Origin: a virus | Taxonomy: Duplodnaviria > Caudoviricetes | Reading direction: 5' to 3' (one strand) | Length of the DNA stretch: 64,000 nucleotides | IMG/VR virus record: IMGVR_UViG_3300042139_000023 | Shown here: positions 1 through 64,000 of the stretch, in pieces | Position numbering within the stretch: the stretch's first letter is position 1 | Layout of the letters: each line of letters opens with the position of its first letter | Program-made: the position numbers and the translations under genes | The notes under the pieces: model-generated | The model's database searches: none | What the model saw: only the letters and a program-made list of their open reading frames with translations | Told to the model about the DNA's origin: nothing

Positions 1-531
1 GGTCTGCTCGGCCGGAGGGGACTCCGGCGTGGCCGACTCGGTCATGGTGACGAGCCTTCCTCCCGCTCCAGCGCGGGTGACGAGGTCAACAGAGAGACCT
101 TGCTGAATGCTGCGCACAATACGCTGTCCAGCGGTCTCCTCGATCTGGCCTGCTGCACGGATCGAGAGACCGATCACGCTGTGCAGCTCCTTGGCGATCG
201 GCTTGGCCTTCTCCGTGAACTGGATTCGGGAGAAGAGCCCGCGTCCTTCCGGTGTCTCTTCGAAGGTCGCGTCGTCGAGAAGGTACCCGGCGATTTTCAG
301 GACGCTTCGCTCGGGGAGGTCCATCTCTTCCGACTCGGAAGGGTGGTCGAAGTAGATGTGGGTCCCGGCAGGAAAGGCGCGAGCGCCGTCCCTCTTGAGC
401 ACTTCGGCGGGGTAGAACCCGCTGGAGCCCTGGACGTCGGCGGCGATGAGGAGTGCCCGCCAGATGCCCTTCTCCGGAGACTGGGCGTCCTCGGAGAGGA
501 TCGCGGTTTCCCGCAGGGTTTCCGTGGACAT
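1..531 (-). CDS. Capsid maturation (prohead) protease, 3' part runs off the window
   Basis: Not in the ORF track. Hand translation from the ATG at 531 (RBS GAGGGG) gives MSTETLRE...GTHIYFDHPS...IGLSIRAAG...SVDLVTRAGAGGRL, motifs typical of actinophage prohead proteases. It lies directly downstream of the portal. Confidence 0.8.
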   Translation of the reverse strand, partial: MSTETLRETAILSEDAQSPEKGIWRALLIAADVQGSSGFYPAEVLKRDGARAFPAGTHIYFDHPSESEEMDLPERSVLKIAGYLLDDATFEETPEGRGLFSRIQFTEKAKPIAKELHSVIGLSIRAAGQIEETAGQRIVRSIQQGLSVDLVTRAGAGGRLVTMTESATPESPPAEQT

Positions 532-608
532 GAGCCCCCTCACTGATCATCGACGAGCACAGCGTAATAGCATCCGAGGCGAAAAGTCTCGGCAGGATGC
601 TATGAAGT

Positions 609-2339
609 TCATTCGTCTCGCAGTTCGTGGTCTGCGTAGGACATCGGTTCCGGCTGCTTCGGCGCGTCAGTTGAACGGGAATTTCCCGCCTTCAGGGGGG
701 CCGGTGCACCAGGCCCACCGGTTCCTTCAGTGCCACTTCCTTCGGAATTACCGGGGGTTTCCGAGGAATTAGGCTCCTCCGTCTTCGGAGGTTCGCCCTG
801 CCCGCTTCCGCCCGCAACGTAGGGCAGATCCTCAACGTCGGGCGCTTCGCGGCCGAAGTCCTCCCACTTGTCGCCCCATGCGTCGACCACCATGGCCCGT
901 GCCTCGTCGGCCGAGAACAGCCCGAGGCGGATCGCCATGTCGAGCGCCTGGAGCCTGCGGTGCACCGGCTCTTCGGAGATCTCCGGCCACCGGAGGCGGA
1001 CCTTCAGACCCAGCGTCTTGAAGATTTCGCGGAACATGTCGTCCATGACCTTCTGCCGGGCCTGCATCACGAGGATCGTGGAAGTGTCCAGCGAGGTGGC
1101 CGCCGCGTTGTTCGCGATCGACGGGTCTTCCAGCAGAGCCGGAAGCGGAACGTCGAGAGCTGCGGCGATCATGGCAGCGAGGGGACGACCGGCGTCGAAG
1201 TCCACCTTCGTATTGCCGCCGACGGCAGACAGATCCTGCCCGGCCCCCAGCACGGCCGAGGCGCCCACGTTCAGCGGCTGACCGGTGGAGGGGTCGGTGC
1301 GCGGCGCCTGGGCCATCGCGGCAGCGGTGCGGCGTACGGACCGGGAACGGTCCGATGTCACCTTCCACGCGAATCGCGCGTACGCCTTGGTGAGCGTGGC
1401 GCAGTTCTCCAGATACTCCTTGTACGCCTTCGTCCACCAGACCGCAGGCAGCACGTCGGGAATGCCCCAGCGCCAGCCGGTGAGCCGGTTGAAGGGAACG
1501 TGCACGAGCACCTTCGTGTGGTCCACCTTGTCGCCAGCGATCTGCGCGGCGCCCCGGTTCCGGCCGAGCGCCCGGATGCCAGCGGGTGTCGGATACCAGA
1601 CGTCCCGGAAGGAGAACCCGGCCCGGGTGGATCCGCCCGACAAGCTGTCCCGGTCGGCCTTCATCCAGGTGCGCCCGCGCGCAGCGGCCTTCGGTGCTGT
1701 GACCGGATTCAGCTCGATGTTCGCTTCGAAGTCCAGCTCCAGATCCCAGTCGTTCCAGGTGCGCCGGATGTAGAGCAGGCGTTCCCGGTTGCCGCGCTGG
1801 CTGACACCCTCCGTGATCTCCTCGAACGGCACGCGCAGGACTTCCTTGGTGCGGCGGTCCACGAGAAAGAAGAGGTTGCCGTCGGTGCCGGAGGTCCGTT
1901 CCAGTTCGAGCTGGGCCAGCGTTCCGGTCAGCACCTCGTTGATGCCCTCGGGAAGTTCCGGCTCCAGGTTCACAGTCCTCGGTCGGCCGGGCCCCTGGAT
2001 GAACTCCTTCGGCACCACGGAGACGCCGGATCCCCAGACGTAGCCGGTGCGCACCCGAAGCCCCCGGCCGACGAGCGGGTTCACCGTGGCCACGGCCCGG
2101 CACAGCTCGCTCGCGTGATGGAGGGAGTCGAGCGTGAAGGAGTTGGCGCTGTCGGAGAGTCCCATCAGCGGGCGCCACCCGATGTCCTCGATCGCGAGCT
2201 GGGCCCGGCCGAATTCACCGGCCTCCCGCATCTCGTCGGAGACCAGACCCATCAGCTCCTCGTTGCGCGCTTCGAGGTTGCTCACGAAGGTCGTGATTTC
2301 CGTGTGAGACATCTCTTCGAGGGGCTTCGGCATCTGCAT
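609..2339 (-). CDS. Portal protein
   Basis: 576 aa ORF between terminase and protease; N-terminal AIEDIGWRPL motif; NPLVGRGLRVRTGYVWG; low-complexity Gly/Pro/Ser C-terminal tail. Confidence 0.85.
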   Translation of the reverse strand: MQMPKPLEEMSHTEITTFVSNLEARNEELMGLVSDEMREAGEFGRAQLAIEDIGWRPLMGLSDSANSFTLDSLHHASELCRAVATVNPLVGRGLRVRTGYVWGSGVSVVPKEFIQGPGRPRTVNLEPELPEGINEVLTGTLAQLELERTSGTDGNLFFLVDRRTKEVLRVPFEEITEGVSQRGNRERLLYIRRTWNDWDLELDFEANIELNPVTAPKAAARGRTWMKADRDSLSGGSTRAGFSFRDVWYPTPAGIRALGRNRGAAQIAGDKVDHTKVLVHVPFNRLTGWRWGIPDVLPAVWWTKAYKEYLENCATLTKAYARFAWKVTSDRSRSVRRTAAAMAQAPRTDPSTGQPLNVGASAVLGAGQDLSAVGGNTKVDFDAGRPLAAMIAAALDVPLPALLEDPSIANNAAATSLDTSTILVMQARQKVMDDMFREIFKTLGLKVRLRWPEISEEPVHRRLQALDMAIRLGLFSADEARAMVVDAWGDKWEDFGREAPDVEDLPYVAGGSGQGEPPKTEEPNSSETPGNSEGSGTEGTGGPGAPAPLKAGNSRSTDAPKQPEPMSYADHELRDE

Positions 2340-2348
2340 GCGATCACC

Positions 2349-2597
2349 TTAACTGCTCGATTGACCTGGCGACCTGCGTCTCGCAGAGGGGTTTCCAGGG
2401 GATTGGCGGACCTTTTCCACGAGAGCGATTGCATTGTCGCAGGAGTCGGCCAGCTTCTTCATTGCGGTCGTTCTGAGCGGTGAATCAGGGCCAGTCATAA
2501 GGAGGTTCGCCAGTTCGACGTACTTCCGGCCGACCGGCCCGGCGTGCTGAGACCGGGCGATGATCCTGCGCCGTGCTGCTTCTGCGTGGTCGTACAT
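2349..2597 (-). CDS. Small helical protein, distant Acb2/Tad1-like hairpin candidate
   Basis: ATG overlaps the upstream TGA (TGATG). MYDH...KYVELANLLMTGPDSPLRTTAMKKLADSCDNAIAL resembles the P-x-S-x-x-R/K-T-x-A-x-x-K-L helical-hairpin pattern. Confidence 0.45.
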   Translation of the reverse strand: MYDHAEAARRRIIARSQHAGPVGRKYVELANLLMTGPDSPLRTTAMKKLADSCDNAIALVEKVRQSPGNPSARRRSPGQSSS

Positions 2598-3040
2598 CAC
2601 ACCGATCCGTTGCCGGGTACCGGATCCTCCGGTGCGATCCGCATGAAGAACGGCAGCACGTAGAAGTGCCCGGGGTAGGAGATCTGCATGACCTGACGGT
2701 TGTAGAGGTCGATGAACTGCTGCTGCTGGGCTCCCGAGAGGTGCTGGTAGTAGAACTTCGCCTGGATCTGCGCAGCGCCGTCGGGCTCGGAACGCGGCGG
2801 GTGCAGGTACGCCTTGTAGTTCTTGTCGGTCGGCCCGACCGACCACCCTTCGGCCACCAGCTTCAGAAACTTGCCTGGGTGCAAGGATCCGCAGAACGAG
2901 CAGTACGGCACCGCCTCCCCGGCGCGGCGCGGTTCCTCCCGCCACTCGTCCTGCCCCTCCGACTTCTCCCAGGGGCCCATCTCCCGCATCCGGCGCGGGC
3001 AGGTCTGGATGTCCACTCGTCCTCCTTGAGTTCCGTGCAC
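2597..3040 (-). CDS. Hypothetical protein with CxxC (YCSFCGSLHP)
   Basis: Protein-like composition; translationally coupled to the downstream gene. Confidence 0.75.
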   Translation of the reverse strand: MHGTQGGRVDIQTCPRRMREMGPWEKSEGQDEWREEPRRAGEAVPYCSFCGSLHPGKFLKLVAEGWSVGPTDKNYKAYLHPPRSEPDGAAQIQAKFYYQHLSGAQQQQFIDLYNRQVMQISYPGHFYVLPFFMRIAPEDPVPGNGSV

Positions 3041-3079
3041 ATGGTGCTCCTGGAACTACAGCTCACTTTGAGGATTCCG

Positions 3080-5449
3080 TCAGTAGGGCGAGATCATCTC
3101 CTCCGCCCAGTACTCGTTGTCCTCGACCAGGGAGCTGGCCATCGCGTCGGCCGTCTCGGTGAGGACGTCGCCCTGGCGCAGACCCTCGGCCACCGGGGCG
3201 ACCGCGTACGCGATGGCGTCGGCGTAGTCGGGAGACTTGCCGTACTCCTTGCGCATGTCCTCCTTGGAGGCGATGAGCAGGCGGCCGTTCTTGATCGAGT
3301 AGAAGACCATCTTCAGGTCGTCTGCGATCAGCTCATCAGGGTCGATGAACTTCACCGAGCCGTTTCGCATCTTCTGGCGAAGCTGCTCGAACCAGTACGC
3401 ACGGGCGTTGTAGAAGCCGTAGACCGAACCGCCGACATCCGCCGGAGGGGCCGCCGATCCGTGCATCTCGTAGACCGTGAACCACGGATCCGGCAGCAGC
3501 GTCGCTCGGGCGTTCAGGGTGTCAACGACACCGGCACCGAGACCGACGGCGTCGACCCGGATCTCCACCCAGGGCGCCTTGCGCTCCTCCTTCAGGCGCT
3601 CAGCGATCTGGAGCACCTTGTGGGCCGAGGACACCGTGTCGGTTCCCGACCAGGACTCCTCGATCTGCGCGGTCACGCCGGAGTACGAAGCGACCACCGT
3701 CTTGTCGGCACCGAAGCGCGCGACGTCGACACCCAGGCGAAGCACCGAGTACAGCGAGGGCTTCGGTGACTCGTCGACCGCGTCGGCCACCAGCGACGGG
3801 GAGAAGAGCGACGACATGCTCTGCTCCGGGAACTTCGCCAGCACCTTCGCGATGTAGCGCGGGTCCTTCTCGCCCCAGTCGTCGAGGCGTTCCTGCACCC
3901 AGTCGCGTGAGACCAGGACTTCGTTCAGGAGCTTGGGCACCGGTTCGCCCGTGAAGTTCGGGGTGCTCGACGCGGGGATCGAGATCCGGTTCCACAGGTG
4001 CGCGGTCTTCTGCTCCATGAAGTTCTTGCCGAAGTCCGTGTTGCGGTCGTCGGGGTTCCCGATGGCCAGAATGCGGCAGCCGACGTTCGTGGTGATGGCC
4101 TCGACGCCGGTCCAGATCTCCTCGGGGATGCCGCATGCCTCATCGAGCAGGGCCAGCACGTACCGGCGGTGGATACCGTGGAAGGAGTGCCGGTCGCCCT
4201 TGGCGGGCTTGCGGCCGAAGCCGACGATCTGCCCGTCGCCCAGCTTCCATTCATCCGCCTGGGTCACGCGGCCCGGCATCGGGTATTCCCCGCGCGAGGC
4301 GTTCGAGTGGTGCTTGCGGATTTCCTCCCAGAGGATCTTGTTGACCTGGGCGTAGGTCGGCGCCGTCGAGACGACGATGGCCTGACCGGGCGGCTTGGTG
4401 GAAACCCACCAGCACGCGAGCACCGAAGCGATCATCGAGTTGTGGGTCGGAATCCCGCGTTCACCGCAGAGGTACAGGTGATCGGGCGAGTCGACCTGGA
4501 TGCACTGCACATCCCGCTCACCGACCGGCTTCACGGAGGTGATCCGCCATCCGTCGTCACCCCACGATCCCTGGGTCAGCAGAAGATGCGACAGGGCGAT
4601 GGCCCGCTGGTTGGCATCCGGCAGCAAGGTCGGTGCGTGAGACCCCATCAGGGCCAGGTGGCGCATCGTGATTCCGTACTGCCGCTCACGCCGGTAGATC
4701 GTCTGGACGCCCGCCTCGCGCATCCGGGCCCGAACCGCAGCGATCTCCTCCGGTTCCCCCTGGCGCGTCTTCCAGAGCAGCGCCGTACGCCCGTGGGGAT
4801 CCAGTCCTCCGCGTTCCGACAGCAGGGCCTGCATCGCCTCGTCGGCCGTCCACGTGAGGCCCCGGGCCAGGATCTCCGGCATTCGCCCGGGAACGACGAC
4901 CGTTCCGGGTCGCAGCTTGGCGATCTGCTTGGTCGTCATGGTCTTCGCCTTGTGCATCCACAGCCCGGTCTCCACCGGTACGCCCGCCCGGTCGGACTTG
5001 AGCTGGATGTCGGCCAGACCCTGAAGGTCGAGCACGGGCCACAGGTGGTCGGCCGAGGCGATGATCTCTTCGCAGGCACCGCCCCTCTCCAGACGGACGA
5101 CGTAACTCTCGGCCCGGTGCTCGCCCGTCACGGCAACCACCTCGACCGGCGAGCCGTCGGAGCCCAGCACCTTCATGCCCTCGGTGATCTCCCCCATCCT
5201 CACCGGGCCGGACGGGGTATGGACCAGTTCGTCCAGACCAAGCGCCTTACCGGTGCCGTGGCAGGAAGCGACCACCGTGCGCTTGTTCCGGATGAGAGAG
5301 GAGCAGATTTCCTGCTGCTTGCTCCACAGATGGACGCCGAGAACATCCCTGGCCCACCCCACGGGATCGTTGACCCATCCGGCCTGCCGCGCCTGATTGC
5401 GGAAGTATGCCTCCGCCTCGGCGGCGATCCGCTCTTCGTGTGAGGACAT
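3080..5449 (-). CDS. terL: Terminase large subunit, intein-containing
   Basis: Walker A SCHGTGK|S, Walker B LLDEACG, nuclease LGVDVARFG and SPDYADA; RBS AAAGGA before the ATG at 5449. Confidence 0.93.
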   Translation of the reverse strand: MSSHEERIAAEAEAYFRNQARQAGWVNDPVGWARDVLGVHLWSKQQEICSSLIRNKRTVVASCHGTGKALGLDELVHTPSGPVRMGEITEGMKVLGSDGSPVEVVAVTGEHRAESYVVRLERGGACEEIIASADHLWPVLDLQGLADIQLKSDRAGVPVETGLWMHKAKTMTTKQIAKLRPGTVVVPGRMPEILARGLTWTADEAMQALLSERGGLDPHGRTALLWKTRQGEPEEIAAVRARMREAGVQTIYRRERQYGITMRHLALMGSHAPTLLPDANQRAIALSHLLLTQGSWGDDGWRITSVKPVGERDVQCIQVDSPDHLYLCGERGIPTHNSMIASVLACWWVSTKPPGQAIVVSTAPTYAQVNKILWEEIRKHHSNASRGEYPMPGRVTQADEWKLGDGQIVGFGRKPAKGDRHSFHGIHRRYVLALLDEACGIPEEIWTGVEAITTNVGCRILAIGNPDDRNTDFGKNFMEQKTAHLWNRISIPASSTPNFTGEPVPKLLNEVLVSRDWVQERLDDWGEKDPRYIAKVLAKFPEQSMSSLFSPSLVADAVDESPKPSLYSVLRLGVDVARFGADKTVVASYSGVTAQIEESWSGTDTVSSAHKVLQIAERLKEERKAPWVEIRVDAVGLGAGVVDTLNARATLLPDPWFTVYEMHGSAAPPADVGGSVYGFYNARAYWFEQLRQKMRNGSVKFIDPDELIADDLKMVFYSIKNGRLLIASKEDMRKEYGKSPDYADAIAYAVAPVAEGLRQGDVLTETADAMASSLVEDNEYWAEEMISPY
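4439..5245 (-). mobile_element. Intein (269 aa), Ala-start class 3 type, in the terminase P-loop
   Basis: Starts ALGLDELVHTPSG after GTGK; block B ASADHLW, block F VQCIQVDSPDHLYL, block G IPTHN followed by Ser. Confidence 0.9.
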
Positions 5450-5620
5450 GCCGTTCCTTTCTGCTGCGACGCGTACAGCATTCCTCACCGGGGAACATTT
5501 TCGGTAACCTTGTGATGCCCCACCCGCGCAGCACTGGGCAGCGTGGACTCCACTTCCTGGGGCTGAGACTCACGGGGGCCCGGCCGATTGGCCGGGTCCC
5601 TTCCTCATGAGGAGGCAAGG

Positions 5621-5788
5621 ATGGCTTCTGAACTGGGACGTGTGGCCTATGAGGCATACGGAGAAAGCGTCGGCTGGACCACGTTCTCGGGCACCCGGAT
5701 GCCGACGTGGGAAGAGCAGAACGAACGGCTCAAGCAGGCATGGAACTCGGCTGCCTCAGCCGTGGAAGCGCGAGTGCGCGAAGAGTAA
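5621..5788 (+). CDS. Small conserved-type phage protein (YEAY...MPTW...AW)
   Basis: RBS AGGAGG; MASELGRVAYEAYGESVGW. Confidence 0.75.
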   Translation: MASELGRVAYEAYGESVGWTTFSGTRMPTWEEQNERLKQAWNSAASAVEARVREE

Positions 5789-5857
5789 CGAGTTCCCTGA
5801 ACTCCCCACCCCCAATCGGACTTTCCTTTTGCGGCACTCTGTGTCATCCTCAAAAAC

Positions 5858-6229
5858 ATGAGGAATATGTACCCGAAACCATGTGGCGTCTGCCAGGGAC
5901 GGGTGCCAGCCGGAGAGGGCAACGTCCAGGGGTCGCACGCATCCGGCTGGACCGTCACGCATGACGTCTGCCCGCGCGGATCGGTCCGTCACGGCCACGC
6001 CCAGGCGTACGCGCGCCGGGTGATGGGCGTGCTGCGCCGCAAGGAGTCCACCGCCACCGACATCTCCGAGGCCCTGGCCGGTCTCGCAGCTCTCATGCGC
6101 ACGGGATGGACCAGCCGTGAAGGGTGCGAGAAGGTCATCCTCCGGGCCCCGGCGTTCAGCGATCTGGACCGCCTGGAGGTCGAGGAGATCCTGAACCGGT
6201 CCCTCTCCGAGGAAGGAACGCGCTGCTAA
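5858..6229 (+). CDS. Hypothetical protein with N-terminal Zn-ribbon-like CxxC
   Basis: MRNMYPKPCGVCQGRVPAGEG...HDVC. Confidence 0.75.
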   Translation: MRNMYPKPCGVCQGRVPAGEGNVQGSHASGWTVTHDVCPRGSVRHGHAQAYARRVMGVLRRKESTATDISEALAGLAALMRTGWTSREGCEKVILRAPAFSDLDRLEVEEILNRSLSEEGTRC

Positions 6230-6417
6230 CCACGCAGCCCAAGAGCATCGAGGAGTTCAGAGAGGGCGGCCTTCCGGTCGCCCTCTTCTGTTTCTTCCCG
6301 AATCGCGTACGACGCCATGTTCAGCATCGCGCGACGACGGCAGGGCTGGCACTGCCCGCAGGGCACGGCGCCGCAGGTTCGGGGAACGGTGATCGTGCTG
6401 ACCGGGGCGATGTCCAT
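6226..6417 (-). CDS. Hypothetical Cys-rich small protein
   Basis: Purine-rich RBS GAAAGAGAG; CGAVPCGQCQPC. Confidence 0.65.
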   Translation of the reverse strand: MDIAPVSTITVPRTCGAVPCGQCQPCRRRAMLNMASYAIREETEEGDRKAALSELLDALGLRG

Positions 6418-6446
6418 AGTTTCTCTCTTTCGTGGAACTTGAATTT

Positions 6447-6457
6447 GGCCTAGGTCA
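6447..6457. promoter_or_regulatory. GGCCTAGGTCA operator-like palindrome (copy 1)
   Basis: Intergenic, between divergent genes. Confidence 0.6.
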
Positions 6458-6509
6458 TGTGGTCTGATGGATACAGCAAGCCCCCACTTCGGAGAGGAAC
6501 CCCGAGCAC

Positions 6510-6941
6510 ATGAACAAGACGAGCATCGCGGCCGGTGCCGCCGCCATCGCGCTGACCGGATCCCTCGCCCTCGCAGGCACCGCCTCCGCCGACTCCTGCA
6601 AGCCCGGCCAGGTGAAGACCGCCTACGGCTGCGGCGACGTGACCGGCGAGATCAAGGGCGAGCAGGGCAAGTCCACCGGCATCCGCTCCTTCGTCACCCC
6701 GGCGGTCGGCGTCGACTTCCGCGACGAGGACGGCAACAAGACCGGCTCCGGCTTCTACCCGGCCAACTCGTTCGAGTACCTGGGCAAGAAGAAGCAGGGC
6801 AAGAACGGCGACGGCGTGCTCATCCTGGTGCGCCAGGAGACCAAGCAGGACAGCCCCACGGTCGTCCAGTCCGGCTACGGCACCCTCTACAAGGGCTGGA
6901 TCCCGGTGAAGTACACCCAGATCCCGTCCATGTTCGACTGA
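6510..6941 (+). CDS. Secreted protein with Sec signal peptide
   Basis: MNKTSIAAGAAAIALTGSLALAGTASA|DSC: AxA cleavage site, paired Cys. Confidence 0.75.
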   Translation: MNKTSIAAGAAAIALTGSLALAGTASADSCKPGQVKTAYGCGDVTGEIKGEQGKSTGIRSFVTPAVGVDFRDEDGNKTGSGFYPANSFEYLGKKKQGKNGDGVLILVRQETKQDSPTVVQSGYGTLYKGWIPVKYTQIPSMFD

Positions 6942-6944
6942 CCC

Positions 6945-7169
6945 GTGCGGGTCACCTGGCTGCCCTCCGCCCGGAAGGCCGTGGAGGAAGCGGATCCCGT
7001 GATCCGAGGCCGGATCGAGTCCGAAGTCCCCGTGATGTTCGCCGACTCGGTTCCGGCCTCGGCCGTCCACCGGTACGTGGACGTGCTCATGGTCGAGCTG
7101 CCCTGCGGGGTCGAGCTGGACTTCGAGCGGACCGGCGACGGCGTGATGATCCTCTACGTGGGCTTCTGA
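6945..7169 (+). CDS. Small protein with weak RelE/ParE-like pattern
   Basis: N-terminus MRVTWLPSARKAV and C-terminus VMILYVGF echo RelE-fold ends. Confidence 0.4.
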   Translation: MRVTWLPSARKAVEEADPVIRGRIESEVPVMFADSVPASAVHRYVDVLMVELPCGVELDFERTGDGVMILYVGF

Positions 7170-7287
7170 ACGACCGGCCGCTTCACCCACGGCTTCACGG
7201 CCGTGCACGACGGCGCCTGGACGGTACCCCACCAGGGGGCGTGATGCCTCCCGCAGATGCACCGCCAGCGCGTCATCGTCCACATCG

Positions 7288-7593
7288 TCACAGCTCCTTC
7301 GCCACGGCCCCGCTCACGAGCGGGGCCACCGGCTTTTCCGGCCAGTGCCAAGTGCCGGGCGTCGGCTGCCCGTTCAGGGCCAGTCCCTCGACGTCGAAGG
7401 CGACGTCCTTGGCGAACTGGAAGCCCTCGGGGTTCATGACCGTGAGGTGCACGATTCCGGCCGACAGATCGACGACCTCGGTGATGGTGGCTGCCCGGCA
7501 CTTCGACGGGTACTGCTGCACTCCGTCCTGCGGCGCCGAGCCCAGCGAGGTGTAGTGCACGGCCCGGCCGACGGAGGCGATGTCCTTGCTCAT
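7288..7593 (-). CDS. Conserved-type phage hypothetical (SVGRAVHY...CRAATIT...GTWHWP)
   Basis: Recognisable motif pattern; overlaps the stop codon of the methyltransferase. Confidence 0.75.
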   Translation of the reverse strand: MSKDIASVGRAVHYTSLGSAPQDGVQQYPSKCRAATITEVVDLSAGIVHLTVMNPEGFQFAKDVAFDVEGLALNGQPTPGTWHWPEKPVAPLVSGAVAKEL

Positions 7594-8150
7594 GAGATCT
7601 CCTGGACGAGGATGTCGCGGGTGTCCCACGGGGTGTGCCGCTTGCGCAGCTTGAAGGTCGCGCCGTCCTCGCGCAGGAAGGGAATCAGCACACGACCCTT
7701 GCGGACTTCGCGGTGGTCGGTGTTCATGTCGTCGCCCATGATCAGGCCCGGGTGCTCGATGAGGTCGAGCGCCAGCAGATACTCCCGCATGGTGGCCGCG
7801 CCGTCGTTGTCGGCGTCCAGGTAGATCACGTCGAACTTCTCGCCGTCGATCTTCAGCTCTTCCATGGTGGCCACGGAGTCCCCGGCGTAGAAGTCACAGA
7901 AGTCCCCAAGTCCCTCGGAGTCCACGGCACGCCGTGCCTCGTGCGGCTCCAGGTCGATCCCGACGTACTTGCTCCCCGGGTGCTCGTTGAGCAGGCGGGC
8001 GAAGGCGAGGGTCGAATGCCCGTCACCCTTCAGGTGGTCGTCGTCGAGATTCCGTAGAACGCCGACTTCCAGAACGCGTAGGGTTTTCTTGCCCGTACGC
8101 TCCATGAAAGCGGGCAGCTCTTCATAGATGATTTCGCCGATGGTCGTCAC
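7590..8150 (-). CDS. Class I SAM-dependent methyltransferase (Methyltransf_24-like); start uncertain
   Basis: VLEVGV motif I, YVGIDL, FYAGDS, FDVIYLDAD, GLIMGDD. Confidence 0.75.
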   Translation of the reverse strand: MTTIGEIIYEELPAFMERTGKKTLRVLEVGVLRNLDDDHLKGDGHSTLAFARLLNEHPGSKYVGIDLEPHEARRAVDSEGLGDFCDFYAGDSVATMEELKIDGEKFDVIYLDADNDGAATMREYLLALDLIEHPGLIMGDDMNTDHREVRKGRVLIPFLREDGATFKLRKRHTPWDTRDILVQEIS

Positions 8151-8189
8151 CAGAAGAGGATACAGCTCAGCCCCGGAGAGGAGAGAGAC

Positions 8190-8444
8190 GTGGTCAGCGA
8201 AACGCCCGAACGTGTGCACAAGGGCTGCCCCACCTGCACCTGCGAGGAGGTGCGTGAACGAACGATCGTGTACCCGCCGAACCTGATCCTCTACGGCGCC
8301 TGTGGGGGTGCTGACGGCTGCGGAAAGGTCAGGTGGCAGTCGGAGACGTGGACACGGCGCAACGGCTCCTGGACGCCCACGAGGAAGACGCACTGTGGCT
8401 GCTGCCGGGAGGGGTGCCACGGCCATACGAGGGAGAACCGGTGA
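8190..8444 (+). CDS. Cys-rich hypothetical protein
   Basis: RBS GGAGAGGAGAGAG; CPTCTC, CGGADGC, CGCC. Confidence 0.65.
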   Translation: MVSETPERVHKGCPTCTCEEVRERTIVYPPNLILYGACGGADGCGKVRWQSETWTRRNGSWTPTRKTHCGCCREGCHGHTRENR

Positions 8445-8689
8445 ACGCCAGATACCGCAAGCGGATGCGTCTGAAGTCGCGGCACTACCGGCAGGGACAC
8501 AACCAGTTCTGCAAGTGCTGGGAGCTGTGGCAGAACGTCGGCCTCGCGCTGAAGAAGCGCATCGAGTCGGGTGGGCCCCTGCCGCGCCGCCGGGTCAGGA
8601 TGAGGACTTCTTCGGAGCCAGCTTCGCCACGTACTGCGGTGAGCACCCCAGTATCGCCGCGACATCCCGGATCGTCATCGTCTTCGTGA
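8441..8689 (+). CDS. Basic hypothetical protein
   Basis: GTGA overlap with the upstream gene; its 3' end overlaps the convergent gene. Confidence 0.5.
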   Translation: MNARYRKRMRLKSRHYRQGHNQFCKCWELWQNVGLALKKRIESGGPLPRRRVRMRTSSEPASPRTAVSTPVSPRHPGSSSSS

Positions 8690-8990
8690 GGGTGCGCGCC
8701 GCGTGACCCATCGCGGCGCCCGCCTCGAACCGTGCATCCCGCAGGGCCGCCTGGGTTCGCTTCACCTCATCGACCAGGCTCTGGAGATTCGGATCGTCGA
8801 GCTTCAGGTCCAGAGTCACCGAGTCCGGCGGCACCCGCAGCGTCCTTTCGGCCGCGTCCTGAAGCATCCGGGCCGTCTGCCGCCAGCTTTTCCCTACGGC
8901 CAGTGCCTGCTTCTCGTCGGGCAGGCCCATCGTGCTCGCCAGCCATCCGGTCTCGCCGCGCTCCATGATCGCCTTGACTACCTGTTTCAT
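8595..8990 (-). CDS. HicB-like antitoxin with C-terminal HTH
   Basis: N-terminal W-x-A...A-x-G-x-S pattern, helical linker, C-terminal MTIRDVAAILGCSPQYVAKL HTH. Confidence 0.6.
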   Translation of the reverse strand: MKQVVKAIMERGETGWLASTMGLPDEKQALAVGKSWRQTARMLQDAAERTLRVPPDSVTLDLKLDDPNLQSLVDEVKRTQAALRDARFEAGAAMGHAARTLTKTMTIRDVAAILGCSPQYVAKLAPKKSSS

Positions 8991-8995
8991 GCCCT

Positions 8996-9340
8996 CTAGT
9001 CAACAGCAGGCGACAATGCTTGTCCATTGGGTTCGCGAACACACTTGCCGCCGCAGGGGCACGAGACAGTCTTCTCGGCGCAGCACCGACAGAAGTACCA
9101 GAACGACTCGGGGCAGTCGTCGTACAAGCCGGTCAGCCCTTCCCAGAAGAACGTGATCCGGCAGGTCTCGCACTCCATGAGATCGCTCGGGCAGGACACC
9201 CCCTTCCGGCGCGGCAGCCAGGCGTTCTTCAGCGACAGGCAGCCCTGGTCATGTTCCAGGATCAGGTCCCGCTGGCCTGTGAACACGCCCCCGCCGTCGG
9301 GGTTCTGGGCCCAGCGCTCCACGTACGGATCGAGGGGCAT
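8996..9340 (-). CDS. Cys-rich hypothetical protein
   Basis: CETC, CRCC, CPCGGKC; coupled to the terS-like gene. Confidence 0.6.
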   Translation of the reverse strand: MPLDPYVERWAQNPDGGGVFTGQRDLILEHDQGCLSLKNAWLPRRKGVSCPSDLMECETCRITFFWEGLTGLYDDCPESFWYFCRCCAEKTVSCPCGGKCVREPNGQALSPAVD

Positions 9341-9918
9341 CAGTCGAACTCCTCCATGACGGGCTCCAGCTCCACCGGTCCGGTGCTGCCTCCGCCCACC
9401 TTGACGATCGCGGCCGAGTTCCTGGCGATGGCGTCGGCGGCCATGGCAGGGAAGACCTCACCCCACATCTGCTCAACAGCCTCGCGGGACTCTTCGGGGA
9501 GCAGGTCGACGACCTTCTCCAGCATGCCGACCCGGATGGCGTCGATCGCCGTGGTGACGAGCTGCGTCTGCGCCTGGGTGAGACGGATCTGCTCGTCGCG
9601 CAGCCGGTCCTTCTTCAGGTCCATCAGCTCGGTGATCTCGCGGACCGTCTCGATGAGGTTCTTCGCGTTGCGCCCCTGGGTGAGGAGGTCGCCGTCCATC
9701 ACCTGCTGCCACAGGGCACCCAGGATCCGTTCCAGGCGGGCGAGCTGGAGCATGCGCATCTGCACGATGGACATGCTCGTGGCCTGGTTCTCCAGGTACG
9801 CGTTCATCCGCTCGTGGACGGCCTCGATCTCCATCCCGGTGCGGGCGGCAATCTGCGCGAGCGTCATGCCCTGCGCGGCGTAGTCCACCATCACCTGGGC
9901 GAGCGAGTCGTGTGCCAT
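9340..9918 (-). CDS. Probable terminase small subunit (HTH plus helical domain)
   Basis: N-terminal HTH GMTLAQIAARTG, then LQLARLERILGALWQQVMDGD; same strand as and upstream of terL. Confidence 0.55.
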   Translation of the reverse strand: MAHDSLAQVMVDYAAQGMTLAQIAARTGMEIEAVHERMNAYLENQATSMSIVQMRMLQLARLERILGALWQQVMDGDLLTQGRNAKNLIETVREITELMDLKKDRLRDEQIRLTQAQTQLVTTAIDAIRVGMLEKVVDLLPEESREAVEQMWGEVFPAMAADAIARNSAAIVKVGGGSTGPVELEPVMEEFD

Positions 9919-10001
9919 CGGGACTCCTCACTACTTCAGTGCCTATTCAGTGCCGATTCGGTGTACCCTGGCCCCAGGAGAAGAGACCCGAGGAGGACCG
10001 T

Positions 10002-10229
10002 ATGACCGAGGATGTCAGGCCCCTGGTGGGGCGCCGGGCAACGATCGCCTTCACCATGCAGGCCACGAACGAACTCGACTGGCTGACCAGCCACCTTCAG
10101 TTCAAGCAGGTCGACGTGGTGAACCGGGCCGTGAACGTGTACGGGCTGGTGGAGCGGAAGGCCGCAGAGGGCAAGAAGATGGCCTTCATCGGCGAGGACG
10201 GCACGGTCGAGATCGTCAGCATCGTCTGA
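10002..10229 (+). CDS. Ribbon-helix-helix-like DNA-binding protein
   Basis: RBS AGGAGG; RATIAFT beta strand followed by two helices (DVVNRAV). Confidence 0.55.
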   Translation: MTEDVRPLVGRRATIAFTMQATNELDWLTSHLQFKQVDVVNRAVNVYGLVERKAAEGKKMAFIGEDGTVEIVSIV

Positions 10230-10368
10230 TAAACGATCGATGAACGCCCAGGTCAGTGCTCGGTTTCCAATGGTCCCAGGATCTTGATCCCTCCCTGGTA
10301 CTGCGGATGCCGGGCCTGGCTCTGGATCTTCTCGAACCAGATCCGCACGGCTTCCTTGCTCACATCCA

Positions 10369-10650
10369 TCACGACGATGATCTCTCGGGTTTCTGCCATG
10401 AATCCAGACCATCACGGCCTTCGCCGGATTCAGGAGAAACGGGTCTGCGCCACGCACGGAAGTTCTTGAGATACACCCATCCGTACGCACCTGCTGAGAC
10501 GAGGAAACCGTATTGCCTCGTACTGATGGCGTACGCGAGCCAGAGCCCCTGCGCACCGAGCCCTACAGCCCAGCCCCAGGGGCTCTTCCTGCCCGCCAGC
10601 CACAGCCCGAAGACGCCCACGGCCGTCAGCACCCAGCTCCACCACTGCAA
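10369..10650 (-). CDS. PnuC-like small membrane protein
   Basis: WLAGRK..WGW..G...Q..W..YA...QYG pattern; three hydrophobic helices. Confidence 0.65.
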   Translation of the reverse strand: MQWWSWVLTAVGVFGLWLAGRKSPWGWAVGLGAQGLWLAYAISTRQYGFLVSAGAYGWVYLKNFRAWRRPVSPESGEGRDGLDSWQKPERSSS

Positions 10651-10729
10651 CGCAACACCCCGTTCTGTTGCCGCGCCGTCCCACGCGCCAACGGAAGTTG
10701 TTCGGTCCGGCCCCGGGAAACCGAACCGG

Positions 10730-11629
10730 TCAGATCGAGATGCCGACCTCGGCCCACGCTTCGCGCACCGCAGGATTCAGGCCGCCGGAGTGCGTCCAGG
10801 TCGCCAGCGCGAGCTGCTTGAAGGTCGAGCGCGGCCCGAGGTCTTCCATAGCCCGGCGCCACATTGCCAGCGGGCGGCCCCAGCTCGGCTCCCCGGTCTT
10901 CTCGCAGAGCAGGGCGAAGGCCCGGTTCGGGATGCCGGAGTTGATGTGCACGCCGCCGTTGTCGGCCCGGATCTTCTTGTACTGGTCCATGTGGCCCGGC
11001 TGCGGGTCCCGGCCCAGGATGTCGTTGTCGTACGCGGTGCCCGGGTGCAGCATGTGCCGGACCGCAGAGGCTCCGTCGACCAGGATCTCCTCACCGATCC
11101 GCCAGTCATGCTGGTCCTGCTTCACCCACTGCTGGACGCAGGCTCCGAAGACGTCGGCCAGGTGCTCGTTCAGCGCGCCGGACTCGCCGGAGTAGATGAG
11201 CCCCGGCCCGAGCGAGACCAGGGCGTGGCCGAACTCGTGGGCCATGATGTCGAGCGCCCGGGTGAAGTCCCCGAAAACGGCACCGTCGCCCTCGCCGAAG
11301 ACGAGGTAGTTGCCGTTGAAGAAGGCGTTCGCGTAGTCGCGGCCGTAGTGCACGACCCCGTCGGGGAACTCGTCGGTGCCCAGGAGCTGGCTGATCAGGT
11401 AGGCGTTGCCCTTGACCCGCTCGGCCGCTTCGTCACCGCCGCCCTGAACGAGCGAGCCGGGGATGGCCACCTTGTTCGACGCGGTGTAGACGCGGATCGG
11501 ACCGGTGGGGGCGACGGCGCTCTGCCGCTCGGCCCGGAGAGTGGTGTCGACCTTGATCCCGGCGTTGAAAGACTTGTCGGTCTCGGCGACTTTCTTCGAC
11601 ATGTGCGGAGGGATGAAAGTGCAGATCAT
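10730..11629 (-). CDS. Protealysin-like M4 (thermolysin family) zinc metalloprotease
   Basis: Short propeptide CTFIPPHM; NAFFNG; HEFGH; GESGALNEHLAD; GGVHINSGIPNRAF. Confidence 0.92.
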   Translation of the reverse strand: MICTFIPPHMSKKVAETDKSFNAGIKVDTTLRAERQSAVAPTGPIRVYTASNKVAIPGSLVQGGGDEAAERVKGNAYLISQLLGTDEFPDGVVHYGRDYANAFFNGNYLVFGEGDGAVFGDFTRALDIMAHEFGHALVSLGPGLIYSGESGALNEHLADVFGACVQQWVKQDQHDWRIGEEILVDGASAVRHMLHPGTAYDNDILGRDPQPGHMDQYKKIRADNGGVHINSGIPNRAFALLCEKTGEPSWGRPLAMWRRAMEDLGPRSTFKQLALATWTHSGGLNPAVREAWAEVGISI

Positions 11630-11688
11630 GACGGCAGTCTACGCACCGCCCCTCACCGGTAGAATCCATCCGGGGAAAGGAGAACTTC

Positions 11689-12141
11689 GTGGCCCTGGAG
11701 AAGTCGTTCCGGGTGAGCACCCGCCATTCCGGCAGCCGCCGGTTCGTGCGCGTCTCCGTGTACTCGGATGCCGAGTCGATGCGCTCGGCGGCCCTGCGGC
11801 ATAGCCAGCGCGAGGGGTACATCCGTGACGACGAATACGCTGCGGCCCACGGTGTCACCCACACCTTCGACGTCCTGCACATCGGCGCCGACGGCAGAGA
11901 GAAACGCAGTCCCACGGCCGCCCACATCCGCATGTACGACGGCGCCCTCGGCACCAGCGTGGTCACCCACGAGGTGGTGCACGCGGCCATGAGTATCTAC
12001 AACCAGGACTGCCTGAAGGACGGCTCGGCCCACGAGGACATGAGCCGTGAGGAGATCCTGGCATACCTGGTCGGCGATCTGGCCGCCCGGATCGTGAACA
12101 AGATCTACGAGTTCGGCTACTACGGGAAGGACGAGACGTGA
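11689..12141 (+). CDS. Small HEXXH putative zinc metalloprotein
   Basis: VVTHEVVHAA plus downstream EEILAYLVG. Confidence 0.6.
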   Translation: MALEKSFRVSTRHSGSRRFVRVSVYSDAESMRSAALRHSQREGYIRDDEYAAAHGVTHTFDVLHIGADGREKRSPTAAHIRMYDGALGTSVVTHEVVHAAMSIYNQDCLKDGSAHEDMSREEILAYLVGDLAARIVNKIYEFGYYGKDET

Positions 12142-12500
12142 TCCTGCTCGACGGGTACTGCCCCACCTGCGGAAACCAGACCCTCTACGCGGAGGAGATG
12201 CGGGTGGTCAACCGCATCATCTGCATGGGCGACGACTGCCCGGACCCGCATTCGGTGCACCGGATTCTCCAGGACGCCCAGACCGACCATGTGGTGCACT
12301 TCTCCGGCGCCGGGTTCACCATCCGGCATCCGCTGCGTGAGCGCATCGACGATGCCCTGATGGACTGCGAGCTGCACCTGGCCCTGATGGGCATGCCGGG
12401 TCCGCCCGAGGGCAGGCCGGGCCGGTTCCGGATGTTCCTGAAGGACGGCCGCTGGGAGATGGAGCGGCTGACCACCGACGAAGAGGCGGACGTCTCATGA
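12138..12500 (+). CDS. Hypothetical protein (CxxC, His/Cys-rich)
   Basis: GTGA coupling; CPTCG...C....CPDP. Confidence 0.75.
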   Translation: MILLDGYCPTCGNQTLYAEEMRVVNRIICMGDDCPDPHSVHRILQDAQTDHVVHFSGAGFTIRHPLRERIDDALMDCELHLALMGMPGPPEGRPGRFRMFLKDGRWEMERLTTDEEADVS

Positions 12501-12826
12501 CCAAGCGCAAGAAGCGCCCGGAGCAGATCCTGGCCCGCCAGATCCAGGCGGCCACCCTGGAGCAGTACATCGAGTGCCTGCGTCAGGCGACGTCCACGCT
12601 GGCCCAGACCCCGCATCGCTGCGGCGACCAGGTGACCCACTGGACCTGCGACCTGAAGCCCGGCCCGCACCCGGGATGGCGGCACATGGATTCCGTGACA
12701 GGCATGTGGTGGACCCAGTCGAGAGTCTTCCCGTTCTCCAGCGCGGTGAAGGGCAAGCCGCAGCCGCCGTCCTTCCGTGGCCCGTCGGCCGATCTCGTCA
12801 TCATCGACGAGGCGGTGAAGCGATGA
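12497..12826 (+). CDS. Hypothetical protein
   Basis: ATGA coupling. Confidence 0.65.
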   Translation: MTKRKKRPEQILARQIQAATLEQYIECLRQATSTLAQTPHRCGDQVTHWTCDLKPGPHPGWRHMDSVTGMWWTQSRVFPFSSAVKGKPQPPSFRGPSADLVIIDEAVKR

Positions 12827-13533
12827 CGCCTGGGCAGCCACAGGACATGAAGCTCTTCGACTCGCGGCTGCTCTCGGCCGCCCTGGACGATGCCGCCTTC
12901 CCGGTCCTCGACGAACTGATGGACTACTTCGCTCCCGAGGCTCCGTTCCTCACCTTCGGGGCGCCCGGTGCGGCCCGAGCCCTGAGCCTGTACGGCCGAA
13001 CCGTCCTGGCCGACCGCGACCCCTTCTACGATCCGTTCCACGGCGCCCGCGAAGAGGGCATCGAGGTCCGTGTGGCCGGTCCCGAGGACCCGATGGTCTT
13101 CCCGCCGCGCCGGTTCGGCATCGTGCATGCCCGCTGGCTCCCCTCGTTCGCCGGAAGCGTCCTGTCGAACATGACGCGGTGGCTGAAGCCCGGCGGTGTG
13201 CTGCTGATCGAGGCGCCCGACGACTACCCGGCCCGCAACCTGCCGCGCGGCCCGTACCAGGCTGTCTCGCAGGCGCTCGCCGACCGGCTGAACCTGGTGT
13301 CCACGGCTCCGCTGCCCGGCCTTCTGGTCCGGCACGGCCTCACTCACATCGGGGTGCGCCACCAGCTCCCGCTGACCTCCGCTTTCCATGTGCTGTTCCA
13401 GCATCTCGTGGAGCGGGGCGCTCCCTGGCCGGAGGTGGAGGCGGCCGACCTCCGCGACTGGCCGCATGACCCGGTGGCCCAGACTCCGGCACTCATGAAT
13501 GTGATGGCATGGGGGCTGAAAACCCAGGAGTAA
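12823..13533 (+). CDS. Class I methyltransferase-fold protein with degenerate motif I
   Basis: FGIVHARW and WLKPGGVLLIE are typical; the motif I position reads FLTFGAPG. Confidence 0.6.
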   Translation: MTPGQPQDMKLFDSRLLSAALDDAAFPVLDELMDYFAPEAPFLTFGAPGAARALSLYGRTVLADRDPFYDPFHGAREEGIEVRVAGPEDPMVFPPRRFGIVHARWLPSFAGSVLSNMTRWLKPGGVLLIEAPDDYPARNLPRGPYQAVSQALADRLNLVSTAPLPGLLVRHGLTHIGVRHQLPLTSAFHVLFQHLVERGAPWPEVEAADLRDWPHDPVAQTPALMNVMAWGLKTQE

Positions 13534-13627
13534 TCTGCGGAAATACGCAGGAAGGTGCGAGGATGTATCCTCACGCCGCTGAACGGACAGATCCGGCAGG
13601 AAGAGCCGGGCGGAGAAGGAGAAGAAC

Positions 13628-14410
13628 GTGCAGAGTGTGCAGCCCCGGGTGTACCTCATCAGTGCCCCGGCACTGGACTACGACGAGATCGAGGAGTACC
13701 TGAACGAGGTCGGCGGCGAGAGCTGGCTCAGGCGGATCGACGAGGACGACGACGCCCAGAACCTCGTCGAGTTCGCGGGGCGCTTCTGTTACCGGAGCTG
13801 GGAACCGGGCCTGAACCCGAACGTGACGAGGATCCGCGAAGGCCAGGGCAAGTACCTGGAGAACATCCTCAGCTCCCGGCACGGCTCGGTCCTGGAGCAC
13901 GCCCAGTTCACCTTCGCCCTGCACAACGTGTCGAGGGTCTTCACGCACGAGCAGGTCCGTCACCGGGTCGGCACGGCGATCTCCCAGGAGTCGCTGCGAT
14001 TCGTACGCCTGACGGATCTGCCGTTCTGGTTCCCGGACTGGACGGACGAGGACGAGGAGCTGAAGAGCCGGGCCGTGAAGCTGCTGGAGCAGATGGAGGA
14101 GTTCCAGGGCTGGATGGCGGAGCGCTTCGGGCTCGACAACCCGGGCGTGCCGTTCTCCGAGAAGAAGGCGAAAACCTCCTTCATGCGCCGGTTCGCCCCG
14201 GAGGGTGTGGCCACCGGCATGGTCTGGAGCGCGAACATCCGCACCCTGCGGCACACCATCGAGTCGCGCACCGCGAAGGGCGCCGAGGAGGAGATCCGGA
14301 TCATCTTCGACCGGATCGGCCGCATCATGCAGCAGGAGTGCCCGCTGCTCTTCAGCGACTACGAGGTGAGCGACGAGGGCGAGTGGGTCCCGGGCTGGAG
14401 GAAGGTGTGA
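13628..14410 (+). CDS. thyX: Flavin-dependent thymidylate synthase
   Basis: HGSVLEH, SRVFTHEQVRHR...SQESLRFV, NIRTLRH, AEEEIR. Confidence 0.95.
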   Translation: MQSVQPRVYLISAPALDYDEIEEYLNEVGGESWLRRIDEDDDAQNLVEFAGRFCYRSWEPGLNPNVTRIREGQGKYLENILSSRHGSVLEHAQFTFALHNVSRVFTHEQVRHRVGTAISQESLRFVRLTDLPFWFPDWTDEDEELKSRAVKLLEQMEEFQGWMAERFGLDNPGVPFSEKKAKTSFMRRFAPEGVATGMVWSANIRTLRHTIESRTAKGAEEEIRIIFDRIGRIMQQECPLLFSDYEVSDEGEWVPGWRKV

Positions 14411-14553
14411 GCCCCTGGTTGCTCCTGCTGCTGGCCTGCCTGATCGGCGCGGCCTCCGGTGTCGTCACCTCGCTGCTGAGCGAGAAGACCATCCGGGCCC
14501 ACGAGCGGGCCCGGTACCGCAAGGAGACCCTGAGCGACCTGGAGGGATCGTGA
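14407..14553 (+). CDS. Small membrane protein
   Basis: GTGA coupling; one hydrophobic helix. Confidence 0.65.
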   Translation: MSPWLLLLLACLIGAASGVVTSLLSEKTIRAHERARYRKETLSDLEGS

Positions 14554-14822
14554 GGAGCTACGACGGCGAAGTGCTCGTGGTGGCCGGTGACGCCCTGCTG
14601 AACGCGAAGGCGCACCTGATCGCCGTGGAGGGTTTCTGGGGCGGCTTCCTGACGATGCGCTCGGTGGCCGGAGCGGAACTGGTGATGGAAGCCGGAATCA
14701 ACCGGCGCTTTCTCACCTTCAACACCGAGGACCCGCACTCCTTCGCTCCGCGCCGCACGAACGAGGAATCCCCTGTTCTGCGGATCACCGGTCTGCGCTC
14801 CGTCCCGCCGGAGCTGAAGTGA
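14550..14822 (+). CDS. DUF4873-like small beta protein (paralog 1)
   Basis: YDGEVLV...FWGGFL. Confidence 0.5.
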   Translation: MRSYDGEVLVVAGDALLNAKAHLIAVEGFWGGFLTMRSVAGAELVMEAGINRRFLTFNTEDPHSFAPRRTNEESPVLRITGLRSVPPELK

Positions 14823-15127
14823 TCCTCGACCGCTACGAGGGCCCGGCGTTCGTGGTGACCGAGGCGCGCACCCTCGACGGCGTCGTGCAGCTCACCTCCT
14901 GGAAGGGGGAGGACATCTGCTACTGGGGCGGCGTGCTGCACCTGATCGCCGTCAGGGACCGGGCCCTGGCCGTCGCTTCGGAGCACACCTTCCTGACGAT
15001 CGGCGGCCCCGAGACCTACGTGACGATCTCCGAGGGCGATCAGGCCGACGGCCCGCTGGCCGTCACCGGGCACGGAGAACCACCGTTCGGGGCGCCGGAC
15101 AGAACCGCAGGACTGTCCTGGGCGTGA
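14819..15127 (+). CDS. DUF4873-like small beta protein (paralog 2)
   Basis: YEGPAFV...YWGGVL. Confidence 0.5.
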   Translation: MILDRYEGPAFVVTEARTLDGVVQLTSWKGEDICYWGGVLHLIAVRDRALAVASEHTFLTIGGPETYVTISEGDQADGPLAVTGHGEPPFGAPDRTAGLSWA

Positions 15128-15181
15128 CGGGGCATGAGCCCGGCACAACCGAAAAGGTGCCTGAAGGTCCGAAGCGCACCG

Positions 15182-15218
15182 GAAAGCGGTCTCCACAGGC
15201 AGGACGGAGGCCGCTTTC
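15182..15218. terminator. Hairpin, possible terminator
   Basis: GAAAGCGGTCTCC / GGAGGCCGCTTTC 13-bp stem with one G-U pair. Confidence 0.55.
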
Positions 15219-15533
15219 GTGTTGCATGATCACACCATGGCGATGGATTTCTACGTGGGCCCAGCGGTGCTCACCCTCGACGGCGAGACCATCGGCGTGA
15301 CGGCATTCATCGACTCCAGCGCGAACCGTGGGCTCTACGTCTGGGGCGGCTTCCTGGACACGCACCGCGAGGAACTGCGCTTCGCGGCGGTCGAGGCCGA
15401 GCGGACCCAGCTCGCCTTACCGGGACGCGGAGGTTCGGACATCGATGTCGTCTACACCTCGGGACACGGCATCGGCTTCATGGGCACCGGTCCTTCTCCG
15501 CTGGAGACCAGCGAACGCTGCGACGGCTCATAG
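15219..15533 (+). CDS. DUF4873-like small beta protein (paralog 3)
   Basis: YVGPAVLTLDG...VWGGFL. Confidence 0.55.
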   Translation: MLHDHTMAMDFYVGPAVLTLDGETIGVTAFIDSSANRGLYVWGGFLDTHREELRFAAVEAERTQLALPGRGGSDIDVVYTSGHGIGFMGTGPSPLETSERCDGS

Positions 15534-15627
15534 GTCGGATCACCGAACTCCAGTGCTACAGAGTTTATTACGCTCTGGGTGTAACGAACTCTGCACCGGA
15601 AGGGCTCTACGCGGGTAGCTCATCGGA

Positions 15628-15834
15628 TCACCGATGGGGCCTCCCGCAGGCGGAGCAGTACAGGTATCCGGCGTACCCGGTGATCGAGCCGTCCCGGGAA
15701 ACGCACACCAGGCCGACGGGATCCCCGTTCAGGCAGAACCACGCCTCACCGCAGTGTCGGCACACGGCACCGTCGTAACTCCCTTCTCTCGCTTCGCTCT
15801 TCTTGCGGAACTCGTTGATGTCGGTGACGTCCAT
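15628..15834 (-). CDS. Small Zn-finger-like protein
   Basis: CRHC...CSAC; ATG at 15834 with GGTGA upstream. Confidence 0.65.
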   Translation of the reverse strand: MDVTDINEFRKKSEAREGSYDGAVCRHCGEAWFCLNGDPVGLVCVSRDGSITGYAGYLYCSACGRPHR

Positions 15835-15985
15835 GCACTCACCATCCCCCACGCGGGGTGACGTACCCAAGGGGAACGGGTAATCGAACTGGCGTTCGGC
15901 CCATATAGGAGTGAGCGGCGGGATTTTTCCAGCGATCCGATTTAGGATCTCGGGTATCCCGGATGGTTTTCCCAAGGAGCGCGCC

Positions 15986-16327
15986 ATGAAGAGGTCCCTG
16001 ATCGCCGTACCGGCCCTGCTGATGGTGCTCGCAGGCTGTTCAGGCGGGGATTCGGACACCCCCGAGCCCGTTCCGACGCTCTCCAGCGACCTGAAGAAGG
16101 CGGCGGACCGCTGGAAGGACATGACCGAGGACGAGCAGGCGGCCGTCTGCGCGGCGGCCTCGGGCCCCCTTCCCGGGGAAGGCGAGATCGGCGGCACCAG
16201 CACCTTCTCCCCCGGCACGGACCCCTCGATCGACTACCGGGCCATGCTGAACGCGATCGAGGCGGCCGGGTACACCCAGCCGGAGGCGACCGCGATGCTC
16301 CCCTACGCGCTGAACGAGTGCCGGTGA
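15986..16327 (+). CDS. Lipoprotein
   Basis: RBS AAGGAG; lipobox LAG|C. Confidence 0.8.
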   Translation: MKRSLIAVPALLMVLAGCSGGDSDTPEPVPTLSSDLKKAADRWKDMTEDEQAAVCAAASGPLPGEGEIGGTSTFSPGTDPSIDYRAMLNAIEAAGYTQPEATAMLPYALNECR

Positions 16328-16432
16328 AACTCTCGCGCGAACAGAAAGCGTGGATCGGGAATGCACTGGTGTGCCCTCGCTGCCTTCGGCTGCGTTCCCC
16401 TATCCACTGGATCCTCGTGAAGCTGGGAATCT

Positions 16433-16639
16433 GTGATGACTACTCCTACTGACTTCTCCGTGTGTCCTCGGTGCGGGGACGAGATCCCGCCGGACAACGA
16501 TGCGACCGGCGAAGGACCCGTGTACTGGACGATCTCCGACGAACCGTTCTGCTCCATGGAATGCGTGATCGCGCGGCACCGCGCATGGCTGAAGGAGAAG
16601 GAACGCGCGGAACCAGAACTGTGGGGACAAAACGGCTGA
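16433..16639 (+). CDS. Small Zn-finger-like protein
   Basis: CPRC...FCSMEC. Confidence 0.7.
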   Translation: MMTTPTDFSVCPRCGDEIPPDNDATGEGPVYWTISDEPFCSMECVIARHRAWLKEKERAEPELWGQNG

Positions 16640-16852
16640 AGGCCAGAAGGCGCTGACGGATGCATGGTCCTAACCTGGGACCCAAATTCAAATTCAATTC
16701 CGCATTTGGTTTTCTACCCTGAGTGAATTTCGACAGAATTTCCCGCGAATTTTTCCGCAGGTTTTCTCGCACCCGCTCCGCTCGCACTCCCGCTCACATT
16801 CCCTTGCATATCCATGTGCATTCATTGTGCATATGTGTGTGCATTGACGTGA

Positions 16853-16907
16853 GATAGATAGCTAGTGAATAGACCCTAGATATCCCTGCATTAGCTAGCT
16901 ATCTATC
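16853..16907. repeat. Perfect 13-bp inverted repeat
   Basis: GATAGATAGCTAG (16853-16865) / CTAGCTATCTATC (16895-16907). Confidence 0.9.
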
Positions 16908-17195
16908 CCCCTGCTTTCCCTTGCTTGCATTGCTGCGCATTCCCCCTGCATTCCATCTGTTGCATTCCCTCCCACATTCCGAGTGCACGTGATGAGAGAC
17001 AGCAGATATCGAGACTCCGAATGCGTCGCTTGCTTTCCCTCGCTTTCCTTTTCCCTTGCCTCCCGCTTTCCTCTCACTGCATAGGTTCATGTGTATGTGT
17101 GTATTGGGTGTGACCAGTACAGACGAGAATGCGAAATAGCGATATCGAGATACCCGCGCATTCCCGTTCCGTGCGCTCCCGCATTCCCCCTGAAT

Positions 17196-17399
17196 TCCCG
17201 CGCGCTCCCGCTCCCGGTCACGTGCTCCCACCTGCACGCATACACACATGATCATGAGCACTGCGCATAGCGAGCGATCACCCGTTCACACGCTCCCGCA
17301 TGGCACCCGTACCCGAGTGCGCCGTACCCGCTCACGTGCTCTCACGACAGGCACCCGAGCACGCGCACCGTGCGCGCATCCCGCGCGCTCCCGCTCCCG
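17196..17399 (+). repeat. 21-bp direct repeat, 2 copies
   Basis: TCCCGCGCGCTCCCGCTCCCG at 17196-17216 and 17379-17399. Confidence 0.9.
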
Positions 17400-17925
17400 C
17401 GCGCACCGCTGCACGCGCGTGCGACGCGCGCACCCTGGCCACCCCTCCCGCTCACATGTGTACTCACGTGCTCATCTGTGCTGATCATTCCCCTCAGCTT
17501 CACATTCTTCCCACACCCTTCCCTTCCCTCTCAAATCAGACATACCTACACACATGTTCCTGATATCCGGGAGCGCGCTAGACGTGCTGCACTCCGGGAG
17601 CATTCCGAGTTTCCGCAGGTCAGCAGCATGATCCCTGCAAACTCCGACATTCGGGACAACGCTGTGACCTGCGGTTTCAACAGTTCGTTGTACCGGTTTC
17701 GAGCGTCAGAAAGCGGAGCGATCCTGACTAAATAAGTAACTAAGAGTGGTTGACCCTCACTTGCTTCTCACCCTCTGTATATGCATTGCAGGTCGCAGCG
17801 CTGACGTGCGCGTACGTGCATGATTCGGACATGTGGGAGTTATGAGCACACATGCCGCCGCCTTCCTCACTCTCGAAACCCTCCCCGCGCTGCCTGTCTC
17901 GCGTAGCTATGTCCGAGTTTGTACA

Positions 17926-17941
17926 TGTGACCTGCGTCACA
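17926..17941. promoter_or_regulatory. CRP-consensus box TGTGA-N6-TCACA (copy 1)
   Basis: TGTGACCTGCGTCACA. Confidence 0.6.
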
Positions 17942-18170
17942 CTTTTATCGATGCTTGCTACACCTACCGATTTGCTCGCTCGTTTGCTCACCGCAAATTC
18001 TTGACCCATCTGTCGTACATGTCCGTTTCGTGTCGTGAAGTCCGGTACGATCTCCATGCCTCTGACCTGCACAAACAGATTCGTTCGTCGCATCGTCGCA
18101 GGTCCAAGAGTTGCGAGAACCTTTTTCGAGAAAATCTTGAAACTCATCGTTTCCGCAGGTCAGAGCCCAA

Positions 18171-18186
18171 TGTGACCTGCGTCACA
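18171..18186. promoter_or_regulatory. CRP-consensus box TGTGA-N6-TCACA (copy 2)
   Basis: Identical 16-mer TGTGACCTGCGTCACA. Confidence 0.6.
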
Positions 18187-19348
18187 GGTTGTAGGTCCTG
18201 AACTCCGGTAGCGCTCTGACCTGCACGTTTCTTGATCACATGACACGCCGTCAGCAACCCCACACTTGCAATGGCAGCCATGTTTCTGCTTGTGTTTGGC
18301 CTGTCGCCACGACGCGGCGCCCGCTCCGGCGGGACGCGGCGCGGGGCGAGTGCAGGGGCCCGGTTCCAACCCGGGCCACACCCGCCCGGGTGTTCCTCCG
18401 CTTCACGTGGGGGGTGACCGGGGAGGGCTCACACGAACTCTGTGACGCATGCGGTTCGCCGTAGCGACGTCGGGAGGGGAAACGGGAGGCACGATCCCCG
18501 GGTGAGGCGGACGGGAGCGAAACGCGCTAGCCGTAATGGCGCGGGAAGCACTCGAATGCGGTTCCTTGTGATCCTCGGAGCCCTTTCGCACACGATCCCC
18601 GGTAACCCGGGAGTGCGGGAGCGGCGCAAACGGCAAGCCACGCGGTCCCCTAGGGGGCGCCGGAAAGCGTGGCCACTCGAACCGGTGGGAGGGGTCACCC
18701 TTTTGCCAGTCGGGAATACGGCGCACGGAGTACGTGACCACTTGCCGGAATGCCTTACAGCCGCAACCTACGCGGACAGGGAATCCGGGAATGTCACAGG
18801 AAACGTGTTAAAGCGTTAGTCCGGTTCCCGCGAGTTGCGGCGCACGCAAGTACGGCCCTCTAGTCCGGGAGGTCAACCACAAGCCACGTGGGGAAACCGG
18901 GGGAATGGTGGGGAAAGCGTGTCGAAATAGTCAGTCCGCAGCAAAACCCGTTTCACCACTGGTTCGAGCCAAACGCACTATGCGGGTACGGCATAGATGA
19001 TCACGCACTCTCCCGGGAGGGGTTCCGGGGGTGACGTGCGACGGTACGGCGGGATACCAGGGGTGTCGGAACCCTTGCCCGTGACGGACGGGAGCGCTTA
19101 GCGCTTCCGTCCCCCGGGGGATTCGGACGCGACACGTTGCGACGCGCCGGTTTCCACACGGAAATACGGGACGCGCTCTGATGTGGCGCCGTTTCCCCCG
19201 GGATGCTCCACACTCACCGTGCGGTGAGCACGAACGGACAACACGGTTTCGGTCCGGTAGGCAGGGAGGCTAGAACTCCCGTGACGCTACGACGGGGAAA
19301 CTCTGTCCGTTCTTCCCTCCGCACGGAGGTTCGGGAAGGATTCCGGCA

Positions 19349-19528
19349 ATGGTGATCAGGCTTGACAACGGCGGAACGGTGACGGTCTCGGAAAGCGGGA
19401 TCACGTACCGCCGGGGGCGCGAGATTCAGTGGCGCCCCCTCCCCGGGACGTACAGCGAATCGGCCGAATGGCTGGACACGTTGGCGAACGGGAATGCGGG
19501 AGTTCTGTTCACGTCGCGTAAGGCGTGA
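19349..19528 (+). CDS. Small hypothetical protein (59 aa, below the track cutoff)
   Basis: Hand translation MVIRLDNGGTVTVSESGITYRRG...; GGAAGGA upstream. Confidence 0.55.
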   Translation: MVIRLDNGGTVTVSESGITYRRGREIQWRPLPGTYSESAEWLDTLANGNAGVLFTSRKA

Positions 19529-19587
19529 ACTGTCGGCAGACGTCGCACACGAGAGATGCGACGCGGACAACGGAAAGCGGGAAGATC

Positions 19588-21339
19588 ATGAACGTTGCGG
19601 GCAAGGTGTTGGCGGTTTCGGGCGACGGTTTCGCTCGGATGTACGGGCAGGGTGAGCGGGGCGCGGGACACGCGGTGTTCATTCCGGCCGGTTGCCAGGG
19701 TGACCCGTTGGGCGGGAGCGGCGCCCGGATCACCCGGGCATGCGGGAGCACGCTCCCGACGGAAAAGGCGGCCGAGAAATTCCAGGGTGACAAGCGGTGC
19801 CCGAAGTGTGTCGAGTGGCTGGCCACGACGGACGGGATCGCTGCGCTCGAATCGGCCCGTGCGGAGCGTCACGCGTGGGAGTTCGGCGCGGACGACATGG
19901 CGGAACTGTTCAGCGTGGCGGAGGTGAACGGAACGGACACCCGGGAGGACTCCGCCACGGTGACCCCGGGCGAGATTGCCAAGGATGCGGCGGCGGCGGG
20001 TGACCCCGTGGGCAAGCGTGCGGCGGCCGTCAAGCGGGAGCGCAAGCGGCTTGCAGACCAGCGGGAAAAGCGGGAGGCCGCTAAGCGGGAGAACTCCGCC
20101 ACGGTGCCCCCGGCGGCGCCGGAGAGTGGCGCGGTCGGAATCACGGGACTGACGCACGCTGAGATGCGGGAGGCCACGGAGCGGTTTTACGCGAACGGTG
20201 GCAAGCCTTCGGCTGAGATCCTGGCACTTCCGGCGCCCGGAATGGTGAGCCTGGCAAGCGGGACGGTTTCCGGGAGTGCGGCCGAAATTCTGGTCTGCAC
20301 GTTCAAGGGTGAGGTTTCCACGGTCAACCCGGAGCGGACGCACGGGAAGTGCCCCGACTGCACCACGTACATTCCGCTTCTGCCCGGGGGCGCGGGAGGC
20401 AAGGAAACCGGCCCGAAGGTTTCCAAGATCAAGTGCGAAGGGACCGGCAAGGCTCCGGCGCCCGGGACGCGCGTGATGCGCGATGACCACACGGTGAGCG
20501 TGGCGGACGACTACGACGGCAAGCACTCCGGCAAGTGCCCGGAGTGCGCCCGGGTGATCGCTGTCAGCCGTGAGGGCGGCATGCGCAAGCACAACGGTTT
20601 GGAAGTGCGGGAGGACTCCGGCCCGGACGCGGACAAGATCGGCAAGCACAACGTGGGCGGGGTCGCGACTCCGGCCGGTAAGGGCCTGTCGTCCAAGTCG
20701 ATTGACACCGTGGAACACGGGAGCGTGCCCGGTGACCCTGCCTCCGCTGACAAGCGGCGCGCGGCGGAGATCGAAGAGCGGGGCGCGGACGCGCGGGAGT
20801 TCAAGGGCGGCGCGGACACGGGCGCCACGGTGCGCAAGGGTGCGCGGCTCGCACTGTCCCGGGGTCACGGTTCGGTGGACGGGAGCGCGACGACCGGGAG
20901 TCAGAACATGGCGCCCGTGCAGCCCAAGGGATGGGTGGGGGTGGCCGGTACCGGCTCCCTGCCCGCGATGGTCCGGCCCGGGATTGACCCGGAGGTGACC
21001 GGCCGTGAGTGCGTCGTCTGCGGGGAACTCCCGGAGATTGCGCACGCGGGCAAGTCGAAGGGTTGGCGGCGGCGCCACTCGTCGAAGGTGGGCGCGGTGC
21101 TGCGGGACCGTAAGGCGCAGCGGGAGGCCAAGCGCGCGGCGCAGATCGAAAGCGGGGAGATCGTTCCCGCCCCGGTCAAGCGGGAGGCTCGTAAGGCGGC
21201 GTCGGTCGGATCGTTCAGTGAGGGCAACGTGAACGGGACCGTGACGCACGCGCCCCGCCCGGAGTTCGCCCCGAAGGGGACGCGCAAGCCTGCCCCGAAC
21301 GGTCAGAAGCATACCCGCCGGAGCGGTCGCGCAGAGTAG
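19588..21339 (+). CDS. Large multi-zinc-ribbon protein
   Basis: RBS GGAAAGCGGGAAG; CPKC, CPDC, CPEC and CVVC motifs; basic C-terminus. Confidence 0.75.
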   Translation: MNVAGKVLAVSGDGFARMYGQGERGAGHAVFIPAGCQGDPLGGSGARITRACGSTLPTEKAAEKFQGDKRCPKCVEWLATTDGIAALESARAERHAWEFGADDMAELFSVAEVNGTDTREDSATVTPGEIAKDAAAAGDPVGKRAAAVKRERKRLADQREKREAAKRENSATVPPAAPESGAVGITGLTHAEMREATERFYANGGKPSAEILALPAPGMVSLASGTVSGSAAEILVCTFKGEVSTVNPERTHGKCPDCTTYIPLLPGGAGGKETGPKVSKIKCEGTGKAPAPGTRVMRDDHTVSVADDYDGKHSGKCPECARVIAVSREGGMRKHNGLEVREDSGPDADKIGKHNVGGVATPAGKGLSSKSIDTVEHGSVPGDPASADKRRAAEIEERGADAREFKGGADTGATVRKGARLALSRGHGSVDGSATTGSQNMAPVQPKGWVGVAGTGSLPAMVRPGIDPEVTGRECVVCGELPEIAHAGKSKGWRRRHSSKVGAVLRDRKAQREAKRAAQIESGEIVPAPVKREARKAASVGSFSEGNVNGTVTHAPRPEFAPKGTRKPAPNGQKHTRRSGRAE

Positions 21340-21418
21340 TCCGCAACGGTCCGGAAGTCGAAGAGCGAAACGGGCCCCGGGAGATCCCCGGGGCCCATCG
21401 GAAAGGGGAACACGGGAC

Positions 21419-22087
21419 ATGAGCACGATCACGGTTGCGCAGGGTATCGAGGACGCGCGGGAGCGCGTGACGCCGTTCTTCGAGGGACTGCGGGAGGACA
21501 TGACGGCCCACTTCTGGGAGACGTTCGGCGCGGCGGCGGCGGCCTACCGGGGCGCACGGTCGGAGGGTCCGGCGGCGGACCGGTTCGCGGGAGTGGTCGG
21601 CGAACTGATCCGGGACGCAAAGGGGACCGCGAGTGACCCCGTGCTGCGCCGTGGCGCCCCGCTCCCGGCCGAGTACGGCGCCCCCGCGCGGGAGGTCCGG
21701 GAGATCCCTCCCATGCCCCCACGTGCCCCGTGGGCGACCATGCCGACCGACGGGAGCGGGAGGCTCACCCTGCCGGAACGGATCCTGTACAGCGTGATCG
21801 GTGGCGCGTGCGCGGCGGTCCTGCTGATCCTCGGATTCCTGGTCTCGGGTGTCGGGAGTTCCCCGGACGCTCCGGCCACGGACACGCGCAACGCGGGGCA
21901 GGTGGTCACGGACGCCGACCTGATCACGCAGGGTGGCTACTGGTCATGGGAGGTCGCGGAGTCGTGCGGGATGCGCGTTCCGGCCGAGTGTGACAAGACA
22001 CTCCGGGAGGTCAACGCGGCGGCGGAGCGCTACGGCGTGCGGGTGTGGGAGGACGGAACGATCTCCCCGCTGGGACGTCAGTACTGA
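21419..22087 (+). CDS. Membrane-anchored hypothetical protein
   Basis: Single TM segment ILYSVIGGACAAVLLILGFLV. Confidence 0.75.
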   Translation: MSTITVAQGIEDARERVTPFFEGLREDMTAHFWETFGAAAAAYRGARSEGPAADRFAGVVGELIRDAKGTASDPVLRRGAPLPAEYGAPAREVREIPPMPPRAPWATMPTDGSGRLTLPERILYSVIGGACAAVLLILGFLVSGVGSSPDAPATDTRNAGQVVTDADLITQGGYWSWEVAESCGMRVPAECDKTLREVNAAAERYGVRVWEDGTISPLGRQY

Positions 22088-22185
22088 TCACGGCCGTGCG
22101 GTCCGGTCGGACTCCGCCCCGGCGGGGTTCCGGCCGAATCGTCCGGGAGTGAGGGACGAGACATCGGAACGGAGAGGATTTGATC

Positions 22186-22584
22186 ATGGGTGCTGTCACG
22201 CTGGCCAAGCTGGGGGACGACGTCCGGGAGGACTTCCCGGGGGTCGGGATGAACTCCGGCGCGGGAGCGGTTCAGTTCATCGGCGACATGCCCGCGCGTA
22301 AGGTCGACGGCCCGCTGTTGCTGGTCGCGGGCATGCGCGTGAACCTGCCGGAGTCGGTCAAGGTGCCCGGCCCCCGGCGCGTCAAGGCGGTTGCCGTGGC
22401 GATCGAGCGCGACGGATTCCGGGACGCGGACGAGACCGTGCCCAGCTACCGGGGCGTGGTGATCACCGAGGATGGGGACGAGTACCCGACCGGCCCGCGC
22501 GGTGACATGGAATCCGTGCGCCTGGCGTGGCTGCGCCTGGCCGTGGAGTCGGGGACGTTCCGCCGCATCGCCCGGATGAGCTAA
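22186..22584 (+). CDS. Hypothetical protein
   Basis: RBS GGAGAGG. Confidence 0.75.
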   Translation: MGAVTLAKLGDDVREDFPGVGMNSGAGAVQFIGDMPARKVDGPLLLVAGMRVNLPESVKVPGPRRVKAVAVAIERDGFRDADETVPSYRGVVITEDGDEYPTGPRGDMESVRLAWLRLAVESGTFRRIARMS

Positions 22585-22596
22585 CATCCGGGACGT

Positions 22597-22607
22597 GGCC
22601 TAGGTCA
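22597..22607. promoter_or_regulatory. GGCCTAGGTCA operator-like palindrome (copy 2)
   Basis: Intergenic. Confidence 0.6.
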
Positions 22608-22638
22608 GACAGGAACATCGGAAGGGAGAAACGGGATC

Positions 22639-23022
22639 ATGCAGGAATCCATGACGCGCGGTGAGTGGTGGGACGAGTCGGCCCCGTACGGGCCGAACGG
22701 GTACACGTACGGGCGCGGTGAGCGGGTGGCGAACGCTCAGGTTGCCCGGGAGATCACGTTCGACATGCAGCCGGGTGACCCGAACTGTGTCGCGCGGGGT
22801 GTCGCCGAGATGACCGACGGCCGCGTGTACATGTTCACGGTCGTGCGGGAGGAGTTCGCCCGGCACTGCAAGGCGGACGGCCGCACGCGGCGCCGGTTCG
22901 CGGCCCTGTCGCGTCAGCCGTTCCGGGAGGCCGCTTCCGAACTGATGGCATGGGAGGTCGCCGGGCACCGCATCCGCCCGGCGGACGTGCCGGAGTACGT
23001 GAGGCAGATCAACGCGCTCTGA
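22639..23022 (+). CDS. Hypothetical protein
   Basis: RBS GAAGGGAGA. Confidence 0.8.
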   Translation: MQESMTRGEWWDESAPYGPNGYTYGRGERVANAQVAREITFDMQPGDPNCVARGVAEMTDGRVYMFTVVREEFARHCKADGRTRRRFAALSRQPFREAASELMAWEVAGHRIRPADVPEYVRQINAL

Positions 23023-23029
23023 CGTCGGG

Positions 23030-23083
23030 GAGACGCCCTAGGCGAACCGGTCCGGGAACGGACCGGGGCGCCGGGAGTGCCGC
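23030..23083 (+). ncRNA. Intergenic structured element, family 2 (copy a)
   Basis: GAGACGCCCTA-[stem-loop]-GGGAGTGCCGC. Confidence 0.5.
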
Positions 23084-23146
23084 CCGGCACTGCGGGCCCG
23101 GTCACATCGGATCGGGCCCATTGGTTCGGAAAGAGAGAAGATCAAC

Positions 23147-23554
23147 ATGCGTGCAGCATTCGCGGGAATCCTCGCCGGTCTCGTCGCCCTGTTCTCGCTG
23201 AGCGGGAGTGCGGAAGCGGCCCCCGCCCGCCCGTCGGTGAAGGTGGTCAAGTCGGTCTGCGAGACCGGCCACCGGGGCATGCCGGAGTACGACCGTAAGT
23301 GCCTGAAGACCGGGACGATCCTGGACGGGGTCAACCTGTGGTTCCGGTACATCGAGGGCGGCGCGGTGAGCAAGGCCGACCGCAAGGCGTTCTGCAAGGA
23401 CGCGACCAGCACGGGCCACACCCGCGCCGGGATCATCGACGGCCTGTTCGATGTCGCGTACGACAACTACCGGAACCACAAGCTGATGCTCTCGGTGGCC
23501 GGGACCGTCGGCGTGATGGACTGCCAGCAGCTCGGGGTCAAGATCAAGAAGTAG
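23147..23554 (+). CDS. Secreted protein with Sec signal peptide
   Basis: MRAAFAGILAGLVALFSLSGSAEA|A; four Cys. Confidence 0.75.
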   Translation: MRAAFAGILAGLVALFSLSGSAEAAPARPSVKVVKSVCETGHRGMPEYDRKCLKTGTILDGVNLWFRYIEGGAVSKADRKAFCKDATSTGHTRAGIIDGLFDVAYDNYRNHKLMLSVAGTVGVMDCQQLGVKIKK

Positions 23555-23574
23555 TCCGGCCGGACCGGCGGACG

Positions 23575-23604
23575 GGAGCGCGCGGGAGGGGGCCCGCGCG
23601 TTCC
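23575..23604 (+). ncRNA. GGAG...UUCC hairpin, family 1 (copy A)
   Basis: GGAGCGCGCGGG-loop-CCCGCGCGTTCC. Confidence 0.6.
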
Positions 23605-23645
23605 AGCCTGCTTGTCCAGTGGGAACCGAGGAGAGGGAGAAGATC

Positions 23646-23963
23646 ATGGCAAAACTTTCGGCGGCCGGGCGACTCGTGCTGTTCCTGGTCGACAGTCCGC
23701 ACGCGCACGTCAGCTACTCGCTGGGGGGCGGGTTCCGTCCGTCCGTCATCGCGTCCATGGAGCGGGGCCACGGGACGAAATCGAACCCGCGTGCCGACAC
23801 GGTTCTGAAGCTGATCGACGTCGGCGTACTGGCGGGGGCGGAGTTCGCCGATCTGACGCTGACCGACCGGGGCCGGACGATCCTCGCCGAACAGGTGGCG
23901 GCCGGGTGGGAGCTGGTCACCGGGACCGGTCACAAGCCGTACGTGCAGCGCAAGGACGCGTGA
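23646..23963 (+). CDS. Possible winged-helix-like protein
   Basis: TVLKLIDVGVL...LTLTDRGR pattern. Confidence 0.5.
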   Translation: MAKLSAAGRLVLFLVDSPHAHVSYSLGGGFRPSVIASMERGHGTKSNPRADTVLKLIDVGVLAGAEFADLTLTDRGRTILAEQVAAGWELVTGTGHKPYVQRKDA

Positions 23964-24049
23964 CCGGATGACGGGAGCGCCCGGGGTATCGGCCCCGGGC
24001 GCTGACGCCACCTTGTCACGGACCGAACCGAGGAAAGGGAGAAACGGGA

Positions 24050-24586
24050 ATGATCAAGCCGTACGGAATCAAGGTCACCGCGTACCGGGAGGGTTCGGAC
24101 TCCGGCATGTATCACGTGCGGGAGTTCGACGCGCCGGGACGTGCGGAAGCGGTCGCGGCCGTGCGTTCGTGGCTGCTGGTCGAGGGGTACGACGTCGACC
24201 GGTCCAAGATCGAAGTGGTGGCGGACGGGATGAGCCTCGCCGCTCACATGTCCCGGGAGCTGGTGAACCTGGGCGCCCGCATGTCCCTGCGCCACAGCGT
24301 GAGCATGGACGGCCCGCGTACCTGGGTGGACGGGAACGGCGAGCGGGGCGCGGCCGTGAAGCTGTGGGCGGCGAACGGGCGCGGCGTGTCGGTCTCGTCG
24401 AAGCTGGACGAGAACGGGTTCATTCACTCGGAGTTCGCGGCGATCCGGGAGGACGCGACCGACCGGCACGGGTGGGTGTTCGACGACACGGCACAGCACT
24501 ACCCGGAGCGCACGACGGTCGGGGACGGGTTCGACGGTGACGTGTCGGAGATGCTGACGCGGATCGTCGATCTGCCCCGGAAGTAA
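24050..24586 (+). CDS. Hypothetical protein
   Basis: RBS GAAAGGGAGA. Confidence 0.8.
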   Translation: MIKPYGIKVTAYREGSDSGMYHVREFDAPGRAEAVAAVRSWLLVEGYDVDRSKIEVVADGMSLAAHMSRELVNLGARMSLRHSVSMDGPRTWVDGNGERGAAVKLWAANGRGVSVSSKLDENGFIHSEFAAIREDATDRHGWVFDDTAQHYPERTTVGDGFDGDVSEMLTRIVDLPRK

Positions 24587-24612
24587 CGAACGGGTCACGA
24601 TGTAGGCGGACG

Positions 24613-24639
24613 GGAGCGCCCGGATCCTCCGGGCGTTCC
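24613..24639 (+). ncRNA. GGAG...UUCC hairpin, family 1 (copy B)
   Basis: GGAGCGCCCGGA-tcc-TCCGGGCGTTCC. Confidence 0.6.
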
Positions 24640-24661
24640 AGCCGGTCTATGATCGGGCAAC

Positions 24662-24671
24662 GGCCTAGGCC
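24662..24671. promoter_or_regulatory. GGCCTAGGCC palindrome (copy 3)
   Basis: Intergenic, downstream of TATGAT. Confidence 0.6.
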
Positions 24672-24704
24672 GAACGGGAACGACGAACGGAAAGAGAGAA
24701 GATC

Positions 24705-25082
24705 ATGGCTGCTGACCCTTACAACACGGGCCTTCAGAGCTGGCAGACGTTCATCACGGTCCTGCGGGCCGGGAAGGCGCTGAACGGCGGCGGGCACCGG
24801 CCGCGCGGCGCGGGTGCGGTGGACGTCATCCCGTCGGACGCGCCCGACGGGGGCGCCGGGAGCCGCACGGGTTCGTGGCTGGGCTCGGAGTGGGACGAGT
24901 CGGTCTCGCGCGCCGACAAGATCATCTACTTCTACAACACGCCGATCGCGTACACGATCCCGATGTTCGGGTGGGTCGTGCCGAACGTGAACCACACGGC
25001 CACCACGACCGGCGCGCAGAACCGCATCCGGGAGGCGCTGAAGTCGCGCGGGATCTCGTACGCGGAGACGCCGGGCCACTGA
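24705..25082 (+). CDS. Conserved-type phage protein (YNTPIAY...TT..QN..REAL)
   Basis: Recognisable Y-x-TPIA...S/T-x-TT pattern. Confidence 0.8.
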   Translation: MAADPYNTGLQSWQTFITVLRAGKALNGGGHRPRGAGAVDVIPSDAPDGGAGSRTGSWLGSEWDESVSRADKIIYFYNTPIAYTIPMFGWVVPNVNHTATTTGAQNRIREALKSRGISYAETPGH

Positions 25083-25106
25083 ACGACGGGCGCGCGGTCG
25101 CGTTCG

Positions 25107-25138
25107 GGAGCGTGCGGGGATCCGTCCCCGCCCGTTCC
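25107..25138 (+). ncRNA. GGAG...UUCC hairpin, family 1 (copy C)
   Basis: GGAGCG-t-GCGGGGA / TCCCCGC-c-CGTTCC. Confidence 0.6.
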
Positions 25139-25171
25139 AGTGCACGACCGGACGACGGAAAGAGGGAAGAC

Positions 25172-25507
25172 ATGGCGACGTACGAATACCTGAAGCCCGG
25201 CGAGGCGCTGGCCAGGGCGCACGAGAGCGCGCGGGACTTCGAGAAGATCATCGGGCTGCGCGGGATGGACGCCGAGAACATCCGGCCCCGGATCGAGCGG
25301 ACGCGGGCCGGGTACATGCACCCGCCGTTCGACACGTGGCGCGCGTACGGGAGCCGCGACCAGATGCGGGAGATCGTCAAGGTCGAGAGGACCGGCGGCG
25401 ACGCGGACCCCGGGACGATCACGGTCACGTTCAAGGGCGACGACGGCACGGAGGAGTCGACCTACCTGCACAGGTTCGACCTGCTCTGTGTCGAACGCCC
25501 CATCTGA
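25172..25507 (+). CDS. Hypothetical protein
   Basis: RBS GAAAGAGGGAAG. Confidence 0.8.
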   Translation: MATYEYLKPGEALARAHESARDFEKIIGLRGMDAENIRPRIERTRAGYMHPPFDTWRAYGSRDQMREIVKVERTGGDADPGTITVTFKGDDGTEESTYLHRFDLLCVERPI

Positions 25508-25521
25508 CGCGGTCGCGTTCG

Positions 25522-25549
25522 GGAGTGCCGGGAGGGGGCCCGGCATTCC
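25522..25549 (+). ncRNA. GGAG...UUCC hairpin, family 1 (copy D)
   Basis: GGAGTGCCGGG / CCCGGCATTCC. Confidence 0.6.
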
Positions 25550-25582
25550 AGTGCACAACCGACGGAAGGGAGAAACGGCAGC

Positions 25583-26023
25583 ATGGACACGACACAGCAG
25601 AAGATCGACGACATCCGGCGGGGTTCGCTGCTCCAGACGGCGGGCGGTTTCGTGATCGCCGATCTGGACGGATGGACGGCCGGGAGCGGTGACGGCCGGG
25701 TCGAGCCGCAACAGTTCCTGTACGACACGGACGGGCGGCGCCACTTCCCCAACCCCACGGACGGGACGCTGACGGTCGGGATCGCCACGTTCCGCACGCA
25801 GGAGTACGGCAAGGTGCCCGGGAAGGACACGCAGGGTCACGCGCTGCTCAACATGGTGCCGGGCGAGCCTCCGGCCGGTCTGTGCCCCGCGTCCCGGAAC
25901 CTCGGGAACAAGCTGTCGGTCTGGTCGTCGGGGACAGCGCTCACGGGTGTCACGTGCCGGGCATGCCGGAAGATGATCGGTCTCGTCAACACGGGTGCGC
26001 CCCGGCAGAGCAACGGGATCTGA
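25583..26023 (+). CDS. Hypothetical protein with C-terminal zinc-finger-like CRAC
   Basis: HALL...LC...VTCRACRK. Confidence 0.75.
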   Translation: MDTTQQKIDDIRRGSLLQTAGGFVIADLDGWTAGSGDGRVEPQQFLYDTDGRRHFPNPTDGTLTVGIATFRTQEYGKVPGKDTQGHALLNMVPGEPPAGLCPASRNLGNKLSVWSSGTALTGVTCRACRKMIGLVNTGAPRQSNGI

Positions 26024-26025
26024 TC

Positions 26026-26298
26026 ATGGACGAGTTCGCCTACCACTCCCCCGGCGCGAAAGCGGGGGTCCTGCACATGCGGGAACTGACGGACGACGTC
26101 TTGCGCACGATCGCCCGGGACGGGGACCACGTGACCCCGGAGTTCCGGGAGGTCTACGCGTTCATGGAGACGGTCAAGGACGGCGACCGCCCGACGAATG
26201 CCGATTGGGTCACCGGGAGGGCGATCGACGAACTGTTCGACCGGAACGTGATCGACGGTGAGCAGTGGGACCACATGCGGCGGGAGGCGGGGCTGTGA
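26026..26298 (+). CDS. Hypothetical protein
   Basis: Coupled ORF. Confidence 0.75.
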   Translation: MDEFAYHSPGAKAGVLHMRELTDDVLRTIARDGDHVTPEFREVYAFMETVKDGDRPTNADWVTGRAIDELFDRNVIDGEQWDHMRREAGL

Positions 26299-26576
26299 AG
26301 CTGATCGCCGTTGACCCATGGGACTGCGGGTGTACGGAGTGCATCACGGGCGAGTACGTGCCCCTGCGGTACGCCACGGACGAACAGGTGGCCGACCTGA
26401 TCATGGGGAGGCTGCGCAACAACCTGAACTCCGGTACCCAACTGGAGATCCACACCACGTACGCGACGGAGAACGGGAAGCTGGTTCTTCACGACGTCAC
26501 GGTGACGTACGAGCACCACGACGGAGAGACGCGGGAGTGGTCACCGGACCCGTACCGGATGGGTCTCGCCGCGTAG
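26295..26576 (+). CDS. Hypothetical protein (DCGCTEC)
   Basis: GTGA coupling. Confidence 0.75.
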   Translation: MKLIAVDPWDCGCTECITGEYVPLRYATDEQVADLIMGRLRNNLNSGTQLEIHTTYATENGKLVLHDVTVTYEHHDGETREWSPDPYRMGLAA

Positions 26577-26643
26577 CAACGCACGGAAGTCAAGGACGGA
26601 CGCCGGGCCCACACGGGCCCGGCCGGAAGGGAGAAACGAGATC

Positions 26644-27267
26644 ATGGCGCGCACCCTGGAAGGGTTTCACGACCTGCTGGCCGACCTGTTGATCAACACC
26701 CGCCGGAAGCACGACGGGCGCCCCGGACCGGGACAGCTCGGTTACCTGGGCGACGAGTCGGCCGACGCGGTGACCATGTGGCGGCACATGGCGCACCTGG
26801 CGCACTCGTACGCGAACGGGGCCGAGGTGCGCGGGATCCGGCCGACGTGGTCGGACCTGTGGGAGGACGGCATGGACCGGGAGAAGTTCCTGGCCCTGAT
26901 CGCCGACCGGTCCCGCATCCTGCGCGCCGTGAAGAGCGGGGGCGACATGGACACGATGCTCGTGGACGACTCCGTGCGGTACTGGGAGTTCACCCTGGCC
27001 CTGTCCACGGTGACGGACGACGAGAACGCCGAGTCGGCCCGGCAGAACGGGAACCGGGAGGCCGCGCGCCGGATCATGCTGGAAACGGAGATCGACCTGG
27101 CCGTGATCCGGGCGTACACGGACGTCGACATTGCGACCCTGCGGCGCACGCTGCGGGAGTGCAAGGGTGAGCGCCCCATGTCGCCGGGCGTGGACGGCAA
27201 CGGCGCCCGGAAGTGGGAGCCGCACCCGCTGTTCGACCTGATCACGGCCAACCGGCCGACGGTCTGA
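26644..27267 (+). CDS. Hypothetical protein
   Basis: RBS GAAGGGAGA. Confidence 0.8.
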   Translation: MARTLEGFHDLLADLLINTRRKHDGRPGPGQLGYLGDESADAVTMWRHMAHLAHSYANGAEVRGIRPTWSDLWEDGMDREKFLALIADRSRILRAVKSGGDMDTMLVDDSVRYWEFTLALSTVTDDENAESARQNGNREAARRIMLETEIDLAVIRAYTDVDIATLRRTLRECKGERPMSPGVDGNGARKWEPHPLFDLITANRPTV

Positions 27268-27353
27268 CATCACGGAGCGCCGCTGTTCGGGCGGGCGCGG
27301 GGCCACGGTCCCGCATCCGTCCGTGTGGTGACGGTTCACGGGAAGGGGAAGAG

Positions 27354-27659
27354 ATGCGAGCGACGACGACGGAACTCCTCCGGGCGTTCATCCAGCCGGG
27401 AGACGAGATCGCCGACAGCCGGGCCGACGTGCACGACGTGTTCAAGGTCATGCACTCCGGCTACGGGTACGCGGGAGTGCTGCTGACGCAGCGCCCGACG
27501 GGCGGCACGGGCATGTCGTACAGCGTGTGGAACGTCGGAGCGGGCGGCAGGATCACGGCCACGATGACATCCCGGGACTTCCCGGCGGTGAGCGCCGCGT
27601 TCCTGGCGCGCGTGGCGGAGAAGGTCCGGGAGGACGGCATGGGAGAGGTGACGGTGTGA
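27354..27659 (+). CDS. Hypothetical protein
   Basis: RBS GGAAGGGGAAG. Confidence 0.75.
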   Translation: MRATTTELLRAFIQPGDEIADSRADVHDVFKVMHSGYGYAGVLLTQRPTGGTGMSYSVWNVGAGGRITATMTSRDFPAVSAAFLARVAEKVREDGMGEVTV

Positions 27660-28114
27660 AGAACACGTACCTGTACCGGCTTCCGGCCGGTAAGCGGTGG
27701 CTGTGGACGGCGGGACGCGCGGGCGCGGCCGACCTGTTCCTGAACCCGGAGACGGGCGACGGGACGGATCCGGACTGGCAGGGGTACATCGGCCTGTCGA
27801 ATCACCTCGGGCACATGCAAGAGCTGTTGCACAAGGCGATCGAGGACGAGCCGCGCGTGTGCATCGGAAAGCACTACATGATCCCGGGCTCGTTCTGTGA
27901 AGTCTCGCAGGCCCGGGAGGCGGAAGCGAGCGAGACGGTACGACTGGTCACCATGTGGACGTGGGATGCGCCGGTTCTGGAAGGGACCACGCTGTCACGG
28001 CTGCGCATGACCCTGAACCGGCCGACGGACGCGGAAGGGATGAGCAGCCGGGCCGACCGCATGGCCTTCCTGGAGGAGAACAAGGGGCACCGGATCGTGC
28101 CGGTGTGGATGTGA
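27656..28114 (+). CDS. Hypothetical protein
   Basis: GTGA coupling, GAGGTGA RBS. Confidence 0.75.
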   Translation: MKNTYLYRLPAGKRWLWTAGRAGAADLFLNPETGDGTDPDWQGYIGLSNHLGHMQELLHKAIEDEPRVCIGKHYMIPGSFCEVSQAREAEASETVRLVTMWTWDAPVLEGTTLSRLRMTLNRPTDAEGMSSRADRMAFLEENKGHRIVPVWM

Positions 28115-28200
28115 CGGAGCGCAGTGCTTCGGGCCTGCACGGGAGTGATTCCGTGCGGGTCCGTGGTGCCGGGCGGTCCGGCCGGAAGGGAGATTGAACC

Positions 28201-28692
28201 ATGGGCAAGACGCTGGATGAGTTGCTGCACGGGCCGAGCGCGCTCCCCGTGCTGGTCAAGGCCGACGGGACGTTCGAGACGGCGGTGTACCCGCCCGCGA
28301 CTCTCGCCGACTACGCGCCGGAGTCGATCGACGTCGACTATGAAGGCTCGTTCGAGGACGGGCAGATTCTCGACCACCACGAGCGGGACGCGATCGAGTC
28401 CGTCAAGGACGGGTGGACCGTGCTGACGGGATGGTCGGCCGATCCGTCCCTGTTCATCATGCGCAACGACCAGTACATCGGCGGGGCCCTGGCCGAGCAC
28501 ATCGCCGGGACGCCCGGACTGTGGGCGATCGTCTCCGTGGAGATGCACCCGCCCACGTGCGGCGCCGGGAAGGACGGGATGCCGTGCCCGGAGTGGGACG
28601 AGCACGAGACGTGCGAGCACGCCGAGGGCGGCGAGTCCGACGGTGTCGGGTGGGCGCTGGTTCACCGGGAGCCGCAGGGCGAGAACGCCTGA
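28201..28692 (+). CDS. Acidic hypothetical protein
   Basis: RBS GAAGGGAGA; D/E-rich. Confidence 0.8.
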   Translation: MGKTLDELLHGPSALPVLVKADGTFETAVYPPATLADYAPESIDVDYEGSFEDGQILDHHERDAIESVKDGWTVLTGWSADPSLFIMRNDQYIGGALAEHIAGTPGLWAIVSVEMHPPTCGAGKDGMPCPEWDEHETCEHAEGGESDGVGWALVHREPQGENA

Positions 28693-28707
28693 CCGGAGGG
28701 GACGGAA

Positions 28708-29337
28708 GTGCTGTACGCGATCTACGTTCCGACCGCCCGCACCCCGACGTCCGGTCTGGAAGTCGAGCGCCTGCCCTCACGGGAGCAGGCGGGGCGGTGC
28801 CTGCTGGAACGTAACCTCTTGGGCGCCGGGCGGACCTGGTTCCTGGGAGATGAGCCCTCCCGGTACGGAGCGTACCGGCCGGTGCGGGAGTGGGCCGACG
28901 CGGACGAGACCGGCTACATGCGGGTCTTCCTGCGCAAGGCCACGGAGCCGGTTCCCCGGCCGCTGGACACGCCTCATGAGGAGTGGCTGGTCAACCCGGG
29001 AGGCAAGCGCGGGGTCGTGGTCCGACTCCCGTGGGAGGCGGCCGACGGGGAAGTGGTCCGGCTGCTCAAGGACGGGTTGCGGGTGCTGCCGTCCGGTACG
29101 GCCCCGGCTCCGGCCCCTCGGAGCCGGACGGTCACGGCACCCACGCCGCTGGTCGTGGCACCCCGACCGGTCTGCGGGAGTTGCTTTCAGGTCAAGCATC
29201 CTACGGCCGGGTGCGGTTGCCCGGATACGGGCGCGGCCCTGGTGATGGAGATGCAGCGGCCGACCCGGGACGGATGGGAGGAATGCCCGGGGTGCGGCAA
29301 GGCGGTATCCGCGTACGCGCGGTGTGGTTGTTCGTGA
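28708..29337 (+). CDS. Hypothetical protein with C-terminal Zn-ribbons
   Basis: CGSC...CGC, CPGC...CGC. Confidence 0.75.
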   Translation: MLYAIYVPTARTPTSGLEVERLPSREQAGRCLLERNLLGAGRTWFLGDEPSRYGAYRPVREWADADETGYMRVFLRKATEPVPRPLDTPHEEWLVNPGGKRGVVVRLPWEAADGEVVRLLKDGLRVLPSGTAPAPAPRSRTVTAPTPLVVAPRPVCGSCFQVKHPTAGCGCPDTGAALVMEMQRPTRDGWEECPGCGKAVSAYARCGCS

Positions 29338-29363
29338 TCAGATCAGGCAAGGGAGAGGGACGT

Positions 29364-29630
29364 ATGAGCAGCGGAAGCGGACCCCGGGAGATCGTCGTGC
29401 GGCGTAAGCAGCACGCATCGCATGGCGTGCCGACGATGGGCTTCGGCGCCCGGGACATGCAGACGGGTGCGCACATCTGGCTTCCGTCCCCGATCAAGGA
29501 CGGTGACCGGTTCACGGAGGGCCGGGAGTCGGCGGAGATCGTCGCCCGGAAGCTGCTGCCGGACGGCGCGCGGCTGCTGTGGGACCGGGACACCCCGGAG
29601 ACGTACGTCTTCACGGTGGCCGGTGCATGA
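29364..29630 (+). CDS. Hypothetical protein
   Basis: RBS AAGGGAGAGGG. Confidence 0.7.
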   Translation: MSSGSGPREIVVRRKQHASHGVPTMGFGARDMQTGAHIWLPSPIKDGDRFTEGRESAEIVARKLLPDGARLLWDRDTPETYVFTVAGA

Positions 29631-29737
29631 TCTTCGGTCTCGTGTTCGTCCTGTACTTCGGGTGTGGGCTGGCCTGCATGGGCCTGCGGTACCTGTGGGC
29701 GGGACTGCGCAAGATCAGAGACGGCAAGGCTGGGTGA
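29627..29737 (+). CDS. 36-aa membrane peptide
   Basis: ATGA coupling; hydrophobic N-terminus, basic tail. Confidence 0.55.
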   Translation: MIFGLVFVLYFGCGLACMGLRYLWAGLRKIRDGKAG

Positions 29738-29750
29738 TCTGAGGCATTCG

Positions 29751-29791
29751 GGAGGATTCGGGGCCGGGTTCGGCCCGGTTCCGAGTCTTCC
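29751..29791 (+). ncRNA. GGAG...UUCC hairpin, family 1 (copy E)
   Basis: 18-bp stem with four G-U pairs and no mismatches. Confidence 0.65.
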
Positions 29792-29818
29792 AGTGTGTTC
29801 CTGATCGGTCGAATGGTC

Positions 29819-30244
29819 ATGAACCGGACGGAAAGGATGGAAGCGGTGGAAGCTGCGCGAATGAAGTTCACGGCGGCGTTCGTCGAGGAAGTGGCGGCCC
29901 GGGTCGAGAAGATCACGGGTGGCATGTTCAAGCTGGGACCGGTCGGCTCGCACCCGGAGCACGGGACGTCGTACGCCGACGCGCGGGATGACCGGGTGTG
30001 GTACGGCCCGCAGGGTGCCCGGCAGGCGTGCGCGTTCTACACGGCCGCCGCCATGCGGTACCTGCACCTGATGGGCATCGAGCCCGACGGGGACGACGGT
30101 GAGTTCCTGCTGGCCGTGCAGGTGGCGTACTCCCGCTACGGGGCCACGGCCCGGGAGCGTGTCGACTACCACGAGTGGGAGATGCGGGGCGGTGACCGGG
30201 CGCAGGAACTGATCAACGCCGCCGAGGGCGACGCGCGCAACTGA
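29819..30244 (+). CDS. Hypothetical protein
   Basis: In-frame ORF in the co-oriented gene array; start uncertain. Confidence 0.75.
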   Translation: MNRTERMEAVEAARMKFTAAFVEEVAARVEKITGGMFKLGPVGSHPEHGTSYADARDDRVWYGPQGARQACAFYTAAAMRYLHLMGIEPDGDDGEFLLAVQVAYSRYGATARERVDYHEWEMRGGDRAQELINAAEGDARN

Positions 30245-30277
30245 CCAGCGGTACACGACGGAAGGGAAGAACGGGAC

Positions 30278-30796
30278 ATGACGAACCTGATCACGCTGGA
30301 GAACGGCAACCAGGTCGAGCCGGGATGCTGGTTCGACGGGGCGCACGGGTGGACGAACTCATACCGGGTCGTCGACCTGGCCGTGCACCACGGGATGGAG
30401 CTGGACGCCGAGGATGCGGCGGTCGTCGAGTGGTACCGCAGCTCCGGCGACTCCGACGCGGACGCCTCGGACGACGAGCTGAGCAAGCTGGAAGCGATGA
30501 CCGGTCAGGGCGGCCTCTCCGACAAGGCGACGGACTACCTGATGGAGCAGCTTCCCGAGGGCTGGACGCTGCGCTGGGACGACGGCCTGACCTGCCTGCG
30601 GGACTGGGAGGACTGCGCGGCCGACGGCAACGGGTGCGAGGTCGACGTGGACACGGCCGGGAACATCGTGCTGGTCAAACGGTGTGCCGATCACAACCCC
30701 TGCGAGGGTCACGTCGACACGGACGACGCGCTGACCTCCGGCGTGGGCATTGGTGAGGCCGTCTACTGCGACGGGTCGTGCGTCCCGCAGAGCTGA
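30278..30796 (+). CDS. Highly acidic hypothetical protein
   Basis: RBS GAAGGGAAG; GCWFDG motif; D/E-rich. Confidence 0.8.
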   Translation: MTNLITLENGNQVEPGCWFDGAHGWTNSYRVVDLAVHHGMELDAEDAAVVEWYRSSGDSDADASDDELSKLEAMTGQGGLSDKATDYLMEQLPEGWTLRWDDGLTCLRDWEDCAADGNGCEVDVDTAGNIVLVKRCADHNPCEGHVDTDDALTSGVGIGEAVYCDGSCVPQS

Positions 30797-30869
30797 CCAT
30801 CCGCGCGCTTCGGGCGGGCATCCGGGAGACCGGGTGCCCCACCGTGGACCACGGAAGGGAGATCGGGAA

Positions 30870-31397
30870 GTGATCGAGATCAAGGACAAGAACACGTATC
30901 CGCTGAGCCTGTGGCGCGAAGCGCTGGAGGTGGCGGAGGTCGCCGAGTTCTGCCCCATCGACACCCGGGAGCACAACGGCGGGGAGCTGGGGGCGCTCGG
31001 GGCGTGGCTCTGTGACGAGCTGTACGGCAAGCCCGTGAATCCGAACAACGTGCGGGAGGACACGGGCGAGATCGTCACCGAGAACATCATCGACGGCGCG
31101 CTCTCGGTGCTCGACCAGGAGGACCGGGAAGCGCTCACTCCGGCCGACCTGCGCAGGGTCATCGAGTCCTACCGAGGCGAGACCTTCGACGACTTCGAAG
31201 AGCTGGCCCGGGACTACGCCGAGACCGACTACATCGGCCCGGACGACGAGAACCCGGCGCTCACGGAGTGGGAGGGGTTCAACTCCCCCGAGGACTTCGA
31301 ACGCTGGTACACGAAGTACGGCACGGGAGAGGGCGAGGTCTGCGGGGAGATCCGTGCGGGCGGGACCCTGATCTGGTTCGACAAGTTCAAGTGGTGA
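30870..31397 (+). CDS. ArdA-like acidic antirestriction (DNA mimic) candidate
   Basis: IESYRGETFDDFEELARDYAETDY resembles the ArdA C-terminal Y-x-G...E..A...E repeat; acidic. Confidence 0.5.
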   Translation: MIEIKDKNTYPLSLWREALEVAEVAEFCPIDTREHNGGELGALGAWLCDELYGKPVNPNNVREDTGEIVTENIIDGALSVLDQEDREALTPADLRRVIESYRGETFDDFEELARDYAETDYIGPDDENPALTEWEGFNSPEDFERWYTKYGTGEGEVCGEIRAGGTLIWFDKFKW

Positions 31398-31406
31398 GGT
31401 GACGGG

Positions 31407-31646
31407 ATGCGCGGATCGTACGACGACATGGCGGACTGGCAGTACCGGGAGCAGAACCCGGGGTACGAGCGGGAGGTCGGCCTGACGGCCTCCGACCTGG
31501 AGGACTGCGACCCGGAGATCGCCGTTCTGGTGGCGGAGAAGTACGCCCACGACAACGGCAAGCGCCGGGAGGGCAACCTGCGCACGCGCATCGCCACGCT
31601 GGAGGCGGCGCTGGAAGACGCCGGGGTGGAGATCCCGGAGGGCTGA
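31407..31646 (+). CDS. Hypothetical protein, coiled C-terminus
   Basis: GAGGTGA RBS. Confidence 0.7.
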   Translation: MRGSYDDMADWQYREQNPGYEREVGLTASDLEDCDPEIAVLVAEKYAHDNGKRREGNLRTRIATLEAALEDAGVEIPEG

Positions 31647-31737
31647 TCACCATGTGATTCAGGGGCGCACGGGAGGGGGCCCGTGCACGCCTGTGTCCCA
31701 CGGTGGGGCGCAAGGACGTGACGGAGAGGGAGAAGAC

Positions 31738-32280
31738 GTGAGGAAGCTGAAGGACGTTCTGGGCAGGGCACTCGGGCGCAGCGAACACGCGCCGGAGCCG
31801 GGCGTGATCGGGTCCATCGAGGGCACGGAGGCGGGCAACCTGGCCATCCGGATCGGCCGGTGGCTGCGGTCCGGCGGGTGGGAGCAGAAGGAGTACGTCG
31901 TCCTCACCTCGGAGGAGAGGGACGAGCTGATCGGCGTGCTGGAGTCCCACCAGGGTTACCGCACGGTCAAGTGCGGCGACATCGTCGGCGTGGGCTCCAT
32001 CGTCCTGGCCGTGCAGTACGCGAACGGCGCGGGCGGCGGGGAGCGGCGCATCGGCACGGCCCTGGCGTGGACCGACCACAAGCGGGAGTACGTGGTCTAC
32101 ACCATCGACCCGTACGGCGAGGTGAGCAACGGGACGTACACCTTCGACGAGCAGCGGGCGCTGAACGCGTACATCGCCCGGTCGAACGACCACCTGTTCC
32201 GCCACTTCAACGCCAAGCCCCCGGCCATCACGTACGCCCACGTGGCGGAGCGGGACGTCCTGAAGGGGGACAAGGCGTGA
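31738..32280 (+). CDS. Hypothetical protein
   Basis: RBS GAGAGGGAGAAG. Confidence 0.75.
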   Translation: MRKLKDVLGRALGRSEHAPEPGVIGSIEGTEAGNLAIRIGRWLRSGGWEQKEYVVLTSEERDELIGVLESHQGYRTVKCGDIVGVGSIVLAVQYANGAGGGERRIGTALAWTDHKREYVVYTIDPYGEVSNGTYTFDEQRALNAYIARSNDHLFRHFNAKPPAITYAHVAERDVLKGDKA

Positions 32281-32852
32281 GCAGCGGACTGACGGGCCTG
32301 CGGGTCAAGGTCGGGCTGGCCGAGCGGCCGGTCTACGGTGTCGCCCGGGTCCGGTACAACGAGGGCCACACGCACGCCGGGAAGTACGAGATCGAGACGG
32401 CCGACGGGACGTCTTTCCTCGCCCCGTTCGACACGTGCAGGCCCGGCGACAACTGGGACGTCACGCCGGAAGAGGGGCGGTTCACGGGAGCGGAGATCTT
32501 CCGGCCGAACTTCCTGGACGGCACCGGCAAGGAGTTCCTGAGCCGGAGCCCCGGAGTCATCGTGCCCGGGAGCATGGCGCAGATGTGGAAGCTGCTCGAC
32601 CCGGTCCGCAAGGGCTGGACGGTCGAGTGGTTCGGCCGTGGCGCCAACGAGTTCCGGGGCACGCTCACGGTCGCCGAGCGGGAAGAGGCGGCGTTCCGGC
32701 TGACCGGGAAGTACCCGTTCCACTACGTGTGGCCGCAGGTGGGAGAGGAGTTCGAGGTCGACGGCAACACGCTGCACGAGGTGCGGGTGCCGCCGAAGAG
32801 GACCGGGAAGCACCCGTCCCGGTCCCTGTCGCTCACGTTCCACCGGCCCTGA
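32277..32852 (+). CDS. Hypothetical protein
   Basis: GTGA coupling. Confidence 0.75.
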   Translation: MSSGLTGLRVKVGLAERPVYGVARVRYNEGHTHAGKYEIETADGTSFLAPFDTCRPGDNWDVTPEEGRFTGAEIFRPNFLDGTGKEFLSRSPGVIVPGSMAQMWKLLDPVRKGWTVEWFGRGANEFRGTLTVAEREEAAFRLTGKYPFHYVWPQVGEEFEVDGNTLHEVRVPPKRTGKHPSRSLSLTFHRP

Positions 32853-32869
32853 CGGAAAGAGGGAAGAGC

Positions 32870-33148
32870 ATGGAAAGCGGAAGCAGCCGATACCCGGCGA
32901 TGTCGTACGACAAGCTGAACGAGGGGTGGGAGGTCCGGGCGGAGCCGATCACGCAGATCCGCATCGCCTCGGAGCTGGCCCCCTGCGTGAACGCCGGGAT
33001 GGCCGTGCGCGGCGGCCCGCTGCGGGCGCAGCTCCCCGACGGTTCGTCCGGCCGGGAGATCGGCGCCGTGTCGATCGTGTGGAGTCAGACCGAGCAGGAC
33101 GACGGCAGTCGTACGGTGCTCGGGTGGTACGAGTCCGGGCGGAACTGA
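32870..33148 (+). CDS. Hypothetical protein
   Basis: RBS GAAAGAGGGAAG. Confidence 0.75.
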   Translation: MESGSSRYPAMSYDKLNEGWEVRAEPITQIRIASELAPCVNAGMAVRGGPLRAQLPDGSSGREIGAVSIVWSQTEQDDGSRTVLGWYESGRN

Positions 33149-33179
33149 CACCCGGGTGGCGGCCCGTGCACGGTGCCGC

Positions 33180-33195
33180 TAGTCTGGCCTAGGCC
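33180..33195 (+). promoter_or_regulatory. -10-like TAGTCT abutting the GGCCTAGGCC palindrome (copy 4)
   Basis: TAGTCT 33180-33185, palindrome 33186-33195. Confidence 0.6.
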
Positions 33196-33282
33196 GACGG
33201 GTTCGGGAGCGGCCGGTCCTGCGGGATCGGCCGCTGACGTGCCGTGTCGGACGGCGGAGTTGAATCGGAGAGGGAGAAGAGC

Positions 33283-33633
33283 ATGGGGACGTACGTCACC
33301 GACGGTGAGAACGAGATCGGCGTTGCCCTGACGGACTCGTGGGCGGCCGTGTGGACCGTCGACACGCAGTACATCGAGGTCATCCGGCGCGACTTCTGGG
33401 ACGAGCACAGCGAGGCGATCAAGGCGGCGGCCAAGCGGGGCCGCGACTTCACCGACGAGGACGGCCACAACGGCACCGTCGCGGTGATCAGCACGGACGG
33501 CGACCTGGACGACGAGGGCTTCCCGAAGGAGTTCGACGACGCCTCGGAGTACGTCGCCGACGAGCTGTCCTCGTGGACCAGGTCGGACGGTGGCGCGTAC
33601 GAGCGGGCCACCGTTCAGGGCTACAGCTACTGA
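33283..33633 (+). CDS. Highly acidic small protein (DNA-mimic candidate)
   Basis: About 27 D/E versus 9 K/R in 116 aa (hand count). Confidence 0.75.
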   Translation: MGTYVTDGENEIGVALTDSWAAVWTVDTQYIEVIRRDFWDEHSEAIKAAAKRGRDFTDEDGHNGTVAVISTDGDLDDEGFPKEFDDASEYVADELSSWTRSDGGAYERATVQGYSY

Positions 33634-33646
33634 CGGGAGCGGCGGG

Positions 33647-34099
33647 ATGCACGGGGAGCTGATCAGGTACACGTGGGCACCGAACCCCGGGATGGCCTGG
33701 GGTCTGGTCCATCTGTCGCAGGGCAGGGACGGCGACATGATCGGCGCCTTCGTGTACGAGGACCGCGATGCGGCCCTGAAGGGCGACAAGCGGGCCGGAT
33801 CCACGCTGTACCGGGTGGTGCGGCAGATCCGGCCCGCCGACCAGAGCACCGGAACCCCGGACGCCGGGGCCTACGCCTTCGTGTGCAGCTCAGCCACGGA
33901 GTACACCATCTGGACGAAGCCCACGGTGAACGACGTGGGCGGGAGCGAGTACGACGGGGTGTGGTCCTTCCGGGACGCACCGGCCGCCGTGGAACGCACC
34001 GGATGGGCGAACAAGGAGAACGCACGGTACGAGGGACCGGATAACCCCCGGTTCGCAACGTTCCTGCTCACGTGGGACGTGACGGAAGAGGAGAAGTGA
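33647..34099 (+). CDS. Hypothetical protein
   Basis: Co-oriented ORF; start uncertain. Confidence 0.7.
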   Translation: MHGELIRYTWAPNPGMAWGLVHLSQGRDGDMIGAFVYEDRDAALKGDKRAGSTLYRVVRQIRPADQSTGTPDAGAYAFVCSSATEYTIWTKPTVNDVGGSEYDGVWSFRDAPAAVERTGWANKENARYEGPDNPRFATFLLTWDVTEEEK

Positions 34100-34100
34100 C

Positions 34101-34661
34101 GTGGCTCAGACACTGCGCGGGATTCAGATGTTCGACCGGGGCGACCGGGTCGAGATCGGGGAGGGCGAACTGGCCACAGTCGAGCACGACATGGGCGGCG
34201 AGGTCGTCCATGTGCACCCGGACGGGAGCCGGAGCCGGTACCCGCACGACGCCATGCCGGTCGCCCGGGAGGGCGTGAAGCTGACCCGGCAGACCGAGAA
34301 CGGCGAAGAGGTTCAGGTCGAGATCTACTCGAACGGCTCCACGCACACGCTGTACGAGTGCTGCGGATACGACGAGTGCCGGGAGCTGATCCTGGTCAAG
34401 GGTCTCGGGATCGACCGGGCGGAGGCGTTCGCCGGGGACCGGTTCGTGGTCGAGGTCGAGGGTGAGCCGGTACGGATCACGGTCAAGCCGCTCGACGATC
34501 CGTCCTCGTGCATCTGGTGCTACGGGTGCGGCGACTTCCTCGCGCACGGCGAGGGCTGCGAGTGCGAAGACCGGGGCCACAACCCCGAGGCCGACCGGGA
34601 GCCGATGCGCCCGCTGGTCGTGGAGAAGGACGGGCGACTGGAACTGACGCCCTTCAACTGA
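34101..34661 (+). CDS. Hypothetical protein with SH3-like N-terminus and Cys cluster
   Basis: FDRGDRVEI...; CIWCYGC...CEC. Confidence 0.7.
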   Translation: MAQTLRGIQMFDRGDRVEIGEGELATVEHDMGGEVVHVHPDGSRSRYPHDAMPVAREGVKLTRQTENGEEVQVEIYSNGSTHTLYECCGYDECRELILVKGLGIDRAEAFAGDRFVVEVEGEPVRITVKPLDDPSSCIWCYGCGDFLAHGEGCECEDRGHNPEADREPMRPLVVEKDGRLELTPFN

Positions 34662-34664
34662 GCG

Positions 34665-34713
34665 GAGACGCCCTAGGGTTCCCGGCCGCGCGCCGGGGGC
34701 CCGGGAGTGTCGC
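34665..34713 (+). ncRNA. Intergenic structured element, family 2 (copy b)
   Basis: GAGACGCCCTA-GGGTTCCCGGC/GCCGGGGGCCC-GGGAGTGTCGC. Confidence 0.55.
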
Positions 34714-34749
34714 TGATCGGGCGATGCCGGAACGGAGAAGGAGAACGGG

Positions 34750-35340
34750 ATGACCGAGATGGACGTGCTGGAGACGGCGGGCCGCTACCGGGTGCGCCTG
34801 GTGGTTCAGCAGGACTCGCAGGACTGCAACCCCCGGACCGAACAGGACTGCAACCTGACGAACGTGATCACCCCGAAGGGTCAGCGGTACATCGACGTCG
34901 ACAAGGACGGCGGGCCGTTGGCGGAGGGGTGGGAGCGGATCGAGGACCGGTACGTGGACGCGGTCCCCGTCTTCACCCGGTGGGCCAAGATCTTCCACGG
35001 TGCCACGGTCGTCGAGGACCGGCCGCACGACGGTGCCTGGTCGATCTGGTACGTGATGCCGGAGAAGCTGGCCGAGACCACGTGGACCGCCGAGAAGGTC
35101 ATCGAGTCGGAGCAGACCGAGTACCGGCGATGGGCCGAGGGTGAGGTGTACGGCCACATCGTCGAGAAGGACGTGACCCGCATCCCCCGGGACGCCGAGG
35201 ATCGAGACGACCCGGAGCTGGACGACGAGACGCGCGAGTGGGAAGAGGTCGACTCGTGCTGGGGCTACATCGGCCGGGAGTACGCCGAGGAGGCGGCCCG
35301 CGAGGGGTTCGCCCCGTACGCCGAGGAGGCCGGGAAGTGA
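34750..35340 (+). CDS. Acidic conserved-type phage protein (W.EGEVYG...DSCWGY.G)
   Basis: Recognisable motif pattern; RBS GAGAAGGAG. Confidence 0.8.
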   Translation: MTEMDVLETAGRYRVRLVVQQDSQDCNPRTEQDCNLTNVITPKGQRYIDVDKDGGPLAEGWERIEDRYVDAVPVFTRWAKIFHGATVVEDRPHDGAWSIWYVMPEKLAETTWTAEKVIESEQTEYRRWAEGEVYGHIVEKDVTRIPRDAEDRDDPELDDETREWEEVDSCWGYIGREYAEEAAREGFAPYAEEAGK

Positions 35341-35645
35341 AGCGGGAGACACGAGAGATCGCCCCGATGACGGTGACCCGGATCGTCCGGGGCAGGCCGC
35401 CGGGGCACATCGGACCGTACTGGTTCGGCTTCGACATCAAGGTGACCGGCCCGGCGGACGGAGCGTACGTGAGCGCCCGCGCCCGCGCCCTGGCCATGAC
35501 CGACGCGCAAGCCCTGTGCAACGAGGTGAACGCGCCGGGCCTGGTGCTCCAGTTCGAGCGGGCCGGTAACTGGGACGACCCGAGACAGTACGAGTGCACG
35601 ATCAGCTTCGGTACGAGCCTTTCCGTGGAGGAGGACCCGCTGTGA
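35337..35645 (+). CDS. Hypothetical protein
   Basis: GTGA coupling. Confidence 0.7.
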   Translation: MKRETREIAPMTVTRIVRGRPPGHIGPYWFGFDIKVTGPADGAYVSARARALAMTDAQALCNEVNAPGLVLQFERAGNWDDPRQYECTISFGTSLSVEEDPL

Positions 35646-35968
35646 GCGGTGACAACGTGTGGACCCTGCCCGACGGGACGGAGCTGGTCTACCAGGACGG
35701 CGATCACGTCACGATCGACATCGACCCCGGTTCACCGTCGGCCCTGAGCCTGCCGTTCCTGAGCGGCTACGTGCGGGGGTACGACGCCGTGATCGAGGAC
35801 GGCGGCCCGGCGAAGGTGGCGTACACGCTGTACAACGTCGGGAACAACCCGCTGGTCGGCGTGCGGGAGGACCGGCTGAAGAAGACGGTCAGCCGGTTCG
35901 GCATCGGCCACGGCCGGGGTGCGCACGGGGACGGCAAGGCGTGCCACCTGTGCGGTGCGAATCTCTGA
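35642..35968 (+). CDS. Hypothetical protein
   Basis: GTGA coupling, GGAGGAGG RBS. Confidence 0.75.
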   Translation: MSGDNVWTLPDGTELVYQDGDHVTIDIDPGSPSALSLPFLSGYVRGYDAVIEDGGPAKVAYTLYNVGNNPLVGVREDRLKKTVSRFGIGHGRGAHGDGKACHLCGANL

Positions 35969-35972
35969 GCGG

Positions 35973-36020
35973 GAGGCGCCCTAGGGTGACCGGCTGCGGC
36001 CGGTCACCCGGGAGTGCCGC
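35973..36020 (+). ncRNA. Intergenic structured element, family 2 (copy c)
   Basis: GAGGCGCCCTA-GGGTGACCGGC-tgcg-GCCGGTCACCC-GGGAGTGCCGC. Confidence 0.55.
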
Positions 36021-36047
36021 TCGATCGAGCGGACGGAGAGGGAGAAG

Positions 36048-36395
36048 ATGCTGACGAGTGAGGGTCTGGCCAAGGGACGCGCCTGGGTGGCGACGCCGGA
36101 GGAGTACGAGGAGGCGGCGCAGCCGCACGTCCGGCAGCGCAACGAGCGCCGCCTGCGGGGCTTCAACTTCGAGATCATGATCGGTGGCCTATGCCGGGAC
36201 GGGGACTTCTCGTACCCCTACCCGGGCTACTACGGCACGACGGCCCCGGTCGTGGGCCTGCGCCGGGACCAGGCCGAGCACCTGACGGCCGAGCTGCTGA
36301 AGAAGCTGGCCCCTGGCGGCGAACTGCCGACCGACGCGGCCGAGCTGTTGGACTTCGTGTCCACTGTGCTCCGCAACGGCTCCGCCCCTGCCTGA
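36048..36395 (+). CDS. Hypothetical protein
   Basis: RBS GAGAGGGAGAAG. Confidence 0.8.
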   Translation: MLTSEGLAKGRAWVATPEEYEEAAQPHVRQRNERRLRGFNFEIMIGGLCRDGDFSYPYPGYYGTTAPVVGLRRDQAEHLTAELLKKLAPGGELPTDAAELLDFVSTVLRNGSAPA

Positions 36396-36398
36396 CGG

Positions 36399-36446
36399 GA
36401 GGCGCCCCAGGGTTTCCGGCTGCGACCGGAGGCCCGAGAGCGCCGC
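36399..36446 (+). ncRNA. Intergenic structured element, family 2 (copy d)
   Basis: GAGGCGCCCCA-GGGTTTCCGG..CCGGAGGCCC-GAGAGCGCCGC. Confidence 0.55.
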
Positions 36447-36620
36447 CCACGGGTGGCGCAAGTCGGAAGGGAGGTGAGTCGGATGAGCAACGACGACGAG
36501 TGGGAGAAGGCGGGCCGGGAGGCCGAGGAGATCCTGCGGAGGCTGAAGGGCTGACCCGCAGGCAGAAGCGCAGCACACCACGTGAGCACAGAGAACTGCA
36601 TCCGCGAGAAGGAGAAGAAC

Positions 36621-36749
36621 GTGACGCAGGAGACGCCCCAGACCCCGCCGGACATGATCAACGTCCCCGTCCCGGCCGACACGCCGCCGCCGGAGGCCAT
36701 CTCGGTCACCCCGGAGAACGCGCAGCAGATGGACGCCGACAAGAAGTAG
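36621..36749 (+). CDS. 42-aa Pro-rich peptide
   Basis: RBS GAAGGAGAAG; MTQETPQTPPDMINVPVPADTPPPEAISVTPENAQQMDADKK. Confidence 0.55.
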   Translation: MTQETPQTPPDMINVPVPADTPPPEAISVTPENAQQMDADKK

Positions 36750-36810
36750 CGGGCCGACGGCGCCGCTCGGGGCGGCCGGGAGACCGGCCGCCCTCCCGGA
36801 AGGGGGAGAC

Positions 36811-37179
36811 ATGCACGAACAGGATGTGTGGCGGGTGCGGTTCACCCGGGAGCACGGGGAGCTGTGGTCGCAGACCCTGGAAGGGCTGATGACCTTCCGG
36901 TACGGGTCCAGCGGGACGTGGGCGGCGCATGCGGCCCTGATCCACTGGACCCGGGCGTGCGGGGTGCCGGGCAGTGCCGACAACTACCCGATGCGGTACC
37001 TGGCCGAAGCCATCCGCATGAAGGACGGTGAGGAGATCGTTGCCGGGAAGGCGACCGCCGTCCGGGACTCCCTGAACGGGAAGTTCCTCAACGAGAACCA
37101 GGTCGACATTCTCCAGTTCACGCCGGAGGGGACGCTGATCCACACCCGGGAGAGCTGGACCGTAGCCGAAAGGCACTGA
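36811..37179 (+). CDS. Hypothetical protein
   Basis: RBS GAAGGGGGAG. Confidence 0.8.
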   Translation: MHEQDVWRVRFTREHGELWSQTLEGLMTFRYGSSGTWAAHAALIHWTRACGVPGSADNYPMRYLAEAIRMKDGEEIVAGKATAVRDSLNGKFLNENQVDILQFTPEGTLIHTRESWTVAERH

Positions 37180-37195
37180 AGGAAGGGAGTGGGGC

Positions 37196-37420
37196 ATGGC
37201 TCTCACGCTCACGAAGGAACCGACGCCGGAGATCACCGGCCCGATCACGATCAGCGCCGAGTGGAACCACTCGTGCACGTCGCAGTGCCCGAACCCGTGC
37301 CCGGCGTCGTCCCGGTTGACGCAGCCGGGCGTCACGGCCCGCATCCCGCAGCAGCCGGGGCCGCAGTCGCCCCCGCCGAAGACGCCGAAGGTCCCGCAGC
37401 AGCCGGGCCCCCGGGACTGA
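37196..37420 (+). CDS. Pro/Gln-rich small protein with PQQPGP x2
   Basis: RBS GAAGGAAGGGAG. Confidence 0.6.
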   Translation: MALTLTKEPTPEITGPITISAEWNHSCTSQCPNPCPASSRLTQPGVTARIPQQPGPQSPPPKTPKVPQQPGPRD

Positions 37421-37447
37421 GACCCGAACGAGGAGAGGGAGAAGATC

Positions 37448-37891
37448 ATGGGCGAGTGGACGATGCACGGCCAGGTGTGGGCCGACGACGGCGACGTGGG
37501 CGGGGACACGCAGATCGGGAAGGCGGCAAGCGTCCGGTTCGTGAACCCGGACTGCCCCGGCGCCCGGGTCACGGTGTACGCCTACGCCTCCGCTCCCGAG
37601 CGCTCGATCGAGGCCAAGGTCGGTTCGATCGAGGTGTTCATGGGCTACGACGCCGACCTGGGCAACCTCGGGATCGAGTCGCAGGTCTGGTTCGAGATCG
37701 ACGACGACGCCGAGGGCGACGCCGACGAGTGGGACCCGACCTGGTCGGAGATCAGGTACGAGTCGCTGGACTCGTACATCGCCCCCGGGCCGGACGAGAA
37801 GCGGGTGGCCGTGGCCGAGGCGGCGGCGCTCGCCTGGGTCCGGGCGTACGACCCCAAGAAATTCATCAACTGGGACGGCAAGCGGTTCTGA
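37448..37891 (+). CDS. Acidic hypothetical protein
   Basis: RBS GAGAGGGAGAAG; D/E-rich. Confidence 0.8.
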   Translation: MGEWTMHGQVWADDGDVGGDTQIGKAASVRFVNPDCPGARVTVYAYASAPERSIEAKVGSIEVFMGYDADLGNLGIESQVWFEIDDDAEGDADEWDPTWSEIRYESLDSYIAPGPDEKRVAVAEAAALAWVRAYDPKKFINWDGKRF

Positions 37892-37966
37892 GCCGGTGCG
37901 TTCGGGGCGGCGGGAGCTGTGGGTTCCCGCCGCCCAGTGCACATCGGACGGAAGGAGAGGGAGAGC

Positions 37967-38938
37967 GTGAAGAGGTTCGAGGACGCCGAGAAGGTCACCC
38001 CGCAGCAGCTCAAGGGCATGACCCCGACACAGGTGGACGAGCTGTTCGCCGTCGCCTGGGATCACCGGTACGAGCTGGTGGAAGAGGTGTACGCCGCCTG
38101 GAACGAGGTGCACTACGCCGTCGGTGACCGCCGGGTCAGCACGCAGACGTGGCGCCTGGGTCATCAGGAGGTGCAGGACAAGGCCGCCGGGACCGAGCGG
38201 GGCCGCAAGGCGCTCGACCGGGTGAACCGGGCGAAGGGTTCGGTCGCCGAGCTGGACGGCACCGTGCTGGCCAAGCTGGAAGCCGAGTTCGACAGCCGGG
38301 GCGGATGGTCCCGGGCCTACCTGGTCACCGATGGCCACGTGCACAGCTCGATGCACTGCTCGTCGTGCAACCGGGGCGAGTTCCCGACCCGCTTCTTCTG
38401 GATGATCGACTACTCCGGGAAGAGCATGGCGGAGATCGTCGAGGCCGCTGGGGAACGGGCCTGCACCATCTGCTACCCGGATGCGCCGGTCGCCCGCAAG
38501 GACAAGGGTGAGACGGTGAACGTACCGAAGTCGGTGATGCTGACTTCCGAGGAGATCCAACGCGACGAGGCCAGGGATGCGGAGGCCAAGCGCCGGGCGG
38601 AGAAGAAGGCCAAAGCCGCGCTGAACGCCATCACGCAGCCCGACGGCACTCCCCTGCGGGACGAGGTGGACCGGGACGGCAGGCAGAAGGGCTCGGTCGT
38701 GAAGACCGTGCGCACGGCCCGGACCGAGCTGAAGCGGCAGTGCTGGTACGCGTACGCCTGGGGCGACGACGACGGCGCTCACGAGCGGAACATCCAGCAC
38801 CTGGGCAGGGCCGTGGCCTGGAAGGAGAACGGCCTGGCGATCGGGGACGAGCCGACCGCCGAACAGATCGAAGCGGTGATCAAGCCGCTGCGGGACAAGG
38901 CCGTGAAGGAAGTCGACAAGGCCCGAGCAGAGGGCTGA
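37967..38938 (+). CDS. Conserved-type actinophage protein with Zn-binding HVHSSMHCSSC...CTICYP
   Basis: GGWSRAYLV..GHVHSS..C..C...CxxCYP motif family; function unknown. Confidence 0.8.
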   Translation: MKRFEDAEKVTPQQLKGMTPTQVDELFAVAWDHRYELVEEVYAAWNEVHYAVGDRRVSTQTWRLGHQEVQDKAAGTERGRKALDRVNRAKGSVAELDGTVLAKLEAEFDSRGGWSRAYLVTDGHVHSSMHCSSCNRGEFPTRFFWMIDYSGKSMAEIVEAAGERACTICYPDAPVARKDKGETVNVPKSVMLTSEEIQRDEARDAEAKRRAEKKAKAALNAITQPDGTPLRDEVDRDGRQKGSVVKTVRTARTELKRQCWYAYAWGDDDGAHERNIQHLGRAVAWKENGLAIGDEPTAEQIEAVIKPLRDKAVKEVDKARAEG

Positions 38939-38952
38939 AGGGGAGCGAGAAG

Positions 38953-39489
38953 ATGAACGAGACCACCATCCGCATCATCCACTGGATCTGGGGCGAGCCG
39001 AAGCTGGCCGACTTCCTGCGCGGCATCGCCGAGGGGGAGAAGATCCCGCCGCATGACGAGGCGTTCGAGTACGGGGACGACCAGCTCGCCTGCTGGATCT
39101 CCGACCTCGTCTTCCCGGAGGACCGCAGCCGGGGGATCAAGGCGTGGATCGACCTGGGCGGCAGCGACGAGCGGGCCGACGCCCTGTACGAGGCGCTGAC
39201 CGAGGGCCGCAAGACGCCCGCCGGGCGCCTGAAGTGGCTCGACGAGATGGACATCGGCCTGATCCGGGACGCCCTGCTGGGGCACAAGGGAGGATCGGAC
39301 ATCTACGTCCACTCCCTGGTCAAGCCGTACCACCCGAACAACACCTACCGGGTGCACGACTTCGGGACGGTCTACGAGCGGGGATGGACGTCGGCCTCCG
39401 GCGCCTGGGGGCTGGCCGAGAAGGACCGGCAGGTCTGCCCCAACCCGACGGTCTCACCGTGCGGGTGCACGGTGGTGCAGCGTGGCTGA
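38953..39489 (+). CDS. Hypothetical protein
   Basis: RBS AAGGGGAG. Confidence 0.75.
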   Translation: MNETTIRIIHWIWGEPKLADFLRGIAEGEKIPPHDEAFEYGDDQLACWISDLVFPEDRSRGIKAWIDLGGSDERADALYEALTEGRKTPAGRLKWLDEMDIGLIRDALLGHKGGSDIYVHSLVKPYHPNNTYRVHDFGTVYERGWTSASGAWGLAEKDRQVCPNPTVSPCGCTVVQRG

Positions 39490-39826
39490 ACTGGCCTGCA
39501 CCTGCGGTCCCGGCGATTCGGTCGCCGGGACCCGGCGGGAGATCGTCGAGCAGCGGCTGGCCGGACTCTTCAATCTCACGGTTCCCGAGGTTCATGCTCT
39601 GCTGGATCTGCTGGACCGCGCGAACGAGGCTGCACTGGACATCCCGGATGATGAACGGGACCCGGAGGGCGGGGAGACCGAACGCCAGATGGCCCGGGAA
39701 TCCGGCCGCACCGAGGGCTGGATCAAGAACTTCCTGAGCGCCTGGGAGTTCACGTCCACCGCACTGGACCAGGAACTGCACGAGAAGCACGGCCCGTGGG
39801 GCGGGCTCTTCGGCAAACAGTCCTGA
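39482..39826 (+). CDS. Hypothetical protein
   Basis: Overlap-coupled. Confidence 0.75.
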   Translation: MAELACTCGPGDSVAGTRREIVEQRLAGLFNLTVPEVHALLDLLDRANEAALDIPDDERDPEGGETERQMARESGRTEGWIKNFLSAWEFTSTALDQELHEKHGPWGGLFGKQS

Positions 39827-39842
39827 ACAACTGGAACTTCAC

Positions 39843-39853
39843 GGCCTAGGTCA
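39843..39853. promoter_or_regulatory. GGCCTAGGTCA palindrome (copy 5)
   Basis: Intergenic, followed by TAGTAT. Confidence 0.6.
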
Positions 39854-39902
39854 GTAGTATTCGAGGGCCCCGGGAGAACCGGGGCCCGGGAGGAGAGACG
39901 GG

Positions 39903-40250
39903 ATGCAGCAGATGGACGAGTACCGGCGTACGGCGGAGTTCGTGGACGTGGTGGCCGGTGAGCCGGGCCAGGTGCACACGGTGTACCGCTTCCCGAACAC
40001 GGAGCACGGTCACGGCCGGGCGGTCGAGTACCGCAACGCCTACAACGAGTCCCTGCGCGAGGCGATGGAGATCCCGAAGGCCGATCTGGAACTGGAGCGT
40101 CCCGACTGGGGCCAGCGCCGGGAGGAGTACGACCGGGCGGAGAAGGTCGAGCTGTACCGGTACAACCAGGCGGGCCTGTCGTACGTGCACCCGCCCAAGC
40201 TGATCGGGCCGAACGACCCGATGCCGACCGACTACCCGCACGAGTTCTGA
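39903..40250 (+). CDS. Hypothetical protein
   Basis: RBS GAGGAGAG. Confidence 0.8.
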   Translation: MQQMDEYRRTAEFVDVVAGEPGQVHTVYRFPNTEHGHGRAVEYRNAYNESLREAMEIPKADLELERPDWGQRREEYDRAEKVELYRYNQAGLSYVHPPKLIGPNDPMPTDYPHEF

Positions 40251-40261
40251 GGAGATCCGGG

Positions 40262-40573
40262 ATGGCTGCTGGACTGACCCGCGAGACCACGCACTACATC
40301 GTCCATTCCACGGTCGTCGACCCGGGACCGAACTCCACCTTCGGCACCTCTCCCCCGTACTCGGGTGAGCGGGCGCTGGAGCGGGCCGTCAAGGCGGCCC
40401 ATCAGGAGTTGCGGGGGCGGCGCCGGGCGTTCGTGACGGCCCGAGACGACGCAAGCCGGATCCTCGCCGTGATCCCGGTCGTGGACTACCCGGTTTTCGG
40501 GGACACGCACGTCCCCGAGCATGCGCAGGACGCCATCACGGCCCTCTTCGAGGGGCTGGACTGGACGATCTGA
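40262..40573 (+). CDS. Hypothetical protein
   Basis: RBS GAGGAG. Confidence 0.75.
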   Translation: MAAGLTRETTHYIVHSTVVDPGPNSTFGTSPPYSGERALERAVKAAHQELRGRRRAFVTARDDASRILAVIPVVDYPVFGDTHVPEHAQDAITALFEGLDWTI

Positions 40574-40660
40574 CCCGGACGAAACCGGGCCCCTGGGAAG
40601 GGCTCCCGGTAGGCGGAACAGGACCGCCCTGACGAGTCCCGTCAGCACGGAGAGGAGAAG

Positions 40661-40981
40661 GTGAACGTGAATGCCGAGCTGCCCAAGTCGATCGAGACGG
40701 TGACTCTCGCCGACATGCCGGTGGGGATGACCGCCTACACCGTCCCCTGGGCCATGTATGCGGACCAGGACAGGAAGTTGTGGCTCGACCCCAACTTCAC
40801 CTTCGAGAGGAAGTCGGGTGGCACCGTTCAGATGCGGGTCACGCGCCTTGACGAGGGCTTCCGGGTGGGCTACGTGCCCGGGGAGACGTACGAACCCGGG
40901 AACGGTCGAGCCTCCGATAAGGACGGCCTGCCCGTCGTCGCACTGACCGGGGCACCCGAAGCCGACGACACGAACGCCTGA
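40661..40981 (+). CDS. Hypothetical protein
   Basis: RBS GAGAGGAGAAG. Confidence 0.8.
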   Translation: MNVNAELPKSIETVTLADMPVGMTAYTVPWAMYADQDRKLWLDPNFTFERKSGGTVQMRVTRLDEGFRVGYVPGETYEPGNGRASDKDGLPVVALTGAPEADDTNA

Positions 40982-41005
40982 CCCACGAACGGATCGGAGA
41001 AGAAC

Positions 41006-41359
41006 ATGCCGGTGAGCTACGCCTTCAAGAAGGACGACGGGACCGACCAGGACCCGGCCACCGACCTGAGTCCGGCACAGCAGGCGTTCCTGGCCCTGAG
41101 CGAGATGGGGATCGGGATCCCCCGGCTGGACCGCAGCACCCTGGACGAATTCGTACGCCGCGCCGACCTGTTGCAGGCGTACGTCGGCATCGTGTGGCGC
41201 AACGGTGACGGGACGCCCCGGATCTTCACCCGAGCCGACTTCGTCGAGCTGCTGCCCGGTGCCCGTACCAACTGGACGGCCCGTAGCAAGCGGGACTTCG
41301 ACCAGGCCATGAAGAAGGAGATCGACGCGTACTGGAGCAGCGTCGACAGCCGGAAGTGA
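41006..41359 (+). CDS. Hypothetical protein, paralog of 49815..50150
   Basis: GIPRLDRSTLDEFVRRADL. Confidence 0.8.
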   Translation: MPVSYAFKKDDGTDQDPATDLSPAQQAFLALSEMGIGIPRLDRSTLDEFVRRADLLQAYVGIVWRNGDGTPRIFTRADFVELLPGARTNWTARSKRDFDQAMKKEIDAYWSSVDSRK

Positions 41360-41368
41360 GGGACGCCC

Positions 41369-41671
41369 ATGGTGGCGGACGAGAAGGGTGACGAGTACGA
41401 GGAGACGGCGATCGGCTATGCCATCGGTGTCCTCACGTACATGCAGAACGGCGGGAAGCTGTCGAGCATCGAGGCGACCGCCTCGGAGATCGTCCGGCTG
41501 GCCGGTCGGGAGCTGGCACAGAAGATGCCCGGCCCGGAGAAGGCCCGGGTGCTGATGGAGTCGGTCGAGGAGATGCGGCTCCGGCACAACAACCTGAACG
41601 CCGACGCGGTGTTCGAGGACATGATGGCGCAGGCGAGGAATGCCGGGCGCCTTCGGAGTGAGGGGAAGTAG
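41369..41671 (+). CDS. Hypothetical protein
   Basis: Co-oriented ORF. Confidence 0.75.
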   Translation: MVADEKGDEYEETAIGYAIGVLTYMQNGGKLSSIEATASEIVRLAGRELAQKMPGPEKARVLMESVEEMRLRHNNLNADAVFEDMMAQARNAGRLRSEGK

Positions 41672-41674
41672 AAC

Positions 41675-42121
41675 GTGGACAGCTTCATCAACGTGGCCGC
41701 CGCCGTGGTGACGACGCACGAGAGCGGGATGTACCGGAAGGGCGCCAACGCCGCCGCCGATCACGTGGTCGAGGCGATCGGGAAGTACGGCAAGTGGGTG
41801 GTGCTCGCCGCCGCCGAGCTGCACGAGAACTGGCCCGACGCGTTCGAGAACATCCCGGCCGACAAGGTCATGGAGTTCCTGGAGGAGAACTACCTGCACG
41901 CCGGGGCCACCATCGCCCACGCGCTGGAGACCTACGCCAAGGACGCCGGGGACCACACCGAGCTGGGCCGCCTGTACAACGCGCTCGACAAGGCGGGCGG
42001 CGTGGACCGGTTCGACTGGGGCTCGTACGCCGACGACGGCATGACCCCGACGATCGGCCTGCACTTCGTGCAGATGCCCACTCCGGCCGATGAGAACTCC
42101 GTCTTCATCTTCGGGAGCTGA
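41675..42121 (+). CDS. ArdA C-terminal-like antirestriction candidate
   Basis: FLEENY...ALETYAKD...RFDWGSYADD resembles ArdA F-E-E-x-Y...YFDYE-x-YARD. Confidence 0.45.
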   Translation: MDSFINVAAAVVTTHESGMYRKGANAAADHVVEAIGKYGKWVVLAAAELHENWPDAFENIPADKVMEFLEENYLHAGATIAHALETYAKDAGDHTELGRLYNALDKAGGVDRFDWGSYADDGMTPTIGLHFVQMPTPADENSVFIFGS

Positions 42122-42124
42122 GCC

Positions 42125-42442
42125 GTGCCGTGGCAGTCCGACCGGGGCGCGGTCCGGGAAGCCCTCATCGAAGCGAAGAAGATCAACGGCGTCGACCTGG
42201 GTCCTGCGACGCTCACGGAACAGGCCGGGGCGAGTGACAGCAACACCTGGTTCTGCCTCACGGGAACGTGGCGCCTGTACGCCCGCTTCCTGGCATCCGT
42301 GGCGGCGATCGATCCGCAGACCTCGGACATTCTGGACTTCAACATGAACCCCCGGGAGGCCGGGGACGGGGTGATGCACTTCTTCTTCATGGGGTGCGAG
42401 CTGGTCGACATCAGAAAGGGGAACGGTGCGAGGAGCGAGTGA
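42125..42442 (+). CDS. Hypothetical protein
   Basis: Co-oriented ORF. Confidence 0.7.
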   Translation: MPWQSDRGAVREALIEAKKINGVDLGPATLTEQAGASDSNTWFCLTGTWRLYARFLASVAAIDPQTSDILDFNMNPREAGDGVMHFFFMGCELVDIRKGNGARSE

Positions 42443-42842
42443 CCTGCTCGACTGGTGGACGGTTCCGGGTGCCCGCTGGGGAGTCCGGAACATCGACTTC
42501 AAGATCGAGCTGAAGCGGGACGGGGTGGCCAGCCCGGTCCTGCTGGAGGGGTACAGCGAGGAAGACCTGGCCGCGTTCGACGGCGGGGACTGGCAGTTCG
42601 TCATCGTCCGGGTGGTGCCGGTGGACCGGGACCTGACGGACCTGGTCAGCGCCGAGCGGTTCATCCGGGGTGTGGACTGGGGCGACCTGCCCCAGGGCCG
42701 CATCGACCGGGAGGACGTGACCGACGCGCAGGCGAAGGAGCTGGCCATCGAGTCGGTCCGGGCGCTGCGCAGCTTCGGAGTCACCGTCGAGACGGAACGG
42801 GACAGCGAGTTCGCCATCCCGCGCATCACGGCACCGTTCTGA
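42426..42842 (+). CDS. Acidic hypothetical protein
   Basis: Co-oriented ORF; start uncertain. Confidence 0.7.
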   Translation: MRGASDLLDWWTVPGARWGVRNIDFKIELKRDGVASPVLLEGYSEEDLAAFDGGDWQFVIVRVVPVDRDLTDLVSAERFIRGVDWGDLPQGRIDREDVTDAQAKELAIESVRALRSFGVTVETERDSEFAIPRITAPF

Positions 42843-42917
42843 ACGAGCCCTGCGGAGCCCTCGCTGAGGGCCCCGTGGAGTCCGGGTCAGCCGGTGGAAA
42901 CGGAAGGGAGAAGAGGG

Positions 42918-43139
42918 ATGTTCACACTGGTGCTGTGCTTCCCGAGGCAGGGGAAGCGCCCGCAGTCGCAGAACACGGTGACCGGGGGCCACGTGCCGCA
43001 GATCGGTTCGACGATCAACACGACCGGGATGCGCTCCGGCTGCTGGCGAGTAACCAGCGTCGGGCAGGACGCCAGCGAGGAGACCTTCAGCAGCACGGTC
43101 TACGTCTACCTGGCCGACACCTACGAGGAGAACGACTGA
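42918..43139 (+). CDS. Hypothetical protein
   Basis: RBS GAAGGGAGAAG. Confidence 0.7.
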   Translation: MFTLVLCFPRQGKRPQSQNTVTGGHVPQIGSTINTTGMRSGCWRVTSVGQDASEETFSSTVYVYLADTYEEND

Positions 43140-43483
43140 TGGGCCACCACATCAAGGTCGAGCGGTACGGCCTGGACCACAAGCTGGAGAGCAGCGAGGA
43201 GTTCAACGCGCCCTCGTGGGAGGGCATCTGGCAGGCCGTCGAGGGCGAGATGGAGCGCACCGGCAAGACGCCGAGCGGGATGGAGGGCTGGGAAGAGGGC
43301 GGCTGTGTCCTGGACCCGGACCACGACTGCGACGCCGAGCCCAGCAAGTGCCAGGAGAACTTGAAGGAGGCGATCCGGGACTGGATCAAGTCGGCCTGGG
43401 AGCACAGCGAACTCCAGACCGGCAGCTTCCACTTCGGCGGCGCGGACTGGTCGTCGGTCACCTTCGGATGGGACGGGAAGTAG
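43139..43483 (+). CDS. Acidic hypothetical protein
   Basis: TGATG coupling. Confidence 0.75.
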   Translation: MGHHIKVERYGLDHKLESSEEFNAPSWEGIWQAVEGEMERTGKTPSGMEGWEEGGCVLDPDHDCDAEPSKCQENLKEAIRDWIKSAWEHSELQTGSFHFGGADWSSVTFGWDGK

Positions 43484-43486
43484 ATC

Positions 43487-43807
43487 ATGAGCAACGAGGA
43501 CAAGCTGCGCGTCAAGGAAACGCCGACCCGGGTGGAAGGCCAGCCCGTGATCAAGGGCAGCTTCCTGGGGTGGCAGCCGGACCTGGTCCTGGCGAAGACG
43601 CCGGGCTACTTCGCCTTCGTCGTCACGTACGACACGAGCCCCGAGCGCAACGGTGACCCGGACGCCTACAGCGTCCACCTGATGCGGGCCACCTCGCTCG
43701 ACGGCCGGTGGCTGCGCATCGACAGCCGCCGGAATCTGTTCTGGAGCGAGGCCGAGTCCGCGTTCAACGAGCACGACAAGCTGGCCATCCGGCCGGGGAG
43801 GATCTGA
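43487..43807 (+). CDS. Hypothetical protein
   Basis: Co-oriented ORF. Confidence 0.75.
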   Translation: MSNEDKLRVKETPTRVEGQPVIKGSFLGWQPDLVLAKTPGYFAFVVTYDTSPERNGDPDAYSVHLMRATSLDGRWLRIDSRRNLFWSEAESAFNEHDKLAIRPGRI

Positions 43808-43809
43808 AC

Positions 43810-44139
43810 ATGGCAGGCATCCGCATCGCCGAGCGTGACGGCACGAACGTCCTGCACCCGACGGTCTGGGTCGACCCGGACGAGGTGCCGGTCATCTTCG
43901 TGATCGTGAAGAGCGGGGCAATGGCGCTCGCTCACCCCGACTACATCGGCTCGACGCTGTACGACATCGAGCAGGGTGACCTCTCGATCGAGGAGGCGTG
44001 GGACTTCATCCAGGTGAAGACCCCGAAGATGCCGTTCCCGCAGCACTGCCACATCCGCAGGCTGACCGGGACCGGTGGCGGCGCCGAGATCGTCGTCAAG
44101 GGCCAGGTCGTGCACCGGATCGCGGGGGTGAACGAGTGA
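43810..44139 (+). CDS. Hypothetical protein
   Basis: GGGGAGG RBS. Confidence 0.75.
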   Translation: MAGIRIAERDGTNVLHPTVWVDPDEVPVIFVIVKSGAMALAHPDYIGSTLYDIEQGDLSIEEAWDFIQVKTPKMPFPQHCHIRRLTGTGGGAEIVVKGQVVHRIAGVNE

Positions 44140-44441
44140 GCCCCTTCGAGAGGCCCAAGGAGATCGGGGAGCGACCCGGGCCGGGCGAGCTGGACCTGAA
44201 GTGGACCTACCTCAACTGGACGAAGTCGTACTACTTCGACATGTGGCGGTCGGAGGGTCTGGACACCCTCAACTTCACGGACCCGCGCATGAACCCCCAG
44301 CCGCGCGAGCTGGAGGGCGGGTCGCTCGACATGATCCTCACCCGGCAGAGAATGGTCGAACTGCGGGACACGCTCACGTACCTGATCGACAACTGGGGCC
44401 AACCGTGGGCGCGCGAGTCCCACCCGGAGCAGCCGGAGTGA
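44136..44441 (+). CDS. Hypothetical protein
   Basis: GTGA coupling. Confidence 0.7.
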   Translation: MSPFERPKEIGERPGPGELDLKWTYLNWTKSYYFDMWRSEGLDTLNFTDPRMNPQPRELEGGSLDMILTRQRMVELRDTLTYLIDNWGQPWARESHPEQPE

Positions 44442-44788
44442 GCGTCAAGATCAAGGACGCCATCGGACTGGGATGTGCGGTCGCCACGGTGGCCATCTGG
44501 GTCGCCGTGGCGTGCTCCGGAGGGGACGACGAGCCTCGCCTTCCTCCGGTGGGCGACACCTCGATCTCGGCTCCTGTCGAGACCGAGGTGGTGCGGGATC
44601 CTCTTCAGGACCAGTTCGACACCGCCTGGAGCGGGCTGGACGACGAGACCAGGGCTTCGTACTGCTGGGCCCTGGAGTCGATGACCCCGAGGGAGCTGGC
44701 CGAGTTCAGCGCCGAGCTGACCGGCCAGAACACGGACGACTGGGAAAAGGTCGCCGTCATGATCAACGAGAAGTGCTCGGGAGAGTGA
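44438..44788 (+). CDS. Lipoprotein-like protein, paralog of 15986..16327
   Basis: VAVA|CSGGD; AWSGLDDETRASYC. Confidence 0.7.
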   Translation: MSVKIKDAIGLGCAVATVAIWVAVACSGGDDEPRLPPVGDTSISAPVETEVVRDPLQDQFDTAWSGLDDETRASYCWALESMTPRELAEFSAELTGQNTDDWEKVAVMINEKCSGE

Positions 44789-44795
44789 GAAGAAG

Positions 44796-45131
44796 ATGGC
44801 CAAGCTGATCGAAATCCCCAACGTCACCTGCGGGAACGGCCTGCACATGCAGGCGCCCGTCCCGGAGCCGGTGTTCCACTTCACGCAGAACGACGGCTTC
44901 CACGGGATCATCTACCTGGACGCCGTGAAGGCGTGGGCGCGGGCCATGCGGGAGGACGGGGTGCCCCTGCGGGAGATGGCCCACGACCTCTACGTCCTGC
45001 TGCCGGGCAGCCGGGAGCTGATCCGCTGCACGCTGGTCGTGGCGGACGGCGAGGACGGGCCGGAGATGGAGGTCGAGGCCCTGCGCCCGACGGTCCTGGA
45101 GTCCAACACCCTGTTCACCTGCCCCATCTGA
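44796..45131 (+). CDS. Hypothetical protein
   Basis: Co-oriented ORF. Confidence 0.75.
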   Translation: MAKLIEIPNVTCGNGLHMQAPVPEPVFHFTQNDGFHGIIYLDAVKAWARAMREDGVPLREMAHDLYVLLPGSRELIRCTLVVADGEDGPEMEVEALRPTVLESNTLFTCPI

Positions 45132-45206
45132 GCCGGTCGACTTCCGGGGAGCACGGGCTGCGGCCCGTGCCCCTCGGTGGACCATCGGAACGGAGAGTGA
45201 GAAGAG

Positions 45207-45524
45207 ATGCGGTATCGAGTGTGGACCTTCCAGGACGGCCAGCCGCCGTCCCTTCCCCGCCAGGAGGGCGGCCGACCGGCGTTTCCGGGCAGCTACCCGA
45301 ATGCGCAAGGGACGGCTGGCCGGGCTTCGCAGTCCGAGGAGGTCGACGGCCTGACGCAGGCGGTCGACCGGATCATGAGTCTGATGCGCAGCAACAGCCT
45401 GAACGACGAGGCCGAGGAGACGATCGTCCGGGGCCGGGCCACCGAGGCTCTGCGGGACCGGGGTGCCTATCGTACGGCGCTTCCGGCGCGGGGCCGCTGG
45501 GTTCTGGCCGAGAAGATCAAGTAG
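45207..45524 (+). CDS. Hypothetical protein
   Basis: CATCGGAA plus purine-rich RBS. Confidence 0.75.
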   Translation: MRYRVWTFQDGQPPSLPRQEGGRPAFPGSYPNAQGTAGRASQSEEVDGLTQAVDRIMSLMRSNSLNDEAEETIVRGRATEALRDRGAYRTALPARGRWVLAEKIK

Positions 45525-45542
45525 GAGAGGGAGAGGAAGCAC

Positions 45543-46028
45543 ATGCGATACGGGCTGACGGTAAACAAGGGCCGCGTGATGGCGGCCGACCGGGCGGAAA
45601 CGAAGTCGATGATCATCGGCGTGCTGCTGGCCGCCGGGTTCAGCGAGCCGGTCTCCGTGCAGGCGAAGGCTGACGAGGTGCTGGACCGGGCCGACAAGCT
45701 GCCCTCGGACGAGGTGCAGGGCGTCAAGCTGAACGCCCTGGGTGAGCTGCTGGTCTGGCGGGAGCGGGGCCGTGAGGTCCCGGGCCGGGCCTATCACGTG
45801 AAGACCGGGGACCTCGGGCCGTCCTTCCGGGCCACCAGTGAGGCACCCCTGGTGGCCTACCTGATGGGCATCCTGGTCGGCAGCGAGGGCATCGGCCTGG
45901 AGCGGGCGGGAGCGCTCGCCGAGGGTGTGGCGCACTGCCTCTCGGAGGGCGGCAGCTACCCGGACCGGATCATCACGGAGCTGAAGGACGGCTCCGACCT
46001 GCTCGCCTGGTGGGAGGACGAAGCGTGA
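45543..46028 (+). CDS. Hypothetical protein
   Basis: RBS GGAGAGGGAGAGG. Confidence 0.8.
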   Translation: MRYGLTVNKGRVMAADRAETKSMIIGVLLAAGFSEPVSVQAKADEVLDRADKLPSDEVQGVKLNALGELLVWRERGREVPGRAYHVKTGDLGPSFRATSEAPLVAYLMGILVGSEGIGLERAGALAEGVAHCLSEGGSYPDRIITELKDGSDLLAWWEDEA

Positions 46029-46384
46029 CGCACAACTGGAGCTGGACCCTTCGGGTCAAGCAGGGCGACCCGGGATACCGGGTGCACAGCATCGAGGCCC
46101 TGATGGCGGCCGTGGCTGGTGCCCTGATGGCGGAGGGCACCGACTCCCGGATGGCCGACACGTTCGCGCGGTCGGTCCGGGAGCGGGCGCTGGAGCAGTG
46201 CGAGCGGCGCCGCATGAACCACTCGACGCCGCCTCTGGAGTACCAGCAGATCCTCACCGTCACGAAGGTGCTCCACATCGTCTCGGACGACCTCCCGGAG
46301 GATCCGGACCGGTACTGCGAGGGCCGGACCGAGTCCGGCAGCCGCTGCCCGAAGCACCTCAACCACCTCGGGGAGTGTCGGTGA
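46025..46384 (+). CDS. Hypothetical protein with C-terminal Cys/His finger
   Basis: YCEGR...RCPKHLNHLGEC. Confidence 0.75.
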   Translation: MTHNWSWTLRVKQGDPGYRVHSIEALMAAVAGALMAEGTDSRMADTFARSVRERALEQCERRRMNHSTPPLEYQQILTVTKVLHIVSDDLPEDPDRYCEGRTESGSRCPKHLNHLGECR

Positions 46385-46423
46385 GCCGATCCGGCCGCAC
46401 CTGGCCGGATACTGGGGGCCCGC

Positions 46424-46462
46424 TTGACGGCGGGCCCCTTCGCTGTACGATGGCCTAGGTCA
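46424..46462 (+). promoter_or_regulatory. Sigma70-type promoter TTGACG-N16-TACGAT abutting GGCCTAGGTCA (copy 6)
   Basis: -35 at 46424-46429, -10 at 46446-46451, palindrome at 46452-46462. Confidence 0.6.
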
Positions 46463-46477
46463 AGGAAAGGGAGAAGC

Positions 46478-46954
46478 GTGAAGGCCAGTGAATTCCCGGA
46501 TGCGCTCCGGGAGTTGAAGATCGAAGGCGCCACCGTGGGACCCGTGGTGAACAAGGACGGCGAGCCTGCCCCGGCAGGGTCCGGTGTGCAGCACGGCTTC
46601 CTGGTGACGGGCCAGCACGGCGCCCGCATCGCCTTCCAGGTGGCCACCCAGGAGGACGGCCTGCTGGCAGGTACGGGACCTTCGGTCGCCTACCCGTCCG
46701 CTGTCCCCATCGCTCCGGACCGGCTCGTCTGCGCCGAAGTCGAAGCGTCCATCGCCCACTGGATCGGCAAGAACCTGGGCGAACACATCAGCGAGATGGT
46801 CAGGTACAGCGAGACCCGGGACAAGGGCATCCGTTACGGCCTGCGCATCGACCTGTACAGCGGGGGCCGGGTATTCATCCAGGCCCTGTGGATCCTGGAG
46901 CCCGGAGAAGAGCCGAACCGGGACAACAAGTACCGCATGCGCGAAGCGGTCTGA
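46478..46954 (+). CDS. Hypothetical protein
   Basis: RBS GAAAGGGAGAAG; weak internal duplication (HGFLV..GARIAFQV / YGLRI..GGRVFIQA). Confidence 0.8.
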   Translation: MKASEFPDALRELKIEGATVGPVVNKDGEPAPAGSGVQHGFLVTGQHGARIAFQVATQEDGLLAGTGPSVAYPSAVPIAPDRLVCAEVEASIAHWIGKNLGEHISEMVRYSETRDKGIRYGLRIDLYSGGRVFIQALWILEPGEEPNRDNKYRMREAV

Positions 46955-46969
46955 AGAAGGAGAAGACGG

Positions 46970-47347
46970 GTGGCACGAGACGTCACGGTCCACATCGGGA
47001 CCAGCGAGAACGGCGCCGGAGTGAAGCGACCGGCAGCCTGGGTGGAAACGGCCCTGCTGCTGGAGCCCGAGCCCCACGACCTGATGAACGGGGTCGGGAG
47101 CCGGTTCCTGCGGCACGAGATCAGCGAGGACGACGAGCTGGTGGGCGACCGCCCGAAGGATCTGCCGGAGTCCATGACGCAGCGGGAGATCCTGAAGACC
47201 TACCGGGACGAGCTGCGCCACTACGGCGAAGAGGTCATGGGCATGTGGGGCAACGAGATGGGGACCGCCCGCCGTGCCGCCTGCGAGAAGTGGATCTACG
47301 AGGTCGTCCTGGCCGCCTTCCCCGCGATGAAGGGGTACGAGCTGTGA
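46970..47347 (+). CDS. Hypothetical protein
   Basis: RBS GAAGGAGAAG. Confidence 0.8.
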   Translation: MARDVTVHIGTSENGAGVKRPAAWVETALLLEPEPHDLMNGVGSRFLRHEISEDDELVGDRPKDLPESMTQREILKTYRDELRHYGEEVMGMWGNEMGTARRAACEKWIYEVVLAAFPAMKGYEL

Positions 47348-47703
47348 GCGCCCCGTCCGCAGCGGCCGTGAGCCGCTTTCTGGGAGAGCGGTTCAACCGG
47401 TCCGAGCGCACCCACCGGGGACCGACTGGGATCACTGCCGGGTTCACGGTCAAGCGCGGGCTCGGTCACGGCCTGCGTGAAGTGGACTGGGTGGTCGTCG
47501 AGTTCGAGCCCGGCTACCACACGGTGGCCCGGTATGGCTTCGGGCGGGACGCCGAGGCCCTGCTGAAGTACACGCAGCGGGTGCTCGGCGACTACGAGCG
47601 GAACCTGAAGACCAGGTACAACGTCGCCCGCAACGACGAGGACGGCGAGGACCAGTGGAACTGCCTGCTGGTGCGGACGAAGACGGAACAGGAGAAGGGC
47701 TGA
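47344..47703 (+). CDS. Hypothetical protein
   Basis: GTGA coupling. Confidence 0.75.
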   Translation: MSAPSAAAVSRFLGERFNRSERTHRGPTGITAGFTVKRGLGHGLREVDWVVVEFEPGYHTVARYGFGRDAEALLKYTQRVLGDYERNLKTRYNVARNDEDGEDQWNCLLVRTKTEQEKG

Positions 47704-48011
47704 TGACACAGACCCACATCGGCCGACTGGCCACCGAGTTGAAGCAGGCCGCCGCCACGCTGGAGCAGTTCGAGGACTTCCGCTCCCCCGTCAACCAGGA
47801 GGTCATCTCGGCCGTCTGGTGGGCCGCCAACAACTACTCGGACCGGATCGTCCGGGTCGCGGTCCGCGAGGAGCACGGCACCTTCTACCGGGGCCGGATC
47901 ACCGAGGTCGGCACCAAGGGAGGCTGGGAGGTGCTGGCCGACGACGGCGAGCTGGTCCCCAACGTGACGGCCGACATGTTCGTCTCCGTCATGCTGGTGC
48001 AGCAGCCGTGA
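47703..48011 (+). CDS. Hypothetical protein with SH3-like C-terminus
   Basis: TGATG coupling. Confidence 0.75.
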   Translation: MTQTHIGRLATELKQAAATLEQFEDFRSPVNQEVISAVWWAANNYSDRIVRVAVREEHGTFYRGRITEVGTKGGWEVLADDGELVPNVTADMFVSVMLVQQP

Positions 48012-48150
48012 ACGACGAGAGGATGCCCGAAAGGGATCCCACCGACCGCAGCAAACCGCCGAGGAGGCGCGTGATGGGCAACAGCGACGAAACCAAGCAC
48101 ACCCGCCCGCTGGAGAAGCGCAAGGACGGATCCAAGCCGCACCCGCAGTC

Positions 48151-48378
48151 GTGAACTCCGCCGACAAGGCGAAGGAGTTCGATGCGCTGTGGCGAGGATC
48201 CATCGCCCGAGCTGGGCGAAGACCGGACTGGAACGACCTGAGCCTGATCGAGCAGCAGGCGATGTCGTCGACCTTCCGGGCGGAGATGGACCGGTACGGG
48301 GACGAAGATCCCACCGCCGCGAACCGGACGGGGACCGGGCTGTACGCCTCGCCGACGAGTTCGAGGCATCCTGGCTGA
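48151..48378 (+). CDS. Hypothetical protein
   Basis: Co-oriented ORF. Confidence 0.55.
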   Translation: MNSADKAKEFDALWRGSIARAGRRPDWNDLSLIEQQAMSSTFRAEMDRYGDEDPTAANRTGTGLYASPTSSRHPG

Positions 48379-48489
48379 CCTCCTGGCTGAACGCCGGGAG
48401 CCGCACGACCACCACTTCGGGCCGCCTGGCGGCCCGCTGGGGTGATGACTATCGCAACGCACGAGACCGGGAACAAGGAGAAGATCACG

Positions 48490-49032
48490 ATGGGTGCACG
48501 CATCATCACTCCGCTCAAGGGAGTGCGGAAGACCTCGGCGTGGCCGTACACGGAGATGCCGGAGAGCAAGAAGCCGCGCGTCCGTAAGGACGGCTGGGTC
48601 CTGGCGATGTCGATCGAGCCCGAGCTGAGCGGTCTGGTCACCTTCTACCCGGCCGGGACCGACTTCCCGGTCCCGATGGAGGACCGCACCAGCAAGCGCC
48701 AGATCCTGCACATCGACAACGGCTCGATCTGGGGCAAGAAGATCACCACCCGCCCCTTCTACCAGGTCGACACCAAGGAGCAGTGCGAGCGGTTCGCAAC
48801 CACGTTCTGCTCGCTCGGCTACACCACGAACGAGAAGCTGCTTCCGCACCAGGGCGGCGCCTTCTGGGGATTCAACTGGTCCTCGCTCACGGTCGCCACG
48901 GTGCACATCGCCTCGCAGGTCGCCGACCACTACTTCAACGACCGGTACGACGAGGCGTGGACCGTCGGCAAGGCGTTCGGCGACCAGATCCACGCCGCCG
49001 AGAACGCTTACTGGGAAGCCCAGGGGAAGTGA
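48490..49032 (+). CDS. Hypothetical protein
   Basis: RBS AAGGAGAAG. Confidence 0.8.
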   Translation: MGARIITPLKGVRKTSAWPYTEMPESKKPRVRKDGWVLAMSIEPELSGLVTFYPAGTDFPVPMEDRTSKRQILHIDNGSIWGKKITTRPFYQVDTKEQCERFATTFCSLGYTTNEKLLPHQGGAFWGFNWSSLTVATVHIASQVADHYFNDRYDEAWTVGKAFGDQIHAAENAYWEAQGK

Positions 49033-49352
49033 GCACCGAACGGAGCGCCGTCACACTGGACGGCGGAACGGTGATCGGCGAGATGGAGCCCTGGGACTCC
49101 GACCCCGCCCTCTTCGGCGGATGGCTGGCCGAAGGCTCGGGGGTCTCCTCGCTCGTGGCCGAAGGGATGGATCACGACCGCACGAAGCTGGAGATCGTCC
49201 GGCTGTTCCTGGTGCGCGAGATCAAGGTTCAGGAAAGGGCCGACCAGTCCAGTTCCGAGGGCGTGGAGCGCAACCGGCTGATCCAGGAGGGCTTCCGCAT
49301 GCAGAAGGCCCTCACGTCCAAGATCCTCCGAGAGCAAGGGGAGGTGGCTTGA
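49029..49352 (+). CDS. Hypothetical protein
   Basis: GTGA coupling. Confidence 0.7.
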   Translation: MSTERSAVTLDGGTVIGEMEPWDSDPALFGGWLAEGSGVSSLVAEGMDHDRTKLEIVRLFLVREIKVQERADQSSSEGVERNRLIQEGFRMQKALTSKILREQGEVA

Positions 49353-49732
49353 TGATGGTCGGCGACCCCGGGACGGTGCAGCTCCCGTCATCGGGGGTGA
49401 ACGTCGGCCGGGTCGAACAGTGGGACGGTGACTCGACCACCTGGGACGGCTGGGCCGACATCCCCGGTGCGGCAACCGAGGAACTGGTCTGCAACGGCGG
49501 CAGCCGCAACTGGTGCATCTACATGGTGGTCAAGCGCTACCAGAAGCACCTGATCGACGAGCTGGCCGGGGCCACGTACTGGAGCGAGAACCCGCAGAAC
49601 GACCGGGACTTCACGGAGAAGGCCCGGATGATCAGCGAGTGCTTCGACGTGATGCGCAACGCGCTGCACGAGCACTACCAGGAGATCCGCAGGGAGCAGG
49701 CTCGGGTTCGCCGGGAACTGCATCGGAGCTGA
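49352..49732 (+). CDS. Hypothetical protein
   Basis: TGATG coupling, GGAGGTG RBS. Confidence 0.75.
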   Translation: MMVGDPGTVQLPSSGVNVGRVEQWDGDSTTWDGWADIPGAATEELVCNGGSRNWCIYMVVKRYQKHLIDELAGATYWSENPQNDRDFTEKARMISECFDVMRNALHEHYQEIRREQARVRRELHRS

Positions 49733-49814
49733 ACGGCTTCGGCTCGGCGGTGCACGGGCTCTGGTCCGTGCACCTGCCGTACTGCCGCCGGGCAGGACAT
49801 CGGAAGGGGAAGAG

Positions 49815-50150
49815 ATGCGAGCGTACTTCGAGACGGCCAGCGGCGAGACGGTTCCGCTGCCGGACCCGATGAGCCCCGAGCAGTCGGCCATCGTGTACCT
49901 CACGGGAGGGACCGGCATCCGCCGGATCGACAACGAGACGATCGACGAGTTCGTGCGCCGGGCCGACCTGTACGACACGTACATCGGCGGGATCGACCTG
50001 CGGGACATCGAGACCGGCAAGAGGGTTCCGATCACCCGGCAGATCATCACCGAGGCGATGGCCGGTCACCCGGCGCTCTGGACGAACGCCGGGCTCGTCA
50101 CGCCCGAGGCGTTCGACCGCATGATCCGCGTCGCCAAGTCGGCGCTGTAG
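49815..50150 (+). CDS. Hypothetical protein, paralog of 41006..41359
   Basis: GIRRIDNETIDEFVRRADL. Confidence 0.8.
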   Translation: MRAYFETASGETVPLPDPMSPEQSAIVYLTGGTGIRRIDNETIDEFVRRADLYDTYIGGIDLRDIETGKRVPITRQIITEAMAGHPALWTNAGLVTPEAFDRMIRVAKSAL

Positions 50151-50169
50151 ACCGGAGAGGAGAAGAACG

Positions 50170-50595
50170 ATGGGTGAGCCCGTGAACAAGGACGGCTGGG
50201 GCCAGGTGACGATCTTGTCACCGGGGGCGTTCGCCGATCCCCGCGAGATGAACGCGGTGATCCGTGAGCTGTTCTGCCACGACAGCGTTCTGGAGTACCA
50301 GCGCAGGGTCGCCGAGGCGGCCATGAGGGAGGCCGTGGCGGGCTGGCGCAGGGCGATGGCCAAGAAGGGCCTGAGTGCCGACAGTGACGCCGGTAAGGCG
50401 ATCCTGGAGGCCGTCAACTCGGTGCTGGACAGCTTCGACCCGGAGAGCGATGAGTGGGATGGCTTCTTCCCGCCGGTCATGCTCTGCACCGAGCACGACA
50501 GCCCCGTCAAGCCGAAGCACGGCAAGGGCATCGTCTTTACGGCCTGCCCCGGCGTCCCGTGGTGCCGGGCGCACGAGGGGGTGCGGGTCCAGTGA
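50170..50595 (+). CDS. Hypothetical protein
   Basis: RBS GAGAGGAGAAG. Confidence 0.75.
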   Translation: MGEPVNKDGWGQVTILSPGAFADPREMNAVIRELFCHDSVLEYQRRVAEAAMREAVAGWRRAMAKKGLSADSDAGKAILEAVNSVLDSFDPESDEWDGFFPPVMLCTEHDSPVKPKHGKGIVFTACPGVPWCRAHEGVRVQ

Positions 50596-50918
50596 GCTAC
50601 GGATGTCGTGGCTGCGACGGAACGTGCTGCACGGGCGTCGGGAGCGACCCCTGCACCTGTCCGCCGCCGCCCGTGCAGGAAGAGCAGCCGCTGTACCCCC
50701 GGCGGGCGCCGGGAGCGCACGGCAAGCACTGCACCTGGCCGGAGTGCGACGGTTCATGCCTGATCACGGTGACCGTCGAATGGCGGGCGCTGGAGTCGTT
50801 CTACGAGGCGGCCCGCTTCGGCCGGGCAATGAACCCCAGCACGGCGGGCGAGCGGACCGGGCTGGAGCTGATGCAGCAGATCATCGAGCAGGGCAAGAAG
50901 GGTGTGGGACGTGGCTGA
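50592..50918 (+). CDS. Cys-rich small protein
   Basis: GCRGCDGTCC...CTC...HCTWPEC...C. Confidence 0.65.
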   Translation: MSYGCRGCDGTCCTGVGSDPCTCPPPPVQEEQPLYPRRAPGAHGKHCTWPECDGSCLITVTVEWRALESFYEAARFGRAMNPSTAGERTGLELMQQIIEQGKKGVGRG

Positions 50919-51011
50919 GGTGATCCGGGCGTTCGCCGGGGTCGTGGCACTGATCGCCATGAAGAAGACCGAGATCGACCGCCGGAAGGCGGCCGGAAAG
51001 GGGAAGCGAGC

Positions 51012-51308
51012 ATGACCACCCAGAGCGAGAAGCTGGACATGCGGAAGATCCACCTGCTGGCGGCGGCCAAGGAACTGGCCGACCTGCTCTACAAGTGGAA
51101 CGTCATCGACGAGTACGACCTGGTCATCCAGGACGGCCGCAACGGCGGCACCCCGTACCACCACGTGAACGAGGCGCTGGTGGCAGTGCTGAAGAAGCTC
51201 GGCACGGAGAACAAGGACGGCTTCTACGAGGGCCTGACCTCGGGCATGGACCCGCAGGAGGCGCTGGACAACGCCATCGCCTACGAGCACCGCTACGACG
51301 AGATCTGA
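51012..51308 (+). CDS. Hypothetical protein
   Basis: RBS GAAAGGGGAAG. Confidence 0.8.
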   Translation: MTTQSEKLDMRKIHLLAAAKELADLLYKWNVIDEYDLVIQDGRNGGTPYHHVNEALVAVLKKLGTENKDGFYEGLTSGMDPQEALDNAIAYEHRYDEI

Positions 51309-51338
51309 CCGGAAGACGCGGAGAGGGAGAAGAAGAGC

Positions 51339-52169
51339 ATGGGCGAGATCAGCAAGTACGAGGGCAGCGGTTCCGGTGCGGAGCTGAGCAAGCGGGACGG
51401 CCTGCCGGACCAGACGTTCTCCGGGAAGGGGAAGCACTCCGGCCCGGTCCTGCTGGACATCGAGGGCGACTCGATCAACGGCACCGTGACGGTGGGAGAC
51501 GTCGACTTCGCTTCGGTCCGGGTCTTCACCCGCTCCACGGTGCAGTCGGTGATCGACGCCGTCCGCAGGACGGAGATCCACCTGTCCGGCAGCACCCTGA
51601 CGGTGAAGGTGCCGAAGTTCCAGGTCCCCCCGACGGTGATCCAGGGTGGCGGCAGCCGGATGGTCTTCTCCGGGAACGTCTCCTTCGTGTCGGTCGGCAG
51701 GGGAACCACGGTGATCGGCGGCTCCAGCTCCGGCGAGGACGTGGTCCGGGTCGAGGTCACGCTGCCCCGGAACTCGGGCGTCCGGGCCGACCTGGGATCC
51801 GGCCTGCTCGATGTACACGGCGACCTCGTCGGGATCGACGGCGACCTCTCTTCCGGATCGATCGCGGTTCACGGTTCGGTCGGCAAGGCCCGCGCCGAAC
51901 TCTCCTCCGGCTCGTTCCAGATCGGTCGGGTGACCGAGGGGATCGAGGCCACCGCGTCCTCCGGCAGCCTGAACGTCGGCGAGTACACCGGATCCCACGC
52001 CAAGCTGCGGATCTCCTCCGGCAGCATGAACCTGAACGTCGGCCGGGCCGCCAGTGGAACCATCGACGTCCGGGTGTCCTCCGGATCGGCCAACATCGGC
52101 GGGACGCGCGGGCGCAGCGACCTGGACATCAGGACGAAGAAGTCCTCCGGCAGCATCAACCTCTACTGA
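51339..52169 (+). CDS. DUF4097-like beta-solenoid repeat protein
   Basis: Periodic SSGS repeats (ADLGSG, DLSSGS, ELSSGS, TASSGS, RISSGS, RVSSGS, KKSSGS). Confidence 0.8.
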   Translation: MGEISKYEGSGSGAELSKRDGLPDQTFSGKGKHSGPVLLDIEGDSINGTVTVGDVDFASVRVFTRSTVQSVIDAVRRTEIHLSGSTLTVKVPKFQVPPTVIQGGGSRMVFSGNVSFVSVGRGTTVIGGSSSGEDVVRVEVTLPRNSGVRADLGSGLLDVHGDLVGIDGDLSSGSIAVHGSVGKARAELSSGSFQIGRVTEGIEATASSGSLNVGEYTGSHAKLRISSGSMNLNVGRAASGTIDVRVSSGSANIGGTRGRSDLDIRTKKSSGSINLY

Positions 52170-52170
52170 C

Positions 52171-52653
52171 ATGCTGGACGCCGAACTCGTCCACGAGACA
52201 GGGCATTTCAGCTACGCTGATGCCGAGCACCTGGCGGACCTGTGGAACCGGGCCTACCCGGTGATGCGACAGATCGCCACGCTCTACATCGAAGGCATGC
52301 GGGCCTACATCGAGCGGGAGGGCTGGGTCATCGATCCGGCCCACCGGCACGCCGAAGTACTCCAGGCGTACACCACCCCGGAGAAGAAGGCCCGCCGCAA
52401 GCTGAAGCTGGCGGAGGAGCTGCGCCGGGACCTCGGCCAGCTCGACCGTGGGACGCACAAGCTGTGCACCCGCAGCCCCGGCGGCTTCACGGTGACGGGC
52501 GCCTACATGGCGGTCCGGAACCTGCTCAACATCAGCTCCCTCAGCAGTGAGGGACTGGCCTCGGTCTTCCGGCTGGCCGCCGAGCTGGCCGAGGCCGAGG
52601 AACGAGTCAACGAGGCCCGCAAGAAGTGGCACCAGGAACAGGAGAAGAAGTGA
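52171..52653 (+). CDS. Hypothetical helical protein
   Basis: Co-oriented ORF. Confidence 0.75.
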   Translation: MLDAELVHETGHFSYADAEHLADLWNRAYPVMRQIATLYIEGMRAYIEREGWVIDPAHRHAEVLQAYTTPEKKARRKLKLAEELRRDLGQLDRGTHKLCTRSPGGFTVTGAYMAVRNLLNISSLSSEGLASVFRLAAELAEAEERVNEARKKWHQEQEKK

Positions 52654-52892
52654 ACGCAGAGACCGAAGTCCCCGTCGCCGAGAACATCGCCGTGGGGCTG
52701 GCGATCGTCTTCCAGGGCCTCCCGCAGAGCACCATCACGTGGACGTCCGAGCTGATGGTGCGCACCTGGCACGAGGCGCCGGACCGCTCCGACGACCGGC
52801 TCTTCGAGGAGCTGGACAAAGAGGTCCGGGCGGGCAACGAGGACGCCATCCGCATGGTCGTCGCCGCCGCCAGGCGCGGCCTCAAGGTCTGA
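52650..52892 (+). CDS. Hypothetical protein
   Basis: GTGA coupling. Confidence 0.75.
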   Translation: MNAETEVPVAENIAVGLAIVFQGLPQSTITWTSELMVRTWHEAPDRSDDRLFEELDKEVRAGNEDAIRMVVAAARRGLKV

Positions 52893-52936
52893 TCTACCAC
52901 ACCACGAGAACACCGGAAACAGGAGAAGAACTCATC

Positions 52937-53158
52937 ATGGAACTGCCCAACCGCGCCGCCGTGCGCAGCCAGATCAGCTCGAAGTTCCCGGGCCTGCCCA
53001 ACGACACCCTGGACTGGGTGGCGGGCATGCTCTCGGACAAGATCGAGGCCGACTGGGAGACCGCTGACGCCGAGTTCCACCGCGAGATGGAGCGCGCGAT
53101 CCGGGCCGGTGAGGAGCACGCGATCCTCGTGGCCCTCGCCGCGCTGAAGGCCGTCTGA
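52937..53158 (+). CDS. Hypothetical protein
   Basis: RBS AGGAGAAG. Confidence 0.75.
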   Translation: MELPNRAAVRSQISSKFPGLPNDTLDWVAGMLSDKIEADWETADAEFHREMERAIRAGEEHAILVALAALKAV

Positions 53159-53173
53159 CCCACGGGTCACAGT

Positions 53174-53205
53174 GAAGGGGCTCCGGTTGCGACCGGAGCC
53201 CCTTC
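53174..53205 (+). terminator. 14-bp perfect hairpin with TGCG loop, probable terminator
   Basis: GAAGGGGCTCCGGT-tgcg-ACCGGAGCCCCTTC. Confidence 0.65.
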
Positions 53206-53218
53206 TGCGTATCGTCTT

Positions 53219-53229
53219 TGACCTAGGCC
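53219..53229. promoter_or_regulatory. TGACCTAGGCC palindrome, reverse orientation (copy 7)
   Basis: Intergenic. Confidence 0.6.
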
Positions 53230-53249
53230 ATTCGGAGAGGGAGAGAGAC

Positions 53250-53564
53250 ATGAGGGAAGCGCCGCAGCACAAGGAGCACTCGGCCAGGATCGTGATGAAG
53301 GAGAACCTGGAGTCCTTCGTCACGGGAGTCATGGGCAAGGACTTCCGCCTCAAGACGGGTGACGGAGACCAGGAGCTGGGGGCGCGGATCGCCTTCGACT
53401 TCCGTCTGTGCACGCCGGACATCGGTGGCGCCATGGAGATCTCCGACTGGCTGGAGAGCGACGGACCGCAGCCCAGCAACGAGACGGTCCTGAACAACCT
53501 GGTCGTCACCGGCCGCATGGAAGGCGGCATCTACGTCGTCATAGCCCCGGCGAGCGAGTGGTGA
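53250..53564 (+). CDS. Hypothetical protein
   Basis: RBS GAGAGGGAGAG. Confidence 0.75.
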   Translation: MREAPQHKEHSARIVMKENLESFVTGVMGKDFRLKTGDGDQELGARIAFDFRLCTPDIGGAMEISDWLESDGPQPSNETVLNNLVVTGRMEGGIYVVIAPASEW

Positions 53565-53845
53565 GCGAGGACGAATTCGAGGCCCTGGCCGACGAGTTAC
53601 GGGCCTCCTGGAACGAGGACCGAGTTCGCTGGGACGGCATCCGCGAGGAACTGACGGAGAAGCTGCTCTGCCTGCGCTGGGACGGCGATCACCGCCTCCT
53701 CCTGGAGCAGCACACCAGCAAGCAGGCGGCGCTGATCGCCACCACGTACGGCCGCAGGCAGGACGACCGGATCCGGTACGCCGTGATCCTGGAGCGCAGC
53801 CTGGGGTCGGGCCGCATGGAGACGAAGAGGATGGAGCCCTCGTGA
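53561..53845 (+). CDS. Hypothetical protein
   Basis: GTGA coupling. Confidence 0.7.
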   Translation: MSEDEFEALADELRASWNEDRVRWDGIREELTEKLLCLRWDGDHRLLLEQHTSKQAALIATTYGRRQDDRIRYAVILERSLGSGRMETKRMEPS

Positions 53846-54162
53846 ACCACCCCGACAACGCGGCGATCGACGTACCGGCACAGGACGGGACGCTGCTGCA
53901 CATCACCCTTCACCGGGAGTCCGACACCGGACGATTCACGTACTCCAGCCTGGTCGACGTGCAGCGGCACACGCCGCACGGCCTGCGGCCAGTCGCCTCG
54001 TACCGGATGGGCCCGATGGTGAGGGCGCCCCGGAACAAGGGCTTCGGTCTTCACGCCGAGGACCCGGGCCTGACGATCGAGGGTCACTGGATGATCGTGA
54101 TCGGCGACTGGATGGAGATGCTGAGCGAGGCCAGCGTCGACACATGGAAGGTGGATGCCTGA
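53842..54162 (+). CDS. Hypothetical protein
   Basis: GTGA coupling. Confidence 0.75.
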   Translation: MNHPDNAAIDVPAQDGTLLHITLHRESDTGRFTYSSLVDVQRHTPHGLRPVASYRMGPMVRAPRNKGFGLHAEDPGLTIEGHWMIVIGDWMEMLSEASVDTWKVDA

Positions 54163-54362
54163 TGGCGGAAGTTCGGATTGAGTTCGAGGACGGCGAGGCA
54201 TACGAGACCGGCGGCCCCCCGGAGCACCTGGGGACCGCCTTCGGGTACGGCAGCCTGGAGGGGTACCGGTTCGGTGAAGACGGCATGATCGTGCTGGACT
54301 TCGGCGCCGGGAGGCTCCGGAAGATCCCGGCCCGGCGTCTCCTGCGCATCACGGAGAAGTGA
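54162..54362 (+). CDS. Hypothetical protein
   Basis: TGATG coupling. Confidence 0.7.
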   Translation: MAEVRIEFEDGEAYETGGPPEHLGTAFGYGSLEGYRFGEDGMIVLDFGAGRLRKIPARRLLRITEK

Positions 54363-54363
54363 C

Positions 54364-54825
54364 ATGCCGCTGATCTGGACGCAGGGAGATCTGCTGGAAT
54401 CCCGGGCACAGGGACTGGTCAACCCGGTCAACTGTGTCGGCGTGCCGGGCGCCGGGCTGGCCCGGCAGTTCCGGGACCGCTGGCCCGTGCAGGTCGACGA
54501 GTACGTGACCTTCTGCCGCGAGGGCCGGATGAAGCCCGGCCTGGTGCACGATGCCGTCCTGCCGGACGGCCGCCGGATTCTGAGCGTCGCCACTAAGCGG
54601 CACTGGCGGGACAACTCCCGGATCGAGGACGTGGATCTCGGCCTCTCGGGTCTGGCCACGTACCTGGACACCACGGGCCTGATCTCGGTCGCACTGCCCG
54701 CACTCGGTTGCGGGCTCGGCGGCCTGCCGAAGGCGCTGGTGGCCAGCCGGGTGAAGTTCTGGCTGGCCGACAACTTCTCCGTGGTCTACGCCTACGGACT
54801 CGATGCGCCGGAGGCGACGGTATGA
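54364..54825 (+). CDS. Macro domain ADP-ribosylhydrolase, DarG/Poa1-like
   Basis: GDLL, LVNPVNCVGVPGAGLARQF, ATKRHWRDNS, ALPALGCGLGGL. Confidence 0.88.
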   Translation: MPLIWTQGDLLESRAQGLVNPVNCVGVPGAGLARQFRDRWPVQVDEYVTFCREGRMKPGLVHDAVLPDGRRILSVATKRHWRDNSRIEDVDLGLSGLATYLDTTGLISVALPALGCGLGGLPKALVASRVKFWLADNFSVVYAYGLDAPEATV

Positions 54826-55019
54826 GCAAGGAGATCATCCGGGTCACCGTCGTCTTCGAGTACGAGGTCGACCCGGACCTGTACCCCGGGGCGAACACGC
54901 CTGGGGAGCGGGCGGAGATCGACCGGGAGAACTTCGCCAAGAACCCCGACCTGGTGGTGGAAACGCTCGCCGACAAGGGAGCGAAGTCCGTCACCCTCGG
55001 GTCTTTCACGATCAACTGA
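54822..55019 (+). CDS. Hypothetical protein
   Basis: ATGA coupling. Confidence 0.7.
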   Translation: MSKEIIRVTVVFEYEVDPDLYPGANTPGERAEIDRENFAKNPDLVVETLADKGAKSVTLGSFTIN

Positions 55020-55039
55020 TCATCGGAACTGGAGAAGAC

Positions 55040-55645
55040 ATGGCGATGACCCGCGAAGAAGAGACGGCGCTGGCGAAGGAGATGGCCGAGGAGGTCGGTC
55101 TGAACCTTCCGTACGCCGCCCAGGTGGGCTTCGAGTACGACGTGAAGGCCGCCCGGCGGAAGGCGGAGGAGCTGCGGGACCTGGCCCGCAAGCGGGAGCA
55201 GGAGTCACGTGATTCCTTCGACCGGTGCGACACCGACGGTTCCCTTTCGCAGTGGGCGAGCGGGATCAACGCCGACAAGTACCGGATCCAGGCCGACATC
55301 GCCGAGAACGGCGGCATGTGGGTCTTCGCGGCCCTCTTCGACCTGGAGGGCAACCTGATCCCGGCGCGGGAGATGTACGGCCAGTACGGGTCCTTCTGGT
55401 CCCTGCTGGACGCCGACGGGAACCGCACGGGCGAGACCTTCAACGAGTCGAAGGCTCAGAACGACAAGGTGAAGATCCGCAACGACGCCCGGAAGGGCTA
55501 CTACGTCGGTTCGGTGCTGGCTCCGGCCCGGGTCGTGACGCGCGGGCAGTCCGTCACCTCGGTCGCCTGCTACGTCGACCGCAACGACGGCGGCTGGGAC
55601 CCGAACGTTCTGGTGATCGACAACGGGAAGGACGAGCAGGAGTGA
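55040..55645 (+). CDS. Conserved-type actinophage protein (SFDRCDTDG.LSQWA)
   Basis: Recognisable motif; CATCGGAA upstream. Confidence 0.8.
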   Translation: MAMTREEETALAKEMAEEVGLNLPYAAQVGFEYDVKAARRKAEELRDLARKREQESRDSFDRCDTDGSLSQWASGINADKYRIQADIAENGGMWVFAALFDLEGNLIPAREMYGQYGSFWSLLDADGNRTGETFNESKAQNDKVKIRNDARKGYYVGSVLAPARVVTRGQSVTSVACYVDRNDGGWDPNVLVIDNGKDEQE

Positions 55646-55962
55646 AGCTGGTCAGCAACACACCCCGCATGGAGCTGCTGCGGATCGAGCTGACGACCGG
55701 CCAGTGCCCGCCGCAGTCCTGCCTGGAGTGGGACGAGTTCCTTCACCTGTACGCCCTGCTGCGGCGGCTCCCCGGAGCCGCCCCGGCGGTGCGCTCGGAG
55801 GTGCTGACGAAGCTGCTCGGCCGGGGTTTCGAGCACCGGTACGCCACGAACTTGATGGGCCTGGCCACGGCGGGAGTTCAGCCGTTGGCGATGCTGGTCC
55901 GACAGGCGGCGCTCCACTCGGAGATCCGGCCGCTTCGAGAAGAGGAGAAGGTGGACAAGTGA
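55642..55962 (+). CDS. Hypothetical protein
   Basis: GTGA coupling. Confidence 0.7.
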   Translation: MKLVSNTPRMELLRIELTTGQCPPQSCLEWDEFLHLYALLRRLPGAAPAVRSEVLTKLLGRGFEHRYATNLMGLATAGVQPLAMLVRQAALHSEIRPLREEEKVDK

Positions 55963-56348
55963 GCGACGACCCTGACAGCAAGAACCCGGACTTCTGGCCG
56001 GGCAAGGACATTCAGGCTGCGGTCCGGCGCATGCAGCTCTGGCTGGAGCAGTACCCGGACGACGTGAGCGTGGCGAGCCAGATCGGAAGCTCGCAGGAGT
56101 TCGTCTCCCCGGGCTGGCCGTACCGGATGTACGCCGTGGACCGCCGGGACCTGGAAGCCGTGCTGAAGCTCGTGCAGAACCTGCCGAACTTCCAGATCTA
56201 CACGGCCGACGCGTCCACGGTGTGCGAGGCGTGCGACACGAACATCACCTGGGGGGACCAGGATCCCCGGCTGTACTCACTGGTCGAGGCGGCGGCGGCG
56301 CACGTATGTGACCCGGTGGAGAAGGCGAAGATCAGCGGAACTGCATGA
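55959..56348 (+). CDS. Hypothetical protein (CEAC)
   Basis: GTGA coupling. Confidence 0.75.
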   Translation: MSDDPDSKNPDFWPGKDIQAAVRRMQLWLEQYPDDVSVASQIGSSQEFVSPGWPYRMYAVDRRDLEAVLKLVQNLPNFQIYTADASTVCEACDTNITWGDQDPRLYSLVEAAAAHVCDPVEKAKISGTA

Positions 56349-56414
56349 GGTGCTTCGGTGGGGCCCGGTTGCGGCCGGGCCTTCGCCGTGGGACCTCACG
56401 GAACTGGAGGAGAA

Positions 56415-56690
56415 ATGCACCACAGCGAGATCGATCACAAGGCCAAGGTGACGGATGCCCTGGCGGACCTGGACGAGGACGACCGGTACGGGTACCGGCC
56501 GGTGCTGATGGAGAGCTTCGTCATGGTCGACGGCACCGACGTTCTGGTTCCGGCGGAGGACTCGCCGGAGGGAATGATCGTGGCCCTCACCGAGACGCAG
56601 GCGGTTCAGGCCCTGCTGTGCCTGGCCGAGCAGATCGGTGACATCGTGGCCGTGAAGCTCATCCAGGAACAGATGGCAAAGCCCAAGTAG
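56415..56690 (+). CDS. Acidic hypothetical protein
   Basis: RBS GGAGGAG. Confidence 0.75.
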   Translation: MHHSEIDHKAKVTDALADLDEDDRYGYRPVLMESFVMVDGTDVLVPAEDSPEGMIVALTETQAVQALLCLAEQIGDIVAVKLIQEQMAKPK

Positions 56691-56710
56691 CCAGGGCGAG
56701 TTCGATCAGA

Positions 56711-56727
56711 TAGTGTGGCCTAGGTCA
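56711..56727 (+). promoter_or_regulatory. -10-like TAGTGT abutting GGCCTAGGTCA (copy 8)
   Basis: TAGCCA-N17-TAGTGT, then the palindrome at 56717-56727. Confidence 0.6.
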
Positions 56728-56885
56728 GGGAAGGAGGAAAGACATGGCGGAGAAGCTGCCCCAGCGCGAGCCGGGCAAGGCCCTCAAGGAGGCGCGCGAG
56801 CGCGAGGAGGGCCAGCGCTGAACACCGAGGGGCGCCCACGGGCGCCCCTTCTGGCGTCACAGAAACCGGAACAGGAGAAGGATTC

Positions 56886-57320
56886 ATGGAGTTCCACGAG
56901 CGTTTTGCCACGGCTGCGGCCGACACCGACTACTCGCGCTACCCGCAGCTCCAGGCCCTGAGCAAGTACGACATCATCGCCACGGCCGAAGCCCTGCGCC
57001 TCACGGCCATCCGTCTCGGCACGCACGTCAAGGGCTGGGGCATGCTCGATGAGCTGATCCTGGACGAGCCGACCGTCACCACGGCCCTGCTGGCGCAGAA
57101 GCAGCGCTGGGACGACGAAGGACACCTGGTCTCCACTGAGTTCGAGGAGTACTGGGACGCGACCGACACCCACAACTTCCCCTCCTCGCTGCTGGAGGAG
57201 ATGAAGCGCCACCTGGTCCGCCAGTTCCTGGAGGGCAAGAAAGCGGAGCACGTCGCGGTCGACAACCCGTACGGCATCTGGCTGTTCGACAAGGCCGTCC
57301 TGGAGGGAATCTTCCAGTGA
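56886..57320 (+). CDS. Hypothetical protein
   Basis: RBS AGGAGAAGG. Confidence 0.8.
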   Translation: MEFHERFATAAADTDYSRYPQLQALSKYDIIATAEALRLTAIRLGTHVKGWGMLDELILDEPTVTTALLAQKQRWDDEGHLVSTEFEEYWDATDTHNFPSSLLEEMKRHLVRQFLEGKKAEHVAVDNPYGIWLFDKAVLEGIFQ

Positions 57321-57604
57321 TCGACCTCTTCGACAATCTGCCGATCGGGCAGAAGCTCGAACTGTTTCCCGACATCTGGGGCGCCTTCGCCGTCATCACT
57401 GTACGGCCGCGTCCGGACGGTGGCCGGAAGCCGGAGATGCCCCTGCTGTCCCGTGGCCACTTCTTCATGGACCACCAGCAAGAGGTCTGGACTGTCCTTC
57501 AGGCTGCCGTTCTGGCCGAGGTGGATCAAGGCAGTGGAGACGAGCTGCCGTACCGTTACGCGTACGAGTACGTGGTCGTGAACGGCAAGCGTCAGCTCGA
57601 CTGA
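57317..57604 (+). CDS. Hypothetical protein
   Basis: GTGA coupling. Confidence 0.75.
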   Translation: MIDLFDNLPIGQKLELFPDIWGAFAVITVRPRPDGGRKPEMPLLSRGHFFMDHQQEVWTVLQAAVLAEVDQGSGDELPYRYAYEYVVVNGKRQLD

Positions 57605-57613
57605 GCCACCCGG

Positions 57614-57640
57614 GGGGCGGCCCCGGATCGGGGTCGCCCC
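57614..57640 (+). terminator. Hairpin, possible terminator
   Basis: GGGGCGGCCCC / GGGGTCGCCCC stem with one G-U pair. Confidence 0.55.
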
Positions 57641-57658
57641 TTCGCCGTGTTTCCAGCC

Positions 57659-57669
57659 TGACCTAGGCC
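57659..57669. promoter_or_regulatory. TGACCTAGGCC palindrome, reverse orientation (copy 9)
   Basis: Intergenic, upstream of TAGACT. Confidence 0.6.
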
Positions 57670-57706
57670 GGTTGATGATAGACTCCCGTGCGCGGAAGGA
57701 GAGGAA

Positions 57707-58201
57707 ATGGCAAACGACTTGGTCAAGTTCCCGGAGGCCGGGGACCACTGGGAGGAAGTGCCGGGACCCGGCATGTACGTGCTGGCGATTCTCCCCCGGA
57801 AGGCCGAGCCCGATCAGTGTGCCGTGGGTGCCGCCATTCTCATGCTGCGCCCCCAGGGGCGTCTGCTCACCCCGGTCGACCCGCTGTGGCCGACGGAGGA
57901 GAGCCGGAACTACGACGCCAGCCTCCTGGAGGAAGCGGCCCAGCTCTTCGAGGAGAAGGGGGAGCGGGTCAAAGCCGCAACGATACGGGCCCAGTTCCCC
58001 GCCACGGATCTGTCGGTCGAGGTCGTTCAGGCGACGCACATGGGATCGACGGCGCGAACCCTGCGCAGCACGAAGACCGGCGAGTACTGGCAGGCACGGT
58101 GGGAAGACCTCACACCGTCCGGGATCCTGCACCTGCACCAGATTCACACCTGTTTCGTACGGCCGCCCGTACTGATCACGTTCCTGGGGGACGAGGACTG
58201 A
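57707..58201 (+). CDS. Hypothetical protein
   Basis: RBS GAAGGAGAGG. Confidence 0.75.
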   Translation: MANDLVKFPEAGDHWEEVPGPGMYVLAILPRKAEPDQCAVGAAILMLRPQGRLLTPVDPLWPTEESRNYDASLLEEAAQLFEEKGERVKAATIRAQFPATDLSVEVVQATHMGSTARTLRSTKTGEYWQARWEDLTPSGILHLHQIHTCFVRPPVLITFLGDED

Positions 58202-58554
58202 TGAAGCTGTTCGGCAAGGAAGTTCCCGGCCCGAAGCCCCGCCTCTCCGGCGAGACGCAGCCGGTGTACGACGCCGGAGCCAAGAACGCCTTCGTCGCCG
58301 TACTCCAGCGGGCGCTCGACGTACAGATCCCGGGACGCCTGGGAGCCAGCAGCTACACCGACCCGGCGACCGCACTGGAGAACGCCGTCCAGGTCGCTTC
58401 GTCGTACTGCAACGACGAACTCCTCTCCCGGATGAACAACTTCCGGGACGCCGTCCTCGACGCCTCCCGGGGCGAAGGCGGAGAGCAGGAAGTCAACAGG
58501 GCCCGGGAGATCTTCACCAAGGGATGCCGGGAAGCACTCGGCAACGACCAGTAG
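58201..58554 (+). CDS. Hypothetical helical protein
   Basis: TGATG coupling. Confidence 0.75.
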   Translation: MKLFGKEVPGPKPRLSGETQPVYDAGAKNAFVAVLQRALDVQIPGRLGASSYTDPATALENAVQVASSYCNDELLSRMNNFRDAVLDASRGEGGEQEVNRAREIFTKGCREALGNDQ

Positions 58555-58575
58555 GACCGGAAAGGGAGAAGAACA

Positions 58576-59091
58576 GTGCGACTCATGCACCAGCACGACC
58601 TGGGCGGCCCCGGCCGCGTGATCGTCATGGCCGGAGACCTCCCCGTCACCATCACGGTCGACGAGCGGGCCGAGTACCGATCGGTCGATGTCATGGCCGA
58701 CCGGGGGCTGGCCGCCTGGGCGGGGCCCATCGGCCCGGGAGGGGTCTCCTTCGGCGTCGAGGTCGGCAGGCCCAGCCTGATCAACACTCTGCGCGACAAG
58801 CTGGGTCTGCGCATGGGGACCTCGGTCTCCGGCGGGGGCTCGGTCGTGTCGTCCGGGCGGGACTCGATCGCGGCCGGAGGGAGCATCGTCAACTGCGCCA
58901 CCGGCCGGGGTGCGAAGGTAACAGTGGACGGCGTGGAGCAGAGGCTGCCGGAGATCGGCGTGCACCTGACCGCTCCCCCGCTGTGCACCTTCGAGATCCG
59001 CTCGCACGGCGGCATCACGGTGCTTCACGGCGACACCGAGTTGACCGTCCAGGCGGCCGAGGAGCGGGGCCTGCTGGCGGTGGCCCGATGA
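58576..59091 (+). CDS. Beta-rich protein resembling the DUF4097 N-terminal region
   Basis: Gly/Ser-rich SVSGGGSVVSSG...VTVDG, as in 51339..52169. Confidence 0.6.
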   Translation: MRLMHQHDLGGPGRVIVMAGDLPVTITVDERAEYRSVDVMADRGLAAWAGPIGPGGVSFGVEVGRPSLINTLRDKLGLRMGTSVSGGGSVVSSGRDSIAAGGSIVNCATGRGAKVTVDGVEQRLPEIGVHLTAPPLCTFEIRSHGGITVLHGDTELTVQAAEERGLLAVAR

Positions 59092-59306
59092 TCTCGGCGG
59101 TCGGCGACTTCCTGGTGGAGCGCTTCCCGGGCGTCGGCCCGAACCGCAAGGTGGCACGGATCGTCAGCGACCAGCCGGAGGAGGGGCGCCTGCGGGTGTC
59201 CCGGACCGTCCAGGCGGGCGGCAGGCGCTACACCGTGGCCTTCCATTTCCCGCCGGGCATCCGGCAGGGCCGGGCCATCGCGTGGCCGAAGGAGAGGGAG
59301 AGCTGA
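59088..59306 (+). CDS. Hypothetical protein
   Basis: ATGA coupling. Confidence 0.65.
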   Translation: MISAVGDFLVERFPGVGPNRKVARIVSDQPEEGRLRVSRTVQAGGRRYTVAFHFPPGIRQGRAIAWPKERES

Positions 59307-59734
59307 TGGGTCTGCGGCAAGAGGCGGAAGCGCTGTTCTTCGGGACCGGAGTCCAGGAGCTGTACCCGCACTGGCAGTCGGAGTACTCGCCGGGCCCGCA
59401 GTTCCAGCCGCACGGCGAGTGGGCGCGCGGTGAAGCACCCGACATCTGGGCCTACAAGATCCGGATCACCGATCCTCTCAACTGTGAACGCCTGATGGAT
59501 CGGATCATCACGTACTCGATCCTCTACAGCACCGCCGAGATGATCAGCGGGGACAAGGTCGACACCGAGAAACCGTTCCACCCGGTGGACGCCGAGACCG
59601 TTCGGGCCTGCGAGATGTGGGTCTACTCGGACGAACTCGGCATGTTCGACCCCCACACGCTGGACCAGGTTCTCCAGGTGGCCGTGTTCGGCGGCCTGCT
59701 GCACCCCCACTTCGAGCCCCGCAACCGGGGCTGA
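59306..59734 (+). CDS. Hypothetical protein
   Basis: TGATG coupling. Confidence 0.8.
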   Translation: MGLRQEAEALFFGTGVQELYPHWQSEYSPGPQFQPHGEWARGEAPDIWAYKIRITDPLNCERLMDRIITYSILYSTAEMISGDKVDTEKPFHPVDAETVRACEMWVYSDELGMFDPHTLDQVLQVAVFGGLLHPHFEPRNRG

Positions 59735-59752
59735 CGGAAAGCGAGAAGAGAC

Positions 59753-60082
59753 GTGAAGCACGAGTTCGCCATCGACTACGCCGGGCTCACCCCGCAGCAG
59801 AAGATCCTGATCCTGGAGGAGATGGGCTTCAAGGAGATCCCGCCTCCCGAGCATGGCACGAACTGTCTGTCCCGGCAGGGCAGCGGCATGCGGTGCGACT
59901 GCCTTCAGGGTGTGACGACCTGGGGAGCGCCGCTCGACGTGAAGAAGTACCTGGGCGAGACGCACGAGGAGCGCGCGGAGTTCGCTGCCCGGCGCCAGAT
60001 GTACCTGAACGACGGCGAGGGTGAGAACCCCGGACCGTGGTGGGCCCACCTGGAGAAGAACGCCCCCCGCAACCGGCACTGA
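59753..60082 (+). CDS. Hypothetical protein
   Basis: Purine-rich RBS. Confidence 0.75.
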   Translation: MKHEFAIDYAGLTPQQKILILEEMGFKEIPPPEHGTNCLSRQGSGMRCDCLQGVTTWGAPLDVKKYLGETHEERAEFAARRQMYLNDGEGENPGPWWAHLEKNAPRNRH

Positions 60083-60092
60083 GGGAGTAGCC

Positions 60093-60431
60093 GTGACCGA
60101 CATCCGGGACATCTACACAGGCCGCCCGATCCGGAACGACCTTCTGGACAACGGCCATGCGCCGAAGTGCACCTGGGCTCCCGAGCAGGGAACGCTGTTC
60201 CCCAAGGGGATGCTCCCCAGCGGCTGGCCGGGTGACCGGCAGGGGCACGAGGCGGCACACGCCCTGTCGGCCCTGCTCGGGTCCGAGGGTATCCGGACCG
60301 ACATCGTGTTCTACCCGAACGGGCAGGTCGACCTGTACTGCCCCGGCGGGAAGCTGGAACTGTCCATGGGTGAGGCCATGAAGCTGGCCCGCCTGCTGGA
60401 CAGGGAGAAGCCGGACCGGCGTCCGGCCTGA
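60093..60431 (+). CDS. Hypothetical protein
   Basis: RBS GAGGGAG. Confidence 0.7.
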   Translation: MTDIRDIYTGRPIRNDLLDNGHAPKCTWAPEQGTLFPKGMLPSGWPGDRQGHEAAHALSALLGSEGIRTDIVFYPNGQVDLYCPGGKLELSMGEAMKLARLLDREKPDRRPA

Positions 60432-60446
60432 CGGAGAGGGAGAAGC

Positions 60447-60749
60447 ATGGCGAAGATCGACGTGAACGAGGTCCAGGGCCTGTTCCGGGTCGGCCTGGCG
60501 GCCGACCAGAAGGGCAACGAGGTCTACGTGCTGGAGATCCTGGGGATCCCGGTTCTGTACGCCGACGCCCACGAGTTCGAGGCTGGACACCAGGACGCCG
60601 AGGACTGGCAGGAGACCTTCGAGACGCGGCTGGCCCGGATGCTGGCCAAGGTGCTGACGGAGGGCTACGACCACGACTTCGTGAAGTGGCGCACCGAGTC
60701 CCCGACCGGCCGCGAGGTGTACCGCCTCGGCCCGTTCGGAGGTGAGTGA
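60447..60749 (+). CDS. Tandem paralog 1 of 3
   Basis: LFRVG...VYVLEILGIP...FETRLARML. Confidence 0.8.
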   Translation: MAKIDVNEVQGLFRVGLAADQKGNEVYVLEILGIPVLYADAHEFEAGHQDAEDWQETFETRLARMLAKVLTEGYDHDFVKWRTESPTGREVYRLGPFGGE

Positions 60750-61021
60750 TGGACGCCATCCGGGTCGGGAAGACCGAGGAGTCCGGCCAGCCTCTGATCG
60801 TCGTCGAACTGTTCGGCGTTCCGCTGGCCAGCTCGACTCACAAGGTCGCCGAGTACGACGCGGATCCGGAAGGGTTCACGAAGTGGTGGCGGGAGTACTT
60901 CGCCCGTCAGATCGTCAGCATGCTGGCGGAGGAACTGCACCAGGAGCGGCGGGTCACCGGCTGGCTGATGGCCACCCGGCTGTCACCGGTACCTCCGGGT
61001 CTGCCGGTGGAGGAGGCGTGA
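60746..61021 (+). CDS. Tandem paralog 2 of 3
   Basis: IRVG...LIVVELFGVP...FARQIVSML. Confidence 0.8.
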   Translation: MMDAIRVGKTEESGQPLIVVELFGVPLASSTHKVAEYDADPEGFTKWWREYFARQIVSMLAEELHQERRVTGWLMATRLSPVPPGLPVEEA

Positions 61022-61299
61022 ACTCCGGACTGTTCGAAGCGGGGGTCGTCGAGCTGCCGAACGGCGGGCGCATCACCGTCGTGGAGTTCATGGGGCAGCC
61101 GATCGCCGAGGGCCCGGCCGAGGCACTGGACGGCGAGGGGGCGGTCGAGGAGATCCAGGAAGCCTTCTGCGCCGCTCTCGTCGCCACCCTGTCCCTGGTG
61201 ATGGGGAGCCAGGAGTTCGGCCGGTACGCGCCCAGGGAGTGGACGTACTGGCATCCGATGGCCCCGCCCCTGGCGAGGCTTCCGAAGGGAGAAGAGTGA
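61018..61299 (+). CDS. Tandem paralog 3 of 3
   Basis: LFEAG...ITVVEFMGQP...FCAALVATL. Confidence 0.75.
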   Translation: MNSGLFEAGVVELPNGGRITVVEFMGQPIAEGPAEALDGEGAVEEIQEAFCAALVATLSLVMGSQEFGRYAPREWTYWHPMAPPLARLPKGEE

Positions 61300-61547
61300 T
61301 GAAGGGCATGGACGGGCTGATCGTCACGGCGGTCAACCGGATGCACGAGGACGAGCTGGAGATGCGGCGCCGCTGGGCCGAGCGCATCCGGGAGGAGTTC
61401 GGGAAGTACCACGAGCACTCCGGCGGCGGTGAGTGCGGCGCCTGCGGGGCGATCCAGGGGGCGAACTGGATGGACCCGGACTACGTCAAGGACGGCCCGG
61501 TCGCGGAGCCGTTCGGGACCTGGAAGGACCGCCAGCCCCAGGTGTGA
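61296..61547 (+). CDS. Hypothetical protein (CGAC)
   Basis: GTGA coupling. Confidence 0.75.
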   Translation: MMKGMDGLIVTAVNRMHEDELEMRRRWAERIREEFGKYHEHSGGGECGACGAIQGANWMDPDYVKDGPVAEPFGTWKDRQPQV

Positions 61548-61635
61548 CTGACCCGAGGCCGAAACGCCGCACCCAGCGGCGTCGCGCAGTGAGACTGCGC
61601 CTGACGATGGCCGTCAGTGGAGGGAGGGGAGAGTA

Positions 61636-61842
61636 GTGAGGAAGCGGGATTCGACGGCCGACGAGGTCTACGACTGGGCGGTGAAGCAGAAGCTGCCCGC
61701 GCCGGACGCATTCGCCATGCGGTACTGGGATCTCGCCGGGGCGACGGTCAGGCTGGGTCTGGCTGCCAGGCTCTGGCGACGGCAGGTCAGGAACGGCACC
61801 ACGGGATTCCCACTGGTGGACGGGGATCGAACGGACGCGTAA
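61636..61842 (+). CDS. Hypothetical protein
   Basis: RBS GGAGGGGGAG. Confidence 0.65.
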   Translation: MRKRDSTADEVYDWAVKQKLPAPDAFAMRYWDLAGATVRLGLAARLWRRQVRNGTTGFPLVDGDRTDA

Positions 61843-61890
61843 GCAGTCCGGAAGACAGGCGAAGCGGTTCGGAAGGGATGAGGAAGAGGC

Positions 61891-62367
61891 ATGGAATTCG
61901 TGGAACCGAAGCGCGGTGACCGGATCGCCAGCGGCGGCCGGATCACGACGATCGACAGCTTCAGCGAGGACGACGGGACGTTCCTGCGCAGCGGGCAGTG
62001 GGTCGACATCTCGGACTTCGAGAAGAACGAGGACGGAGTGTGGGTTCGCACCCATTCGCCCCGTACGTACGAGATCGGTGAGCCGTACAAAGTCAGCTCC
62101 CTGCGCAAGGGTGTCGCCGTCGTCCGGCCCGCCGTATTCGCCGGAGGAGTGAGCGGCAAGGACAAGGTGGTCACCACCTCGCCGTGCTGCCAGCTCTACA
62201 TGCGGCGCCTGGACTTCGGCGACCTCACGTCCGACCTGGCGGCCCGGCAGGGGGGCTGGTCGGAGCAGTGCAACTCCTGCAAGGCGTACTACAAGGTCAT
62301 GCTCATGTTCACCGGCAGCCCCCGGCTCGGCCTGTACGGCGTGCGCTGGGAATCCCTGGGGTTCTGA
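61891..62367 (+). CDS. Hypothetical protein (CC...CNSC)
   Basis: RBS GAGGAAGAGG. Confidence 0.75.
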   Translation: MEFVEPKRGDRIASGGRITTIDSFSEDDGTFLRSGQWVDISDFEKNEDGVWVRTHSPRTYEIGEPYKVSSLRKGVAVVRPAVFAGGVSGKDKVVTTSPCCQLYMRRLDFGDLTSDLAARQGGWSEQCNSCKAYYKVMLMFTGSPRLGLYGVRWESLGF

Positions 62368-62370
62368 ACC

Positions 62371-62856
62371 ATGGCAAACATGAACAACGTCACGGACTCC
62401 ACGCGCATCCGGGAAGCGGAGCGTCTGGGTGAAAAGCTCCTCCCCGACATGTCGTTCGAGGATCGCCTGAAGGTAGCCGAGGTCGCCCTGTCGAACTACG
62501 GGCGCGTGGCCCAGACCTACCCGGTGGATCACGAGCGGGTGCGTACGGACATCTCGCGCGAGCTGCGAATGCTGGCCAACGGTGGCGAGCGATGGGCGGG
62601 CCGGGCGCTGCTCGTCTACGTCTGCAAGGTCTGCTTCGACAGCCGGGCTGAAATGTACGAACCGGTCGGGCACCGTGCGGTGTGCGGGGTGACCAGTCTC
62701 CACGAGCCGATTCAGGGCCTGATGTACCACCGGGCCGCCCGGGTGCAGTACTACGGCGGGTCGTGGGATCTGAACGTGTACATCGCCGAGTGCGGCATCA
62801 CCAACCTGGTCAACGGCAGCAGGGGTTCGGTCCCCTGTCCCGAGTGCTTCCGATAG
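62371..62856 (+). CDS. Hypothetical protein with Zn-binding Cys pairs
   Basis: CKVC...C...H; C...CPEC. Confidence 0.75.
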   Translation: MANMNNVTDSTRIREAERLGEKLLPDMSFEDRLKVAEVALSNYGRVAQTYPVDHERVRTDISRELRMLANGGERWAGRALLVYVCKVCFDSRAEMYEPVGHRAVCGVTSLHEPIQGLMYHRAARVQYYGGSWDLNVYIAECGITNLVNGSRGSVPCPECFR

Positions 62857-62868
62857 GGGTGAATCGAC

Positions 62869-63402
62869 ATGAAGCCGACAGAACTGCAAGAAGCGGAGAT
62901 CTTCGACGTTGACGGCACGCTGTGCAACGTCACCAGCGTCCGCCACTACGTCACGCCGCCGAACCGGGACTTCCACTCCTTCCACATGGCTTCCGCCTTC
63001 TGCCCGCCGCACGAGGAGGTGGTCGAGCGGGTGCACGAGGCCAAGGCCAAGGGGCGAGCCGCCATCGTGGTGACCGCCCGCATGGCCCGGTACCGGACCC
63101 TCACCCGGAAGTGGCTTCAGAGCTGCGGGATCCCGTTCGACAGCCTCTGGATGCGAGCGAACGACGACTTCCGCAAGGACGCGATCGTGAAGCGGGAGAT
63201 CCTGGCCAAGATCCGAGCCAACGGATTCGTCGTGATGAAGGCGCACGACGACAACCCGGCCGTGATCGAGGTGTGGGAAGACGAGGGAATCGAGACCCAG
63301 ATCGTGCCCGGATGGGACGATCAGTTCACCGGCCTCCTGCTGCCGCAGGACGGCCTGACCGTGGTCCGTGAGACGGGCCACGCCGGAGAGGGGAAGCAGT
63401 GA
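62869..63402 (+). CDS. HAD phosphatase, PNKP (T4 PseT C-terminal)-like
   Basis: FDVDGTL, VVTAR, LWMRANDDFRKDAIVKREI, AHDDNPAV. Confidence 0.88.
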   Translation: MKPTELQEAEIFDVDGTLCNVTSVRHYVTPPNRDFHSFHMASAFCPPHEEVVERVHEAKAKGRAAIVVTARMARYRTLTRKWLQSCGIPFDSLWMRANDDFRKDAIVKREILAKIRANGFVVMKAHDDNPAVIEVWEDEGIETQIVPGWDDQFTGLLLPQDGLTVVRETGHAGEGKQ

Positions 63403-63671
63403 GTATCAGGATCAAGCCGCTCGGGAAGCGGCCCGACTACTTCGACGGCGAGTACGAGGCGACCGAGATCCGCCACGAGCCCACCGGGTGGGACACCTGG
63501 CCGACGGGACCCGTCTTCCCGGAAGGGCACATCTTCCAGGACAAGGACGGCAACGTCTACGAGGTCGTCGTTCCGCGCACCGTGCAGGAGCAGCGCATGG
63601 GCGACCCCTCCAGCGTCCGGTACATCCACGTGTACACCTGCCGCCCGGCCGACCCGAGGGACGCCGCCTGA
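63399..63671 (+). CDS. Hypothetical protein
   Basis: GTGA coupling. Confidence 0.7.
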   Translation: MSIRIKPLGKRPDYFDGEYEATEIRHEPTGWDTWPTGPVFPEGHIFQDKDGNVYEVVVPRTVQEQRMGDPSSVRYIHVYTCRPADPRDAA

Positions 63672-64000
63672 TGCTCTCGATCAAAGACGTCCTGACCCTC
63701 ATGGCCGAGGGAAAGCCGCTTCCGCAGCAGCAGTTCCCGGAGATCACCCAGAAGCAGATCGACGACCTTCAGGAGTTCGAGCCTGTCCTGCTGAACCGGC
63801 TGATCGAGTCGGAGGAGGGTGGCGAGGAGTCCGTCGACACCGTCCTGGCGGAGCTTCAGGAGAAGGTGGGTCAGCACGGCTGGTACCCGGTGGTCGCCGT
63901 GCTCTGCGTGGCGTTCTCCCGCCGGTACCACGAGGACATGGTCCCGGTGAACCTCCAGCTCTCCGACGACACGGTGGGCCTGCTGAAGATGCTCCCCATC
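63671..64000 (+). CDS. Hypothetical protein, partial (runs off the window)
   Basis: TGATG coupling; open to the window end: MLSIKDVLTLMAEGKPLPQQQ... Confidence 0.7.
   Translation, partial: MLSIKDVLTLMAEGKPLPQQQFPEITQKQIDDLQEFEPVLLNRLIESEEGGEESVDTVLAELQEKVGQHGWYPVVAVLCVAFSRRYHEDMVPVNLQLSDDTVGLLKMLPI

Follow-up and report, generated by a model that had tools for sequence, protein, structure and literature searches.

A family of covarying RNA hairpins between early genes of a Streptomyces phage, most likely marking processing points of the early message

Introduction

Several of the early genes in the window, a 64,000-nucleotide stretch of the IMG/VR virus record IMGVR_UViG_3300042139_000023, are separated by hairpins that share the base of their stem, which raises the question of whether these hairpins act in the RNA and, if so, what they do for the early message. 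This DNA makes up the early arm of a Streptomyces phage that has Frankenweenie, Kela, JustBecause and Satis among its relatives. An earlier note on this DNA had described five such hairpins, had stressed their GGAG/UUCC base with a G-U wobble as invariant and had likened them to RNase III-type processing sites. The early polycistronic mRNA of phage T7 contains the RNase III sites R0.3, R0.5, R1, R1.1 and R1.3. From pairing and covariation compared with controls, the hairpins, here called Family 1, are an RNA structure under selection; our analysis suggests that they most likely mark points of cleavage and stabilisation in the long early message, in a T7-like manner.

Location and surroundings of the hairpins

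The five hairpins are present on the + strand, and a sixth copy, F, was found in addition (Table 1). All Family 1 copies are on the sense strand, each occupying the spacer from a stop codon to the RBS that follows. The stop codon is located 1–20 nt 5′ of the lower stem, and in copies C, D and F the RBS follows the lower stem within about 10–15 nt. In the five hairpins described before, 32–66 nt separate the stem from the start codon; they are non-random, with covariance-model E-values of 1e-7 to 1e-13 in 181 kb and fold z-scores of −2.1 to −6.2. The folded segments, taken with their flanks, are GC-rich and very stable (−36 to −50 kcal/mol). As described, copy E is free of mismatches and none of the five has a U-tail; no copy at all is followed by a U-tract, the 3′ flanks being AGUGCAC or AGCCNG.

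Table 1. Family 1 copies and related hairpins in the window
Feature	Coordinates	Strand	Stem and loop	Model score (bits)	Fold	Neighbouring sequence
Copy A (type 1a)	23561..23618	+	upper stem 23575–23604, 12 bp, loop 6	55.1 (model R1)	−49.4 kcal/mol, z −4.2	stop codon 23552–23554 upstream; ATG 23646 downstream
Copy B (type 1a)	24599..24653	+	upper stem 24613–24639, 12 bp, loop 3	51.0	z −4.6	3′ of the copy TATGAT (24649), palindrome GGCCTAGGCC, then RBS of ATG 24705
Copy C (type 1b)	25093..25152	+	upper stem 25107–25138, 13 bp and one U.C mismatch; lower stem CGGTCG/CGACCG	61.9		next ATG 25172
Copy D (type 1b)	25508..25563	+	upper stem 25522–25549, 11 bp, loop 6	63.1	z −3.6	stop codon 25505–25507 directly 5′ of lower stem; ATG 25583
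Copy E (type 1b)	29737..29805	+	upper stem 29751–29791, 18–19 bp, 4–5 G-U	55.6	z −6.2	GTG start 29846
Copy F (type 1b)	37891..37949	+	upper stem 37905–37935, 14 bp, base GGGC/GCCC	62.8	z −5.6	flanks as in other copies, GCGTTCG...AGTGCACA; GTG start 37967
Hairpin G (GGGAGCG...CGCTGAC)	23976..24003	+	12-bp stem above a 2x2 GG/GA internal loop and an imperfect lower stem			
Hairpin H	33208..33235	+	layout as hairpin G, loop UGCG			
Leader hairpin	19086..19112	+	12-bp hairpin GGACGGGAGCGC/GCGCTTCCGTCC	below threshold		untranslated leader, about 240 nt 5′ of first ORF

The two related hairpins listed in the earlier note, G and H, also exist; hairpin G is a non-member by the covariance model. The leader hairpin contains the ACGGGAGCGC...TTCC sequence common to the family and lacks the mismatch module described below. 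CGGGAG makes up the 5′ base of the stem, but no other hexamer is as frequent in the early arm as a whole, so that it is not a specific mark of the stems.

A terminator scan returned sites in numbers no higher than in shuffled sequences and none at the elements, while terminator-like GAAGGGG...CCCCTTC hairpins are present in the genome solely outside 19–45 kb. No sigma-70-like promoter was found at 16–35.9 kb, nor any looser match on the + strand at 19–40 kb, although promoter prediction is weak in Streptomyces. Because the RBS is so close to the lower stem in copies C, D and F, a promoter would not fit into these three spacers. Other spacers between stop codon and RBS in the same gene array contain hammerhead-type cores with covarying stems, which suggests that the message is cut between cistrons. 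Family 1 occupies the equivalent position, but its helix is plain, with single mismatches at three places and no catalytic core of any known self-cleaving class. Searches of ten early proteins against Pfam and PHROGs yielded no function, and the 168-kb record contains no RNase III or dsRBD gene. The phage turns up in many DNA runs from soil and rhizosphere; in the one RNA run that contains it, X20, 19 short contigs were obtained whose coverage lies outside 23.6–26.8 kb, so copies A to D are missed.

Structure and covariation

The hairpins are the tops of longer helices in which 23–31 positions are stacked, 10–19 of them in the upper stem and 12 beneath it. At the bottom of each helix is a lower stem of about 6 bp; above it come a conserved module and a freely covarying upper stem, usually of 10–15 bp (10–15 positions in 25 of the 29 copies, with a mode of 12). 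The loops are 3–10 nt long and unrelated in sequence. The module lies just below the GGAG/UUCC base and comprises a G.A mismatch, an invariant C-G pair and a U.U or A.C mismatch; in type 1b copies it reads C.A, G-C, U-G, U.U, C-G, G.A. The pair C13-G70 is found in 29 of 29 copies, G15-C68 and G16-C67 each in 28, and the G.A mismatch in every row read. In this central module about 12–16 nt are conserved, even in a relative of 260 kb, with about one helical turn of variable helix on either side. With 10–15 positions above and 12 below, the invariant C-G pair and the G.A mismatch fall near the middle of a two-turn helix, and the length of 23–31 positions is sufficient for the about two turns (20 bp or more) of an RNase III substrate. 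In form, the elements do resemble a double-strand-specific processing site, with a helix of at least two turns and a mismatched centre about one turn from both loop and base.

Among the 29 distinct copies, 95.8% of 551 cells are paired and 17 of the 19 pairs show two-sided changes. The covariation score is 0.719, versus 0.220 in shuffles, none of 500 of which reaches it, and in slid controls pairing is 51% or less. The five outermost pairs of the lower stem, which were absent from the model that built the alignment, show up to five pair types each. That the element acts as + strand RNA, as previously proposed, is borne out by this strong covariation, by the G-U pairs, which make up 14.7% of the paired cells, and by the antisense strand, which scores about 17 bits versus 41–63 bits for the sense strand. 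The feature stressed in the earlier note fared differently. The GGAG...UUCC-AG base with G-U at the fourth pair is found in all five hairpins first described, but across the 29 distinct copies this pair is GU in 15, CG in 8, AU in 3 and GC in 3. Base and wobble are replaced by compensatory change, and for this reason they are not what is recognised.

Several other classes were considered for the element. The conserved flanks are between 27 and 41 nt apart in the window copies, which excludes a two-box DNA site; this variable spacing and the unrelated stems also led us to drop an N4-type DNA hairpin promoter and a two-box promoter. A CRISPR-repeat mimic was rejected on account of the upper stems, which are not conserved, and a self-cleaving ribozyme on account of the missing core of any known class. 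A tRNA-like RNase P minihelix was dropped, CCA and T-loop being absent; the 12-bp stem, a G1-C72-like pair and an A after the stem are suggestive of it. A boxB-like, loop-specific site, put forward in the earlier note, is unlikely because of the unrelated loops of variable length, and a lambda-type nut site, which has a conserved loop on a short stem and occurs once per operon behind the promoter, does not match these loops or the presence of 6–7 copies over 15 kb.

Distribution among related phages

In five genomes, the covariance model finds 5–7 strong copies per genome (41–63 bits), on the gene strand and in the early arm only; the next best match in the 168-kb genome has 15.6 bits. A 260-kb IMG/VR phage contig contains five further copies above 37 bits. 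Among the matches listed from two viral-contig pattern scans, the model kept the 260-kb contig and the contig L204, the rest being mostly chance. In the orthologs of copy F in the five genomes the upper stem has been rewritten, while the flanks are constant. Rfam 15 gave no match at gathering score in the window and none at an E-value of 1 or less in 19–42 kb, and no literature was found on the RNA of this phage cluster or on CGGGAG in phages.

The elements are better conserved than the genes that adjoin them: in Kela and Satis the spacer of copy B keeps 91% identity over 123–133 nt between flanking genes that have diverged. Alignment boundaries between relatives coincide with copies A, B, C, E and F and with hairpin G, and at copy E the blastn alignments with Kela and with Satis start at 29735. 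The gene at 23646–23963 plus one element forms an exact indel with respect to Frankenweenie, which has a single A-type element that aligns to both A and G, and Kela has a D-type upper stem where the window has the C type. As the flanks are conserved repeats, the elements also act as joints for the gain, loss or swap of gene cassettes.

Comparison with known systems

Like the T7 early sites, Family 1 consists of hairpins repeated between cistrons, in what would be an early operon transcribed inward from a genome end. In each case a conserved centre of non-Watson-Crick pairs separates an upper from a lower stem, over about two turns in all; a U-tail is absent, and after a cut the upstream message would end in a 3′ hairpin. 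They differ in that the sequences are unrelated, the host here is a high-GC actinobacterium, and the centre consists of three single mismatches around conserved pairs in Family 1 and of an asymmetric internal loop in T7; the Family 1 elements are putative cleavage sites. The sites of phage SP82 are likewise found in a large phage of a Gram-positive host, with early genes near the genome end, and show several sites with a conserved sequence within the hairpin, followed by a polypurine RBS region. The SP82 sites were mapped experimentally, whereas those of Family 1 are predicted from sequence.

The PeSLs of T4-type phages are, like Family 1, conserved intergenic stem-loop repeats beside small genes of unknown function, located at the boundaries of insertions, deletions and replacements between close relatives (PMC2839356). 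In a PeSL a strong sigma-70 promoter is coupled to a functional terminator (PMC2839356), whereas in Family 1 no promoter was found and the U-tract is absent.

Possible functions

Tentatively, and with somewhat less than even confidence, we favour the explanation that Family 1 is a cis-acting element of the early transcript, cut by a double-strand-specific endonuclease, most likely host RNase III. A long early transcript would start in the non-coding region at about 16.7–19.3 kb and be read inward from the genome end. The endonuclease would cut in or beside the conserved mismatched centre, which would leave the upstream cistron with a stable 3′ hairpin cap and make the polypurine RBS of the next cistron accessible. 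We infer RNase III of the host as the most likely enzyme because the phage record encodes none. The order of stop codon, hairpin and RBS without a U-tract fits a processing site, as had been suggested. Against this, terminating ribosomes would often melt the lower stem, the stop codon being so near to it, and no cleavage rules for Streptomyces RNase III are known. The conservation of the module exceeds the sequence need known for bacterial RNase III, and in this respect a dedicated protein fits at least equally well.

Such a protein, encoded by the phage or the host, could be an RNA-binding protein with the element as its operator, or a hairpin-specific endoribonuclease, reading the G.A / C-G / U.U module and controlling translation, stability or antitermination of the neighbouring cistrons. 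We consider this rather unlikely. The module is near-invariant while the stems on both sides of it covary freely, it is kept in the divergent 260-kb phage, and the early proteins tested are all without a recognisable family, so that such a factor could be among them; however, no candidate protein has been identified, the unrelated loops are not boxB-like, the many sites misfit a nut or put antitermination signal, which is single and lies behind a promoter, and a simple operator has no need of a symmetric two-turn helix. That Family 1, perhaps with the other hairpin families of the early arm, is the target of a phage-encoded hairpin-specific endoribonuclease or RNA-binding protein among the unannotated early proteins appears improbable.

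Ingham, Hunter and Smith reportedly described, in 1995, terminators without U-tracts in the early region of the actinophage phiC31. These too are GC-rich intergenic hairpins without poly-U in the early region of a Streptomyces phage, and with this claimed precedent, the hairpins described here, very stable, GC-rich and placed right after stop codons, could be read as U-less terminators or attenuators, factor-independent or factor-assisted, with downstream expression through read-through or antitermination. The spacer of copy B, with a −10-like TATGAT and a palindrome 3′ of the hairpin, is in line with this and counts against processing. Yet AGUGCA or AGCC stands where a U-tract would follow the stem, and the terminator-like hairpins of this genome avoid the region. 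In contrast to the phiC31 hairpins, Family 1 combines its conserved module of mismatches with a lower stem that covaries, both superfluous in a terminator, and abuts the next RBS in three copies, where a new promoter has no room. Recombinant actinobacterial RNA polymerase needs the U-tract: the purified mycobacterial enzyme did not terminate at hairpins lacking it, and the authors named contaminating nucleases as one possible cause of earlier reports of U-less termination (PMC3993855). The missing U-tract, the lack of promoter room and the hammerhead-type cores favour processing or stability sites, and termination seems unlikely.

Family 1 might also be kept mainly as recombination linkers, PeSL-like boundaries of mobile regulatory cassettes, with the hairpin as a generic protector of RNA ends. 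For all six copies a boundary was counted in at least one relative, and the exact indel of gene plus element, the swap of C- and D-type upper stems in Kela and the persistence of the elements beyond their neighbouring genes agree with this. Such a role would account for the spread of the elements but not for their conservation: the module is retained between the window and the distant 260-kb contig, the compensatory changes show selection on pairing, and the promoter part of a PeSL was not found. As the main reason for which the family is kept, linkage is therefore very unlikely; it is compatible with, and not exclusive of, the processing-site explanation.

Implications

As an RNA motif family, Family 1 is unannotated and has no Rfam entry; it occurs in a clade of Streptomyces phages of 185–260 kb in which all early genes are of unknown function. 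It offers a testable map of how the early message may be divided, for which wild-type and rnc-mutant hosts exist, and the target for mutation is corrected from the G-U wobble to the central mismatch module. If a dedicated phage protein were to read the hairpins, the clade would punctuate its early message by a protein-guided system together with hammerhead ribozymes. If U-less hairpins in the early regions of actinophages are processing sites, the older reports of U-less terminators need re-examination. In these phages, RNA punctuation would be linked to the exchange of gene cassettes between them.

Copies of the element and their distribution

The window corresponds to the reverse strand of a 168-kb IMG/VR record. 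In a megablast search, its region between 23 and 30 kb matches seven Streptomyces phages of 184–200 kb: Kela, JustBecause, Satis, Quantum, Kradal, EhyElimayoE and the closest relative, Frankenweenie, whose match covers 94% of the query at 89.6% identity. In all seven, the matching region is the right genome end, read inward, and all of its genes are annotated as hypothetical protein. The end of the Kela record aligns near window position 16,675, which thus corresponds to the physical genome end; about 2.7 kb without genes follow (16640–19348), after which a plus-strand gene array begins at 19.35 kb and continues to the window end. The first part of the gene-free stretch has lower GC, is C/T-rich on the plus strand and contains TTGAC-type boxes at 17.7–18.3 kb, and the second part, a GC-rich leader, is about 1 kb long and carries Family 1-like half sites (GGCGGACGGGAGCG at 18508 and a hairpin at 19086). 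Window and genome sequence disagree at 40 positions, the majority of which fall within 17.1–22.0 kb. For window positions 23000–30000, the phage or close variants are present in DNA sequencing runs from soil and rhizosphere, at least 19 in number and from about 18 studies; three of these runs may be where the DNA itself came from.

The five intergenic hairpins of Family 1 described in the earlier note (copies A to E) are all present in the window as claimed, copy C with a single U.C mismatch. A sixth, copy F, shares the flanks of the others (GCGTTCG...AGTGCACA), with GGGC/GCCC at its base instead. The covariance model search proposed in that note, performed with a model trained on these six copies, gives 5–7 matches of 41–63 bits in each of five genomes, our own and those of Frankenweenie, Kela, Satis and JustBecause; every match is on the gene strand and within the early arm. 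The opposite strand scores about 17 bits at these sites, and no other match above 15.6 bits is present in our own genome. A 260-kb IMG/VR contig with terminal repeats contains seven matches at E ≤ 0.1, five of them above 37 bits, on one strand and confined to 23 kb; among the matches listed there is also at least one in a 192-kb contig. Within the phage collection, the element occurs only in the seven phages named, none of which has it annotated.

Positions of the hairpins, hammerhead-type cores and hexamer-biased region in the window
Feature	Position	Strand	Type	Remarks
Copy A	23575–23604	+	1a	upper stem
Copy B	24613–24639	+	1a	upper stem
Copy C	25107–25138	+	1b	upper stem
Copy D	25522–25549	+	1b	upper stem
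Copy E	29751–29791	+	1b	upper stem
Copy F	37905–37935	+	1b	upper stem
Hairpin G	23976–24003			related, non-member by covariance model
Hairpin H	33208–33235			related, same layout as hairpin G
Hammerhead-type core	40571–40644	+		between stop codon and next RBS
Hammerhead-type core	61548–61617	+		between stop codon and next RBS; extra U before stem II
CGGGAG bias	18300–40000	+

Structure of the element

Folding with flanking sequence indicates that each hairpin caps a longer helix, of which two types can be distinguished. In type 1b (C, D, E and F), the lower stem is about 6 bp long (as in CGGUCG/CGACCG, CCGGUG/CAUCGG or CGGUGA/UUACCG) and is followed upwards by a C.A mismatch, a G-C and a U-G pair, a U.U mismatch, a C-G pair and a G.A mismatch, on which the upper stem is placed. 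Type 1a (A and B) has a different sequence, GGCGGACG...AGCCNGUC, in which the C-G pair and the G.A mismatch are kept and A.C takes the place of U.U. Among 29 distinct copies, standard pairs occupy 95.8% of 551 cells and 17 of the 19 pairs have changed on both sides. The observed covariation score, 0.719, was reached by none of 500 shuffles (0.220), and sliding the partner by 1–3 columns lowers pairing to 35–51%. The outermost five pairs of the lower stem show up to five pair types per position; because the alignment came from a model in which these positions were unpaired, the covariation there is not a fitting artefact. Pair C13-G70 is invariant, G15-C68 and G16-C67 have one variant each, and the opposed G and A beneath the upper stem show no change in any row read. 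In the E group the upper stem spans 19 positions, and in 25 of the 29 copies it spans 10–15, most often 12; the conserved module therefore lies about one helical turn away from both loop and base.

The invariant GGAG/UUCC base with G-U as fourth pair, proposed from the first five copies, does not hold. Besides copy F, the base differs in the Kela copy of A (GGAG/CUCC), an extra copy in Kela and JustBecause (GGAC/GUCC), the Satis copy of F (GAGC/GCUC) and copies of the 260-kb contig (GGAA/UUCC and GGAG/CUCC). The fourth pair is GU in 15 of the 29 copies, CG in 8, AU in 3 and GC in 3, so the wobble shared by the five window copies reflects common descent rather than a requirement. The suggestion that selection acts on plus-strand RNA and not on DNA is borne out: G-U pairs, which would give A.C on the opposite strand, make up about 15% of paired cells, and the covariance model scores are strand-asymmetric. 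Within the window alone, the conserved flanks are separated by anything from 27 to 41 nt, which excludes a DNA site with two boxes a fixed distance apart. The element is a sense-RNA structure.

CGGGAG, which makes up the 5' base of the stem, is more frequent in the early arm than any other hexamer: 13.7 kb contain 88 copies, versus 8 on the opposite strand. Counts per 10 kb, from 10 kb on, are 14, 67, 35, 17, 12 and 5, the density decreasing away from the genome end. In 10.5 kb of early coding sequence, 61 copies are observed versus 26.3 ± 3.6 after synonymous shuffling, far above the prediction from codon usage; Arg-Glu is encoded 39 times as CGG-GAG and never as CGC-GAG. Four relatives and the 260-kb contig share the bias. 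In the window, the reverse form CTCCCG is concentrated at 16–18 kb.

Genomic context and cassette joints

The element is located between a stop codon, 1–20 nt ahead of the lower stem, and a polypurine RBS, which in copies C, D and F starts about 10–15 nt past the lower stem. At all six copies, an alignment boundary is found in at least one relative. The gene at 23646–23963 is absent from Frankenweenie, where A and G both align to the one element present. Across 123–133 nt, the B spacer keeps 91% identity in Kela, JustBecause and Satis, where the upstream gene is absent or has 30% protein identity and the downstream gene has 32–38%; Kela also carries a D-type upper stem where the window has the C type. 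The elements thus behave like cassette joints, a property shared with the PeSLs of T4-type phages (PMC2839356), although Family 1 lacks a recognisable promoter. A consensus scan of 16–35.9 kb revealed no promoters and no excess of terminator-like sites over shuffles, and a looser Streptomyces-style promoter pattern had no plus-strand match at 19–40 kb, promoter prediction being weak in Streptomyces. The B spacer (24640–24704) may be a regulated internal promoter. It contains a -10-like TATGAT at 24649 and the palindrome GGCCTAGGCC at 24663–24672, which is also found ahead of hairpin H; a related palindrome, GGCCTAGGTCA, follows a promoter-like TTGACG-N17-TACGAT site at 46424.

Proposed function

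Family 1 is best read as a set of intercistronic sites for RNA processing and stability. The conserved centre would be cut by a double-strand-specific nuclease, with host RNase III as the likeliest candidate, and this would leave the upstream message with a 3' hairpin and free the RBS downstream. For D, F and the additional Kela/JustBecause copy, folding predicts pairing of the RBS with the end of the upstream ORF. The 168-kb record contains no RNase III or dsRBD gene. In this reading, Family 1 would function in the manner of the early sites of T7 and the sites of SP82, as a candidate member of that class. Next in rank is a dedicated RNA-binding protein or nuclease that would read the module, with which its high sequence conservation is compatible.

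Termination at the hairpins themselves ranks third. As the earlier note had observed, no U-tract follows the stem, and hairpins lacking one do not cause termination by recombinant mycobacterial RNA polymerase; contaminating nucleases are considered by the authors a possible cause of earlier reports of U-less termination (PMC3993855). Terminator-like GAAGGGG...CCCCTTC hairpins, followed by a few T, occur genome-wide and from 46 kb of the window on; there are none at 19–45 kb, where Family 1, Family 2 and the other early hairpins reside.

Processing of the message is also suggested by the two hammerhead-type cores in the same array. Their layout is GAAA, stem III, GUH, stem I, CUGACGA and an open stem II, the cut triplet being GUA, GUU or GUC, and stems I and III covary among orthologs from Frankenweenie, Kela, Satis and the 260-kb contig. 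Rfam 15 has no match at either core. A third such element is present in Frankenweenie and Kela and absent from the window, where the spacer at 52893–52912 is about 55 nt shorter than its counterpart in the compared sequence L253 (647–721) and is without it; the element is an optional cassette between the same genes. The presence of hammerhead-type cores in other spacers suggests that cutting of the message between cistrons is part of early-arm expression in these phages.
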